From positions 806,001 to 870,000 of the forward strand of contig JAUFOR010000008.1 of the NCBI GenBank assembly GCA_040285745.1: 64,000 bases of DNA. The letters are read 5' to 3'. The DNA comes from Barthelona sp. PCE. Lineage: Eukaryota. Position numbers and translations under genes: made by a program. The notes beneath the pieces are model-generated. The model had not been told where the DNA came from and did not search any database. It worked only from the letters and a program-made list of their open reading frames with translations. This document shows, one piece after another, positions 1 to 64,000 of this stretch. Numbering within the stretch: position 1 is the first letter of the stretch; each line of letters begins with the position of its first letter.

Positions 1-1078
1 ATCTTGTTAAATGATCCAGATCTATTCTGGGAACGGATGGTGGCCTCATATGGCGGACAAATACCCTCCTATTTTCAGGATACCGAGGGTCGCGCAGTAT
101 TTGCGCAAATGCGCCATCATCCTTTTCTAATTCTATGTTTGGATCAATTTCATGCATTTTGTCAAATCTGTTAAGATCGTTTGCAACCTGTTCTGCAAGT
201 ATTTTCTTTCTTCTGTTCTTTTTCTCGATTTCACCCTTTTCTAGTTTTCTAAACGTCTTCTTTTCCTTTAACCTATCAACGGGGCGGGCATATCTCAGCT
301 CAGGTGAGACAAGCTGTATACGTAGTTTGTCAATCCTCTTCACCTTCTGCGGTGTGTGAGTCTTCGGTAAATCTATTTCCCTAAATGTTCTTGACATCGT
401 TCTACACGACACAGGCCGCACAGTTCGCGACGTCTGACTGAGTCTACTTGTCACTCTCGAACTCTGTGGTGATTTAATATAGGCGTGTAAATCTTGTGTT
501 AATGTGGCGCTTCTCGGTCTGATATGACGCTTACTCAATTTTGGAGACGAAGGTTTTGTGCGGTCTCGAGCACTCTTTACCCTATTGTACTTCTTCTTTT
601 CAATTTGGTGCCCAATCACAGTTTGTTGAAATTGACGGTGAATGACCTCCTTCCGCTCCCTCTTGGTACGCTCTTCCTCTTCCTCACGAGCATACTCATC
701 CTCTAAGCGACGCTCTATTTGCTTGATTGCAAAGAGATCGAGATAGTCCTCGTCTCTGTGGAAGTCAGGCTTGATCCCATGGAAGACCCCGGTGGCTCGC
801 GGCGTTTTAACCTTATTCTCAAGATGTTCATTGGCTTTGGCACGTCTTTTGAAAGATTTTCGTGCTCTCTGTCTGAATTTCTTATTTTCTTTCTGCTTAC
901 GGCGCTTTGCGTTTTCTATGTCCCTTAATTCTTCTTTACGAATTCGTTCTAAGGACTGTTTGTGTAGTTTGTAATTTTGAAATTGACGATGATATGCCGA
1001 TAACGCATCAAAATTTGCCCACAAAGATTCATCAGACCACAACTCGCGCCAGGTCTTAGGGCGCGGTTTGTCGTTCAT
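1..1078 (-). CDS. hypothetical basic, coiled-coil-rich protein (3' end runs off the window)
   Basis: Manual translation from the ATG at 1078 (MNDKPRPKTWRELWSDESLW...) is stop-free to the window edge, about 359 codons, rich in K/R/E. It is missing from the ORF track because no stop lies in the window; the short + strand ORFs here are its antisense shadows. Confidence 0.75.
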   Translation of the reverse strand, partial: MNDKPRPKTWRELWSDESLWANFDALSAYHRQFQNYKLHKQSLERIRKEELRDIENAKRRKQKENKKFRQRARKSFKRRAKANEHLENKVKTPRATGVFHGIKPDFHRDEDYLDLFAIKQIERRLEDEYAREEEEERTKRERKEVIHRQFQQTVIGHQIEKKKYNRVKSARDRTKPSSPKLSKRHIRPRSATLTQDLHAYIKSPQSSRVTSRLSQTSRTVRPVSCRTMSRTFREIDLPKTHTPQKVKRIDKLRIQLVSPELRYARPVDRLKEKKTFRKLEKGEIEKKNRRKKILAEQVANDLNRFDKMHEIDPNIELEKDDGAFAQILRDPRYPENRRVFVRHMRPPSVPRIDLDHLTR

Positions 1079-1257
1079 TGTGAAAAGGGATTATATATCG
1101 TTTGCACTATTTGCCTAATTATTAGGTCGTTGAGTGGCTCTCACTGGAATTTTTTCCCATTGCAACACTATCTTCATGATAATAAGTATATTTTTTTTGA
1201 TTCAGCTTTCCTACCCTCTTTTTACCGTGCATTTTAAGTAGTTTTTTTTTCTACTGG

Positions 1258-2493
1258 GTGAAGCATGACCGATCAGTGAAAGAAGAGAGGTTTACATTTG
1301 CAGCAAGTGTAAGAACCCCTAAATCATTGGGGAATTTTCTTGAATTTATCAACTCAAATGATTTTGTGGGTCTGATATTGGGAACTACAGCCGATGCAAC
1401 ACATGTTGAATATTTTATTAGCATATTAGTGCGTCACGCTATTCAATTTAGAAATTCTACAGATTTTGAGGAATTTCGATGGTTTTGCGAAACTTTTCAT
1501 CAAAAGTTATCAGCAAATAGGAGGTATTATTACGCTGCAGTTGCATTAGAAAGGCTAATTTATACATTGGGAGGATTTCAGAGTGATAATAGGGAACCTG
1601 ATCGCTTTCCTCTGTTTAAACTTCTGTTGGAGCACTCATCCATGATGGAACAGCTTTGGACACATATAAATTCAGCAAAGAACAATACAAGTACATCACA
1701 AAGCCAACTTTTTGGTTTTGGCTCGCAGATGGCTTTTGGAAGCTCTCAAATGGATTCAGCAACTACCGACACCGATCGTCTCATACGAGAAGCACATAGA
1801 ATCCTTACTGTTTCAAAGGAAATGTTCAAAGAGCATACATCGTTTGCTATTCCAACTTTGTGTCTTAGCTTTTATGTTGGTTTTTACTTTGGTGAGTGGG
1901 AATATGACGTGTTAGCGCCTCAGATCGAGGTTATTGAGGCCAACGCTTCTTTGTTTCCGTCTTTTTCAAATTTTCTTCCCTTTTATCTTTACTATGATGT
2001 TGAGGTATGTGCAATGTACGCAATCGGCCTTTTGGAAAGCGGTGTTGTTAACGAAACCGTTCTGGCAAGCGTTATATTCATGATACAGACCGAAAGCATC
2101 AGCGACGATCAGTTGATCGCAATCAAGAACTTGTTGGTTGATGCATTAATGATGCGCATGTGCGACGTTAGTATTACGTCGAAAATAGTGTACGCTCTAC
2201 AGCATGTTGGTCTCACACCAGGTGACGATGATGCACTCACCGAACATATACGATATATCAATTTTGGAGCGCTTAAGCGTCGTATTGAACATGTGAATGG
2301 AAAACTCAACGTGAAACAAGCGGTGTTGCCGATCGTTGCGTTGTTGCGTTGGATGAAAAACATCGGTTTTCAGATTCGAACTCCCGCTTCTGTGTATATC
2401 AAGGCTGAAAAGGTCGACTTTGACTTCTGCGCATCTATTCGATCCAACGTGTTTGCATCCCAACTTACTTCTGAAGACTATCCAGTCGAATAA
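1258..2493 (+). CDS. hypothetical, largely helical protein; true start uncertain
   Basis: 411-codon open frame. The listed start is GTG and the first in-frame ATG is about 128 codons in, so a small 5' intron or other start is likely. Contains an SQ/FG patch (SQSQLFGFGSQMAFGSSQ). Confidence 0.65.
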   Translation: MKHDRSVKEERFTFAASVRTPKSLGNFLEFINSNDFVGLILGTTADATHVEYFISILVRHAIQFRNSTDFEEFRWFCETFHQKLSANRRYYYAAVALERLIYTLGGFQSDNREPDRFPLFKLLLEHSSMMEQLWTHINSAKNNTSTSQSQLFGFGSQMAFGSSQMDSATTDTDRLIREAHRILTVSKEMFKEHTSFAIPTLCLSFYVGFYFGEWEYDVLAPQIEVIEANASLFPSFSNFLPFYLYYDVEVCAMYAIGLLESGVVNETVLASVIFMIQTESISDDQLIAIKNLLVDALMMRMCDVSITSKIVYALQHVGLTPGDDDALTEHIRYINFGALKRRIEHVNGKLNVKQAVLPIVALLRWMKNIGFQIRTPASVYIKAEKVDFDFCASIRSNVFASQLTSEDYPVE

Positions 2494-3864
2494 TTATTTG
2501 GTTGGGGGCGGGGACTGCAGCGATCCTACATCTCGGGTCCTATTCTGTACAACAACGCCCACGACATCTCTCGGGCTCCCAATGCGATCGGTGAGCTCGT
2601 CCATTTCACTCTGCTGTGTATGTTCCCCTATTGGCATGAGGAAAGCTGGCATGTCTGTTGCTTCCTCCTTCGGTTCAGCCGACTTCACTCTGAAGTATGG
2701 GGGCACAACCAGCCCCTTGACGCGCGGCAGAACCATGTAGTTGTCAGGCCAACACTCCAAGATAATCGGCTTCAAACACTCCTTGATGGTCTTCCGTATG
2801 GTCATTGAACTAACCTGGAATATGTTGCCCACGGTCTTCTGTGGTGCCTTAACCCTCTCACTACGAGCTATGATGTAAAGAGCACAAGCACCGTATGTAC
2901 CGCTGTTGATGCGACGCGAGGATGACAACCTTGCATGTAGATTCTTTGCAAAGGCAACCACGTGCGGAACAGACTCTTCAGGGAGTCCCACAGTCTTGCA
3001 AGCGGAAGGAATCAACGCGATCATGTCTTGTGTGGCCTTTGTCATAACCACCTCATCACCATACGTCGCTGTCGCCACTGCCTTATCTGCAAAGAGGGAG
3101 ACTATGCTGTCCAGCTGCATTTGGTCAATGTGGAACAGCTTCTGTATTGTGTCCGTCTGGTTGGTCTCAGTAGCCTTGATCAGCGCGCTCACAATGGAAG
3201 TTATGGTCACACTGTCGAGCATATTTCTCGGCTTCGTGCGGTTCCATAGCCCTATTGATGCAAACAGTGTCTTACAGATGAATTTAAAGTGGTTGAACTG
3301 GAAACCAAGGAAATGCTGCGCGTCTGCCACAATTGAACTTCCCAGGATAAGAACTCTAGTGCACTGCGGGGTCAGTAGGGCGTCGCCGAGCTCGAAACGA
3401 GAGGGTAGACTGAGGGATTGGCTTGCTTTTTGAGAGAACATATCAAAGTGTTGGAAGACCTTATTCGTTACAGGATCGATATTCTCAACATCAACGAGGT
3501 AAGGCAGGCTGATTGGGACCGCATCACTTACGAAATAACCCACGGACAGCTTTTCTTCATCCTCGCTAAACTGACCCATCAGTTCATTTAGTCCCTCGTT
3601 CTGCACATCTTGCATATCGGGAAGATCGCACGATGGTTGGATCTGGAACACCTTAGACGGTAACCCCAGGACGAAGTCTACCCAAAAGGGGAGTTCATTC
3701 ACTGATTCGAAGATGTTGTGGCAGCTACTGCATACAAGAAGGTACTGGTTCGGAAAAAGCGAGTTGTCAATGAACGTTTTTGTTGATTGGCAATAAGGGC
3801 AGCTATTTTCAAGAAAATTTGTTATCGAAACGTCTTCAACACTCTCCTGGTTGGCGGTAAGCAT
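2494..3864 (-). CDS. divergent TFIIB-family transcription initiation factor
   Basis: N-terminal zinc ribbon CPYC-x19-CSSC, followed by a WxxF reader remnant. The C-terminal cyclin-fold repeat (LIPSACKTVGLP...GACALYI...QKTVGNIFQVSSMTIRKTIKE) matches TFIIB repeat 2. Confidence 0.7.
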   Translation of the reverse strand: MLTANQESVEDVSITNFLENSCPYCQSTKTFIDNSLFPNQYLLVCSSCHNIFESVNELPFWVDFVLGLPSKVFQIQPSCDLPDMQDVQNEGLNELMGQFSEDEEKLSVGYFVSDAVPISLPYLVDVENIDPVTNKVFQHFDMFSQKASQSLSLPSRFELGDALLTPQCTRVLILGSSIVADAQHFLGFQFNHFKFICKTLFASIGLWNRTKPRNMLDSVTITSIVSALIKATETNQTDTIQKLFHIDQMQLDSIVSLFADKAVATATYGDEVVMTKATQDMIALIPSACKTVGLPEESVPHVVAFAKNLHARLSSSRRINSGTYGACALYIIARSERVKAPQKTVGNIFQVSSMTIRKTIKECLKPIILECWPDNYMVLPRVKGLVVPPYFRVKSAEPKEEATDMPAFLMPIGEHTQQSEMDELTDRIGSPRDVVGVVVQNRTRDVGSLQSPPPTK

Positions 3865-4180
3865 TTTTTATCAAATTTCCGTTCTAGGAACAAAATTATA
3901 TGGCCCTGAAAATGAGAAATGGAAGAATAAAAGCGACTCAAGCCATACTTCAGTTGTGTATTTTTGCGGTTGATATGATGTGCAAAATATATACTTACAC
4001 TCTCAAAAGCAGTCAAAAAATGTGAAAAACATTAGTTCGAAGATATTACAACGTTTCTATTTTGAACTGCACGTTTTTGTCATTTTTTTACAGTACAAGG
4101 TATTGATTGTTCCGAAAATCCACATTCAAAATTATATATTGTTGAATTAAACCTTCTTTACTTCACTCAACGGATTCCAT

Positions 4181-5005
4181 CTAATATTCCCTCTTTTTGA
4201 GGTCCTTCAGCAGCCCATTGTATCTGTTACGCATCCTGGCTTGCATATTGCTCTTTGTCGCCTTAACATGATAATTTAAGAACGATCTGAACAGGATGAC
4301 TGAATTAATGCAGTTATCTCTGTTCACTTCATCCTCCAAGTGCTGTTCGTACATGCCGATGCTAACATACCCAACGGAAGGACGTTTATGTGTGCTGGCC
4401 AACAGTGATTGAACTTCGATAACTGGGGTGGCAGAAAAAGCCAGACGAGGATATATTCTATACTTGTTATCGCGTGACATGGCGTCAAATTCATTGACAA
4501 ATACCTTGATGATCTCTTTCTCTACAGAATCAGTAGAACTGAGCTCAAAATACACAGTTAATCCCTTATCGTCCAAGAGAGGTAACAAGTACGTCGCTAG
4601 GCCGTTTGTGTGTGTGATCACTATGGGTTCTGTTTGTGTTTGATCGATAAGACTCATGTATGGGTGTGCATAGAAAGACTTCTTGAAACACATAACTTTT
4701 TCGAATACTGTTTCATCTGCAAGCTGTGCAAGGCTCACTTCGATCGCTAGCTGGCAATCTCCCTCCGGCTGACACATCCACTCGGCATATTCAGTGGAAA
4801 TAAAATCCAAAGCTCCAGCATTCACGTAATCGCTCATCTCAGCAACAAACATGGACAACTTGATCTTTTCGAGCCCTTCGTTGGTTGAAAGAATAAAATA
4901 ACATTCCCCAAAGTCGTCAATTCTACAGTTGGTGTATGTTGGATCTGCTACAAGACTTTTCAACCGTTCCTCAAGAGTTTTGCACCGGATTTCCAAGTCG
5001 AACAT
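4181..5005 (-). CDS. ARPC2: Arp2/3 complex subunit 2 (p34-Arc)
   Basis: C-terminal FRSFLNYHVKATKSNMQARMR matches the ARPC2 signature FRxYLHYHIKxSKAYxHxRMR; also contains IDDF and VGYVS motifs. ATG at 5005. Confidence 0.9.
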   Translation of the reverse strand: MFDLEIRCKTLEERLKSLVADPTYTNCRIDDFGECYFILSTNEGLEKIKLSMFVAEMSDYVNAGALDFISTEYAEWMCQPEGDCQLAIEVSLAQLADETVFEKVMCFKKSFYAHPYMSLIDQTQTEPIVITHTNGLATYLLPLLDDKGLTVYFELSSTDSVEKEIIKVFVNEFDAMSRDNKYRIYPRLAFSATPVIEVQSLLASTHKRPSVGYVSIGMYEQHLEDEVNRDNCINSVILFRSFLNYHVKATKSNMQARMRNRYNGLLKDLKKREY

Positions 5006-5084
5006 GTTAAAATGATTCCTGATATGGATAATAAACGATATTTCACTTGTGAAACGTTTTCTCACCTTATTTTTGGTTATTCTG

Positions 5085-6788
5085 ATGGTTCCACAACAAC
5101 ATAAGCATCAGAAACCTCCACACAAGCACAATAGGAAGGTGCACGACAAAAACAAAAGAGGGAAGCATCAACATAATCGCAGAGCTAAGTACTCTCGACC
5201 TCACATGCCTCACCAGCAACATATGCCGCACCAGCAGCCGGGATATAACAAACCAGTCCGCCATCATGCACCACATTCCAATAACAACCAGAATTGGGTG
5301 AATCCTGGTAGCAGGACTCATTCCGTACAGCACCAGCACCAACCCCGTGTGCATACCCCGCAGGGCATACCACCGAAGATGGGGCGTTACGGTCCACCCA
5401 CCCCTCATTCTCCACACGCACCAACAAGTCCACATATGCAACGTACGCCTCGCCCGGCCGCTGTGATGCGCCCTACACCCGCAGCGAAACCCTCTAAACC
5501 TAAAAATGTGATTAAGAAGCCAGTCGAGATCCTTGATGAAGGTAAGTCCTCTGACGATTATTTAAACGAAATCCAGCATCTTGGTCTAAAGGTGGTCCCT
5601 CGTCTGAACTCTAGAATCATCGAATTGCGTGCTGAGCGTGATATAATATCCCAGAGAGTCAAACAGCTGGAGATGGGTATTGTCATCACCGATGAAGCAA
5701 AGGCGAACAAGTTGACGCTCCTGAGGCCCGACGAGCACGTGGTTAGAGTTCTTCTGAACAACAGGCTGAATTCAATCCATTCACAAGCGGCACTGTACGC
5801 TGACCAGGACGATATGTGGCGCAGCAAGATGCAATCGCTGCAGAAACATGTCTCCGCGACAGAAGACCTGTGTAAGGCCGACATTGTCGACGGAGACGGA
5901 GTCAATATGGCCGGATTTTTCAAGGATTTTGGATGTGAGAACACTGTTTTTTCACATTTACTGAAGGCTAAGAAGCGCAACATCAATTACGTCCACGAGA
6001 ACGCAAAGAGAACGATGGAGGAAACAACGGCTAGAGAGTCAATACTCCGATCGTTTGTGCAGAGAAAGTTAGAGAACGTTGCTTTGAGACGCAGCAGGGA
6101 GGTTATATACAGCGAGCTGCGCACGAACTTGCTCAACGAGTATCGCCAGTCGCACTTTGGGACGTTCGAAGAGGATGAAATCCCAGCAACCCACCCGAAT
6201 CTGTTGAAGAACGAAACGATGGCAGAGTACGAGGAACGTATGCGCCGTGCGGCCCAGCAGCCAGTGTACTGGTATCTCCCACCAAAGCCATATTCTCATC
6301 TTATACCGCACACTGATCTTTACTACAGTAAGTCGGCTCCCACTCCGTATCAGAAGCCCCAAGAGGAGATGGAACGTGTCTCATACAAGGATGAGACAGG
6401 ACTTGTGCGTGACCCCGTTGGTGAGTACATCCGTACACGTATGCGTCTCTCGTGTTGGACACCAGAACAGCTGTCGATATTGTATGATCGGTTTTATTTT
6501 AAGAGCCACAATTTCAAGCACAAGCAGTTTTCGGAGATTGCAAAGGATATTCCAGGTAAGAATACAGGCGATGTAGTTGATTTTTACTACATGAATAAGC
6601 ACAGAATAAGCCTGAAGAAGAATTTCTTAGTCTCAAAGATGGAGTATAAGAAGTTTAAGCACCATAAGCACAATCCATTACCACAATCCGAGATCAGGAA
6701 CCCGAAAAATACATTTTGTCTGGGTCTTCGTTTGGCAGAATCATATCCAGATCCTAATGTTATCATTGATAAGACAAGATATAAGTAA
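5085..6788 (+). CDS. NCoR/SMRT/Snt1-like SANT-domain protein
   Basis: DETGLVRDP...WTPEQ...FSEIAKDIPGKNTGDVVDFYYMNK resembles the deacetylase-activating domain/SANT1 of NCoR. H/Q/P-rich disordered N-terminus. ATG at 5085. Confidence 0.7.
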   Translation: MVPQQHKHQKPPHKHNRKVHDKNKRGKHQHNRRAKYSRPHMPHQQHMPHQQPGYNKPVRHHAPHSNNNQNWVNPGSRTHSVQHQHQPRVHTPQGIPPKMGRYGPPTPHSPHAPTSPHMQRTPRPAAVMRPTPAAKPSKPKNVIKKPVEILDEGKSSDDYLNEIQHLGLKVVPRLNSRIIELRAERDIISQRVKQLEMGIVITDEAKANKLTLLRPDEHVVRVLLNNRLNSIHSQAALYADQDDMWRSKMQSLQKHVSATEDLCKADIVDGDGVNMAGFFKDFGCENTVFSHLLKAKKRNINYVHENAKRTMEETTARESILRSFVQRKLENVALRRSREVIYSELRTNLLNEYRQSHFGTFEEDEIPATHPNLLKNETMAEYEERMRRAAQQPVYWYLPPKPYSHLIPHTDLYYSKSAPTPYQKPQEEMERVSYKDETGLVRDPVGEYIRTRMRLSCWTPEQLSILYDRFYFKSHNFKHKQFSEIAKDIPGKNTGDVVDFYYMNKHRISLKKNFLVSKMEYKKFKHHKHNPLPQSEIRNPKNTFCLGLRLAESYPDPNVIIDKTRYK

Positions 6789-6831
6789 AGAAATCATTCC
6801 TCAGATTATTCATCACAAAAAGCAACTTTTT

Positions 6832-8526
6832 TTATTCGTAATGGTACACAAACTCAACCTCCTCTGCCTTTCTATCCTTATTGCCCCTGAGCCCTGTGAA
6901 GTATCTCTTGCGCGTTGGAGGTTGGGTGACGGCATCCGTCATAGTTTGGATCTCCGTCTCTCTCTGTGCCCATGTTTGAGTGTCGATACTCTGCCTAAAG
7001 AAAGACACATTCGTCTGCGTGGAGACAGTACGGCAGTTAAGTAATTTGACCAGCTTGAGTGCCCTGCGCCTGTACTCCCACAGTGAGCATGAGTACTGAG
7101 GATCCTTGTAACTCTCGATGGGATGCACCATTGTCTGCACAATCTGGTCCTTTTGATGGTGCTTGTGTCTGACGACGAATCCGTGGGTTGGCTGAGAGAA
7201 AGAGGTGAAGGGATAGTCTGATACTAGATCCAGTAGATGAACCATTTCAGGACGTTCCATAAGAAGATCGTAAACGTAGTCGATGTATGTTCTTGGATTC
7301 TGTGTAAAAAAAGATAGTGCGCCCTCGGTAGCAAACGCCAACTTGAATTGACCTAAAGTGGCAACGCCCAACTCTCGTCTGCCCTTGAGCAAAAGCCCTC
7401 TCTCCTTCAAGTGATAAAGATCATATCCTGCAAAGCTGAGCTTATCGGTGACTATAGTGGCGCGATCGACAATGACTGCATCTGGCTCGTCCGAATTGCT
7501 GATAGCAACTGCTTTGAGCGGAGGTGCTTCTTTCTCGTTGGGGATATGCCCCTGAGCAACGTCCATATCCTCCGGCCCAATAAGCGATGGTAGAGTCTGA
7601 TATGAGTGAACTAAGAACCTATACTTTTCCGCAGTGACAGAATATTCAGCCTTGAGATCATCTGTCTGTTTCCATAACTCATTAAAAGCGACGAAATTAG
7701 GGAAAATTTGGTTTTTGGGAACAGCTGTACGCTTAGAAACTGTATTTGTCATAGTCTTCAGCAAAGTTTCGATCTCAATGTTTAGACCGTCAAATTCCTG
7801 TTGCAGATGCTCAAATTTCACAAAAACCTCCTTGAAATACTCAATAACCTGCTGAACAAGCGTCTGTGCCATGTACAATGTCTGCAAGCTTCCACAAGAA
7901 GGTGTGGTGTTTGTATCCTGGCAATAACAAATAACGCTTTGGAAAATCTTGTCTTGCTCATCAGCCATTGAAATGAATGACTTGCAGCTATCCACCAGCT
8001 TGACAATTTCCGCTGAGATCACGTAAGGCAAAATCGATTTCACGTCTGCTGTATTCATGCCCATTGTACACTTGTTTAAGAGCAGAATTCCAGAGATAAT
8101 GGCACCGATCTCGAACAGCTGGTCCTTCTGGTCACCCTTGTTAAGCTTGAAGAATGATGCCATCTGTGAGAATGGCAGAACAGAAGAAATGGCCAGATCA
8201 ATATCCTTCTTTTCTTCTAATGTTGGCGATGGCTTGTCGAGATAGCAGTACGTGAACAGCTGCACATATTCATATGCATCCTTATGACTGGAACATCGTG
8301 AAAATGTGGAGAAAATTTGTGTAAGGGAACGCTCCTTCTTAATGAGCTTGGCCTCTTGGTCGTTTGTGTGCTTCTCCAGAATATCATCATACTGCTTCTG
8401 TAGAAGTAACGCAGTGTCTTGCGGAGTGAATGTCGCTCCATCTAGACGCTTCAATGCTTGGTCCCATATCTTTCGATTAAACACGATCTTTACGGTCGTT
8501 GTGCTTCTCTTTTTTTCTTCTGACAT
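6832..8526 (-). CDS. CFAP206: cilia- and flagella-associated protein 206
   Basis: Characteristic C-terminus QTMVHPIESYKDPQY...WEYRRRALKL...TVSTQTNVSFFR...TQT...YFTGLRG; also QLFEIGAIISGILLLNK and AVPKNQIFPNF. Confidence 0.85.
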   Translation of the reverse strand: MSEEKKRSTTTVKIVFNRKIWDQALKRLDGATFTPQDTALLLQKQYDDILEKHTNDQEAKLIKKERSLTQIFSTFSRCSSHKDAYEYVQLFTYCYLDKPSPTLEEKKDIDLAISSVLPFSQMASFFKLNKGDQKDQLFEIGAIISGILLLNKCTMGMNTADVKSILPYVISAEIVKLVDSCKSFISMADEQDKIFQSVICYCQDTNTTPSCGSLQTLYMAQTLVQQVIEYFKEVFVKFEHLQQEFDGLNIEIETLLKTMTNTVSKRTAVPKNQIFPNFVAFNELWKQTDDLKAEYSVTAEKYRFLVHSYQTLPSLIGPEDMDVAQGHIPNEKEAPPLKAVAISNSDEPDAVIVDRATIVTDKLSFAGYDLYHLKERGLLLKGRRELGVATLGQFKLAFATEGALSFFTQNPRTYIDYVYDLLMERPEMVHLLDLVSDYPFTSFSQPTHGFVVRHKHHQKDQIVQTMVHPIESYKDPQYSCSLWEYRRRALKLVKLLNCRTVSTQTNVSFFRQSIDTQTWAQRETEIQTMTDAVTQPPTRKRYFTGLRGNKDRKAEEVEFVYHYE

Positions 8527-9035
8527 GAGTGGATGAGGAGAAAAACTTGAAAACGGATATATTATATTTCCGTTTGTTTCTTGATACAGATGAGGTTAAA
8601 CTATTGTGTATATTCGATTTCGGATATTCATTTATTTTTGCAACATCAATATGGTTGTTTTTTCTATTCTTGGTTTATGATATTTTTTGTGGATCTTTAA
8701 TGACAATTCATGGAGATAAATGGAATTTAATACGATAATTTGAAGGATAGAGTTTTAACACTGATCATATTCATCATATTGTTTTTTAAGTATGTTTAGA
8801 AGCAATTTTTTCTGCTTAAGTTGTGGCACAGATACAAATTTGTTTAATCTATCGGGTTTTTTTGAAGAAAGGAAGTATTATTCTGTATTAGAGCTTTGGC
8901 GTAGACCTTGGCCAGGTATTTAAGGGAGTTCCCAAAGTTAGTTTTGCTATTATGACGTATTGCTTTCCAAGCGATTCATGCTCAATAGAGTTGTAATTAA
9001 TCAAGATACTCATTATAGAATTTTCAACTCTTTCA

Positions 9036-11282
9036 ATGATTATTCACTGTCTTTCTGGTTCTTTGGACCACCTGAAAGCTGTTCTTTGCACGACTTTAGT
9101 GCGTAACTTAGAAATCACATGGGAGTACATTGATCCTCTTGTTTCTCAGCCTACTTGTAGCTTCTACGTGACTGATGACAACGGAAACATCTTCGATCAG
9201 CCCGGTCTCGCCCCCCTTGTTGCTATTTGTAGTGGAAAGACGTTTGTTAATGGTGCACAACTTAAGTTTTTCGAGCTTATTTCCGTTCACTTTGAGCGTT
9301 ACTTTGACGTCATTCTCGCTGAGCACATGGGCATTGCTGATTACTCTAATGATCACATTAGCCATTGTCAACAAAAGGTAAACCAATTCCTTGACTATCT
9401 TGATCAACATCTCGCTTCAAGCAATTTCGTTGCTGGAAACAAACCCCAGCCCGTCGATGGATACGTTTATGCTTGTATCTACCCTCTTATTATTGATAAA
9501 GATCTCAACGCTCTGCTTGAGGGAAAGTCTGGAATCGCAAAGTGGATTGGTAAATGGCGTCGTTTTGCCAAGCTCGTCGAGCCCTTCACCATGGATACTT
9601 TCCGCATCGTACAGCTCGTTACAGTTGTCCCACATCACCTGCGTCGTGAGTACGAGATCCGCGAACCCGAGTCTGCATATTACACCACCCCCATTTACTA
9701 CGTCAACGGAGAGCCCCACGTCGGCCACGTTTACACAACGCTGCTCACTGATATCGCTGTGCGCTGGCACCGTATGATGGGCTGGGACGTTTTGTTCCAG
9801 ACAGGCACTGACGAGCATGGCCTCAAGGTGCAACAGACCGCAGAGAAGAACGGAGTCGAGCCCAAAGATTGGTGTGACTCCCTTATTCCCCCCTTTAAGG
9901 AGGCGTTTGAGAGATACAACTTCTCCTACGATCGATTTATCAGAACAACTGACGAGGATCACGTGGAGGCAGCAACCTTCATGTGGAAGAAGCTTCTGGA
10001 GGGCGATCACATCTATCGCGGTGAGTTTAAGTCTTGGTACTCTGTGAGCGATGAGCAGTTTTTGACAAACATGGACGTTGAGCCCTTGAAGGATGCTAAC
10101 GGTCAGGATGTTATCGAAGACGGTGAGGTTGTGCATATCTCAACGCTGAGTGGGCACAGAGTTGTCTGGCAGTGCGAGGAGAACTTTATGTTCCGCCTCA
10201 CCAACTTCCAGGACATTCTTCTTGAGCACTATGAGCGTCATCCTGAGTTTGTATCCCCGTACATCCGCAAGAAGGAGATGCTCATGTTCATTAGAAGCGG
10301 CCTCCGTGACATCTCCTTCTCGAGGAGCCACGTGTCATGGGGCATCCCCGTTCCTGATTGCGAGGGTGAAACGATGTATGTGTGGTGCGATGCCCTCACC
10401 AACTACCTCACTGGAACAGGCTGGCCTGTACAGGAGACCAAGTGGTGGCCTGCGTCAGTGCATTTGATCGGAAAGGACATTCTTCGCTTCCATGCTGTTA
10501 TTTGGCCTGCTATGCTAATTGCGGCCGGCATCGAGCTCCCGAAGCGCATCATTGCCCACGGGTGGTGGACACGCAACGGACAGAAGATCTCAAAGTCCTT
10601 GGGTAATGCATTTGACGTCTTTGAGATGGCTGATACTTGGGGCGTCGATCTCCTCAGATACTACATGGCTGGCGCTACCTCTCATGGCAGCGACGGCGAT
10701 TTTGTGGACGCTCACCTTGCGCAGGCATATCTTTCTGACCTTGCAGACTCTCTTGGTAACATCATATGCCGCGCTGTCGCCCTCACCGTCACTGAGTCCG
10801 ACTGCGTCCCTGCATTCAACGAAGAGAAGATGACCGAGTTGGATCACGACATCCTGAAGAAAATGCGCGTTCTTTGTGGTGCTATCGATCATCAAATGAT
10901 TAGTATTGAAACTTCCCGTGTTGTTCAGCTTATTCGTGAGTTTGTGGGTGATTTGAATTCCTACTTCCAGGCACGTGCTCCTTGGAAACTACTCAAAACC
11001 GATAAGGATGAGCGTGATACTGTCATCTATATTGTCCAGGATCTTTTACGTCGTGTCGCTATTGTTTTGTCTCCTTTCATGCCTGAAACCATGACCAAGT
11101 TGTTAGACATCCTCGCTGTTGCTCCTGAACATCGTGTCGGCAAGGATTCCCTTTTGAACGAGTGTATTGTCAGTGGAACCAAGTTAAACCTTGAAAATGT
11201 TGTACTTTTCCCTAAGGATATGCCTGTTCTGAAGGACTTTTATGTTGCCAAGCACCAAAAGGGTAAGAAGGGTAAAAAGTAA
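9036..11282 (+). CDS. MARS: methionyl-tRNA synthetase (MetRS1-type core with N-terminal GST-like domain)
   Basis: YYTTPIYYVNGEPHVGH (HIGH motif), GTDEHG, FIRTT, YVWCDAL, IGKDILRFH and KISKSLGN (KMSKS motif). N-terminal GST-C-like segment FLDYLDQHLASSNFVAGNKPQPVD. Confidence 0.95.
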   Translation: MIIHCLSGSLDHLKAVLCTTLVRNLEITWEYIDPLVSQPTCSFYVTDDNGNIFDQPGLAPLVAICSGKTFVNGAQLKFFELISVHFERYFDVILAEHMGIADYSNDHISHCQQKVNQFLDYLDQHLASSNFVAGNKPQPVDGYVYACIYPLIIDKDLNALLEGKSGIAKWIGKWRRFAKLVEPFTMDTFRIVQLVTVVPHHLRREYEIREPESAYYTTPIYYVNGEPHVGHVYTTLLTDIAVRWHRMMGWDVLFQTGTDEHGLKVQQTAEKNGVEPKDWCDSLIPPFKEAFERYNFSYDRFIRTTDEDHVEAATFMWKKLLEGDHIYRGEFKSWYSVSDEQFLTNMDVEPLKDANGQDVIEDGEVVHISTLSGHRVVWQCEENFMFRLTNFQDILLEHYERHPEFVSPYIRKKEMLMFIRSGLRDISFSRSHVSWGIPVPDCEGETMYVWCDALTNYLTGTGWPVQETKWWPASVHLIGKDILRFHAVIWPAMLIAAGIELPKRIIAHGWWTRNGQKISKSLGNAFDVFEMADTWGVDLLRYYMAGATSHGSDGDFVDAHLAQAYLSDLADSLGNIICRAVALTVTESDCVPAFNEEKMTELDHDILKKMRVLCGAIDHQMISIETSRVVQLIREFVGDLNSYFQARAPWKLLKTDKDERDTVIYIVQDLLRRVAIVLSPFMPETMTKLLDILAVAPEHRVGKDSLLNECIVSGTKLNLENVVLFPKDMPVLKDFYVAKHQKGKKGKK

Positions 11283-11337
11283 ATGTTTTGTATCACAAAT
11301 TTTTATTAGTTGAAGAATTTTTTTGATTTGTTTAAAG

Positions 11338-11880
11338 TTACTCAAGGGCTGCACGCTTAGGAGCTGCCTCTTCATCATGTAAGGGGACATCAAAGTCTTT
11401 CAGATCTTCATTGGAAGTGAGGGTGAACAAAGTTTCGTTTTCAGTAATGCTGATGCGTCTTTCTTTATGTTTCCGATCGAGTTTCTTGTGAAGCATCTCC
11501 GCCGGTGAGCTACATTGTGAACTTATACCGGGTGAAAAAGCTCTGAATTCTATTGGTTTTGTGAAGGGTGACAGCTCTTGTTCGCATTGTACACTAAATG
11601 TTTTGGCTTCCTGTGGCCTTAGTAGCGAACTTGAGCGCTTTCGTGTTGTCATTTGAGAGGAACTACTGTGTTGAGATCCAGCAATGACAAAATTATCTTC
11701 CATGCTTGGAAGCTCTCCTGAAGATGTCAATTTCTGGGGAGTGCTTCCTAAAGAACCACTACTGGTACATCTATGGCTGCTATTATATGTATTTGTTGTT
11801 GTTTGTGGGCTTCCGACAATTGACGGAGCCTCTGGACTATCGATCGTTTCATTTTCTGTTTTTGAACCAACCAAGCTCAT
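11338..11880 (-). CDS. hypothetical Ser-rich disordered protein
   Basis: 180-codon ORF from the ATG at 11880; many SP/TP sites and an RKRSSS motif. Confidence 0.55.
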   Translation of the reverse strand: MSLVGSKTENETIDSPEAPSIVGSPQTTTNTYNSSHRCTSSGSLGSTPQKLTSSGELPSMEDNFVIAGSQHSSSSQMTTRKRSSSLLRPQEAKTFSVQCEQELSPFTKPIEFRAFSPGISSQCSSPAEMLHKKLDRKHKERRISITENETLFTLTSNEDLKDFDVPLHDEEAAPKRAALE

Positions 11881-12404
11881 TTCATAAAAGGAATAGTAAA
11901 ACTCGAACAAGAAGAGGGATATGTTTTTAAATACAGATGCGTCTGCTTAAGAGCGAAAATATGGTTAGAAATATTCGCCATCCAATATTTAAAGCTGGGT
12001 TTCAGGTTAAACATATCCTTTAAACCAATTTAGTTCTGTAACTGGAAAAATTGAAATGACGTAATTAGCAAAGCACTTTAATTGCTATGAGCAAGTATAA
12101 AATGCATGGGTTAGCGTATGAAAGATATTTGATATACGATATAAAGCACAATTATGAACTACATTTTTCCCCTGCATTTTTATCCAATTCTTCAGCGCAG
12201 GTGGGTTAATTTTGTGCTAAGGGCCCCAAAAATAACAATTATCGGTCAGAAAACTGTTTGCATAAATGAAGGCTTAATTTTCAGAGTATTGTAAGTTTTC
12301 CAACCTCATATCGATTTTAAAAAGCTATCAAGACGTTTGCAAACGTGTTTGTTGTGAAGAATATGCTATACCGATTTCATCTTTTATCACATTTTTTTTA
12401 TACA

Positions 12405-13331
12405 ATGAATCATGGGGGAAGTATAGAAGACAAAGTAACTTTGTTGGAGTCAGAAAAGAGTGCTCGGGATGAGAACCTCAAGCGGCTAATCGTGTTTTCC
12501 GTTATCAATTTGGTTTTTTTCTTCATTGAACTACTTGTGGGCTTTCTAAGTAACAGTGTTGCCATCGTGGCGGATGCTTTACACGTAATATGCGATTGTT
12601 TTAGCTTTGTACTTAGCATATTTGGTATACTTCAAGCCAAATCATCAAAACGGAGAAGAGGATTCAGTTACGGCAACGAGCGATTCGAGCTTGTCACCGC
12701 GTTCTTGAATTCAGTACTACTGTGCTACTTAGGCCTTAGTTTAGTCTATGAAGGAATTGAGAATATATTAAAACCGCACTTGTTGTCGCACAAGGGAGAA
12801 ATGCTCTTTGTCGCCGTATGTTCGTTCACAATGAACATGTTTGGAACCTTTTACATTGGGCATGACCACGACCATGATCACGACGACACAGGGCACAAAG
12901 AAAATATGCAATCCGTGATATTCCATCTGTTAGCTGATTTGGCAGGTTCACTCAGCGTTCTGGTGTGTATTTTTTTGATTAAGTTCTTTAATATCAACAA
13001 GGCGGACGGGTTTGCTTCGGTTTTTCTAGGTTTTTGCATATTTGCAGCCGTGATACCGCTCTTCCGCAGCACATTCAGTATTCTTATGCAGGGGCTAACA
13101 CATAAACAGGACGAAATGAGAAAAGCTGTTCTTCAGCAAATTAAGGAAATGAGCGATGTTGTTGTTGTTTCTTCTTCTCACATGTGGCAGCTCAGTGCGT
13201 CACACATAGTCGCGTCTCTGCACGTGCGATGTCACCCAGATGCTGACTATGAGATTTGTTATGATAAGATCTCTGCACTGTGTTCGGCCTTCGTCAATGA
13301 GTTGTACCTACAAATTGACATTGACATGTGA
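12405..13331 (+). CDS. cation diffusion facilitator (ZnT/SLC30-type zinc transporter)
   Basis: Six TM segments; ADALHVICD and FHLLAD HxxxD metal sites; FSYGNERFE; His-rich loop HDHDHDHDD; C-terminal HMW...ASLHV. Confidence 0.92.
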   Translation: MNHGGSIEDKVTLLESEKSARDENLKRLIVFSVINLVFFFIELLVGFLSNSVAIVADALHVICDCFSFVLSIFGILQAKSSKRRRGFSYGNERFELVTAFLNSVLLCYLGLSLVYEGIENILKPHLLSHKGEMLFVAVCSFTMNMFGTFYIGHDHDHDHDDTGHKENMQSVIFHLLADLAGSLSVLVCIFLIKFFNINKADGFASVFLGFCIFAAVIPLFRSTFSILMQGLTHKQDEMRKAVLQQIKEMSDVVVVSSSHMWQLSASHIVASLHVRCHPDADYEICYDKISALCSAFVNELYLQIDIDM

Positions 13332-13429
13332 TGTAAATATGATTGAGTTACTTTTAAAGTAATTTGTGGGTGTATTGGCCTTTTTCACCTCTATCATTTT
13401 TTGTTAATATTTGGTTATTATTGCTTGTA

Positions 13430-15054
13430 ATGCCCAGGGCTGTTGACTTTGTTACACAAAATTTTTCTTTTAGAACTTTGAAACATCAAATCGCTGTTTC
13501 AAGTACTTTTGATGATTCTTTTAATAACAGGACACTCGAATTGATCGAAAAGCATGACGGCATGGTGATTTATGGACCAACATCGCTTGATCAATTTTCA
13601 GATAGCAAGTACAAAGATTTTGATATGATGAAACCAACATTGCTGGAAGAAAACATATATTACAGGACTTCCCACAAGGGAGTTTCAAGGTCCAGAGTTG
13701 AGTTTTTTGAGTTTAGAGGAGGAGAATTCATTTTTCTGGAACATAGGGACTTAATGTTTTATTTTCAGGGTTTTATGTTAAACAGAAGGTTTTTAGTCAA
13801 TGAAAAAAGATCTTTTGATGGGAAAATACTTGAAATACTTGATTTAACACAAGAAATCAATGCTGTTTGTTGTCACATCAATGATGACGTTCAACGTTTC
13901 AGGTACATTGAGCAATCTGGACTCGTATGTGTAATTGGAGTACCCAGAAGAGGCAATTACAAATGTCTATGCGTGATTTCTTTGGTAGAATCACAACCGA
14001 TCGTGATAGGCGGTCACCCACTGTTGGATATTGGCATCATTGCATTGGATTTGACTCCTGGGGCCCAGCACTGCATTGTGGAGCGAGAAGGGAAACCGTG
14101 GGCATGCGTTGTAGGTGATGAGTTAACATATCTTCCATTCGCAGATGATGCTTATCTTTCTTTCATGAATGATTTTTCATCTAAGGAGTTTGTTCGTATT
14201 TTAGGCAGCGTTGTGTTATGTCCCATGAACTACAAGTTCTGTTTCGACGTGTATTGTGATCAGTGGAACTTTGTATTGCTGGAAAATGTTATCTATTGCA
14301 CAGAGTTTGACGCCAACTCAGGTCAATCAATTTTCTATCAAATGAGGAAGCAAACGACCAGGTGTATGTTTTGTTTTGGTTTAGATTTGATCCCACTGTC
14401 TGAAAAGCTCATGAATCAGAACTTTTTTACTTTTCCGATTGTTGGTAATTTTTACAAGAATTCAGTTACTTTACTGAGCCCGTCTGATGACTTCAAGAAT
14501 CATACATTGCAAGGTATGCACCGCTTTTATGATCTTGAAGAAGAAAAACACAGTTACTCTTGGTTTACTGAAGATGATGATCGAACATGCCGTTTGTACA
14601 TTGATGATAGGTTAGTGGCCAGTTTTGACATCCCAAAAGATGTCAGGTCTTATAAAGTTGCGCTTAACAACCGTATTTATGTTGTATGCTTTCAATTTAG
14701 TGAATTTGATCATCTTGTGTTGGTTAATGGGACGCAGGTATGTAGAGCAAATAACATACGATATTTAAAGGTAGTTATGTCTGGTTTGTTAGGGATAAAC
14801 ATTATGTTACATTAGTTGCCTTGAATGAGAACAATGAAGTGGTTTTCTTGAAAGAGAAATTTTTTGAGTTTATGATTGAAATGATCCTGAATCCATACAA
14901 TAGTGGGATATGTCATATCAAGAATGCGAAGCAGTCTATTATTATGTGTTTAGATAAAGATAGGGATGACTTTAAGTTCCTTCCAATTACAAGTGATTGT
15001 ATGTGTCCTTGTTTTATGGATACCCATTTGTTATACACAGGCAGCAAGGAGTAG
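13430..15054 (+). CDS. hypothetical beta-rich protein, probably two exons or frameshifted near 14740-14770
   Basis: ORF 13430-14815 is continued by a second frame (IFKGSYVWFVRDK...) of similar composition, open to 15054. A CAG|GTATGT donor lies at 14738. Confidence 0.55.
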
Positions 15055-15138
15055 CAGTTACATACATGCATAAGAGAGTAAGTATAAGTAAAACAAATTG
15101 GAAAACAAGTTTATTAGCGAATGGAGTACGCAAAAAGA

Positions 15139-16586
<1,448 letters not shown>

Positions 16587-16896
16587 TAGAAATGAATAGA
16601 ATACAAAGAAAGATGAAAAACCTTTTGCAAGTAGGAGCAAGAAAATTCAAACTACACATTGCTTCATGCAGACTAGTTCACTGAAAAAACTTCGCGCGGA
16701 AGTCAAAACTGAGTTGAATTCAGACTTTGAAAGATTGCCTGCAAATATTTTTCTGCTTTTGGAACACTTATCAGGAAATAAATTGTTGAACACAGGAATT
16801 TAAACAGCGTAAAAACACCCATAGTAGTTTTTTATTTGTAGTAGTTGTAGTAGTTCCATTGTCAATTTTGTTTGTTGCTTTATATTGATTTTGCAC

Positions 16897-18492
16897 ATGA
16901 AAGATTCAGCGAAATCTGGATTAAATGGCAGTTCATGTACAGGAACCACATTGGAAAGCATAAAATGTGAATATGGGCAATTTTCTTTCGAACTTATACG
17001 TTTTGCGGATGATTCTTGGCATTTGATAATGTCAGACGATGTTTCTAACAATGTTTGTCACCATATACTCGATAATGGAATGCATAGAGCACTTGAGCGT
17101 GGTGCAGCACCGATGCTTGCTTGTGATTCAGACTTTGTCGTGCTTGCCGTCTCAGGTTATGGTATAGGGCGATGCAAAACACTCATGCACATTTACGCAT
17201 GGAAAGACAATTCAATAATGTCTTGTGTTGGTCATTATTCAATTCAACAGAGATGGTCCAAATTGACAGTATGCTGTGGGAAACTATCCGCGTTCCACAA
17301 AGACACTCTGATAACGTACAAGATACGATCTGATGGAGTTTTAGTTGATGGTAGAGCACAAAGCGTACAGTTTAGATCAAATTCTGTGATTGCATCATGT
17401 CCAAACGAATGGTACATGCTAGCAGTAGCAGATGATCAGCTTAGGGTCCAGCTACCTATGTTGTACAACATCGTGTCTGATACTAAAGTTGTGTTACCTT
17501 ATGTAGATTTTTGTAACATCATTGCCAAAGATGGTGAAATCGGGTTCACAGCTGTTTCTCTTTCTGACAAATGTACAGATGTCTATGTTTCAATTTCACT
17601 CCCCAACAATACCGAACATGTGTTGTTTGTGATGAAGAGCCACTCATGTGAAAGTAACGATGTTGAATCTACTGATAATGAATTGCAGTTCACTGAAGTG
17701 GATTACCAACCGGAGATATGCTTCGAACCAAATACAGATATGCCAACCGACATGCCAAATTTAATCGATTGCGTTGTAGAGGCGAGTTGTATTGAAGAAC
17801 CTGTAAGTACCAATACCAAAGTCATATATGATTGTGGCCTGACTTTGGGATCTCCTATCAGCGAATGTCGATTTGATACATCATATTTTACAATTTTCTC
17901 TGTTGATGGAAATATTTGTGTTAGTTCCATGGATGTTTCCGAAAATTTATTCACGTTTTGCACAGATATTGCATTTGATGAGAATTGCAGTTATATTTTA
18001 AGTGTTTATGGGGAATATTTAGCAATATGTGTATCATCAAGAACTGATTTAAGCATAGTTCATTTCTTTATTCAAACTGAGGGGAAGTTACAGGTTTTGT
18101 TCAACGAAAATTTTCAGAATATTTGCAATTTTGTCTTGGGCGAGAATGGAACATTTAGTCTCATCCAGGATGATGCTACAGTTAAATTGTATGAAATAGT
18201 TACCGATAAAGTTCTTTGTTATGAAAGTTATTCATTTTTGGATCCTGAAGTAGCCTTCAGATTATGTAAGAGTAATTGGCTGGAGTGCCAAAATATGTCT
18301 TTGCCTCAATCAGTCAATTCTAAAGTCGAAGAAAAAGAAGAAGAAGAAGAAGATATTCCAGAGTGTTATTCGGAGGATGAGATTCCCTTGGAGATGAAAA
18401 AAGAAGAAGGTGGTAGATTTAAGCAATTATATTTGCTCTTTATGGTAATTATTGCAGTTTTTGTAGTCACTTTAGTTGTTCTTCTAATGTAG
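16897..18492 (+). CDS. hypothetical beta-rich protein with C-terminal TM anchor (tail-anchored-like)
   Basis: 531-codon ORF; an acidic stretch is followed by a terminal hydrophobic helix LYLLFMVIIAVFVVTLVVLLM. Confidence 0.65.
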   Translation: MKDSAKSGLNGSSCTGTTLESIKCEYGQFSFELIRFADDSWHLIMSDDVSNNVCHHILDNGMHRALERGAAPMLACDSDFVVLAVSGYGIGRCKTLMHIYAWKDNSIMSCVGHYSIQQRWSKLTVCCGKLSAFHKDTLITYKIRSDGVLVDGRAQSVQFRSNSVIASCPNEWYMLAVADDQLRVQLPMLYNIVSDTKVVLPYVDFCNIIAKDGEIGFTAVSLSDKCTDVYVSISLPNNTEHVLFVMKSHSCESNDVESTDNELQFTEVDYQPEICFEPNTDMPTDMPNLIDCVVEASCIEEPVSTNTKVIYDCGLTLGSPISECRFDTSYFTIFSVDGNICVSSMDVSENLFTFCTDIAFDENCSYILSVYGEYLAICVSSRTDLSIVHFFIQTEGKLQVLFNENFQNICNFVLGENGTFSLIQDDATVKLYEIVTDKVLCYESYSFLDPEVAFRLCKSNWLECQNMSLPQSVNSKVEEKEEEEEDIPECYSEDEIPLEMKKEEGGRFKQLYLLFMVIIAVFVVTLVVLLM

Positions 18493-18694
18493 TTTTTATT
18501 ATTTGCAAGTTACGTGATGGGCCCTGAATATGGTATACGAAAATCAACATCATGCCTACGTACTAATGTTAGTAAGTTACGAATATGCCGCCATTATTTT
18601 TGTATTTTGTATTATAACGTAAATAGCATAGAATTCGTGTTTCCATGGGAATTGAGCTCATTAAACGAGGCAGCATGTATTTTTTACTTTGTAA

Positions 18695-20545
18695 ATGGTC
18701 GTTCAGCTATATATCACCCTTTCACATATGTCCAGGTTAATTGGCATCAACTTCCCGTTCAAGCCGGTTGAAGAGGGCGTTGAAGCGGACGTAATTCAAT
18801 GCAAAACGTCAAGGTTCAAGTATCCAAAAAATACGATCGTGGGGTCACTCAATAGCGCTTTCGTTCTGTTGAATGAAGAGAAAGTGGTGTTTATCACACA
18901 TAACTTACACGATCTAACCATTTGCGAACTTGATTTACACACATTAGAAACTTTAACGCAGAAGAACCTTTGTTTCTCTCAAAAAATCACATCAACAGTC
19001 TGCTATCACGAGGGATACTGCATCATCGCAACTGTTTACGGGGAACTATTTGTTGTTGGAGTTAATTCGGATGAACTTTACCAAACAAAGTTTTCTAGTG
19101 GTGTTTTAGAGATTAAGAGCACCCCCTACGGATTTATAGTTGTGGATTCACAGGGATGTGTCACACAATGCTCTATTTCAGATGAAAAGATCCGCAAAAC
19201 CTCCCTGCAAACCAAAAAGTGTGGGAAAGAGATTTATTCACTGTCTGTCAACGGTATGCACTGGTCATGCTTTGGTGCAAACGGCGTACTCTTCACTGGA
19301 TCCTTTGTTGAGCATTCAAGGCCAACGCTAACAGAGTTTGATGCTCCACTAGCGGATTGCTTAGCTGTTTATGAGGACACCGTCTATTATCATTACAATC
19401 ACTTTCTTCATTCACTGTCAGGTGATGTGGAGCAGTCGTTGCTGTTCCCTAAGGAGGTCAAGTCTATGCTTTGTATCGATGATCTTCTCTTTATTCTCAC
19501 AGTCAATGATGGTCTTTACATTAGCCACGTGTACGACGGGCACATGACAGACCCCCATGCGGTTGCCAACACCGAGGAGGCACTTGCAATGCACGAGCAC
19601 GAAAAGAACATTGTCCTTTCCACACACAGCGGTTGTGTACTCTTGTTACCCACAAAGAGCAAGGCTGTCTTGAAGATGACAAGCCGCGAATATGAAATCC
19701 CAATTGCACAGTATAACTTCCTGTTACAGTCAGAAGAGCTCGATGATACGTGGGGAGTTGAGTGGACGACCAAACTAGGCATGTTGCAGATTATTAGCGA
19801 ATCGAGATTTGTTGGTAGCCAGCTCCTGTCTGTCGTTTTGGACGCGCTGAGCGACCTACCGTTGATTGATAACCCTCCAGCTTTGCTTGATGATTTTGAT
19901 TTTTGCTTGTGGGGTGTCATTACATTAATGGCACATCACAGACATAGCGTTATCTGTGATATCCTGGGTACATACAAGCGCACCCTCGAGTCTCCACCTC
20001 TCTTCTCGCTTTTCGTTGAAGCAATGGTTCGCAGCGGAACACCTGTTGACGATAGTGTGGCTGTGCATCTGCTGCTGTTTGACGAGGAACACCCACATGT
20101 TGCTTTGTTTGAGGAGTGGAACGGCACTGACTTGAAGACTCACATTGGTTCTTTCGTTCATTTAACACCGTGCTTACTCCCTATTGTATTAAATTTCGCA
20201 GTTGATGACTTGATTGTTATTTTCATGAAGATTGTTGATGCAGGACATCCAACAACAGCTTTCACTCTCCTTAACAGACTTGCGAAGTGCGAGTATGGTG
20301 TCCAAGAGGAGCTAATTGGTGTTTTACTGGATAAATACATTGAACTAGATAGGGTACATGAAGTTTCACACCTGCCTTGGATGGGCAGTCATATCAAGAC
20401 CGTAATTGAGCTGCTACATGGTAGTCAGAACACATCAGCTTCATGCGCATTCGATTTTTGTATCACTAGAAAACTATGGAGGGAAGCAAGTGAAGTTGCG
20501 CCTGGTGATGATGAGAAATCTTTGGCACTGCGTATGATGATCTAA
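18695..20545 (+). CDS. beta-propeller plus helical protein, possibly ELYS/AHCTF1-like nucleoporin
   Basis: The N-terminal half has a propeller-like strand pattern. C-terminal LLLFDEEH...IVDAGHPTTAF...HLPW...FCITRKLWREA resembles the ELYS domain by eye. The CDS itself is solid; the identity is tentative. Confidence 0.45.
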   Translation: MVVQLYITLSHMSRLIGINFPFKPVEEGVEADVIQCKTSRFKYPKNTIVGSLNSAFVLLNEEKVVFITHNLHDLTICELDLHTLETLTQKNLCFSQKITSTVCYHEGYCIIATVYGELFVVGVNSDELYQTKFSSGVLEIKSTPYGFIVVDSQGCVTQCSISDEKIRKTSLQTKKCGKEIYSLSVNGMHWSCFGANGVLFTGSFVEHSRPTLTEFDAPLADCLAVYEDTVYYHYNHFLHSLSGDVEQSLLFPKEVKSMLCIDDLLFILTVNDGLYISHVYDGHMTDPHAVANTEEALAMHEHEKNIVLSTHSGCVLLLPTKSKAVLKMTSREYEIPIAQYNFLLQSEELDDTWGVEWTTKLGMLQIISESRFVGSQLLSVVLDALSDLPLIDNPPALLDDFDFCLWGVITLMAHHRHSVICDILGTYKRTLESPPLFSLFVEAMVRSGTPVDDSVAVHLLLFDEEHPHVALFEEWNGTDLKTHIGSFVHLTPCLLPIVLNFAVDDLIVIFMKIVDAGHPTTAFTLLNRLAKCEYGVQEELIGVLLDKYIELDRVHEVSHLPWMGSHIKTVIELLHGSQNTSASCAFDFCITRKLWREASEVAPGDDEKSLALRMMI

Positions 20546-20874
20546 CGATACACAGAGCGCCTTGAGATGAGGTAATCGTCAATACACTGCAGAGATCCAT
20601 TACGGATACTATCAATAATAAACATAGAGTTGATAAAGTATGCTGATGGCATTTTCCCTCCTCTAAGGTACTCCTTAATGGATTTCTTGAGTATGACGTG
20701 GGTTACATCTCTATTCATAAACTGAGAAACAATCCCACCATGTGCTTCAATTAGTCTACGTGCTGCATATATAGTTAAGCTTGCTAGTTCATGCCCATGC
20801 TCAAATAAACCATCATTAATGAAGAAATTATGCCCTCTAAACAAGTTACTTATATGTATGGATTCATTATTCAT
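20542..20874 (-). CDS. stand-alone BRCT-domain protein (REV1-BRCT-like)
   Basis: LFRGHNFFIN...LIEAHGG...VTHVI...FIIDSIRNGSL...Y is the BRCT pattern; 110 aa. Confidence 0.75.
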   Translation of the reverse strand: MNNESIHISNLFRGHNFFINDGLFEHGHELASLTIYAARRLIEAHGGIVSQFMNRDVTHVILKKSIKEYLRGGKMPSAYFINSMFIIDSIRNGSLQCIDDYLISRRSVYR

Positions 20875-20922
20875 CAATAAGGTTAGAATTGAAAATTCAT
20901 CCTCTTACATACATAAAAGCAC

Positions 20923-21678
20923 ATGAGTGACTCTGAATACGATTCTCACGATGACGTTGACGTCCTCATTTCAGAAGAAATGCAGCCAGTACATGAAGAA
21001 GAAATAGTTACAGATGAAATTCCTCGCGAAGTAATTTCAGGGCAAATTTCGGATCTCCAAGCACTGCTAAACACATCATTACTTGGATTTAACCAATTGA
21101 ACGTGTTGAATAACCTTCCTGATAGGAAAACTACAAAATTGCTTAATAAGCACAAAAACACACATGAAAACCTTCGAAGCAACTTGGAGATAACGATGGA
21201 AACGCTCAATTCTGCAGTTGAGCTGAACATGAAGGCTTTAGGCATGGATACAGAAAACCTTTCAATCAAAAAAATAAGTGAAGCGGAGGCTGCACTGGAA
21301 CACGTTAATGATACGGTTTTAGAGATGGCATTTAACTGTATTGAAGAGTTTGATCCACGATCAAAGACGACAGAAGTTTTTGATAACTCCCTCGTAGGAA
21401 GAATCAGTCATGATATGAAGAAACAAAAGGGTATGGCTCTTGAGAAGCTGTATATCCACCACACGAGAGAGCTAATGCAGCTATCAGAATCGACATCATC
21501 AGATTACGTGCGATTGAGGTCTTTGCAGAAGCAATTCTCAAAAAAGAAGGTGCACAAGAAGTCGAAGGATAAGGTTCTCAGTTTTGAAGTCATGAAACCA
21601 CTCGCTTTCTTTATGGTTGCCAATCCTAAACCTCTACCGGAATACGTTGATGGTTTATATTCATCATTATTCCAGTAA
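20923..21678 (+). CDS. BFR2: short Bfr2/AATF-like 90S pre-ribosome factor
   Basis: C-terminal SKDKVLSFEVMKPLAFFM...DGLYSSLF matches the TRAUB-domain end (SKGRKLRYxVxxKLxNFM...LFxSLF). Confidence 0.65.
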   Translation: MSDSEYDSHDDVDVLISEEMQPVHEEEIVTDEIPREVISGQISDLQALLNTSLLGFNQLNVLNNLPDRKTTKLLNKHKNTHENLRSNLEITMETLNSAVELNMKALGMDTENLSIKKISEAEAALEHVNDTVLEMAFNCIEEFDPRSKTTEVFDNSLVGRISHDMKKQKGMALEKLYIHHTRELMQLSESTSSDYVRLRSLQKQFSKKKVHKKSKDKVLSFEVMKPLAFFMVANPKPLPEYVDGLYSSLFQ

Positions 21679-21843
21679 TAAACGACAACAATTTTTTCAA
21701 TGGGAGCTCATCTTTACAGTTACCAATGGTCTGTAGCTTTATTATATTGTGTTTTGTGAAGAATCTGAGAGGAATTTTTGATTCTCATTTTGCACCCTGA
21801 TCAGTTCTTTTTTAAGGTCCAATTGGCAGAAACAGAACAATCA

Positions 21844-23127
21844 ATGGATGTTAAGAAGCGTGCAGAACTGTTAAACCATTACACGGCAAATTTTTTCAAA
21901 AAGCGTCATCAGCATGCAATCCAGGCCAATGTACTGTCCGAAAACATCACAGAAGCGTTGCGAAACAAGAACATTCCAGAGGAAGATATAGTAGAGCGAC
22001 GTAGGGAAATTCTTAAATCAACTGGCACTGCAGCTTTGCGTCGCCGCGGGTTGGAATTAGATGATTTTGAACGCCTTGAGCTCCTTGGCTCAGGGGGCTT
22101 TGGAGAAGTTACATTAGTGCGTTATAAAGAGACGGGGCGTCTTTATGCTCTTAAAAAAATTTCTAAACAACATGTTTTGAAACACAAGGACACGCTCTTT
22201 CACCTTTTGAATGAGCAACAGATTATGACCTTTAATTTAAGTGATCGCCTTGTTAAACTTTGGGGATCTTTTCAGGACGACGAATTTATATATTTTGTAA
22301 TGGATTTTATGCAAGGTGGTGACTTTATGACGCTTGTTTGGCAACGTCGCAGGTTCTCCGAAGAAGAAGCAAAGTTCTATGCAGCGGAAATCATTGTAGC
22401 GCTGCATGAACTCCATCAAAATGAATTCATACATCGTGATATCAAACCTGAGAATATTCTCATTCGTAAAGACGGTCACCTTGTCCTTGCAGACTTTGGT
22501 CTCAGTCATGTATCAAGCTCTAAACCAAGTGAGTTTGTTGAGATGCAGTTATCACAGATGGGACAGATGCCAGAACCCAGTGAGGAAGATCTTCGTCTGT
22601 GGCGTTACCGAATGCGTGCCAAGTCGAAGGTGGGAACCCCAGACTTTGCTGCCCCAGAGTTGCTTACCAACCGCTCTCCCAAGTACGATCACGCCGTTGA
22701 CTTTTGGTCTCTGGGTATCATTATCTATTTAATGGTTTACGGTTTCCTGCCTTTCAGGGGCCGTTCCAAGCAGGAGCTTCTCAATCGTATTGTTAATTAT
22801 CGTTTAGAATTGAATTTTCCTTCACGTTACAGGATCTCTCCAGAATTACGTGATCTTATTAGTAATCTTCTTAAGGGACAGCGTAACCGTCTCGGAAGGA
22901 AGAATATCAACGAGATTTTTGACCACCCTTGGTTTGAAGGTATTGATTGGGAGAATTTGCATAACATGACACCTCCACATGTTCCTGAGTTTGAAAGCGA
23001 GACGGATGTATCGAGGTTTAAGGATGTGCTCGAGTATAATGCCCCGATCAGGGACCATACTTTGGATTTGAGAGAGTTTGACAGTGTATTTAATTTGTAC
23101 ACTTTCAACGAGATTCCAAGAGAGTAA
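21844..23127 (+). CDS. NDR/LATS-family AGC Ser/Thr kinase
   Basis: GSGGFGEV, HRDIKPEN, DFG, an insert between subdomains VII and VIII, SKVGTPDFAAPE, hydrophobic motif FNLYTF and a basic N-terminal MOB-binding-like region. Confidence 0.9.
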   Translation: MDVKKRAELLNHYTANFFKKRHQHAIQANVLSENITEALRNKNIPEEDIVERRREILKSTGTAALRRRGLELDDFERLELLGSGGFGEVTLVRYKETGRLYALKKISKQHVLKHKDTLFHLLNEQQIMTFNLSDRLVKLWGSFQDDEFIYFVMDFMQGGDFMTLVWQRRRFSEEEAKFYAAEIIVALHELHQNEFIHRDIKPENILIRKDGHLVLADFGLSHVSSSKPSEFVEMQLSQMGQMPEPSEEDLRLWRYRMRAKSKVGTPDFAAPELLTNRSPKYDHAVDFWSLGIIIYLMVYGFLPFRGRSKQELLNRIVNYRLELNFPSRYRISPELRDLISNLLKGQRNRLGRKNINEIFDHPWFEGIDWENLHNMTPPHVPEFESETDVSRFKDVLEYNAPIRDHTLDLREFDSVFNLYTFNEIPRE

Positions 23128-23389
23128 ATGATGTTTTTTTGTTTATTTGACATTGATCAGTGGTTACTACAGTGAAACATTATCATTGAATTGAACAAAA
23201 ACAGCTATTCCCATTGAAGATAATTGAGCTAGATTGAAGCTCAGTTTATAACTTGGCAACTCAACTTTACACAGGCGAAAAATTAGTAATGTGGACCAAT
23301 GAGCCACAAAGTTATTGAAATAAGAACCTTAAAGTATTGTTTTGTGTTTTTTTACCCATTCAACGGTTTTTACATTTTAACACGTTATA

Positions 23390-23821
23390 ATGTCATTTTC
23401 TTACTGTGATCACCCGGCTGATATTCAGATCACTACACCCGAAGCTACATGCATTGAAGAGTCTATTTGTGGTCTCCTTTTGGGTATGTACAACGTTATG
23501 ACACCAATTGAGCATGTGGATCCAACCCAAAAGTTCGAAATAGAGGCTGAGGGAGATGATTTATACGATTTAATATACAACATTATGGATGAAGCCCTCT
23601 TTACATTTGATTGTGATCTGCTTGTTGGCTCAAGAGCTCGTGTTCTTGATATACAGTGTCCAAAAGAGGGTAGATTCAGTATTAAGGTCGAGCTTGAGGG
23701 TGAAGTTTTTGATTTAGACAAGCATGAACAGGGAACTGAAGTTAAAGCAATTACAAAGAGTGCTTTAAGAGTAGTGGAAAGCGAAGAGAGCTGCATTGCG
23801 TGGGTCATTATTGATATATGA
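23390..23821 (+). CDS. archease (RtcB tRNA-ligase cofactor)
   Basis: DHPAD near the N-terminus, GTEVKAIT and C-terminal IIDI; 143 aa. Confidence 0.93.
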   Translation: MSFSYCDHPADIQITTPEATCIEESICGLLLGMYNVMTPIEHVDPTQKFEIEAEGDDLYDLIYNIMDEALFTFDCDLLVGSRARVLDIQCPKEGRFSIKVELEGEVFDLDKHEQGTEVKAITKSALRVVESEESCIAWVIIDI

Positions 23822-24007
23822 TCATTGAATGTTAGTGTTCCTGATAAAAATGATCTCCTGTTTTTAGAGATAAAATGGTGCCGGCACTTTTTGTTTCCTA
23901 ACTCTGAGTGCTTCTTAGTAAATATAATTACGAGAACATGTGTTATCTCTGAGGAAGATCGTGAAGAAAACACTAGAACTCATGAATCAATTTTTCAACC
24001 CTTTGCA

Positions 24008-25870
24008 ATGAGCGACGACGAATTTGAACTTGATTTGGACTTTTCCAGAGACAGAAAACGCACTCAGACAGAGGACGCTGCCAAATCACAAAAAACAGAA
24101 GAAAATTCTGACGATATTAGGGTATTTCCTTCGCAATATGGTTTGAAGGAGTTGGCACAGATGCATCACAGGGTCAAGCACGCAGTTTCATTTAAGAAAC
24201 AGGAGATTGAAGATCTATTCGGAACATTGACTGATTTTTCTCAGCTTGAAGGCGTAGAAGGCACTGTTCTACGAACAATCACGGACGTATTCGGGTTCGA
24301 ACGTCCTACTCTAGTACAATCTAAGTCATTAGCGCACGTTGTGATGGGGAAAGATGTTCTTATCAGAGCAGCAACGGGTTCTGGAAAGACTCTTGCATAT
24401 CTACTTCCTATTCTCTTGCACATGCTGTCCCTGCGTAAGAAGGACCCTACATTTAACAGGAGTAACGGTATCAATGCTGTAATTGTAGCACCAACTCGCG
24501 AGCTTGTCATTCAGATCAATGATGAGTTTACAAAGTTGAGCAGAAACTTCCCCTTCATTGTATCCGGCAATATTATTGGCGGTGAGTCGAAGAAATCACA
24601 AAAAGCAAAACTCAGAAAGGGGCTAAATGTCCTGGTGGGAACACCCGGCCGATTGCTGGATCATCTTACGACAACAGAAGCTGCCAAGAACGCACTGGCG
24701 AACGTAGAGATGTTTGTCATCGATGAAGCAGACAAAACACTTATAATGAACCTGGGCAACTCGGTAAAGGCTGCCTACACAACGATTTTGAATGCTACTC
24801 GCGTGCAACCTCAGGTGGTCATGTGTTCAGCCACACTACAGGACGATGTTACAGAGCTGGCTACAGAACTTCTGAGGGATAACTCAGTATGGGTGAAAAC
24901 GAACGAGGATATCAGCACCTTTTCTGTGCCAGATAGCTTAGTCCAGTATTACACAATGGTTCCTGCCAAGTCTCGCCTTCCAGCGCTCATGGGGTTGGTG
25001 CTGTGGAAGCACACACATCCTGCTCGTGGAATAATATACGTAACCACATGCGCAGAGGTTGACTTTCTCATCAGCATGCTAATGATTGCTCCTACCCCAG
25101 CCAAGAATAGAACGAGCGCCAAAGTACGACTTCCTCCGCTATTCCACGGTGTTACATTCATAGGAATGCACGGTAATATGTCGCAAGAGGAAAGAAATGA
25201 TGCTTTCAAATTATTCAAGAAGAACCAAAACTCAGTACTTGTGTGCACCGATGTTGCTGCCCGTGGCCTGGACTTCTCAGAGGTACAGTACGTGTGTCAG
25301 TATGATCTTCCATCATCTGCAGCTGATTACGTGCATCGTATTGGAAGAACTGCTCGTGCTGGCAATAAGGGTGACAGTTACATCTTTTTACAGCCTCAGG
25401 AATACAAAATGTTGGAGTATCTTGGCAGTCAAGGTTTGGAGTTGTTCCAACTTGAATTAAATGTTCTTTTTCAACGCCTTACAAAGCTTATTGGTCTCAC
25501 AAATGATGCAATGACACTCACAGGCATCCTTTACGGTGCTCTTATGAGACGAATCGACGAGATTGAAAAAGATAAAGGAAAAAGCGAAACAACTATTCCT
25601 CAAATGGGAAGAGAAGCATTTTTTGCTTACGTAAAGGCATATAAGAACTTATCTCGTGAGCTTAAGAAGTATGTCAATTTTAAGAATCTTCATTTGGGTC
25701 ATCTTTGCAAAAGTTTTTGTTTGAGTGAGACGCCTAAACAAATTGGAAGTGCATTGAGATCTAAACATCATCCACAGGCAGCAAAGGGATCAGATAAGAA
25801 GAGAGCACCCAAAAAACAGAAGGAGAAAAAAATTGCACCTAGATGGAGACCTCGTAAGCAACGTCGTTGA
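24008..25870 (+). CDS. DBP7: DEAD-box RNA helicase DBP7/DDX31
   Basis: ATGSGKT, PTREL, GGESKKSQKAKLRKG, DEAD, SAT, HRIGRTAR and C-terminal LHLGHLCKSF. Confidence 0.9.
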   Translation: MSDDEFELDLDFSRDRKRTQTEDAAKSQKTEENSDDIRVFPSQYGLKELAQMHHRVKHAVSFKKQEIEDLFGTLTDFSQLEGVEGTVLRTITDVFGFERPTLVQSKSLAHVVMGKDVLIRAATGSGKTLAYLLPILLHMLSLRKKDPTFNRSNGINAVIVAPTRELVIQINDEFTKLSRNFPFIVSGNIIGGESKKSQKAKLRKGLNVLVGTPGRLLDHLTTTEAAKNALANVEMFVIDEADKTLIMNLGNSVKAAYTTILNATRVQPQVVMCSATLQDDVTELATELLRDNSVWVKTNEDISTFSVPDSLVQYYTMVPAKSRLPALMGLVLWKHTHPARGIIYVTTCAEVDFLISMLMIAPTPAKNRTSAKVRLPPLFHGVTFIGMHGNMSQEERNDAFKLFKKNQNSVLVCTDVAARGLDFSEVQYVCQYDLPSSAADYVHRIGRTARAGNKGDSYIFLQPQEYKMLEYLGSQGLELFQLELNVLFQRLTKLIGLTNDAMTLTGILYGALMRRIDEIEKDKGKSETTIPQMGREAFFAYVKAYKNLSRELKKYVNFKNLHLGHLCKSFCLSETPKQIGSALRSKHHPQAAKGSDKKRAPKKQKEKKIAPRWRPRKQRR

Positions 25871-26329
25871 TCACTGAAGATATTTTCTATATTTAGGGAG
25901 TAACAGGCGTTTCTCTTCGAAAGATTTGTTCTCGTCATCATGTTTCAATAACGTTTTGGCCACAAGATTAAACGTTGGAAGAATAATTGGTTTTTTCTTC
26001 TTTTCAAAGTTATTTTTAAGTAAACGCATTGGTATCCCAACCATTCCGTACACTCTTACAGACGGGTCTGAACGAGATTTTGCTGAATGAGGAATATATC
26101 GTAACTCTTGGTTGTGGCGCTCCAACATGTGGGATTCAAGATCGTTTATACTCTTTCCTATGTGATTGCATGGGATTGATGTCCCATTACGTTTGAATCT
26201 CCGACAGGGACATGAAAAATGACGAATTCGTTGATGTGTAATTAGTATAGCTTCATTTTGAAACGTTCTCATACAGTAATAACACTGTACTTGCTCCTTA
26301 TTAACCTTCTTCTTTCGTTTTTTGCCCAT
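25871..26329 (-). CDS. ZNF207: minimal ZNF207/BuGZ/SUF4-like zinc-finger protein
   Basis: MGKKRKK...CYYCMRTF...ILITHQRIRHFSC, VYGMVGIP and GLEBS-like SFEEKRLLLPKY. Confidence 0.85.
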   Translation of the reverse strand: MGKKRKKKVNKEQVQCYYCMRTFQNEAILITHQRIRHFSCPCRRFKRNGTSIPCNHIGKSINDLESHMLERHNQELRYIPHSAKSRSDPSVRVYGMVGIPMRLLKNNFEKKKKPIILPTFNLVAKTLLKHDDENKSFEEKRLLLPKYRKYLQ

Positions 26330-26369
26330 GAAAAAAATGAATTAAGGAAAAAAATCTTTTACAATTGGA

Positions 26370-28358
26370 TTAACGTTGACTGCGAACTGAATTGTAGTTT
26401 TTATGAGATGAACTGATACTCTGTGATACAAGGGTGGGGATTGGAACTTTGATATGCACTCTGGTACCTAAATCCGGACCAGATTCTATATTGAAAATTC
26501 CTGAAAACATTTTGGTTACCGTCACAGCCTTTGATAGACCAAAACCAGAACCGAAGCTACGTACTTTGTTGACTGATTCTGTTTTAACACCGTAACTAGC
26601 GAGATCCTTAAGTACATCCTGATCAGGGAATCCAACTCCCTTGTCCTCTACAATAATGTGGAGGTTATGGACACTCAACGCAACACGGACAAAAATCGTG
26701 GAGCTTGGAGGAGAATACTTACGGCTGTTAGCAACGAGATCACGAACAACATCAGAAAAAACGGGGGGCATCAGAATTTCGCTAACATGATGCCTATAAC
26801 CAAATACAATTTGTAGAAGGTGCTTTCTACCTTCATAAGAATCGTACTTCAACTTGTCCAAGAAAAGACCGAGACCAGATCCTGTTAACATTGAATTGCG
26901 TGTGACTGCTTCTGTCCAATCAGCGAAAGAGTTATGGAATTCGCTGTAGGGAATTTTCAACCACTGCTCAGGTGCACGGACACGCACTATGAGCTCAGAA
27001 GCACGGTCATTCAACGATTTAAGGATGTTATCGTTCAACAAACCAACAAGTTCAGAAATTTTTTCATTCTCAGTGTTGGAGGCACTAACATTATTGATCA
27101 ATTCAAGGGACTCAGCCTTGACGATCTCAACAAGAGATTCTGTTGATTTCAGTTGATTAAGTACCTCATCACTGCTAATATTAAGTGCTTCCTGGTAAGC
27201 AGCAACCTGTGAGCAAGATCTAGGGAAAATATCGGCCTTGATCTCCTCAGCGGTCTTTGACGTTAACTCAGCAAAGGCACCACATATTGTATCAATCAAT
27301 CTACCAACAATGTTAATAACGTTAACGATTGAGTGGAAATCAATCTTTATACGCTGCTCATTGGTAAAATCTGGCATCTCCAGCTCAAGAGACTTGCGCA
27401 GGAGCAGCACAAGGTTGGAACTTACCTTCAAAATACTGTCCATCTCATCTTCTTCGACGGTGACGGGAGCACGGTGCATGAGCGGGTCTTCCCCTGAATT
27501 GGTTAACCACGGGTGCTGGATGAGGTCATCCACGTTGAACCTGTCTTCGGGGGAGCGGCGAAGCATTCCGATTAGAAGAGAGCAAGCGGGATGTTTGACG
27601 AAATGTTTGGGAATGTCGATAGGCTTACTAAGAATCTCATTAAACAGTGTTCCGACGTCCTTGGCCTGGAACGGGGGCTTTCCGTGGAGTAATTGATAGA
27701 AAACAACACCAAGGGCCCATACATCCAGAGCAGCACCCTTCAGCACTGGAAGATTAGGAGCGTTCGATCCGTATCTTCTTCTTTGCAGGTAGTATCTCAC
27801 AGCCTCTGGGGCGATCGTGAGCGGTGTTCCGGCAACAGATTTGATATTGTCAATGTCAGAATCAACAGAAAGACCAAAATCGATCAAGTATAGCTGCCCC
27901 GTCTCTGTCAGAAGAATATTATCAGCCTTGATGTCTCTATGCGCGACCCCAGAGCTGTGGATGAAATGCAGAGTCGAAACTAGATCACGCATGAAAAGTC
28001 GAACGGCTTCAATAGAATGGGGTTGGGTACTAGCATTCTGAACGAATAAAGGACGTCCGTTCTCAATGTGCTCAAAGACAAGCACAATTGATGGGTCATC
28101 TGTATGTGATAAATCGAGTGCTTCATAAAACTTGGGAATATGCGGATGATTGTCGGAAAGCTTGCTCATAATAGCAATCTCTCTTTTTGCCGTAGGCGGA
28201 ATCACTCCATTTTTCTTTAGAGTGATCTTTTTCAAGGCATATTCTTTTGATGTGTCTTCTGGATCATAGCAACGGTAAACTGTTGCTTGTGACCCTGATC
28301 CAATCACTTCTTGGACCACATATTGAGCAAAAGTTTGACTTTGGTTGACGCGGGACAT
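26370..28358 (-). CDS. CAMKK-like Ser/Thr kinase fused to a histidine-kinase-like (HATPase_c) module
   Basis: Kinase: GSGSQATV, ALKK, HRDIKADN, DFG, APE, DVWALG. GHKL boxes: DLVANSRKY (N), VEDKGVGF (G1), GSGFGLS (G2), ESGPDLGT (G3). Confidence 0.88.
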   Translation of the reverse strand: MSRVNQSQTFAQYVVQEVIGSGSQATVYRCYDPEDTSKEYALKKITLKKNGVIPPTAKREIAIMSKLSDNHPHIPKFYEALDLSHTDDPSIVLVFEHIENGRPLFVQNASTQPHSIEAVRLFMRDLVSTLHFIHSSGVAHRDIKADNILLTETGQLYLIDFGLSVDSDIDNIKSVAGTPLTIAPEAVRYYLQRRRYGSNAPNLPVLKGAALDVWALGVVFYQLLHGKPPFQAKDVGTLFNEILSKPIDIPKHFVKHPACSLLIGMLRRSPEDRFNVDDLIQHPWLTNSGEDPLMHRAPVTVEEDEMDSILKVSSNLVLLLRKSLELEMPDFTNEQRIKIDFHSIVNVINIVGRLIDTICGAFAELTSKTAEEIKADIFPRSCSQVAAYQEALNISSDEVLNQLKSTESLVEIVKAESLELINNVSASNTENEKISELVGLLNDNILKSLNDRASELIVRVRAPEQWLKIPYSEFHNSFADWTEAVTRNSMLTGSGLGLFLDKLKYDSYEGRKHLLQIVFGYRHHVSEILMPPVFSDVVRDLVANSRKYSPPSSTIFVRVALSVHNLHIIVEDKGVGFPDQDVLKDLASYGVKTESVNKVRSFGSGFGLSKAVTVTKMFSGIFNIESGPDLGTRVHIKVPIPTLVSQSISSSHKNYNSVRSQR

Positions 28359-28385
28359 AGAAAAGCAAAAAGTAACAAAAAGCAA

Positions 28386-28399
28386 GTTTATTTATACCT
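28386..28399 (-). promoter_or_regulatory. putative polyadenylation element AGGTATAAATAAAC
   Basis: Identical 14-mer at 33053-33066; both copies lie just downstream of a minus-strand stop and contain AATAAA. Confidence 0.5.
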
Positions 28400-28407
28400 C
28401 TATTTAC

Positions 28408-29988
28408 TTACATTGTCATTGATCGTGCAAGAAAGCATGTCTGTTTATCAAATCCGGGTGATTCTTTGAAGGGTTGATTGAAAAACAATGAAAGTGCACC
28501 TACATCCTTTAACATTGCGTTTTCATCCTCTATACCATCCAAGCCATCAACACACAGCCTTAGGAATGTGTAATCCATACTTTCTTTATCAACAAAACTC
28601 GCCAACAACTCTTGCAATTCTTGCTCAAGGAAGAACAGCACACGTGCATCAATGAGAATGTTCATATCGCTCAGTGAAGCCGTTATCTTGTGCAGTACGT
28701 TGAGAATATTAAAACTAAGTATTTGAGAACTGTCGAGATTTGTGTGAGAGTGCGATCTTTTACCTATTGTACTGAATTTTGACTGTTCTACTGCGATTCT
28801 CAGTGCTTTTCTCAACAAAAAGTCCATCATTATATTTAAACTGGGATTATCATTGTTATGGAACAGAGAGTAACGCTTCTTCATATACTGTGATTGAGGA
28901 TATTGTCCTAGAGCTATGAAATCTAATATATCGCTCACAAAATACACCAAACAGATGCTTCGTCTGATCAAATCTGATGAAAACATCGAATCATTATGAT
29001 TGAAATTGTCAAGCAATTTCTGAATGATTTTTTGCTTTAATTCCTTTGCAGGAAACTTAAACCCACGCACGTCCTTCAAAGCAGCACATAATATGTCGAA
29101 TAAATGATAGGTAATAGTATCTAGCCTTATAAATGAAAATTTTTGACTTGTCAGACAAAATTGAACTCCTTCAATAATTTCTATCCCTTCAAGCAACTTC
29201 ATCTCATACATAATCGATATCTCAATCATCCTAAATAATGATTCATGAGGCATAATATCAACTAGCACTTGTAGTACCTCCAACAACATGTCAGTACTGT
29301 AATTTGCGTTATCCATTGAATAACAGCCAATATACGAAAGTACTAACACAGAAATATTAAGCTGAATCAGTGAAGTTGATTTAAGAAAAGTCAGAAAAGA
29401 AAAAAAAGTATGTGTATTAATAATTTGTTGCATATTATCAATGAAATATGCATTTAAATCATTCTGTAAATCAGAATTTTCAATAAAAAAATCAAGAAAT
29501 TGTATATTTAAAGTTTTTAAAGTTGCTGAGAGAACTGAGTTTCTGAAGTAACGGTTCAACCAATATATGTCATTATTACTCTCTATCTCGTTCTGGTTCG
29601 CTCGAAGGTATGTATGTAATGCTGAAAATGATGTGTAAGAGGGGTCTTGCTGAATTTGTTCAAAAAATTGATGCAACATTCCAGCAGTTTCGTAATTATA
29701 CTCCTGTTGTGTTTCCCTCACGCAATGTTCCGAAGTGGTGAATGCTTCATCCCTAAATTGCTCCATTGAATCCAAAAATTGAATAGAAAATTCATGTACA
29801 TGCCCCAAAAGCTCTATTGACTTAACCAACTGGCCATAGTGGGCTCCAATGTTGACTTCAAGGTTTGAGCTGAGTATAACTTTCTTGTTCTGCAGTGCTT
29901 CAATGGATTGATCCAATCTAATATTTGCTTCACAGCATTGAAGTACTTCTGGCAGAAACCTATCGCTCCCTGATGATTTCTTGGACAT
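28408..29988 (-). CDS. hypothetical all-helical protein, weakly CATCHR-tether-like
   Basis: 526-codon ORF. N-terminal coiled coil LEVNIGAHYGQLVKSIELL is reminiscent of exocyst/COG/GARP subunit N-termini (weak). Confidence 0.55.
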   Translation of the reverse strand: MSKKSSGSDRFLPEVLQCCEANIRLDQSIEALQNKKVILSSNLEVNIGAHYGQLVKSIELLGHVHEFSIQFLDSMEQFRDEAFTTSEHCVRETQQEYNYETAGMLHQFFEQIQQDPSYTSFSALHTYLRANQNEIESNNDIYWLNRYFRNSVLSATLKTLNIQFLDFFIENSDLQNDLNAYFIDNMQQIINTHTFFSFLTFLKSTSLIQLNISVLVLSYIGCYSMDNANYSTDMLLEVLQVLVDIMPHESLFRMIEISIMYEMKLLEGIEIIEGVQFCLTSQKFSFIRLDTITYHLFDILCAALKDVRGFKFPAKELKQKIIQKLLDNFNHNDSMFSSDLIRRSICLVYFVSDILDFIALGQYPQSQYMKKRYSLFHNNDNPSLNIMMDFLLRKALRIAVEQSKFSTIGKRSHSHTNLDSSQILSFNILNVLHKITASLSDMNILIDARVLFFLEQELQELLASFVDKESMDYTFLRLCVDGLDGIEDENAMLKDVGALSLFFNQPFKESPGFDKQTCFLARSMTM

Positions 29989-30077
29989 TAATGTGATCTC
30001 ATAACCGAAAAAGGTTAATAAGTAGTAAAACGCGTGCATTTTGTTTTTCAGCGTTACTCACACAAATTTTAAATGTC

Positions 30078-30731
30078 ATGAAGAAACGGGCAACTTCAGC
30101 ATCACGGAAAAGGGGCAGAAATTTGCGATTTGGAGAGAAGTTTGAAGATGTAGTTAAGGAACGACGCAATTCAGACGAAAGATTGGATTATATTCATGAT
30201 GTCATTGATGAACGTCAGAAATATATCGACCAAATGCTATTATTAAGCAAAAGATCAAAGCATGAGTTGGATGCTAAGATTAATGCTGAGTTTGGAGCAT
30301 TATCGCAACATGATGTGAAGAAAATGAACCTCCCAATGAAGAACGTGTCCATTATGGGTATGATTGATGATGTAGACGATCATCACGTTGAGCTTCAATC
30401 TAGTTCTGAATTCCATCGTTCTTGTAGTATTAATGCGCCAGTACAGCAGGGTGTCGACGAATCCCAGGAATTTACACCACTGAAAAACTCTTTAACCCTT
30501 AAAAAAATGGACGTACCTAAGAAAAAACCTGATTCACCTTATGATAGTCATAAAGTTGAGGTTTTCGTGTACAGGGAGCCTGAATCAACCAGCACAGGCG
30601 AGATGCAATCGGCAATTTCACCTCGTTCAATTCGTTTAATTAAACCACCTTGGATCAATCGTAAGATATCACCTGATCCAACCTTTACGACTTCTGAGCA
30701 TTCAGCCTTTGAAGAAGCAATAAATCAATAA
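30078..30731 (+). CDS. hypothetical protein
   Basis: 217-codon ORF with a basic N-terminus; AATAAA overlaps the stop. Confidence 0.6.
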   Translation: MKKRATSASRKRGRNLRFGEKFEDVVKERRNSDERLDYIHDVIDERQKYIDQMLLLSKRSKHELDAKINAEFGALSQHDVKKMNLPMKNVSIMGMIDDVDDHHVELQSSSEFHRSCSINAPVQQGVDESQEFTPLKNSLTLKKMDVPKKKPDSPYDSHKVEVFVYREPESTSTGEMQSAISPRSIRLIKPPWINRKISPDPTFTTSEHSAFEEAINQ

Positions 30732-30783
30732 AATAACCTGCAATTTTTTTTTTCACTTTGCTTTTGTACATTTTTTTTGCTTT

Positions 30784-31614
30784 ATGGAGGTTTATAACAC
30801 CATTTTTTTATTTATTTTTTACTTTGCAGACATCTGTTTAGCAATTTTTGCAATTCACAGCACTTTTAAATATGCGCGAACTCGTCAAGCCACTAAAATG
30901 AAATTTCGTGGCTTTAAACTGTCCTTGGGTTTTTTTTTAGCGCTTTGTGAAGTGATATTGTTCATTTTTCTATTTGGATTTGTGGATGAGTTTAGTGATG
31001 ATTTTAAAGATTTTTATCGTGGTGTTGACTCTTTTAGGGTCTTTTATGCGATTTTATTCAACTGTATTGTAATGTTTCCTTTATTTATTGTTTTTAACAC
31101 ACTTGTAACTTCCAAATTTTTGCGTTCAATTTTTTTTATGATATCTTTACTGTTGCCTCCATTAATCATGTGGAGATTACCGTTCCTATTACCCAACAGT
31201 GATCTTCTCACTAAACCTCGATTTTTTTTCGATCATCAGAATGTTACTAATGGTGATTACTTAGTATTGTCCATTTCTTCTCTTATACAGCTCATTGAGA
31301 TCATATTGGTGCTGCAATTGGTACTAGGTAAGGTTGAAAACAACACGATTAGAAGGAATTCCTTTAAACTTTTTATTATTTCGATTTCCTTAATGTTTTT
31401 TGCTTTTTTTACTTCTTTTTTATTAATTTTTATCAATTCATTCATCATAAACATGTTAACTATCGTCTTTTTACTAGCTAATGGTTCGGTTCATTTGTAC
31501 TATTACACCGAGAGACAAAGCGGAATCATCAAACAAAGCGCTTTGCAGTACAGAAGAGATCTTCTCAATACGGAAAACAAAGACATGGGCATGGGTTATG
31601 TCGTGACACTGTAG
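30784..31614 (+). CDS. seven-transmembrane protein, orphan GPCR-like topology
   Basis: Seven hydrophobic segments counted by eye, almost no N-terminal domain, basic loops after TM1 and TM5, and a short hydrophilic tail. Confidence 0.65.
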   Translation: MEVYNTIFLFIFYFADICLAIFAIHSTFKYARTRQATKMKFRGFKLSLGFFLALCEVILFIFLFGFVDEFSDDFKDFYRGVDSFRVFYAILFNCIVMFPLFIVFNTLVTSKFLRSIFFMISLLLPPLIMWRLPFLLPNSDLLTKPRFFFDHQNVTNGDYLVLSISSLIQLIEIILVLQLVLGKVENNTIRRNSFKLFIISISLMFFAFFTSFLLIFINSFIINMLTIVFLLANGSVHLYYYTERQSGIIKQSALQYRRDLLNTENKDMGMGYVVTL

Positions 31615-32846
31615 CACAAATTTACGAGTTGCTCTACCTCCCGTATAAATGATTTTCCCCAATCATCATCGTCGATTGTCACGTTGATAAGCATCGAATG
31701 TAAACAGTTGAGTGTTTCTTTCCTGATGGCTTTCGTGGATGATGTGATGTTGTTTTTGAGGAATGATAGTACGCACTCTTGCTCGCAGAAAAAGGAGAAC
31801 CCTGTAAGAGATATGAGGTTGGTAAGAACCCAAAGATAACAGCCAACGAGTGCTGGATCACTCGATGTAGCTGCAGAGTCCAGTCTTGAGAAGAAAAAAC
31901 GTAAAGAACAAGAACCTAAAACATAATTAGAATTATCAGAATAGCATAAATTGCCCAAAAACAAAACAAAATACTTTTCAATTCGTGATCCTATACCCAT
32001 ACTGTCTTCCATATCTAACTGCTCTAATCTTTCGATAACAAGATCAGTGATAATCTTGTTCTCGTCTTTGATAACAAAAAAATCGCAATAAGGATTCTCT
32101 TGGAACAAGCCAATCGAGTACAAGATGTGTGCCAAGACCTCAACAGAAAGAGATGTGCGTGTGATGAGTTCATAAAACATGAGTCGTACAAAAGACGGTA
32201 TGGGGTGATGGCTTGAGTACCGTACTATGTTGCACAGTACCCACAGATACTTCAAAGCCAGCAGCGAATCATTGCCAGTGATTTTGTAGTGTTGTAGATC
32301 AAGTAAATATATTTTATGGATAGCCCCCCACACGCCCATACTCTCACACAGAATAGCAAGCGGCTGGCAGTCACCAATGATGTTTCCCAACAACCATGTC
32401 GCTTGCTTGACCGTCTCAACGTCGACAACGAACAAAAAATCGAAAGTTTCGGTGAGAATGTAGCGGATAGTGACCTGAATAATTGGTGTAAAGAAACATA
32501 GATCAGCGCACATAGACGTGCAAAAAGCAATGTTTGTTAAGCAGTATAAGGCGTAAAACACTAGCTTACGAGAATATTTTCCAGATATCAGAGAGACTAA
32601 CAGCTTAAACAATTCAACTAAGTCATGATTTAAAGCAAGGTCAGGTTGTTCTTCGAATTTAGAGTCCGTGAAGACAAATTTAAGAGCGTTGAGGTAATCT
32701 ATAACCACAGATAGCTCATTATTTGCCAAAGCAGCCCTAATCTCTGAAACAACAGCATCCCAGTTATTATGCGCTATTAGAGACTTAATTGAGCCCAGAT
32801 CCAACTCTTTAAGAGATGTTAAATTTAATGGAGTAACTGAGACCAT
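31596..32846 (-). CDS. divergent importin-alpha-like ARM-repeat protein
   Basis: Repeated WxxxN-type ARM motifs: YCLTNIA, QATWLLGNIIGD, WVLCNI, FLGNL, WVLTNL. ATG at 32846 is preferred over 32972. Confidence 0.7.
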   Translation of the reverse strand: MVSVTPLNLTSLKELDLGSIKSLIAHNNWDAVVSEIRAALANNELSVVIDYLNALKFVFTDSKFEEQPDLALNHDLVELFKLLVSLISGKYSRKLVFYALYCLTNIAFCTSMCADLCFFTPIIQVTIRYILTETFDFLFVVDVETVKQATWLLGNIIGDCQPLAILCESMGVWGAIHKIYLLDLQHYKITGNDSLLALKYLWVLCNIVRYSSHHPIPSFVRLMFYELITRTSLSVEVLAHILYSIGLFQENPYCDFFVIKDENKIITDLVIERLEQLDMEDSMGIGSRIEKYFVLFLGNLCYSDNSNYVLGSCSLRFFFSRLDSAATSSDPALVGCYLWVLTNLISLTGFSFFCEQECVLSFLKNNITSSTKAIRKETLNCLHSMLINVTIDDDDWGKSFIREVEQLVNLCYSVTT

Positions 32847-33052
32847 GAAAGTAGATAGAAATGGAAAGGTGTATAATATGTGCAAAATAAAGTATGTTAT
32901 GGGTGTTAAAATGATAAAAACTGGCCCGTTTATAGAAAATCCTAATGAAAAGGGATAGAAAACAAATTTCATGAGCTGTTGTTGAAGAGTTTGCAGGGCT
33001 CAGTTTTTCTTCAAGAAATCGTGAATTTGTGCAACTACCGATGCGCACAGTT

Positions 33053-33066
33053 GTTTATTTATACCT
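33053..33066 (-). promoter_or_regulatory. putative polyadenylation element AGGTATAAATAAAC
   Basis: Second copy of the 14-mer at 28386-28399. Confidence 0.5.
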
Positions 33067-33083
33067 ATTCACATTCAACAACA

Positions 33084-34223
33084 TTATTTCCTGATCTCAT
33101 CAGGCTTGGCCAGTGGATTCAATATCTCAGTCTTTGTGACCCGGTGGTACGACTGGACGAAGCCGACCGTGTAGTAAACAAATGAACCAATCAATAGAAA
33201 CATGACAACATCGAAGAACCATGTGGGATTGACGAGATCAAAGTACTGGTCCAATATGGAAATGAGGAACAGCGCGCAGTATACAAGCAGCCTTGATGGC
33301 TCCTGTGCTGAAAGGGCAGCGATGATGAGCTTGTTGAAGAGGAAATCCTGCATGATGATAAAGAGCCACGTCACACGGAGAGGATGCGTGTTCCAGTGTG
33401 CAGCAGGGAGTTTGGACTGCAACAGACTGAGCACAGCGACAATTATGAACCAAAATGCGTTCTGCCAGACGTGTCCCAGTCGCTCCTTATCCTCAGTCTT
33501 CAGGCAGTCGAGGAAACGAATGGCTGCGACATATAGGACCCCACCAGACACAATACATAAGAAGAGCAGATGATTGCGATCGATGAACTGCACCTGACTT
33601 ACGAAGAAAAGCATGGCGTATACAAGACGGTGTTCTTTTGATCCACTGATCTTTGTCACGCGTTCCTCACCATGGACGTAGAAGTGCAGCGCGTTTGTAA
33701 ATGGGACAAGGGAACCGAAAGAGAAGAAAAGAAGCGAGACATCAGCAGCATAAAACTGCAAGGCATGGGGGAGATGTGTGACAGCTAAGAGGGTCGTGAA
33801 ATTCTCAAAGTTGAGCTTCTCGAATATGACAATACCGTTCATACTGTTGGTAGCCGCAACATATGGGTATACAGCACTGTCCAAAAAGACACCAACTATG
33901 AGCATACAGCCGAAAAATACACAGCTAAAGGTACTGAAATCAAGCACCCAGAGCAGAAGAACACCAAGTAAAACGGGAATTAAGCCCAAAGCAGTGAGTA
34001 TGATTGACGAAATATTTTTTGGGATTATTTTGGCAATTTTTGATCCAATGTGCCGTTCCAAAAGACGTGTTATGAGAGAATTATCATCCTTAATATGTTG
34101 ATATCGAATAATTTTTGCAACATCATCATATTTATCAGCGAGAGGATCAATTCGCGTCTTTCTATCACGCACAGGATCATCGATATGTGTTTGTGTGATT
34201 GCTGAGCCTTCTGAATTTACCAT
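33084..34223 (-). CDS. choline/ethanolamine-phosphotransferase-like membrane protein with degenerate active site
   Basis: N-terminal YQHIKDDNSLI...IPKNISSIILTALG matches the CEPT/EPT/AAPT N-terminus; multi-TM; the CDP-alcohol motif is mostly lost. Confidence 0.65.
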   Translation of the reverse strand: MVNSEGSAITQTHIDDPVRDRKTRIDPLADKYDDVAKIIRYQHIKDDNSLITRLLERHIGSKIAKIIPKNISSIILTALGLIPVLLGVLLLWVLDFSTFSCVFFGCMLIVGVFLDSAVYPYVAATNSMNGIVIFEKLNFENFTTLLAVTHLPHALQFYAADVSLLFFSFGSLVPFTNALHFYVHGEERVTKISGSKEHRLVYAMLFFVSQVQFIDRNHLLFLCIVSGGVLYVAAIRFLDCLKTEDKERLGHVWQNAFWFIIVAVLSLLQSKLPAAHWNTHPLRVTWLFIIMQDFLFNKLIIAALSAQEPSRLLVYCALFLISILDQYFDLVNPTWFFDVVMFLLIGSFVYYTVGFVQSYHRVTKTEILNPLAKPDEIRK

Positions 34224-34262
34224 TCTGAATGTAAGGGAAAAAAAATTTTATACACAAAAAGT

Positions 34263-35099
34263 TTATTCTGTTAATTGTGAAGCATCGTACTGTGCCTTGA
34301 ATGCGTTCAGAGCTGCAAATATCTGAATGTGATCAGTTTTCTTGACAATATCCTCATTGTATGTGAGTTTGAAACATAAAACACAACCTCTGATACGAGG
34401 ATCACCTAAATCGTTCTCACCATGTGGCTTGCATCGCACCCACCGTCTGAATTCAACATCAAAACCAAGCTCAACACATTTCTCAAAAAATCCCATATCT
34501 TTTTCGAGTAAATGTGGTCTGTGAGGTGAAAAAGCAACTAAACATACACCATCGTGCTTCATGAGCTGCACTACACTGTTTAAAAGTTTTTCATGACAAC
34601 TATGATTAAAAACCAAATCAGAAAGTATCACTGTATCATATCTTTTTGCCTTATCCTCTGCTACCTTCTCACCCCATAAGTATCCCTCTACAGTGATGCG
34701 TTCACACTCTTCATCAGTTAGATTATTAGCAACCGACCAAGATACGTTGCCTTGCAATGTATCATCAGGATAATCTGTGCAATACATTTCTTTAGCACCT
34801 AACACAGTTGCAACAAGTGAGCTGTATCCAACTCCTGCACCCAATTCAACGACGTATTTATCAACAATGTGTTGTTTGTTTTCGGAGAGTAAAACTCCCG
34901 TTTCAATGGCAGAAGGCCATAAAATATTACCCCAAAGTGAGTCACGTGTGCTAGTACGTAGTTTGAAAGCACGCTCTACTTCTGAGCACCTTTGATTGAT
35001 AAAAATAAATGTTTCCTCTTCAGGTTCGCTTTCTTCAATAAAAAACAGATCGTTCACACAATCTTCAACCTCTACACCCTCCATGGAATGTTCTTGCAT
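34263..35099 (-). CDS. EFM7: EFM7/NNT1-like protein N-terminal/lysine methyltransferase (METTL21 family)
   Basis: LWGNILWPSA, VVELGAGVG, TDYPD, WG, ILSDLVFNH and FSPHRPHLLEKDMGFF. Confidence 0.85.
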   Translation of the reverse strand: MQEHSMEGVEVEDCVNDLFFIEESEPEEETFIFINQRCSEVERAFKLRTSTRDSLWGNILWPSAIETGVLLSENKQHIVDKYVVELGAGVGYSSLVATVLGAKEMYCTDYPDDTLQGNVSWSVANNLTDEECERITVEGYLWGEKVAEDKAKRYDTVILSDLVFNHSCHEKLLNSVVQLMKHDGVCLVAFSPHRPHLLEKDMGFFEKCVELGFDVEFRRWVRCKPHGENDLGDPRIRGCVLCFKLTYNEDIVKKTDHIQIFAALNAFKAQYDASQLTE

Positions 35100-35251
35100 T
35101 ACTGAAGAAGTGTATGTTTAGAAAAACAAAAATTTATAATTGTTTATTACATTGAATAGTTGATTTGACTGTACACAGATAAGATGGGTAAGTAAGAACA
35201 AGAAACACAAAAGAAAGAAGCAAAATCAATTAAACAATGGTGGGAATGGAA

Positions 35252-38200
35252 TTAGTAATCAAGGAAATTACCTTGGGAGAACTGACTAAAGTCCTCACCG
35301 AATTCCATTTGATCTAACTCACCAAATGAAGGAATGTTAGAAGAATGGGAATTACGAATGCTGACGAGGGGATTCAACAAGTTATTGGGACGGAAACCAT
35401 TTCCGTAGAACTTCTTCTTGTTGGAGCCATAGAGCATACGTTTAACAGCGATATTGATGTTTTGAATGATGGAGTAGAGAACTACACCGCCTACTAATAA
35501 GGCCATAACCCAAGCAGCAGTTGTGGACTGGTCCGAAGATTCGGGAGAAGCTGCAAGGATGAAACCATAGAAGAAAATGACCATCAATGTCATGTAGTAA
35601 AGATTTTGAAGATTATTAACCTTCTGATCAGCAAAGTTCTGAGAGAAACTCTGAATTAGTAAACCAGTGCATGATAGTAACATACCGACCACGCTCTGGA
35701 GAACAGACTCGCGTTCCAGGAAGAAGAGTCCTGCGACAATACCAATACATATGATCTGTTCGAGAGACTCAAAAACATAGCTATTACTCTTGTAAGGTGC
35801 AGTTAGAATTTCACTGACAGACTGAATGTCAGTGGCTTTCTTTGAATCTGCACTGTCAAGAGAGATAGTACGTTTGCGTTTGACGAGCATAACAACCTGC
35901 CATGTTGCCCAAGCAACGAGTGCGAGAACTGCACCGATTATCATTTGTGTCCACTCAGAGGTGTAACACTGTAGAGATGGATCGGGGGAGATTGCGTAGT
36001 CGTCTGTGATTTGGCGACAAGGGATCGCGGTTGAGAGGATGTGAATGATTGCTGGGACTGTAAGCAAACCAATATAACTCACAAACGTGGATACAAAAGT
36101 GCCAATATCAATGGTTCTCTTTTTGAATTTCTTCTTGAGCGCACCAAATGCCTTGGCAACGCCAAAGAGAATAGGTATGTACGATAATGCAACAACAGCA
36201 CCATCATACAACGGCACCTGACCGAATATACACTTCCACAGATTACGCTTGGCGATATCCAGTGTTAGGGTATCGAAGAAGTAGACAATCCATTGGAAGA
36301 ATTGAGGGAAGAAGTAACCGCACGTCATACGAATTGACGCCAACATTTGAAGGAAACGCCACAGTGTCTTAACCGCGCCTAAGTTCTGAAGCTGGTTCAG
36401 CACATCGTTTGCGATGAAGAGGCCAAGACCTACATAAATACCGGCAAAGACAAGCAGAATAACAATGGTGACCCAGCGATCGGGACACTCTGCGCATGCA
36501 GGAGAAAGATAAGCTCTTCCTGCTTCACACTCAGTACACTGGATGCCTGTGAAGCCATCTGAGCACTGATCGATATTGGTCGTGTTCTGATTATCTCGAA
36601 CATCAATAGTACAGTTACCCGGGCAACCTTCGGTCTGGCACTTGATTACCGTACCGTCCCTGTTCATCCAGTACCCAGGCTCTACACAGAACTCCGAGCC
36701 GAAGCAGATGAGACCATCGGGACATACGTCACACTTGATGGATCCTTCGGAGTACAGAGGGAACAGGTTACCCTGACAGATACAGGTTGAACCGTCTTCA
36801 GAGGCCATCATGTTGAGCGGACACTGTTCACAACGTGGCGAGGCAAGATGTGATGCAACAGCGTAGGTTCCGCATGATGAGCAACCGTTTTCGGTTGAAG
36901 CGTTCTTGTACGTACCAATAGGACAAGGTGAACACTCGAGTGAACCGTATGAATAAGTCCACATACCGTCAGCACACTGGGAACATGGGCCAATGCCAGG
37001 GGCATCGCTGTAGTATCCAGGACTGCACTGCTGGCACGTACCGGCTTCAAATCCTTCACCGGCGGGACATAGGCGCTTGGTGAGCTGCGCTACGGCAGGC
37101 TCAAGACCCTCAGAAACAGCAAAGACGTCGTAAGTGTTGGGACCACCAACGACAGAGATGCCCTCGAATGCAGAAACACCTTCCTTTGTGGGGGCGGTGA
37201 GGTTTCCTCGGAGAGCAAACTTGTTGGATGAGGGAACAAGAGTAACGTCTCTGTTATTATCCAATGAGATGGTGTTATTGAAAGCATCCACAATGGAGAA
37301 ATGAAGACTCTTCGGTGGATCGATGGTTGGATCGTCACTATCCTGCGGTTCGAAAACGCGGTCAACGCGAATCATACGCGGATTCGTGGCGATGTCATCA
37401 CCGAATATATTGGCTGAAACGTTTGCAAACGTTACATTATCCAGAGAAGGAAGCTCTGCGGTGTTGGTGAATATACCACCACCAGCGATGTCTGCGTGAC
37501 TGTTATCAATTGTAACATTGTCGTACACAACACTTTCAGCTGTAGTGTTCAGCGTTGACGGGGTTAGGAAAGAGCTGTTTCCATCAAATCCGTCATCAAG
37601 CACGTCAGGGCTGATTTGTGCAATGGCACCACCAAGGGAGGCAGTTGTATCGTTCATGGCTACATTAGAGATAGCGATGGGAGCTTCTTCAGCTTCTTCA
37701 ATGCAAAGACATCCACCCAAATCGTTGGCAGAAGCGCCTGTAACGCAACCGTTTTCGATTGAGGTTGATGACCCGCTGGAAGGCACCAGGTACATACAGC
37801 CACCTGATTCTTCAGAATTGACGTCATTGAATGTAAAGTTTGAAACCCTGAGATCGTTGTAATCGACAGCCGAGACAACACCACCGGGGGTAGTTGATCT
37901 GACATTCTCAATTGTAACGTTTGCGACATCTGCTGTTGAATTGCCGCTGACATGTAACAGGGCGGGTGCAACGTTCAAAGCGTCGCCACCGTCGAAGGAT
38001 ACGTCGTTCGCTGTCAACACACTGTCATCCGTGACCACCAAAAGGGGCTGCTTGAGCGGTGTCTGGTTAGGCCCGGGGAATGAAAGGGTGTCGACGTCGA
38101 CATCAGATTGGGAAATTACAATGCCGCCCTTGACATCACCATCGTGCTCCACGTCAGTGAGGGAGACATCAGAGTTATCGATTGTGCCAATGTGATCCAG

Positions 38201-41200
38201 CTCCTGAGGAGACGACGTCTTGAGCTTATTAAGCGCAACATCCGAGGCAACAATACCGAAGAGTGAGTGCACCTTACCGGTAGGACTGGTGACATTCATA
38301 TGATCACTGTTCGTAAACTCAAGATCAACGTCGGAACTTTGCACCGAGAGAAGGGCGTTCTCAACTGCCTCAATGTTTGATACATCGATGGGGCCATTGA
38401 TTTTTGAGTGATCACCGTACAGCAGAGCTGCTTCAGGGGCAGTGATACCGTCGACTGACACGTTATCAAGTTCAATATCAGATTCAACAAGAGAGAAGAC
38501 CGCACCATATGTATTGGCCGAGGCGTTTCTAACACTGACATTGTTTAAGCCAATTGATGAGATGTATGAAGAGAGAACAGCACCAGTTAACAGTGCGTTG
38601 TGGTTGTTGAAATCAACGTTTTCAAGTGATGCATTCGACTGAGCTGCATACATACCTGATCCAGCAACACCTGAGTTATCGCTGAACGTTACGTTCTCAA
38701 TGGAAATAGATGCGTCCTGTACGTAAAGCGCATGGCGTGTACAGTTTGCAACATTGATGTTAGACACATGTGGATACACCATTGTACCGTTCTCGTTCGG
38801 TATACCATTAGCGTTAGTGTATGCGATACCGATACCCTTACCGTCACAGTTGATGATGGGACGATCGGACGGGTCAGCGGCTATCAGGGATGCCGAATAA
38901 TCACCGTCTAATTGCATAGGAATGTAGTCCTCACCAGTGTACTCACCAGGGTGAATAATGATAAAGTCACCCTGACTGGCACGAGCTAAAGCACCTGAGA
39001 TTGTTCTACATGGTGAATCGGGATCACCACAGCAAATATTATCGAAACCATCGAGACTCATGTGCACATTTATGCCCAGAGCCTGAGCGACGGTACGACC
39101 AATTTCTCCGTAGAACTGCCAGTTGGTGTATTTGAAGTCGAAGTTGGCAAGACAGTCACCGCGCGTGTCGTTGAATGTACCTGTCAGATTACCGCTATCA
39201 ATGAAGAAGAACTTAACACCGCGCTCGAAAGAAGCCGTGAGACCAAAGTCAAGATAGAATGTTCCATTGAGCGTAGCGTCTTGATTAACAATCAATCGGT
39301 CATAATGCGTTCCGTTGATAACAGAGACGTAGAAGAGGGAGTCCTCATCAAACTCAATGGCATTCATTCGCACAACAGAGTGTGGTGTGATGGTTGAGTT
39401 AACCAATGAGATAGACGCATTGAGGTAACCTGTACCTTCAATGGAACCGGTGTCGAGCACATAAGGCTCGCTAACCGACAGAACACCAGAACCAACAATG
39501 AACCTCATATCTTCCGTGATGTTGATCGCACCAATGCTCATATCAGTATTGTTCATGACGTAGACGGGTCCAGGGGTCACAAATTCAACGTCCATATTGA
39601 TTTCAACACCGCTCGCCTGCAGAGGCTTGTTCCACATGATCTTAGCGTCATCTTCGGATGTAGCAGTAACACCATCCAAAAGCTCAGCAGTGATCGTCGG
39701 ATCAACCACAATGGAAGATCCGTTCTGCATATGAAGATGTGTGTCGTTGACCAAGTCAAGCGCATTGCTGGGTTTAAGCATGAACTCTTCACCCAGCGTG
39801 GCGATGCAGTTTTCTGTTGAGTTAATCATCACGTTATCAACCAAAAGATTATGGATGTTAATAAGACCACCGCGTAGCTTCAAATCTGAAAGAACAACAG
39901 TGGTGTTTGAGCGTAGCTCACCACATGACATGTCTGCCTCGCTGATTACGAGGTTGTTCATTGCGTCTATCAAACCGTTTGTCATCTCAATCGTGTTGAT
40001 GCTTGCGCTATCAAGTGAGTCAGGCTCAATGATGAGAGAGCCGCCGTCAACCTTCACATCAGTGCTGTGGAATCTGGTGAGAGATCCCTTCTGAATGAGA
40101 AGCGTTCCGTTACTTACCGTGAACGAGTCGTCTGTGAAATCAACAACCGCATTGTATGCGATAGTTAGGAAACCACCATCAACGTTGAAGTTACCAATGT
40201 CCTGGACATTGGAACCATCATTCACAATAGCAGTGCCGTTGTTGAAGAGACCATTCATGAGCACACAGTCAAAACAGTCGGTCATGTTAATGTGACCGCC
40301 AATTTGGTTGAGATGAAGAGTATCAACAGCACCGCGAAGCATCACTTCACCGTCGTTGAGATCAATATCAACTGCACCGTTGAATGAACAACCGCACTCA
40401 GACTCAACGTAACTGTTGTTGTTAACAACAATGTTGGGATTAGAAAGGGTTGTGTCTTCTGTGAGTAGCGTGTTGGAGTTGTCAAGAGCATGGAATGATC
40501 CGTTGTTCGACATTGAAATAATTCCATCTACCACAGCATCACCTGCATCACTGTTCATCAGTTTGCCACCGTTAATAAAGGTTGTACCCTTGACAGTCGC
40601 GTTACCGACATTGTTGAGATCTCCGTTGAGCTGGTTAACACCATCAAGGACGGTGTTACGTCTAACAAGAAGATTTGAAGAGGGGTTAACAGTGAGCTTG
40701 TTATTGTTATCGAAGTTAATATCAAACACGTTATCGGTGTTATTAGCGAGGACAGTACCCTCATTAATAACCTTTGAGTCGGTTGAGATATCACTGACAT
40801 TGGTGTTTCCGTTGAGGATTAATGTCTTGGAAGGATTGACACTGATTGTGATGTTTTCGACATCGACTTGAGCGTCTCTGATCTCACCGTTGTTGATTCT
40901 GAAGATAGGATCAACCCATTTGAGATCACCATCGTGTAAGAGAGTGTCGCCCTCAATAATGTTGAGGGAAGGACCATCGACGACACCACCGCTTTGATCA
41001 TAGATCGTACGAACTGTGGTATTGCCAGCTCCGCGTCGAAGACCATCGCTGAAATTCCATGTGTTAACAAAGACGTCATCGTCAAGATTGAACTCACCAC
41101 CTGTTTGTACGAGGTTGTCGATTTCGGGCGTGAGACAGAGAGACTCGTCAGATAAGGTGACAACACCACCATTGATGTAAAGATCACCGTTACGGAAACA

Positions 41201-44200
41201 TGTCTTTCCGTTGCCAGTTGTGTTGAACTCACCATCGTTTACGGTAACATAACCATCAAGTGTGACATCAGCGTCTTCCTCAATAATGAATGAACCACCA
41301 TCGACTGTGATGGCTGGGACTGTATTGACCACAGGATCACCAGTAATGTTGACTAAACCACCTTCTTGTGCGACACTCATGATATCTACGTCACCCTTTG
41401 AGAGTTCAAAGAGGCCACTATCGATTGTCAAATTGATGAAGGGTAATGAAAGGGATGAACCGTTCATGTACACCTCAGAATCTTCAACATGCATATTACC
41501 AGTAATGTGGAAGATAGAATCACCGTAGCCAACTGATCCGTTCTCGAATGAAACGTAACCGGGACCGTGGAACTTCGATGGGGGCTTGAATTCGGCAATC
41601 GCATCAGTGAATGTGGTTGACGCGTCAGAATCGACGTACCAATCACCATTGTTGACAGAGGAGCCCTGCATACGAAGGGAACCCTGTGAAACGTTGACCT
41701 TACCATTAGGTGTGTTATCAAAATCAGCAAACATGTGATACTCACTAGGCCCGTTCTTGTACAGATCACCATCGTTCATAAAGAGCGGTTGGTTGTTGTA
41801 GTCAACGCTGGAGAAGCGGGAGTCACCTGAGATGTGGAGCTCACCATCGTTCAATAGCGTAGTTGAAGGCTCAGCGCGGACAACGCCAGTGGTCCAATTG
41901 GATAATCCGGAGTTCTGCAAGATATGTCCATTGGCAAGCAATGGTACGTCAGTGCAGTTGAACTTGAGATCACCAGTCGACACCGTGGCCGAAGGATCAC
42001 GTAATTCACCTCCTGAGAGCAAAAGCTGTTCAGTAACAGTTATGTTAGCCAAACCTTCGCGAGATCCGGAGAGCACATCCATTGTACGGATATTGCAGTC
42101 AGTATCATTGAAAATAACACGACCACCATCGATGGTGACGTGGTCGAAGTCACATGTGCCGCCGGAGTTGGGTTGCATCTCAAACACTGCATTGTCCTCA
42201 ACCGTTAAGTCTGTCTCCTTGATATCAGCTGAGCCACCGTCAGTTAACGTGACCGTCGCATCATCTGCCATCGTAATGACTGTATCAGTGAGATTGAGCG
42301 CAGCGTTGGGTAACATTGTAATGGTGTTATCACCAGACTGCTTAATTACGTCAACATTATGAACTGTGGAGTTGTCATCGAATGTGACACTACCGCCAGA
42401 CTCAACAGGAAGAGAAAGATTGTGAACAACACAATCCTTGAACAACGTCTCACCGCCAAGTGAATGCAGCTCAATCTCATCAGCCTTCATGTTGGTGCCG
42501 TTGAAGAACAACTTACCGTCCTCAACGATCCAAGGACCGGTTTGGATAATTGATCCATCAGCAAAAACGAGTGAGTTGGGGTGTTTAACCAACACAGAAC
42601 CGTTACCCATGATTGTGTTAACACCATCAAGAATAAAGGTACCGTCGTTAACAATCGTCTTGGCATCAGTCTCGGTGTTCCAAACACCGAATGTATGTGT
42701 AATGCCGCCAACAGCAAATGTGCCATTGAGAACGTTGACTGTTCCGCTCGGGTTATTGACGAAATCAACAGTAGAAACGAACGGATCAACGTCGTGCTTA
42801 TTGATTGTACCATTATTTAAAAGTACAGGCATGCCTGTTGCACTACTGTTCTTCAAATATTCACTGGTGCTTGATATGTTGAGTGTTGCCGATGGCATAT
42901 TGTAAATATGAGCGTCGGTATCACCATACACCTTTCCACTGTCCCATAAGCCGTTGTCATGGTTGTAAAGACGGTGTCCGTCTTGTAATGAAACATGAGG
43001 TTCAACACCGTTATCGGCATCAATTACAAGGTTGGACAGAGCGCGGGTATCGGAACCGTCGCGCAATGTACCGCCATTCAACACCATATGGTCGGAAACA
43101 TTCAGAGTTGAACTACCCTGACGAATACCGCCAAGCATCGTAAGGTTGATACAGCGAACATCATTGTTGATATCGAGGCTGAGAACACCACCCAAAACTG
43201 TACAGTTCTGGAAGCGTGCGTCGATATCATCACCATCTTCGAGGAAGAAGTGGGCATCATCGTCTACGTACAAGTCTGACTCGTTAAAGACAACAAAGCT
43301 GTTGGGTTGCACAAGTAATACTGATTCATCTGTAAGAGAAATATCAGCATCGCTCATCGTAATATTGGATCCAGGTTGGAACTCAACACTGCCTGTTCCC
43401 CACTCATATAACTGACCAATCTGTTCAACCAGTGAACCGTTGTAGAAGTATACGTTACCATCCGAAACCTCAGGGATACGCATGAATGGAACGTGTGTGC
43501 CGTTGAGGAAGTGAACGTCACCACCAAGGTTACGCAAGCTCATATAGTCGATGGATGCAGGTGGCAAGAACCACATATCACCATCTTTGACGACGACATC
43601 ACCAGTTTGGTTGTAGAGCGCCTGTACGGTAACATTTGACGTGGCGCTGGGCAGATGCATCTCTCCGATACCCTCAACATAAGATGAAGGTTTGAACCAG
43701 AAGAGACCATCGAGTTCGAGGACAGTATCGTTTCCAATAATGGTTGTACCGTTTGACCAAGAGTTTGTCCCAATGGCAAGTGCACCAGTGTCTACCCTCA
43801 TTGTACCCTCGTTATAAAGCGCGGGCAGAAGTCTGAAGCGAGAAGGATCACCATCCTTAACAAGCGTAGCGTTAACGTGTACGTAGATGAATGGCAGCTT
43901 TTCACCAACGGCAGAAGAAGTAGGGTTGATAGCACCACCGCCACCAACTCTGAAGGTGGAGTACGGGTGATTGATGATGGATGTGTAGTCACCTGCGTTG
44001 ATTGTACCAACTGGGAAATTAGTGTCACCATAGTTGTGAATTGTATGGTTCTTGAGGAGATACATGGGTGCTTCTCCATCAATATACATCATCTTTCGTG
44101 TTTCTGTAATAGCTTCATCTTCTAAAACACCAGCGTGCCAGTTAAAGCGATCATGCGCAATTAGTGTACCAGGTCCACGACGAGTACCGTGTGTGAGGTT

Positions 44201-47200
44201 GAAAGTGCGCGTAGATATTGGCTGACTGTTGTGCATGTTGAGGTATGCCTCAGAATCAGCAGGAGAATCAACAATTATAGTGCCAAACTTAAACTCATCA
44301 CCGTGGAATTCGGGCTCGAATAAAACGTTACCGCTTTCAACATTGAGCACCGGGTGATCCTCGTTGATATTGGTATTGTTTCTGAAGTTTAGGTTACCAT
44401 TGTTGCCATATATGTTGAATCTCGTGTGATTGAACATATTAATGTTACTACCGTTCCAGAAGTTGATGTCACCACGTGAGATGTTGACCGTTCCCATGTC
44501 AAGGACATTGGTATCAGTTAAGAAGTTAATCTCACCATTAGAAATCACATCATCCACCTCAACGAATTTGGTAATAACACATTCATTGAAGTTTAAGACG
44601 CCTCCATCAACATACGCGTTAATATGCTCAATGATTGAAGGACACTCGAAGTTCATAAGCTCTTCGACATGTGTCACACCAGTAACATTGTACAAACCAT
44701 AAGCGGTAACGTTTGTGATGGACACTGGTAATACTGGGTTGTCAACGTGGAAAACACCAGGACCGTGAGTGAGAGAAGGTTGGCGTAAAACAAAGTCTGC
44801 GTTAGTGACGTATTTGGCGGGTTCAGCAATGTATATCTCACCATCGCTCCATGATGCAACGGGTGCACCAACCTTGAGGTTACCGTTCGTAACGTTAATG
44901 AGATCATTTTCAAGGTTGTTCAGCTCCCACTGAACAAGCATGTTCTTCGATGGAGCATCCATAATGAGTGTATGGTTGTTCACTAACAGAGGCCATAAAT
45001 CAGTGGCGTTAGCGATTGGAACGTCTGATACCATGTTACCAGTGCTGAGCACGTTCATTACACCATTATTGATGAACTTTACGCGTTCTCCACCGTGCAG
45101 TGTACCACCGAGGAACTCAGTGTTATTCCACACAACTAGACGCTGCTGATCGTAAAGATACTTATGAGCAGTGCTCAATAAGCGGAGGTTTGTGACATTG
45201 GTAGTCGAGGGATGCTCGAGTGTGCCACTGTACCAATCATAGTTATCAATGTTAAGATCAGAATCTCCCTGAATATTACCATCACGGTGATCAAGATATG
45301 TAATGTGTGGGATAACACCGGTTGTCTCATTAATGATGAGTTCACCATCGTCAAGACGAATATCAGAGAAGTGATAGGGATCAGCGCCAATGAGACTGTC
45401 ACCGAAGTAAACCCAACCACCACTCTGTCTGAGACTCACGTCATTGCCGCGCCAGTTTGAGCCTGAACGAAGATCGAAGACCGCATCACCATGAGTGGTT
45501 TTCATATCTGTGTTATCGAATACAGAATTAGAGCCTGGCATGAATGTAGCATTACCTCTGAAAATTTCAATGCTGCTGTAGTTGTTGACAAGACAACCGT
45601 TTTCAGCTATGTAAACACCATAGTTAACAATAAGATCAAGATCATCAGTTTCTGCACCATCAAGACAGAAGGTCTTAGCATCGTTGTGAATGTTCTTAAT
45701 AAAGACACGATCTCCAACGTGTTGAGGATGCATTGTAAAGTTACCGTCCGCGACGTGAATGCTACCGTTAATGAATCCATGGTTATCAAGTTCACCGTCA
45801 TTCATTATGTGAATACGACCAGTTCCACTCGGTACATTGTAACGGTTGGTTGAATCAAATTCAGTAGGTGAGCGAATGTAAATGATAGAATCGTGTGGCA
45901 GTTCAATGTCCTCGTATGAGATCATATCACCGTCAACATAAAACTTACTGCCACCACCACCAATGATGTTACCCATATTGTGTAGTTTGTGACCCATGTA
46001 TGTATTCTGTGCGCTACCATTGAATCGAAGTGTTCCATAGTTATAGAAATCAGTGCTAAAATCACCATCAGTTAAGAAGCGGGAATTCCAAAGCTCAAGA
46101 TTTCCACCATTGGGAATGTAAATCTTCGATGTTGGCTGTGTAGAGTGAACGTTAACATTGTTCTTAATGATACCAGTTCCATTGATATGAATAATCTGGT
46201 TGTCACCCATGTAGATGTTACCATTGGTAACGTTCGAACCAAGGTTGCCCAAGACCGAAACCGTACCGTTCTGGAGCATACCACTGCGCCAGTTAAAGTC
46301 ATCGTGAACATAAATGTGTGAACCACCACCTGATGTACCGTTGTGCATTGTCCACCATCTAATATGAGGAATAGACGTCTGGTACAGGTTTAGATGTGAG
46401 TCATCATACATTGTTACGTAGTTATAACGCCATTCAGAACCTGTATCAGTGTCATAACCGTAATAACGGGCTTTATCACGTAATACAAGTTCGGATTGGT
46501 CAATAAACACGTTGGCATCACGCTCATAATACTGGCGACAGTAGTCTTCCAACTCCGCAACAGAACCATTGCGGAAGTATGTATTTCCGACCGTTGACAT
46601 CATGTGCATCTCAGCGTTGCTACGACACATCCAATGATGAACGTTATTAATTGTAGTACCACCAAATGCCTTGATTGTACTGTTATCACCGTAACCGTAA
46701 GCCCACAAATTATCAATTCCAGCATTCTCGAACTCTACGTGACCATTGTCAAGAGTTGTAACACGAACGTTCTTCTTATCGAAGCTAGGGTTCAGGAATC
46801 GAACAAGACTTCCGTTTCTCGAATAGATCATACCTTCCATGTCAATATCACCATAGACATCAAATGTATCACCATAAACGTTGTACAAATCACCACCTCC
46901 GTTAATGAATCCATTGTCAGAGATTGTATTGTAGCCATAGATACGTGTCTTTGTGCCAGGGTGAAGGTACCAGTGATTATAGTTAATGTTGGTACCGCGC
47001 ATATCAATCTCGCCATTGTCCATGTACCAATAACCTGTATCGGTGTTGGTCCAATCCCAATCGAAATCAGTCGGACCATCAGCGAGATGACGAATAACAC
47101 CACTGTTCTCGAAAGAAGGACTGTTGGTTGAACAACTGTAGAATCCTGTAGAATCTGCAGTATTGTTGAAATAGAATGCACCACCATCTAACACATAGAA

Positions 47201-50200
47201 GTACGCATTACAACCGTGGACGTTACCGCCCTGATAATAACCGTTTCCACCGCTATTGATCCAAACATGGGAACCATCTGTGAAGTTTTTGATAGTATCA
47301 CCCATGATATAATAACGACCGCCATCAATGATGCGAACACCGTTAGGTCCGTGCACTGAACCACCATAGTGGTACCAGTTACGGGTAACATGGATTTCAT
47401 CATCGCCATACAAGTGTGCTCGGTCGTACATGTAAATGTCACGCACATTGAGGTTTCTTCCTAGATCAGAGCGGAACACTGCATCATCGTAGATATAGAT
47501 GTCCCGGATCCAGGAATCACCAGGAGAAGTGGATGTTCGATATGTGAAGGAAGCGTTGCCTCTCAAGAAGATATCAGGGTTGAGCAATCTGAAATCTGCG
47601 TCGGGTGCGATATAAATCTCACCGTCAGTAATGTCAATGATTGTCTCATTTGTCGTACCGATTTCGGCACCAGGATGGACATAGACATAACCAGGATAGT
47701 CTGAGATATGAATCTGCTTGACATCCGGTAATGTGCTATGAGGTCCAAACTCAATTCGGCCGGTTGTGTCACGGGCATTAAAGCCAGGCACATCTCCATC
47801 GATATAAATATAGCCTGGATAACCGCAGCGCCAAACAGTAACGTTACGCACGCTGCTGCCTTGATCCCACGTGGATCTACCGTCGTTGTCTACAACAATC
47901 GTTCCAGGGAACTCAGTTCTTCCACCAGGGTATTGACGCCAATTGGGAGTGGGGTAACCAGGTCTATGACGTATGAAGATATGTTGATCTCCACCATCAC
48001 GTCCGTAAATATCACCCCAGTTACCAAAGTCACCACCGCAATGCCAAAACGTTGAGTTTGGCCCTATGTTAATTCGACCACCATACCAGTTGGTGTAATT
48101 GTGTGAAATCATCACACCAGGACCGTTGATGTCAAAGTCACCGTAGTTCTCAACAGTAATGTTAAAATCTGGCCAGTAATCGGGGTTGGAGTGACCCGAG
48201 ACGTTGACGTAACGACGGTTGATGAATCGACCACTTGGATATCCTCGATGAATGAGAGAAATACGTTTAGGATCATAGAAATGTACGTCACGATAGTTGA
48301 CGAAACGTGATCCAGGACCGTATATCCATCTGCCAATTCCACTTCCGCGGCCAGTGTTCCAGTAACCATGGTTACGAATGTAAACATTGGGACCGAACTC
48401 AAAGTCGTTGGTGAGCCAGTGTCTGACGTGGACATCCGGATGAATATACCAGGTGGTTCCACCGCCAATGTAGCCACCGTAGATGTATACGGGACCCCAT
48501 ATGTCGACAGGAGAAGCAGATGTGAAGTTAGCTTGGTCGTGCATTTGGTAATCCATAATCGTAACGTTGATATTAGGATCTCTGATGTCAATAGTGGCTT
48601 GATCACGGAGTTCAAGGTAACAGAATGTTACATTTTCGCTGATACCACCAGCCTCAATAATTAGTTTGGAGTTTCCGCTGAGAACAACGTGTAAACAATC
48701 TGCATCAACATCTGCGTCTGCTCCGAAAATAGTCGCACCGCTGGTCATTGTCAAATAACCATCGTTCCAATTCACATCACTTCCGTTTTCGAACTTGACA
48801 AGACCGTTGCTATGAACAACAGTTATATTTGTGAGCTGTTTGACGTTACTGCCGTTCTTGAAAAGAACATGACCGTTACGAACAGTGTTTATGTGCATAT
48901 CATCGATATAAGTCTTCTCACCAATCTCAACGTCACCATAGTAAATGGTATCAACATGCAAGAGGTCGGTGTCACCGCGATCAAAAGTAAACTTACCATC
49001 GTTTATGATGGTGCCCACCCAGATCTCTGTAAGGTTCTTAACGTCATCAACATCGACAAGATCATCATCAATGATAGGGAATAACAGACGGTCACCGGTT
49101 ACAGTAGGCTCGAAATCAATCTCACCACCGTGCCACTCAGTTTCGGCACAGGTAACGTTAGCACCGTAAACAAATAAACCACCGTTTTCAATGTAAATCT
49201 TGCCTGGGTCACACACAATTAGGTCTCCCTTCACAGTCAAATGAGAATCATTTTCGTCGAGATATAATGTACCGTTGCTGAAGAGAAGCGATTCTTCGTT
49301 GTACAAAAACGGGTTATCGCGGTAATGGATGCTTGAATCGGGGTCGATCAAACGAGTCGTTCCATTAGCATAGACTTCACCACCACCATTCAGGTAAACA
49401 TCACCAACATTGACAACCATGTCACCGGTACTGTTCAGTTTCCAGTTAATGGGTACATCAGATCCGGAAAATTCACCTCTGAACTCAAGATCACCCTCAT
49501 TAAAGAAGAGAGGAGTACCAGAACTTGCATACATACCGCTTCCGTGAGGACGAACAACACAAGTTGCAGTTCTCTCACAATGCAGCATAGCGTTATCGTA
49601 ACCGTATAGGTTACCATATGTATGTTCATAGTACTCAGCAACGTGTAACTCAGCATCTTCCATCAAACGAGCGGGATAATCTGATCGGTGCACAGTGACA
49701 TTATCAGTATGGAAAAGACCACACAGATAACCACCTTGCCAATCAATTATGGTGATAGACGAGTTATATATACAAACCTTAGCGTAATAGTATATGTCAA
49801 GCTGATCAACAGTGAACTGAGACATGTCACTGATGTTAACGAAACCACCAGTTGCCTCAATAAACTTGATATGAGCGTCTTGATCCTCAACAGCGTCATC
49901 AAGAACAGTGAAGACACCATCCCAGATGTCGATTGTTGTATTCGAGAAACGAGATTTGCACTCATCATGAAGCGTAAAAGTACCACCATTCTGTTTAATG
50001 GTGGCTTCCTGGAAGTTCATGTAACCTTCTTCACAATTGAAATTAACAGCTGAACGATGATTCTTGGGCTGGTGAATGTACATGTATTCAACCTGAGACA
50101 CTGTAACGTTATTGGCAAATGTGATATCACCCTCCATGAGATCAGTACCGTAGAAACGATCAATCTCGGTGTTATTAAATAACACAGTGAGATTATCATT

Positions 50201-53200
50201 GGAATACTTGTTCGACATCTCGTCGATCTTAATGAATTCGGCTGTAGAATTGTTAATAATTATTGTACCGTTAGACATGCGTTCAACCATGAGCGAGGAA
50301 AAGTCAACATTGTTCAGTTCAAGGTAACCGCGCATTGTACAAACATACAAATCAACAACGGTACCGTTGACGACAACAAAGCGACCATGATCGTCCAAAA
50401 TATTAAAGCAATCTTCGGTCTCAACACGACCACCATCCATGAAGACGTTATTCTCAACATTAAATTCACCAGTACCGTTAATCAAACAACCATCACCAAT
50501 GTGAAGCGTATCAACAGCGTCGGCACTACCTAAAGTCATAAACCTGTCAGACGATAGAATACCTCCATCAGCACATTCAAATGGACCGTAACCCAGTTCG
50601 AGTGTACCTCCATTGTTGTAGAACGTACCGTTATTGATAGTAGGCCAGTGTATCCTGTTTGTACCTGAAGACTTCTTGAATATACGACCACTGTTGATGT
50701 TGTACAGAGTTGAATTCTCACTGGGCAACATGGACCAACCATTACGAACCTCAAGTTCACCTTCATTGATGACTTGAGGTGAACCGATACCAGTTAGTGA
50801 ACCATCAATCATGACGGCGGTTGAACCCTCTTTGAGTCTGAAAATAGAGTTATCCTCCATCACAGTATGGCCTCTGCCCTCGAACTCGCAGTGCTCCGAA
50901 ATAGTTGTTGTACCATTATCCTTGAGACCACCACGATTCCATTCAAATGTCTTGTTGACAACGACATAATCATTACCAGAACGATAACCATTGTTGAGAT
51001 AAAGTTCTTGCACATACGTGACAGGACATCCGGTATTAAGATATAGTTCAGCACCGTCACTAACTTCAACAGCATCAATAACCATTGGACATTGAACACG
51101 CTTGAATATTACCTTTGAATCTGATCCTTTTGCCTTTAATACTGGCATTTTAATAGAGAAATCACCAGAGTCAACGACAAGCTGGCCAGTAAGATGTGTA
51201 AAATCGGTATCATCTGTTGCATCAATGAAACCAGAAGACTGGAAGATTATCGATGAATCAGGATTTTGAAGACTGAAGAATGCCTTATCCATAAGTAGAG
51301 AACCGTTACCGATAAAGTAAGTGTCCTCCAATAACTCAAGACTGGAAGATGCATCCTCAATGGTAACAAGACCACTGAAGTTTGCTGTTGTGTTGAGCGT
51401 AAGGATAGAAGCACGACCAATGATGGTCTCACCAATATCCCTCTGCACAATGTCCCAGTCGATTTGGGCAACACCACCTTCGTTAACTAGCATCTCACCT
51501 TCATTAATAAACACAGGCTTCTCATCTCCTAACGTTGTATTAACGTCTGGGTGTAAATATAGCGTTGAATTTGACCGCAACGAAAACGTTCCATTAAAAT
51601 CATTGTATATTCGCGACCCTGAATCTGCACCTATCCAAGTATCAGCATCTAAAATTGTTTCACCGCTGTTCCAGATAGAAGTACCCTGTACAAGACGTTT
51701 CTTCTTGGGTCCTGTAAGTAGACCATGTTCAAGAACACGGATTGTTCCACCGCACTGCAGATCACCGCCCTTCCAGATGAACTCACGAACAGTGAGCGTT
51801 TCTGTAAGACAGAAGTTAGCATTGATGGTGATTGCCTTTAGCGTCAAGTTTGCTTCGAAAGTAACATTAACCTCAATCTCAAGAGATGTTTCTTCACAGA
51901 AACTGGAGTTGGGAAGCATTGTAAAACGACCTGCACCCTGTAAAGTACACTCCTCCAAACAGACAAAACCACGAGAAGACAATAGATGCTTACGACGGAA
52001 TTCCCAACCCGAATAAGCACAGTGGAACTGATCGAATCCACCAACCTTGAGAAATGATCGCTTGCCAATCAAAGAAGAGTTAAAATCGAGCTCTGTCTCA
52101 TCATTCCAAAGTGACACGGATCCGTCCATCAGGAAAATGGTACCGTTACCGTCGGCACCATGAAGGAAGTGCACGTCGGGTTCGAAGAATGGGTATCCGC
52201 CACCAAAACATGGATCTGGATATCGATCACCTGGCGAGAACACACCAAAGTTTGTTGTGTTGAAGACAGAATCGTAGTCACCCGTGTAACGAAGACCAAT
52301 GGCGACAGCAGATCTTGGTACATTGATGCTAAGGTTACCGTGGTTAAACAGTACTGCATCAACAAAGTCTGCATCGTTCAGTAAGGGATCCATCACGGAG
52401 AAGAAGTCACCAGTAATGTAGTTATCACCATAAGAGTGCATGACACCACCAGATCCACCCCAAACACGAAGACTGGGTGCAAGAGATGTGAAACGATCAA
52501 CTCGCTTCGGCATTTCAAGGGAAGAATTGGCAATCTCAAAGATACCTTCCACCCGAACGAAAGTTTGACCGACAGCAACGGTTGTACCGTTTCCAATCAG
52601 ACCACCATCACGGAAATCACCAACCTCAGTGACTTCAACGACATCAGTACCACCACGTTTTCCGCCCTTGAAGATAAAGTTGCGAACAGATTGTGTACGG
52701 CCAGTATTGAAAGCCAATTGACCGGCCGAAATTTGAACGACATACATATCGACATCAGTGTTATTGACATCATTGATAAACATATCAGCGAACAAATCAA
52801 ACACAGCTAAAGGTTCGACATAAGCTCCATCTTCAATAACAACTGAACCTTCACCATTGATCTCAGCCTTACGTGTTCTTGTTCCAATTGTAACGTTACC
52901 GTAAATCTCGAGTTTAGCATTCGATTCCAAAGTAAGAGAAGAACCTAATATAACACTTGAATCAACCATTCCCATGAATGTGGTGTTCAGACACGTGAGA
53001 GTGGAACTCAACAAAACTCGACAAGCACCAATTGTCCAAGCACCGTGTGTGCTGAGCTCAATGACACCCTGTTCAGTAGCATAACCACCTCTTGTAGTTG
53101 TGAAATCGGCCTGACGTAGTTTGAGATAACCATGATGAATGAATTCGTAATCCAAAAAGAGACGAGCTTGAGTATCTAGTTCAAGAACACCATAGTTGAT

Positions 53201-56200
53201 GAACTTTGCAACTTCCAATGTATCTTGCGATTGTCCAACATACCATATGTTCATAAGGGAGCGGATTGTCATTGTAGCGTTTTGATCATTAACAATTGTA
53301 GAATTCTCAAAGCCAAAGATGATAGAAGGATCAACAGCTGAACCAGAATCATCAGGTTTAGAAGCAAAACCTCCCATATTGTGGAAAGTAGAACCCTTCT
53401 CCATGATCTTCTGGATCTCTGTCTCTGATGATCCTGGAGGTGTGATGAAGTTTGATGAATATGAATTGATAATACAATTATTACCAAGGAGACCTTTGCG
53501 CCATACAAAGTGATTAACGTCTATAGGATCCGGATCTGCTGAATTTGGTCCTACAATCTCACCATTAAGTAGCTCAAGCAAATCAATAACAACATTATGT
53601 GACGAGCCAGCAACCAGTTGACCACCATTTTCAATCATAACATAATCAAAAACAACGGGGTCATGCAACGTGAGGATTTGGACCTCTCCCAATAATGGGA
53701 GGTGGCCAACACGTTCGTCACCATACACCATGATAGAGATGGGCATGATAATATGGAATGCACCTTGGAAAATTGAAACACCGTATGTGATGACCGAACC
53801 AGTGAAGTTGACGCCACCTTCAAAGATGACCTTCGACATCTCACCAACATAAACATCACCACCACCGTGGATCATTGATCCGTTGTACAAATATGAAACG
53901 TAATCCTTAGACTTGAAGACCATTGTAGATGTTGAACCCAATGTGATAGAGCCATTGATCTGTGCGCCCTTATGGAAGATTATCTTACCATTGATATCAA
54001 GATCAAAATCAACCTCTGAGTGCTCGCCTGATGAGACAAAGACAACATCAAATTCGACCTTTGCAGTTGCATTGGAGTTAGTTATGTAACCTTCGTTCAT
54101 GAACACACCCAAAGCACCAACTTGGTAGTCTTCGACATCGAGCTCGTTTGTAGGTAAAGGAGGAATATACTCATTCACATCATCATCGTCTTCATTATTC
54201 ACTACCGGAACAATGTAAGGGAAGTTAACGAATACATCTTTGTATGTGAACTGATAATCACCATTAGTAACACCTAATAATATCCAATGGTCTTCAATAG
54301 TTGCGTTGGGATGGAAGTAGCAGTTTCCTACTCTGCCTTCTGTACAATGATGATGACAACTGGTACTCATAGCATATCCACACACAAATTCACAGTCACC
54401 ACGCGGATCATCATTTGCACGTGCTTCATTACGGTGTGTGTTATTCCAGTGATAAGGACAGGCTTCGAAACAAGTATCCATTAAATAAGGAGGGATGAAC
54501 AAGTCGGAAGTCGTGTCTGCAACAGGACAACTGAACAAAAAGTTGTCAAAGAACACAGGTTCTTGCTTGATATCTCCCAACAAACTGTCTGATGAGTATA
54601 TGTTAACACCACCATCAAACGTGAGGTTACCTGTCTCTGAGTTATAAATAGAAGATCCGTCGAGTACCTTGATGTGACCAGCTGCATTCCATAACGTGTT
54701 ACCATCGAGGCGCAACATGAACCCATTTTCAAGGCTCTTTGCCTTAGCACCAACAATTTGGGCGTCATTTTCAACAGTGAAAGCTCCTGCTTCACTGAAT
54801 ATACCTCCAGACCAAACCAATGATTGAGTGATTTTGACGTTGTCGCCAGTCATTGACTCGACCAAACCATCGCTAAATGAGAGAATACCAATATCAGCAT
54901 TACCACCAGTAGCAAATCGACAGTGACCACCTACAATCTCTAAGAAACTCAGATTAACACCGTTGGCAACCTCTCCGAAGAGTAAGTTACCACTGTATGT
55001 ATCCGATACAGGGGAGTACATGCCATTGACGGTACCATTCTTTGCATACAGATAAGATCCATCACGGAAGTTAAGCGTACCCTCTGTAATTGCAATACCC
55101 TCAGACATATTGAATGTACCGTAAACATTAACGTAAACATCAGCATGACGCAGCATGAAAACAGCTGGATATGGCATTCCATTGGAGAAGTTCGAGTAAA
55201 TGTAAGAATCTGAATTAAATGTAAAGACTCTATATGAACTTGCAAGAGGATCATCAGATTTCTCTGGGATTGTGAATGAAGCTGAAGCACCGCTGTGCAC
55301 CTCTAGATCTCCATTATATTGACCACCATAACCGAACTGCATTTCTGATTTCAAAAGCTTGACAATACCATCTGGATTGGTTCCATCAAATACAAAGTCA
55401 AGCTTTGAAACACCAGCAGCTCCTGCTATGATCTCACCATTGTTAATGAAAGTTGCACGACGACCATTGGCGTAATAAGAAATTGCGCAATCAGACGTGT
55501 TGGTGAAATACTGCGACATTGTAAGTGATTGTGTTACCTTGAGAACACCATTGTTAATAAAGTTAATCTCAGGACATGCATACAACACACCACGACCACG
55601 CCATATAGATTCTGTACCGTTGTTGATAACGTGAGCGTACTTCATAAGATGCTTATCTCTAAAATCAGAAACGGAAAGCTTTCTTGTAACATGAGTCTCT
55701 GAAGGACCAATGAAACCACCAGCATCAATGTCAAGTTCCTCAGTTATAATCTTATCGGGACCGACTCTCCATCCGCCATAAACACCGAGTTTCTTAAGGT
55801 TCACTTCAACACCAGTATTGAACTCACATGTACCACCGTAGATAAGAACAACATTGATCTCCTTCAACTTTTCAATATCATTAAACAGAGTATAACCGCC
55901 GTACTGTTCGTAAGTCTTCATTGCGATAACATGCTCAATAACATCCATCTTGAGAACACCCGGTTCTTCAACCACAACAGCATCAAGCAACCATTCGGCT
56001 TCAATTTGACCTTCTAAGATCAATGGTTCAGTCTTGTATAACTCTAACAAACCTCCTGTAACATAAATCTCTCTGATATGAGCCTTTGATCCCTCAAGAA
56101 AACGCCATGTACCATCGTTATGAGTGATTACATCACCCATGTGATATGTACCATAGTAATTCAGATTGGTGTACTTGCTTGACAGATCGATACGTGATCC

Positions 56201-59200
56201 ATCACCACCTTCCAACACTGCATCGCTTGAAATTGTGTATGTACGAGGATTTGAACTGCTGCCATATAACATCAAAAGACTATCTTCACCAAACATCCAG
56301 TCCCCACGTATGTTCTGTGCATAATGGTAGTTAACACGAGCATTATGACCCGTTGTTACGTTTCCACCAGTATTATCGAATGGACCGTAAATGTCAAGGG
56401 TAGCACCAGGATTTAAAGAGAGTGAACCATAGTTGTTAAACTCAGAACCAACACAGTTTGACTCGCACAGACAAGTGAGATCTGAAGAAAGCTCAAGAGA
56501 AGCACCGGGTTCAATTCTGAACTCGGCACCACGATCAATCCACAGCTGAGCATCACCACCAGTTACCTGACCGGCACCTGCTGAGACTACGGATGCGGGT
56601 GTGTAGATGCGACGAATATCACTGGGATTATCCACAGCTAATTCAAGAGAGCCTGTACCAATAGTCTGACCATCACGCATGTTACCCTGCAACCATTTCA
56701 CATGATTACCCATAACCTTATCACCACCGTAACGATCAGAAGAGGAACCGTCCATTGAGTAGAAATCACCAAAAACATCATGCCCTGTCCTAAAATACAC
56801 GTTGGAGCTAACCTGTCTGAGATCGTCAAATGTCAGTCCTTGAGCAGTAAAAGAATTGAAGTCAAGAGAGCAAGAGTTAGTTGCATCTCCATCATCAATA
56901 TGGAAAGTATTTGCCATTGAATAAAAACGTACAGTTGCGTGATTACAGTACATTGTGTTAAAGTACGCATCCTGAGGGATCGCACGAATGTCACATACTG
57001 TAGAACCTGTGCAACTCATTGATACATTCCAATCTTCATGTTTATGGTACTCAGAACCAACCATATTAATATATGCATTGTCAGAACTGACTGTGATATC
57101 ATCAATTGAGTGGAAAGAACCGCTCTCAAAGTTGAGACCGCCTGCGCTGTAAGCAATGGTTGATGACATATTATAAACAGAACCAGCCTTGAAATATGCA
57201 TCAATGTAACTGTTAGTGATATACATTGAACTTTCAATACCTTGAAGCTCGCAGTTATCTTCAAAGTAAAACTCGTTAGAGCCACAATTGATAGTAGGAG
57301 CAAGATACAAGTCACAGGTATCACAGAACTCCACAACATTATCTATGTAAGCACCTTCAGCTCCAAGAGTCCAGTCCATGTTTGAAAGACCAGTAAAGTC
57401 AAATGGCGTTGAAGGATAAGTGTACAACTTCCACTGTACGTTAAATACAGCAGTTGCGATAAACTGAACTACACCTTGTAATTGAACTAAAGGTTTGCAG
57501 TTGTAACAATTGTTGCTACGAGGCAACATTTGCACGTCCTTCTCAAATGTAACAGTACCACTTGGGCTGTTGTGGAAGAAAGCTCTGTTACCACCATTGA
57601 CAACAAAGCTCTCAGTAAATACAGCATCAGCATCATTCACGAAAGAAACACGATCAGCACTGGATGAACAGGATGCAGAGGAGGAATAATAAATTTGCTT
57701 AGTACATGAGCTGTCAGATACAAAGCTGTTCTTATTGATCGTGTAACCGCCAGTAAGTGAACCACAGCTCCATCGATAGCTTGTTAGGATGTGAACAGTA
57801 TCGATACCGCCACGGGTACCAGCTTCTTGAGTGAATACTTCAATTGTAAACAGATTAGCAGCACCTGTCTGAGTCGAAAGGTACAAAGTTGCGCTGGAAC
57901 CTGTCATCAAAACCTCTGGTAAATACTGGTTTTGTCCAAATGCTTGCATATGAACTGTACCACTAGCAAAGTTGAACTCTGGAATAGTTAAATTCAAATT
58001 GAAATTCTGCAGATAGATGTCACCACCACGAGGTGAGAATTGTGTGAACTCAACCTTAGAAGAGAAATCATTCAAAGTAACACGTGATGAGGCAGAATCC
58101 ATCTTACCCGAATACAAAATGGGAAGATCCCACACACCAATTCGAGAAAACGTAGTTTGCCCTGAAAGATGTGTCAGGTTGGCAGCAATCAGAGAATCAA
58201 CATCATAGATAGCAAGGTTACCTTCAGTGTATATCCAGCCTAACTGGACGTCAGGAATGTTATACACATTAGAGTCTTTTTGTACCTTCTGTTGATGCCA
58301 AATTGGTGAATGGAAATGAGAGGCGACATTACCGACTGTTAGGCCAGCAGCACCCATCAAATATACACCAGAATACATATCAACGTTTCCGTTAACATTG
58401 AGAATATACGACATCCCGTTGGATAAGATCAAATCTTCATCGATTTCGAACTTCTGCTGAACCGAATTAACCTGTATCTTTCCGTTCAAGTGGATGTATT
58501 GAGTGGTAAAGTTACCACCTATTGTTGTCATTACGACTGTTCCGCTACCGTCAATATACTCCGTAGTGACGTAATCTGCAATGTTAAGGAACTGCAATGT
58601 ACTACTGGACATTTGAGTTTGCTTCACGATTTGTGCAATCTCACCAACAGTGTTCATTGTGAACGTGGAACTCACAAGTGCTGCGTTATGGAAAACCTTA
58701 ACACGCTGGGCAATATTTTGAACAGTAAGCGTTGATGAGCCGAGTGACACATACTTCATCCAATCAACCAGCTTTCCGACTGTGTTGATATTCAGCGAGG
58801 CTGATGACATGTCAAAAGTATCATAAAAGATGACTTCATCCCGGACATTCAAGATTGAAGAAGATTTAGAATTAAAAATAGCTCCTTCAGTTACGTGGAA
58901 CCAACCTTCGACATTATTAACATAAAGAATACCATTGACGTAAAGATGAGTGCGACAGTAGAAATCATTGGAGAGATTTTCAACCCAAAGCTTTCCTGTT
59001 GAGGCCTTTGTTACTTCAATGTCATAAACGATATGAAAATCATTCAATGTAGAAAACCTGGTCATACCAGCTGTGTAGAAGTTATGGGGTACATAGACCC
59101 AATCTAATCTGAACCATGATGATGATCCACCTGTGGAAATGTAGTCCATACCAACTGTGAGGTTACCGTTAATATCGGACCAAGTTGAAGTACCACCAGT

Positions 59201-62200
59201 TACAGTAAGGTTCTTACCAACATGAACACCACCAATAAGATTGGAAACTGTGTTAGAAGAACCTGTTGTCATATAATTCTTAACTGTGATATTACCAACA
59301 ACGTCTGAAATTCCAATTGTACCACCGGTTGAAACAAGAGATTTGTCAAAGAAAATGGTACATGGGATATTCGAAAGAAGTACATTAGATGATGACAGGT
59401 ACTCATCGTGGAAGCGAAGACAATCGCTTGGATTGTGAATTTGCAATCTACCATCGAAGTTAACTGGATTGGGGAAATCAATACGACCTACTGGGTTGAT
59501 AACCTTGAAGTATCCAGTTGTTCCTGAACAAAGAGTGATATCATCATCAAAAATAACTGTATTGTTAATATTATAAAAATAACTGTGTCCACAAGATGAT
59601 ATAGCCTTATGGAAACGAACGTAGTCATCTGCATGATCCAAAATTTGGAAACCACCAGAATTTGAAAAGATAAACTCCTTCAAAAAATTGGTGTTTCCAC
59701 CAACCTCATTAAACTTGAGAATACCAACTCGACCAGTCATTTGATCGTTAAAAAGAATGTCACCTTCAATGATACCAATGAGCCATGTACCAGCATCATA
59801 CACCGAAACACCTTCCACGATATAACTGCCGTTAACAACACCGATCGTGTGCCCACCTGATACCCAAACCGTTTGGTTGAAATACAGGTCTTTACGAATG
59901 TAATTAGAGCTGAATGAACCAGAAACCTGTTTGTAATAACCGTTGACAGTCCAATTACCCTCAACATTACCGAAATACATCACACATCTTTGCGTATCAA
60001 GTTTATCATCAAATAAAATACTATCATCGACCTGGTTAACAGCAAAGCCAGACGAGTATGGGGAACTTGTGTCCTTGCATGTCATCCAACCAACGCGGAA
60101 AATACCACCAATATGATCCATATTCATGTTTCCGTTGATGATATCAAAACCGGTGTGTACCCAAAATCCTTTAGAATAAGGGAGATTCAGCACACCAGTG
60201 ATGTACAATGACCAAACCTCAAAGATGTCTTCAAGTCCGTATATGTTAGTCGTGCCATGAACCTTCATGCCACCCTTCCACACCTTGAAGAAACCACTAA
60301 TATTTTGGAACTGAGTGAAACCAGCAACTTGATTATAATCCTCAAAATACACGCTGTCCAAGCAATTGTCAACGTACATCTTTGATGAACTGGCCTGGTA
60401 GAATGTATGAACATCCAAGAACCTACGCACAGTGTGGAAATACAAGAGCGCGGAATTCGTCAATGAGATTGAAGTGAAGTTGACATTGGGAGTGTACTTG
60501 TCACCCTCAACGTGTACGTTTGAAGAAAGTCTCATTGTAATATTCTCGATATCGTAAAGAGAATCCACAGTGAAGTTGAAATAACCAGTGTATTGCTGGA
60601 AATGTGCATTGAGCTCATATAGACCTTCAAAGACAATATGTGATGTTGTACGACGACACAAAAGCTCACCTGGTCCATGGAACTCTGACTCATTGTGACC
60701 AACCATATAAGCAGTGTGTCCAACACCAAGAACACCGGCCGTGTCAACAAATACTTGATTGTAAATGTGTGCTTGACCTAATTGGAAACGAAGTTCAGCG
60801 CTTTCCTCGACAATGAGCTGTCCGTGGTCAATATAATCAGCCTGGACATATGTGAGCATAGAGCGAGCACCCTTTACGATTGTACCGTTATTGGTGATAA
60901 TCGGGTGGAGAGCTCGATCAGTACATAACTCGTAGAAGTAGTTGGTGTTGATGCGAGGGACGTCAACAAAGCGTAGAAGTCCTGACTCAGCAACGGTGAT
61001 AGACGTGCCACATCCCATATACATAATTCCGCTTGTAAAATTAACCTCATGATATACAATAAGATGACCTAATATACCATAGAGATTATGCTCCTGAACA
61101 GTGTGAATGTGTCCCTGGAGCACGTGCATGATGATACCAACCTGACCCTGCATCCACTCAAAGTAGTTAACCTCAAGTTGATCACTGCCAGCAATCACAC
61201 CGGAGTACATAATGAGCTGATTAATCGGAAGAACCATCGTATCATTAGCACGTATAAGAGAAGTGTTGCTGAACCCATTGCTCGGAACGGCAGTTTCTGA
61301 GTCAAACATTACATGTGAGTCAAACACTGCAATATAATCGAAGTGCCACTGTATATCACGAAGCTCCATGTTGTACCAACGAACAGCAAAGTGCAAATCA
61401 GTGTGCAAGTTGATCTCACCTGCAAAAATTGCCTTTCCGTACCGACCATAGAACGTTTCAATGCATAAATTGGCTCCTGGTTGAACATATAAAAGACCAT
61501 TCCAAATGTATTTCCATGTACGACTAATGCAGACATGACCAGTAATAAACTGGACACTATCACGACCTTCCATATAAAGATGAGCGTCGGTTGAGCCGTT
61601 GATTGTACAGTTGGATTTGATGTGGAAGATGGACCTGACATTCATAATAACAGTATCAGCCATCATATCGATAAAACCACGCTGACATGTACCTCCTCTT
61701 GTGAGGAGCAAATACCAGCCTGCATCAATTTGATGTCGACCATCATTATCAATAACATAATGCCAAGAGACAGTAGTGTTACCAGTACCGTTGATCTTGT
61801 GCAAGTGACCGTAAACCTCAAAGTAGGGAATGCCACTCTGATAAACAATGTTGAGATCATTCATATGCATAAAGTATGCGTTATTGTCCACTCGGAAATG
61901 TGCGTCACTGTAACCCTGGAGTGTACCTTCGTTATGATAACCCCAAGTATTAACTGTACCGATACTGTTCGCTTGCAAGCGCTTGTATCCAGTAGTCTCC
62001 ATACGAAGATTGGTAGCATTAAAGCAAGACGATGTATCAAGGGTACCATATAAGAAATTCATATGTAGAGGGTACCAACATGTAGCACCACCGAAAACAG
62101 CAGCACCAACCACTGTAAAGTTCTTGTTAATGGGTTGAACGAGACCATTATCAATACTGGAGTGGAAGTGTCCTGTTCCTTCAATGTAAACAGTATCCAT

Positions 62201-64000
62201 GTTAGCGGGGTTGTGTAGTGAGTTATAATACACATGACCGCCCTTAGCGTATGTATGAATGAAACCGGAGATGGTCCAATTCTGGAAAGTTGTTGTTGAA
62301 CTGATGAGATCGACATTGATCATGTTAATTTCACCACCATCAAAGATGTTGACAGTACACGAAGTTGTATACATTGAAGTAGAATTATAATAGTTCATAT
62401 ACTGATGTACCATAGTAGCGCTACTACAATAAGTGTAATCAACAAGCATTTCGTTATAAATACCGTGGATGTAACAACTAGAATGTGACAAACATTTGTA
62501 TTCGTCCATGTAAGCATTTCTAGCCTTAAGATTCAACCTCGAGTAGGCTGTTGTATTAACATAACTCAGATACATTGAATCCGTACTGTATTGATGAGTA
62601 GAACGTACAGTCACAATCTCATCACCATGGAAATCAAAGCCCTCATTCTCAAACAGGAATGTTGTGTATGTCAGATCAATCTTTTCGTTGTAGAAATCAT
62701 CAGTCTTGATATCTACAGACGTACCATGTTGATAAGTACCTGATGTCTTGAAGTGAGGAATTGAGGTATTACGTGAGTCAATTACAACAGCGTTCACTCT
62801 GGATGTGAAAAGGTAATCCTTGAAGTACAACTCACCAACACCATCGAAATGGAGCGTTGTGGAATGGTCAATTTCAAGACTAACCAGATCAATAACACCG
62901 GCCAATGAAACGTCAACAAGTAGCATTTGTGCACTGGAACCAACAGTGACACTGGAGTTAAAAAGAGTGTTCCCAGAACCACCACAGTTTGTCATATGGA
63001 AACGTGCGCTGTCACCAACATCAATTGTTCCAAAGAAGGATATATCCTTATTGACAGCAGAATTAGTGATAAAAACATCACCGCCTGCTAACAATTCAAA
63101 GTTGTTAAATGTCAAGACACCGACAACCTCAGTTGCCGTCAAGACACCTGAACTGCGGAAGTAAGTGAGCTCAAGGTTGGGATGTAGCGGCTTTTCGATG
63201 GTTACAATGGAGTTACCATGAGTCATGTCCAAGTACTTGAAGAGCATGTATGCGTCTTCATGAACATGAATCTTACCACTAGGAACTTCATGATGGGGAA
63301 CACAGTAAAACGCACCATAAACGTCAAGGTTGAAACCAGCAATGTATTCAGGAACAGTATTAGAAGCATTCAACGTTGCACTTTGAAGGATTGTAAAATC
63401 ATTTCGATGCATGAAGGTCATCTCTGTAGTGTTATCAAAAGTCCAATCATGATATATCGAGGTCACGTAGTTGAAAATAATTGAAGTATTAACACCGATT
63501 TGAGTGGACTCATTGGCACTAAAACTACGACCCACATTCAACGTCCAGTTGAAGTTAAATGTGCAATCGTCACCCGTGAGTGTTGCAATTCCAACATCAA
63601 GGATGGGATGAATGTAATTGTAGTAATGATGTGAATCAGGAATGAGTGTTACGTTACCATTCAACAGAAGACCATCCTTGAAGAATGTCTCACCTGTGAT
63701 GTTCAATGATGATTTAGTAACAGCGGTTATCTCTGCATCCTCGACAATACAATCTCCTTCAATACGAACGTGGGTACCGTTGTGGTAATTAGACAACACC
63801 TTTGGCTGGCGGGTAGCAATACGGCATGTATCAGCATCCTTGACTGTAACATCAGGGTGAATATAACCTGATGTCCACTCGAAAATGTTGTAAGCAATAA
63901 CATCATCAGTACCGAGCAACACTGAGCCTTCGTGCATTTCAAAGTGATCAACAACCAGGGTGTGACCGGTGTTTGCAACAACCGTAGCTCCGAAAAGCAC
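35252..64000 (-). CDS. giant (>9,580 aa, 5'-truncated) beta-solenoid surface protein with Cys-rich repeats and ~9-TM C-terminal domain
   Basis: Single stop-free frame of 28.7 kb; the GTG at 64000 is just the window edge. Approximate domains: solenoid 39460-64000, passenger-cap-like 39160-39460, Pmp/pectin-lyase-like 37380-39070, Ig-like 37090-37330, GCC2/GCC3-like Cys repeats 36480-37075, TMs 35470-36475. Confidence 0.93.
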   Translation of the reverse strand: MLFGATVVANTGHTLVVDHFEMHEGSVLLGTDDVIAYNIFEWTSGYIHPDVTVKDADTCRIATRQPKVLSNYHNGTHVRIEGDCIVEDAEITAVTKSSLNITGETFFKDGLLLNGNVTLIPDSHHYYNYIHPILDVGIATLTGDDCTFNFNWTLNVGRSFSANESTQIGVNTSIIFNYVTSIYHDWTFDNTTEMTFMHRNDFTILQSATLNASNTVPEYIAGFNLDVYGAFYCVPHHEVPSGKIHVHEDAYMLFKYLDMTHGNSIVTIEKPLHPNLELTYFRSSGVLTATEVVGVLTFNNFELLAGGDVFITNSAVNKDISFFGTIDVGDSARFHMTNCGGSGNTLFNSSVTVGSSAQMLLVDVSLAGVIDLVSLEIDHSTTLHFDGVGELYFKDYLFTSRVNAVVIDSRNTSIPHFKTSGTYQHGTSVDIKTDDFYNEKIDLTYTTFLFENEGFDFHGDEIVTVRSTHQYSTDSMYLSYVNTTAYSRLNLKARNAYMDEYKCLSHSSCYIHGIYNEMLVDYTYCSSATMVHQYMNYYNSTSMYTTSCTVNIFDGGEINMINVDLISSTTTFQNWTISGFIHTYAKGGHVYYNSLHNPANMDTVYIEGTGHFHSSIDNGLVQPINKNFTVVGAAVFGGATCWYPLHMNFLYGTLDTSSCFNATNLRMETTGYKRLQANSIGTVNTWGYHNEGTLQGYSDAHFRVDNNAYFMHMNDLNIVYQSGIPYFEVYGHLHKINGTGNTTVSWHYVIDNDGRHQIDAGWYLLLTRGGTCQRGFIDMMADTVIMNVRSIFHIKSNCTINGSTDAHLYMEGRDSVQFITGHVCISRTWKYIWNGLLYVQPGANLCIETFYGRYGKAIFAGEINLHTDLHFAVRWYNMELRDIQWHFDYIAVFDSHVMFDSETAVPSNGFSNTSLIRANDTMVLPINQLIMYSGVIAGSDQLEVNYFEWMQGQVGIIMHVLQGHIHTVQEHNLYGILGHLIVYHEVNFTSGIMYMGCGTSITVAESGLLRFVDVPRINTNYFYELCTDRALHPIITNNGTIVKGARSMLTYVQADYIDHGQLIVEESAELRFQLGQAHIYNQVFVDTAGVLGVGHTAYMVGHNESEFHGPGELLCRRTTSHIVFEGLYELNAHFQQYTGYFNFTVDSLYDIENITMRLSSNVHVEGDKYTPNVNFTSISLTNSALLYFHTVRRFLDVHTFYQASSSKMYVDNCLDSVYFEDYNQVAGFTQFQNISGFFKVWKGGMKVHGTTNIYGLEDIFEVWSLYITGVLNLPYSKGFWVHTGFDIINGNMNMDHIGGIFRVGWMTCKDTSSPYSSGFAVNQVDDSILFDDKLDTQRCVMYFGNVEGNWTVNGYYKQVSGSFSSNYIRKDLYFNQTVWVSGGHTIGVVNGSYIVEGVSVYDAGTWLIGIIEGDILFNDQMTGRVGILKFNEVGGNTNFLKEFIFSNSGGFQILDHADDYVRFHKAISSCGHSYFYNINNTVIFDDDITLCSGTTGYFKVINPVGRIDFPNPVNFDGRLQIHNPSDCLRFHDEYLSSSNVLLSNIPCTIFFDKSLVSTGGTIGISDVVGNITVKNYMTTGSSNTVSNLIGGVHVGKNLTVTGGTSTWSDINGNLTVGMDYISTGGSSSWFRLDWVYVPHNFYTAGMTRFSTLNDFHIVYDIEVTKASTGKLWVENLSNDFYCRTHLYVNGILYVNNVEGWFHVTEGAIFNSKSSSILNVRDEVIFYDTFDMSSASLNINTVGKLVDWMKYVSLGSSTLTVQNIAQRVKVFHNAALVSSTFTMNTVGEIAQIVKQTQMSSSTLQFLNIADYVTTEYIDGSGTVVMTTIGGNFTTQYIHLNGKIQVNSVQQKFEIDEDLILSNGMSYILNVNGNVDMYSGVYLMGAAGLTVGNVASHFHSPIWHQQKVQKDSNVYNIPDVQLGWIYTEGNLAIYDVDSLIAANLTHLSGQTTFSRIGVWDLPILYSGKMDSASSRVTLNDFSSKVEFTQFSPRGGDIYLQNFNLNLTIPEFNFASGTVHMQAFGQNQYLPEVLMTGSSATLYLSTQTGAANLFTIEVFTQEAGTRGGIDTVHILTSYRWSCGSLTGGYTINKNSFVSDSSCTKQIYYSSSASCSSSADRVSFVNDADAVFTESFVVNGGNRAFFHNSPSGTVTFEKDVQMLPRSNNCYNCKPLVQLQGVVQFIATAVFNVQWKLYTYPSTPFDFTGLSNMDWTLGAEGAYIDNVVEFCDTCDLYLAPTINCGSNEFYFEDNCELQGIESSMYITNSYIDAYFKAGSVYNMSSTIAYSAGGLNFESGSFHSIDDITVSSDNAYINMVGSEYHKHEDWNVSMSCTGSTVCDIRAIPQDAYFNTMYCNHATVRFYSMANTFHIDDGDATNSCSLDFNSFTAQGLTFDDLRQVSSNVYFRTGHDVFGDFYSMDGSSSDRYGGDKVMGNHVKWLQGNMRDGQTIGTGSLELAVDNPSDIRRIYTPASVVSAGAGQVTGGDAQLWIDRGAEFRIEPGASLELSSDLTCLCESNCVGSEFNNYGSLSLNPGATLDIYGPFDNTGGNVTTGHNARVNYHYAQNIRGDWMFGEDSLLMLYGSSSNPRTYTISSDAVLEGGDGSRIDLSSKYTNLNYYGTYHMGDVITHNDGTWRFLEGSKAHIREIYVTGGLLELYKTEPLILEGQIEAEWLLDAVVVEEPGVLKMDVIEHVIAMKTYEQYGGYTLFNDIEKLKEINVVLIYGGTCEFNTGVEVNLKKLGVYGGWRVGPDKIITEELDIDAGGFIGPSETHVTRKLSVSDFRDKHLMKYAHVINNGTESIWRGRGVLYACPEINFINNGVLKVTQSLTMSQYFTNTSDCAISYYANGRRATFINNGEIIAGAAGVSKLDFVFDGTNPDGIVKLLKSEMQFGYGGQYNGDLEVHSGASASFTIPEKSDDPLASSYRVFTFNSDSYIYSNFSNGMPYPAVFMLRHADVYVNVYGTFNMSEGIAITEGTLNFRDGSYLYAKNGTVNGMYSPVSDTYSGNLLFGEVANGVNLSFLEIVGGHCRFATGGNADIGILSFSDGLVESMTGDNVKITQSLVWSGGIFSEAGAFTVENDAQIVGAKAKSLENGFMLRLDGNTLWNAAGHIKVLDGSSIYNSETGNLTFDGGVNIYSSDSLLGDIKQEPVFFDNFLFSCPVADTTSDLFIPPYLMDTCFEACPYHWNNTHRNEARANDDPRGDCEFVCGYAMSTSCHHHCTEGRVGNCYFHPNATIEDHWILLGVTNGDYQFTYKDVFVNFPYIVPVVNNEDDDDVNEYIPPLPTNELDVEDYQVGALGVFMNEGYITNSNATAKVEFDVVFVSSGEHSEVDFDLDINGKIIFHKGAQINGSITLGSTSTMVFKSKDYVSYLYNGSMIHGGGDVYVGEMSKVIFEGGVNFTGSVITYGVSIFQGAFHIIMPISIMVYGDERVGHLPLLGEVQILTLHDPVVFDYVMIENGGQLVAGSSHNVVIDLLELLNGEIVGPNSADPDPIDVNHFVWRKGLLGNNCIINSYSSNFITPPGSSETEIQKIMEKGSTFHNMGGFASKPDDSGSAVDPSIIFGFENSTIVNDQNATMTIRSLMNIWYVGQSQDTLEVAKFINYGVLELDTQARLFLDYEFIHHGYLKLRQADFTTTRGGYATEQGVIELSTHGAWTIGACRVLLSSTLTCLNTTFMGMVDSSVILGSSLTLESNAKLEIYGNVTIGTRTRKAEINGEGSVVIEDGAYVEPLAVFDLFADMFINDVNNTDVDMYVVQISAGQLAFNTGRTQSVRNFIFKGGKRGGTDVVEVTEVGDFRDGGLIGNGTTVAVGQTFVRVEGIFEIANSSLEMPKRVDRFTSLAPSLRVWGGSGGVMHSYGDNYITGDFFSVMDPLLNDADFVDAVLFNHGNLSINVPRSAVAIGLRYTGDYDSVFNTTNFGVFSPGDRYPDPCFGGGYPFFEPDVHFLHGADGNGTIFLMDGSVSLWNDETELDFNSSLIGKRSFLKVGGFDQFHCAYSGWEFRRKHLLSSRGFVCLEECTLQGAGRFTMLPNSSFCEETSLEIEVNVTFEANLTLKAITINANFCLTETLTVREFIWKGGDLQCGGTIRVLEHGLLTGPKKKRLVQGTSIWNSGETILDADTWIGADSGSRIYNDFNGTFSLRSNSTLYLHPDVNTTLGDEKPVFINEGEMLVNEGGVAQIDWDIVQRDIGETIIGRASILTLNTTANFSGLVTIEDASSSLELLEDTYFIGNGSLLMDKAFFSLQNPDSSIIFQSSGFIDATDDTDFTHLTGQLVVDSGDFSIKMPVLKAKGSDSKVIFKRVQCPMVIDAVEVSDGAELYLNTGCPVTYVQELYLNNGYRSGNDYVVVNKTFEWNRGGLKDNGTTTISEHCEFEGRGHTVMEDNSIFRLKEGSTAVMIDGSLTGIGSPQVINEGELEVRNGWSMLPSENSTLYNINSGRIFKKSSGTNRIHWPTINNGTFYNNGGTLELGYGPFECADGGILSSDRFMTLGSADAVDTLHIGDGCLINGTGEFNVENNVFMDGGRVETEDCFNILDDHGRFVVVNGTVVDLYVCTMRGYLELNNVDFSSLMVERMSNGTIIINNSTAEFIKIDEMSNKYSNDNLTVLFNNTEIDRFYGTDLMEGDITFANNVTVSQVEYMYIHQPKNHRSAVNFNCEEGYMNFQEATIKQNGGTFTLHDECKSRFSNTTIDIWDGVFTVLDDAVEDQDAHIKFIEATGGFVNISDMSQFTVDQLDIYYYAKVCIYNSSITIIDWQGGYLCGLFHTDNVTVHRSDYPARLMEDAELHVAEYYEHTYGNLYGYDNAMLHCERTATCVVRPHGSGMYASSGTPLFFNEGDLEFRGEFSGSDVPINWKLNSTGDMVVNVGDVYLNGGGEVYANGTTRLIDPDSSIHYRDNPFLYNEESLLFSNGTLYLDENDSHLTVKGDLIVCDPGKIYIENGGLFVYGANVTCAETEWHGGEIDFEPTVTGDRLLFPIIDDDLVDVDDVKNLTEIWVGTIINDGKFTFDRGDTDLLHVDTIYYGDVEIGEKTYIDDMHINTVRNGHVLFKNGSNVKQLTNITVVHSNGLVKFENGSDVNWNDGYLTMTSGATIFGADADVDADCLHVVLSGNSKLIIEAGGISENVTFCYLELRDQATIDIRDPNINVTIMDYQMHDQANFTSASPVDIWGPVYIYGGYIGGGTTWYIHPDVHVRHWLTNDFEFGPNVYIRNHGYWNTGRGSGIGRWIYGPGSRFVNYRDVHFYDPKRISLIHRGYPSGRFINRRYVNVSGHSNPDYWPDFNITVENYGDFDINGPGVMISHNYTNWYGGRINIGPNSTFWHCGGDFGNWGDIYGRDGGDQHIFIRHRPGYPTPNWRQYPGGRTEFPGTIVVDNDGRSTWDQGSSVRNVTVWRCGYPGYIYIDGDVPGFNARDTTGRIEFGPHSTLPDVKQIHISDYPGYVYVHPGAEIGTTNETIIDITDGEIYIAPDADFRLLNPDIFLRGNASFTYRTSTSPGDSWIRDIYIYDDAVFRSDLGRNLNVRDIYMYDRAHLYGDDEIHVTRNWYHYGGSVHGPNGVRIIDGGRYYIMGDTIKNFTDGSHVWINSGGNGYYQGGNVHGCNAYFYVLDGGAFYFNNTADSTGFYSCSTNSPSFENSGVIRHLADGPTDFDWDWTNTDTGYWYMDNGEIDMRGTNINYNHWYLHPGTKTRIYGYNTISDNGFINGGGDLYNVYGDTFDVYGDIDMEGMIYSRNGSLVRFLNPSFDKKNVRVTTLDNGHVEFENAGIDNLWAYGYGDNSTIKAFGGTTINNVHHWMCRSNAEMHMMSTVGNTYFRNGSVAELEDYCRQYYERDANVFIDQSELVLRDKARYYGYDTDTGSEWRYNYVTMYDDSHLNLYQTSIPHIRWWTMHNGTSGGGSHIYVHDDFNWRSGMLQNGTVSVLGNLGSNVTNGNIYMGDNQIIHINGTGIIKNNVNVHSTQPTSKIYIPNGGNLELWNSRFLTDGDFSTDFYNYGTLRFNGSAQNTYMGHKLHNMGNIIGGGGSKFYVDGDMISYEDIELPHDSIIYIRSPTEFDSTNRYNVPSGTGRIHIMNDGELDNHGFINGSIHVADGNFTMHPQHVGDRVFIKNIHNDAKTFCLDGAETDDLDLIVNYGVYIAENGCLVNNYSSIEIFRGNATFMPGSNSVFDNTDMKTTHGDAVFDLRSGSNWRGNDVSLRQSGGWVYFGDSLIGADPYHFSDIRLDDGELIINETTGVIPHITYLDHRDGNIQGDSDLNIDNYDWYSGTLEHPSTTNVTNLRLLSTAHKYLYDQQRLVVWNNTEFLGGTLHGGERVKFINNGVMNVLSTGNMVSDVPIANATDLWPLLVNNHTLIMDAPSKNMLVQWELNNLENDLINVTNGNLKVGAPVASWSDGEIYIAEPAKYVTNADFVLRQPSLTHGPGVFHVDNPVLPVSITNVTAYGLYNVTGVTHVEELMNFECPSIIEHINAYVDGGVLNFNECVITKFVEVDDVISNGEINFLTDTNVLDMGTVNISRGDINFWNGSNINMFNHTRFNIYGNNGNLNFRNNTNINEDHPVLNVESGNVLFEPEFHGDEFKFGTIIVDSPADSEAYLNMHNSQPISTRTFNLTHGTRRGPGTLIAHDRFNWHAGVLEDEAITETRKMMYIDGEAPMYLLKNHTIHNYGDTNFPVGTINAGDYTSIINHPYSTFRVGGGGAINPTSSAVGEKLPFIYVHVNATLVKDGDPSRFRLLPALYNEGTMRVDTGALAIGTNSWSNGTTIIGNDTVLELDGLFWFKPSSYVEGIGEMHLPSATSNVTVQALYNQTGDVVVKDGDMWFLPPASIDYMSLRNLGGDVHFLNGTHVPFMRIPEVSDGNVYFYNGSLVEQIGQLYEWGTGSVEFQPGSNITMSDADISLTDESVLLVQPNSFVVFNESDLYVDDDAHFFLEDGDDIDARFQNCTVLGGVLSLDINNDVRCINLTMLGGIRQGSSTLNVSDHMVLNGGTLRDGSDTRALSNLVIDADNGVEPHVSLQDGHRLYNHDNGLWDSGKVYGDTDAHIYNMPSATLNISSTSEYLKNSSATGMPVLLNNGTINKHDVDPFVSTVDFVNNPSGTVNVLNGTFAVGGITHTFGVWNTETDAKTIVNDGTFILDGVNTIMGNGSVLVKHPNSLVFADGSIIQTGPWIVEDGKLFFNGTNMKADEIELHSLGGETLFKDCVVHNLSLPVESGGSVTFDDNSTVHNVDVIKQSGDNTITMLPNAALNLTDTVITMADDATVTLTDGGSADIKETDLTVEDNAVFEMQPNSGGTCDFDHVTIDGGRVIFNDTDCNIRTMDVLSGSREGLANITVTEQLLLSGGELRDPSATVSTGDLKFNCTDVPLLANGHILQNSGLSNWTTGVVRAEPSTTLLNDGELHISGDSRFSSVDYNNQPLFMNDGDLYKNGPSEYHMFADFDNTPNGKVNVSQGSLRMQGSSVNNGDWYVDSDASTTFTDAIAEFKPPSKFHGPGYVSFENGSVGYGDSIFHITGNMHVEDSEVYMNGSSLSLPFINLTIDSGLFELSKGDVDIMSVAQEGGLVNITGDPVVNTVPAITVDGGSFIIEEDADVTLDGYVTVNDGEFNTTGNGKTCFRNGDLYINGGVVTLSDESLCLTPEIDNLVQTGGEFNLDDDVFVNTWNFSDGLRRGAGNTTVRTIYDQSGGVVDGPSLNIIEGDTLLHDGDLKWVDPIFRINNGEIRDAQVDVENITISVNPSKTLILNGNTNVSDISTDSKVINEGTVLANNTDNVFDINFDNNNKLTVNPSSNLLVRRNTVLDGVNQLNGDLNNVGNATVKGTTFINGGKLMNSDAGDAVVDGIISMSNNGSFHALDNSNTLLTEDTTLSNPNIVVNNNSYVESECGCSFNGAVDIDLNDGEVMLRGAVDTLHLNQIGGHINMTDCFDCVLMNGLFNNGTAIVNDGSNVQDIGNFNVDGGFLTIAYNAVVDFTDDSFTVSNGTLLIQKGSLTRFHSTDVKVDGGSLIIEPDSLDSASINTIEMTNGLIDAMNNLVISEADMSCGELRSNTTVVLSDLKLRGGLINIHNLLVDNVMINSTENCIATLGEEFMLKPSNALDLVNDTHLHMQNGSSIVVDPTITAELLDGVTATSEDDAKIMWNKPLQASGVEINMDVEFVTPGPVYVMNNTDMSIGAINITEDMRFIVGSGVLSVSEPYVLDTGSIEGTGYLNASISLVNSTITPHSVVRMNAIEFDEDSLFYVSVINGTHYDRLIVNQDATLNGTFYLDFGLTASFERGVKFFFIDSGNLTGTFNDTRGDCLANFDFKYTNWQFYGEIGRTVAQALGINVHMSLDGFDNICCGDPDSPCRTISGALARASQGDFIIIHPGEYTGEDYIPMQLDGDYSASLIAADPSDRPIINCDGKGIGIAYTNANGIPNENGTMVYPHVSNINVANCTRHALYVQDASISIENVTFSDNSGVAGSGMYAAQSNASLENVDFNNHNALLTGAVLSSYISSIGLNNVSVRNASANTYGAVFSLVESDIELDNVSVDGITAPEAALLYGDHSKINGPIDVSNIEAVENALLSVQSSDVDLEFTNSDHMNVTSPTGKVHSLFGIVASDVALNKLKTSSPQELDHIGTIDNSDVSLTDVEHDGDVKGGIVISQSDVDVDTLSFPGPNQTPLKQPLLVVTDDSVLTANDVSFDGGDALNVAPALLHVSGNSTADVANVTIENVRSTTPGGVVSAVDYNDLRVSNFTFNDVNSEESGGCMYLVPSSGSSTSIENGCVTGASANDLGGCLCIEEAEEAPIAISNVAMNDTTASLGGAIAQISPDVLDDGFDGNSSFLTPSTLNTTAESVVYDNVTIDNSHADIAGGGIFTNTAELPSLDNVTFANVSANIFGDDIATNPRMIRVDRVFEPQDSDDPTIDPPKSLHFSIVDAFNNTISLDNNRDVTLVPSSNKFALRGNLTAPTKEGVSAFEGISVVGGPNTYDVFAVSEGLEPAVAQLTKRLCPAGEGFEAGTCQQCSPGYYSDAPGIGPCSQCADGMWTYSYGSLECSPCPIGTYKNASTENGCSSCGTYAVASHLASPRCEQCPLNMMASEDGSTCICQGNLFPLYSEGSIKCDVCPDGLICFGSEFCVEPGYWMNRDGTVIKCQTEGCPGNCTIDVRDNQNTTNIDQCSDGFTGIQCTECEAGRAYLSPACAECPDRWVTIVILLVFAGIYVGLGLFIANDVLNQLQNLGAVKTLWRFLQMLASIRMTCGYFFPQFFQWIVYFFDTLTLDIAKRNLWKCIFGQVPLYDGAVVALSYIPILFGVAKAFGALKKKFKKRTIDIGTFVSTFVSYIGLLTVPAIIHILSTAIPCRQITDDYAISPDPSLQCYTSEWTQMIIGAVLALVAWATWQVVMLVKRKRTISLDSADSKKATDIQSVSEILTAPYKSNSYVFESLEQIICIGIVAGLFFLERESVLQSVVGMLLSCTGLLIQSFSQNFADQKVNNLQNLYYMTLMVIFFYGFILAASPESSDQSTTAAWVMALLVGGVVLYSIIQNINIAVKRMLYGSNKKKFYGNGFRPNNLLNPLVSIRNSHSSNIPSFGELDQMEFGEDFSQFSQGNFLDY
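40950..48550 (-). repeat. degenerate ~1.06-kb (~355 aa) tandem protein repeats within the giant ORF
   Basis: The anchor motif (G-x-R-x-G...F-x-W-x-x-G-x-L type) recurs near 48475, 47365, 46285, 45225, 44135, 43075, 42010 and 40990. Confidence 0.8.
57900..60400 (-). repeat. ~21-22 aa beta-helix coil repeats within the giant ORF
   Basis: Examples: SSASLNINTVGKLVDWMKYVSL / GSSTLTVQNIAQRVKVFHNAAL / VSSTFTMNTVGEIAQIVKQTQM. Confidence 0.7.

Follow-up and report, generated by a model that had tools for sequence, protein, structure and literature searches.

A gene of the eukaryote Barthelona sp. PCE appears, from its sequence, to join two kinds of protein phosphorylation in one chain, raising the question of where the two halves of its product came from and what the second half does. 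The gene lies at 26370-28358(-) of the window, by which is meant the whole stretch of 64,000 nucleotides that was analysed (positions 806,001 to 870,000 of contig JAUFOR010000008.1), and consists of a single ATG-to-stop frame of 662 aa, here P0001, for which no intron is required. The original prediction of a Ser/Thr kinase fused to a histidine kinase (HK)-like half is borne out by this single intact frame and by Pfam matches to Pkinase (residues 13-285, E 5e-47) and HATPase_c (residues 536-641, E 1.3e-13); beyond these two, only kinase-clan models match in the Pfam scan of P0001. This anatomy, and the kinship of the C-terminal half with a bacterial family, can be stated with high confidence.

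Gene structure and genomic setting

The contig is gene-dense, apparently intron-free and eukaryotic, the genome amounting to 10.2 Mb in 8 contigs, and the neighbours of P0001 include a DEAD-box helicase, ARPC2, FAP206 and a TFIIB-repeat protein. GC3 in the kinase, bundle and ATP domain of P0001 is 0.45, 0.43 and 0.37, and codon adaptation is 0.78, 0.84 and 0.81, all inside the range of 12 other window genes. Elsewhere in the window, convergent gene pairs at 1642-3864, 18695-20874 and 30784-32972 have 3' ends that touch (gap 0) or overlap (by 4 and 19 bases), which points to a very compact genome, and a single 9561-aa frame occupies 35252-63937(-), with no above-cut-off Pfam match and a weak one to Ephrin_rec_like (E 3e-4).

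Membrane, PAS/GAF and receiver domains had been thought lacking, and they are indeed not seen: with the C-half scanned alone against Pfam at E<=1, HisKA, PAS, GAF, REC and BCDHK_Adom3 are all absent, and no membrane helix is indicated because the top 19-residue hydropathy of P0001, located on the His helix itself, is 1.55. The description of the protein as sensor-less holds in that no known sensor domain is present, but the N-terminal slot is not empty, being filled by the kinase where some bacterial relatives carry a receiver or HPt domain.

Features of the P0001 gene, in window coordinates
Feature	Position	Strand	Basis or remark
Whole gene P0001	26370..28358	-	single 662-aa frame; gaps of 40 and 49 bases either side
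CAMKK-like Ser/Thr kinase domain, residues 13-285	27504..28322	-	Pfam, PDB matches, intact catalytic residues
Linker, residues ~286-323	27390..27503	-	resembles the tail after the kinase domain in L099, by-eye alignment
Predicted single-chain four-helix bundle, residues 333-461	26976..27362	-	AlphaFold2; no Pfam family
H-box-like His342-Ser-x-x-Asn346	27321..27335	-	candidate phospho-His codon 27333-27335; family alignment
Arg452-x-x-Glu455-x-x-x-Arg459, fourth helix	26982..27005	-	conserved in family and fusions
GHKL (HATPase_c) ATP-binding domain, residues ~462-641	26436..26975	-	Pfam, AlphaFold2, fold matches
N box, residues 536-548	26715..26753	-	Asp540 (26739-26741) four residues before catalytic Asn544 (26727-26729)
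G1 box Asp572-x-Gly574-x-Gly576	26631..26645	-	each residue 126/126
G2 box Gly603-x-Gly605-x-Gly607	26538..26552	-	124/126, 125/126, 126/126

Related fusions and the kinase half

A paralogous fusion, P0003, is encoded on another contig (L005:3685-5667, G000:C3); it is 660 aa long, collinear with P0001 and 39% identical to it over both halves. Its kinase is intact and its H motif is kept. In its ATP site Ser replaces the N-box Asn (Asn544), the lid Arg is missing and the G2 box is altered, so that P0003 is probably ATP-impaired and likely a pseudo-HK partner or control. Its retention shows that the module can persist when the ATP chemistry is no longer intact. Three further proteins, P0004, P0128 and P0143, have the same two domains, are 39, 28 and 29% identical to P0001, and by their kinase type would come from eukaryotes; P0128 and P0143 are not encoded in the Barthelona genome, where a search with the C-half gave two loci (P0001 and P0003). 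The architecture, far from being common, is rare, with 5 fusions among the best 150 matches of the C-half. In a metagenome scan none of 78 loci is such a fusion as far as the matched ranges show, and the metagenome locus L179, which spans both halves, was rejected as a fusion, since it represents separate bacterial genes. Word-index protein searches proved insensitive, returning P0001 with one ordinary HK, or P0001 alone despite four other fusions being queried; one such search covered 759-2165 aa and returned 12 ordinary HKs, and these results are uninformative on range.

The N-terminal half had been proposed to hold an intact CAMKK-like domain, and the full catalytic set is present in P0001 (Lys43, Glu60, HRD, Lys144, Asn147, DFG and APE), with CAMKK2 and CAMKK1 as the closest solved relatives among PDB matches. 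The closest unfused relative of the fused kinases is a stand-alone CAMKK-like kinase with a long acidic tail (L099:565-2616, G000:C5), itself matched best to CAMKK2. The linker that follows has no PDB match, and the bacterial-type module starts at about residue 316-325, Glu325 already being a family position (103/126).

The histidine kinase-like module

AlphaFold2 models the C-half (pLDDT 88, pTM 0.88) as four long helical stretches over residues 333-461 followed by a GHKL fold, and the helical part modelled alone reaches pLDDT 92. The top fold match of the whole module is HK853 (Z 16.4, rmsd 5.0, 220 residues aligned, model 34-348 against chain 245-480), and in this match the His helix would occupy the site of DHp helix 1, bringing His342 to within about one helical turn of HK853 His260, a placement read from the alignment end points of a predicted model. 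In other HKs the DHp aligns to module helices 3-4 instead, as expected from a pseudo-dimeric bundle; profile comparison gives no sequence evidence of an internal hairpin duplication in the bundle (probability 4%). Compared by itself, the bundle resembles single-chain four-helix bundles (1yo7, Z 11.8, rmsd 2.9, 117 aligned) as well as BCKDK (Z 9.2, rmsd 3.6, 123 aligned) and PDK2 (Z 8.4, rmsd 4.1, 127 aligned), scores which, being under 13, are frequent among helical bundles and may reflect a common arrangement. Foldseek on the bundle returns nothing at E<=0.001, and an Atlas search with the bundle alone gives no usable feature match. As modelled, the His-bearing helical domain is new and has no Pfam family.

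A candidate phospho-His had been singled out, and that residue, His342 (codon 27335-27333), is invariant in 126 of 126 aligned stand-alone relatives and in five of five fusions. Asp540, Asn544, Arg546, Lys547, Asp572, Gly574, Gly576 and Gly607 are likewise invariant across the 126 stand-alone proteins, in which the H motif (Ser343 in 117/126, Asn346 in 123/126) and the fourth helix (Arg452 in 121/126, Glu455 in 120/126, Arg459 in 107/126) are also conserved. All five fusions, at 28-39% identity to P0001, keep His342, Ser343, Asn346, the helix-4 Arg/Glu/Arg set and Asp540, the last standing where ordinary HKs show Asn. The family His falls in register with the HisKA His in a weak profile-profile match (probability 26%, pairwise E 7e-4). 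The nucleotide-binding boxes had been called complete, which is accurate for N, G1 and G2 and for Gly631-Thr632, also present in P0001, but not for the ATP lid, which has drifted: P0001 has Lys592 and Ser595 against a bacterial Arg (126/126) and Asn (125/126). Arg600 is common to all five fusions and distinct from the bacterial lid Arg.

A bacterial family of stand-alone relatives

The module had been said to recall a bacterial stand-alone family, and such a family exists and matches the entire C-half, His included. Residues 297-662, searched exhaustively, match 261 clusters at E<=1e-10 (best stand-alone match E 1e-26); of the best 150, 128 are 280-340 aa long, 148 have the same type of N box, and a kinase is present in 5. 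The best stand-alone matches, of about 305 aa, span about residues 330 to 643 of P0001. A scan of 185,579 prokaryote genomes with the N-box pattern found at least 316 relatives, of which the best 80 belong mostly to Verrucomicrobiota (46), with Balneolota, Spirochaetota, Thermodesulfobacteriota, Cyanobacteriota and others making up the rest; the His motif is present in 80/80 of these genome loci, chosen on the N box alone. P0001 has the features of the family in its full-length similarity, H motif, helix-4 Arg/Glu/Arg and N-box Asp, and departs from it at the ATP-lid Arg and Asn.

Pfam models of the HK phospho-acceptor (HisKA-type) are matched by 0 of 128 aligned family members. No family member has been solved, and the 26 PDB sequences matched by the family profile are all HKs, namely class I HK domains, with no PDK or BCKDK among them. 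Atlas clusters of the family carry generic names only, and the literature searched, in which few subscription papers were covered, yielded no description of the fusion or of the bacterial family; the available portions of PMC12354254, PMC8092228 and PMC6944256 contain nothing on the motifs. The bacterial HSxxN/RDLxxNxRK family is apparently undescribed.

In some family members REC, REC-HPt or an entire PAS hybrid kinase precedes the module, and receiver domains stand at the N terminus of 8 of 11 scanned long bacterial-type matches (HPt in 3); in nine long frames of the family from the genomes Pfam finds no further domain. Most bacterial members are orphan genes, a receiver- or HK-bearing gene being adjacent in 7 of the 53 loci (out of 80) in which the ORF filter did not lose the gene, as it did in the other 27, and any receiver lies within the locus in 20/80. 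Receivers occur at 8.7 per 100 kb within 2 kb of the family gene (24 in 277 kb) and at 3.6 per 100 kb beyond (12 in 332 kb), a 2.4-fold higher density near the gene, counted over loci that are not independent, coming as they do from related genomes, and with a receiver profile partly built from 6 of the scored loci. These sequence contexts lend the bacterial family a two-component character, though no partner is constant. No plasmid match was found. At four Balneolota loci (L019, L022, L026 and L070) an HD-domain gene begins on the family gene's stop codon or overlaps it, and at two Desulfonatronospira loci (L053 and L065) a ferritin gene adjoins it.

Origin of the two halves

Searches and trees run separately for the two halves lead the kinase to L099 and CAMKK and the module to the bacterial family. 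In kinase-half trees, which included no named reference kinases, the fused kinases cluster with L099 (SH-aLRT 97 in one tree, 88/77 in the careful tree); in the free kinase tree two of the fusions stand nearer L099 than the other three, and a single origin of the fused kinases is not rejected (p=0.105, on a reduced set of 22 rows). In a 304-column tree of the module the five fusions fall on one side of a branch (SH-aLRT 94, with long branches), no donor being resolved among 80 bacteria. A tree of the ATP domain, which left out two degenerate long-branch HK domains, sets the fusions and the family apart from 26 ordinary HK domains together with the genome's two hybrid HKs (SH-aLRT 99). A bacteria-only clade is not rejected (p=0.33, on a reduced set of 34 rows), and it is the breadth of the family, many bacterial phyla against five proteins, rather than nesting of the fusions, that leads us to infer lateral acquisition of the module from bacteria, for which the available part of PMC8136499 offers a precedent in bacterial HKs acquired by an anaerobic protist.

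Two other origins have to be weighed. That the C-half is a trimmed eukaryotic hybrid HK, its sensor and receiver lost, draws what plausibility it has from the presence of two hybrid HKs in the genome, but is highly improbable: grouping the fusions with these two hybrids is rejected in the same 34-row test (AU p=2.3e-5), whose eukaryotic hybrid HKs were these two, and the H box, N box and helical domain all differ. A grouping with PDK/BCKDK, also raised at the outset, is not seen either, the family profile matching class I HKs. Scarcely credible is the explanation of the fusion as an assembly chimera or bacterial contamination, against which the collinear paralogue on another contig, the three further fusions from outside the genome (absence from it checked for P0128 and P0143), the uniform, host-like codon use of both halves and the eukaryotic neighbours at both the P0001 and the paralogue loci argue strongly. 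On this comparison of sequences the fusion is taken to be real and old.

Possible functions of the module

The genome was searched for the receiver and HPt proteins with which an HK would be expected to communicate. These searches, whose counts are lower bounds, found at least two receiver matches, both in PAS-rich hybrid HKs (1553 and 1494 aa), at least one HisKA match, and no HPt, in a search whose control was positive in 9 of 14 genomes; with no HPt found and both receiver matches in hybrids, a relay partner is not evident. The two hybrids (L006:4808-9469, G000:C5, and L007:1568-6052, G000:C2) are soluble-looking; the ATP domain of the first clusters with bacterial PAS hybrid kinases (100/99), suggesting a separate transfer, and the second lacks a HisKA match, its H box being non-canonical.

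The leading account, which we hold tentatively, is that the module is a laterally acquired, probably monomeric His autokinase that regulates, or is regulated by, the attached CAMKK. An ancestor of Barthelona would have taken up a bacterial stand-alone HK-like gene, which would then have been joined in full to the end of a duplicated CAMKK-type kinase, in place of the tail of that kinase. The predicted single-chain bundle would take the place of the two-chain DHp bundle of ordinary HKs, so that the module could work as a monomer, and the GHKL domain would phosphorylate His342, the acid found at H+1 in ordinary HKs being supplied by Asp540 of the N box. The CAMKK would occupy the input slot, and it and the module would control each other in cis: the kinase might phosphorylate the linker or bundle, or its activity might be gated by the His or nucleotide state. 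Candidate outlets are the receivers of the two PAS-rich hybrid HKs.

The chemistry proposed here leans on an analogy with HisKA kinases, in which, according to the available part of PMC8292422, the H+1 acid is the general base and pairs with the N-box Asn, Thr or Asn at H+4 governs phosphatase activity, and a non-acidic H+1 abolishes autokinase activity. The P0001 module has Ser at H+1, Asp at the N-box partner position and Asn at H+4. The catalytic acid appears to have moved from H+1 to the N box (Asp540), and Ser and Asp would then form a swapped acid pair that keeps autokinase activity; the same Ser/Asp/Asn pattern also fits a phosphatase.

That no HPt or free response regulator was found, and that the paralogue has lost its N-box Asn, makes a nucleotide-sensing or phosphatase role possible. 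The module might regulate the CAMKK by nucleotide binding or scaffolding, for instance as the ATP/ADP sensor of an AMPK-activating kinase, and take part in no His-to-Asp relay in the eukaryote; this would also suit the degenerate N box and G2 of the retained paralogue, the drift of the ATP lid in five of five fusions, and the earlier departure of receiver-less eukaryotic HKs from phosphorelays (described in the available part of PMC6324907). We consider this unlikely, though deserving of serious weight, since the H motif, the helix-4 residues and Asp540 have stayed invariant in every fusion. Improbable, in turn, is a module acting mainly as a phosphatase or phosphate sink for receiver domains: the H+4 Asn, a phosphatase determinant in HisKA, is kept in 123/126 relatives with the H+1 acid absent, bacterial members are fused behind receiver and HPt domains, and the N-box-dead paralogue retains its H box, but the entire ATP site is invariant in 126 bacterial members, Asp540 is a possible replacement acid, and receivers in the genome are few. 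The predicted layout of a one-chain four-helix bundle before a GHKL domain is also that of PDK/BCKDK, and the bundle scores given above recall both, so that a PDK/BCKDK- or SpoIIAB-like GHKL enzyme phosphorylating Ser/Thr on another protein, with the His structural, comes into question; it is quite improbable, given that unrelated bundles reach such scores too, the identity here being 4-6%, that the whole module fits HK853 better than BCKDK, that 26 of 26 PDB sequences found by the family profile are HKs, and that BCDHK_Adom3 occurs in 0/128 members.

If the autokinase account is carried further, the family could be an unrecognised class of monomeric HK, intermediate between two-component kinases and PDK/BCKDK and here wired to an AMPK-activating-type kinase, so that the phospho-His or ATP/ADP state would set Ser/Thr signalling without HPt or response regulator; we regard this wider proposal as speculative and, on balance, unlikely. 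A soluble protein of 662 aa, its naturally degenerate paralogue and bacterial forms of 305 aa make a compact test set in which to ask if a bundle formed by a single chain suffices for an HK, if the N box can take over the base from H+1, and by what means one polypeptide couples His to Ser/Thr phosphorylation.

Comparison with known systems

With class I (HisKA) HKs such as WalK and HK853 the P0001 module shares a GHKL domain with N, G1 and G2 boxes, the H+4 Asn, and a His on a long helix at about the DHp helix 1 position. Those kinases have HisKA, an acidic H+1, an N-box Asn, a two-helix dimerisation hairpin and a sensor, whereas the module has no HisKA match, Ser at H+1, Asp as its partner, four helices in one chain in the model, and no sensor. 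HWE kinases, like the P0001 module, have a non-acidic H+1 with an acid in the N box, and HWE_HK and HisKA_2 profiles are matched by 0 of 128 family members. A monomeric HK has a precedent in EL346 (HWE/HisKA_2), which, in the available part of 10.1101/2020.07.08.194225, is monomeric through a LOV domain blocking the DHp face, not through a four-helix bundle.

PDK/BCKDK resemble the module as modelled in having a one-chain four-helix bundle followed by a GHKL domain, but there is no sequence match, and P0001 differs in an ATP domain nearer to class I HKs, an invariant helix-1 His and a second, fused kinase. From CAMKK1/2, the closest solved relatives of its N-half, P0001 differs in carrying the HK-like module in place of the tail.

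Most eukaryotic HKs are hybrids, and receiver-less ones exist and have drifted to Ser/Thr activity, as far as the available part of PMC6324907 goes. The hybrids have a C-terminal receiver, whereas P0001 has no REC. Plant phytochromes, ERS2-type receptors and chloroplast sensor kinase likewise have no receiver domain, but these derivatives carry sensor domains and a degenerate HisKA, whereas P0001 has an invariant His and a separate Hanks-type kinase. The survey of eukaryotic HKs in the same part of PMC6324907 kept proteins with two of HisKA, HATPase_c and REC; P0001 and the bacterial family have HATPase_c only and would be dropped by that rule, so an HK-like class may be missing from the census.

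Cyanobacterial HstK reportedly has a Ser/Thr-kinase-type domain N-terminal to an HK, an arrangement also shared by fungal group X HKs. The latter are large proteins with S/TK-related and GAF domains (PMC6324907, in the part available) and a canonical HisKA, whereas P0001, at 662 aa, combines an intact CAMKK-type kinase with an unrelated HK module and has neither GAF nor receiver. Ser/Thr kinase-HK fusions and transferred HKs are already known, and fusion to the HSxxN/RDLxxNxRK family is a new variant among them.
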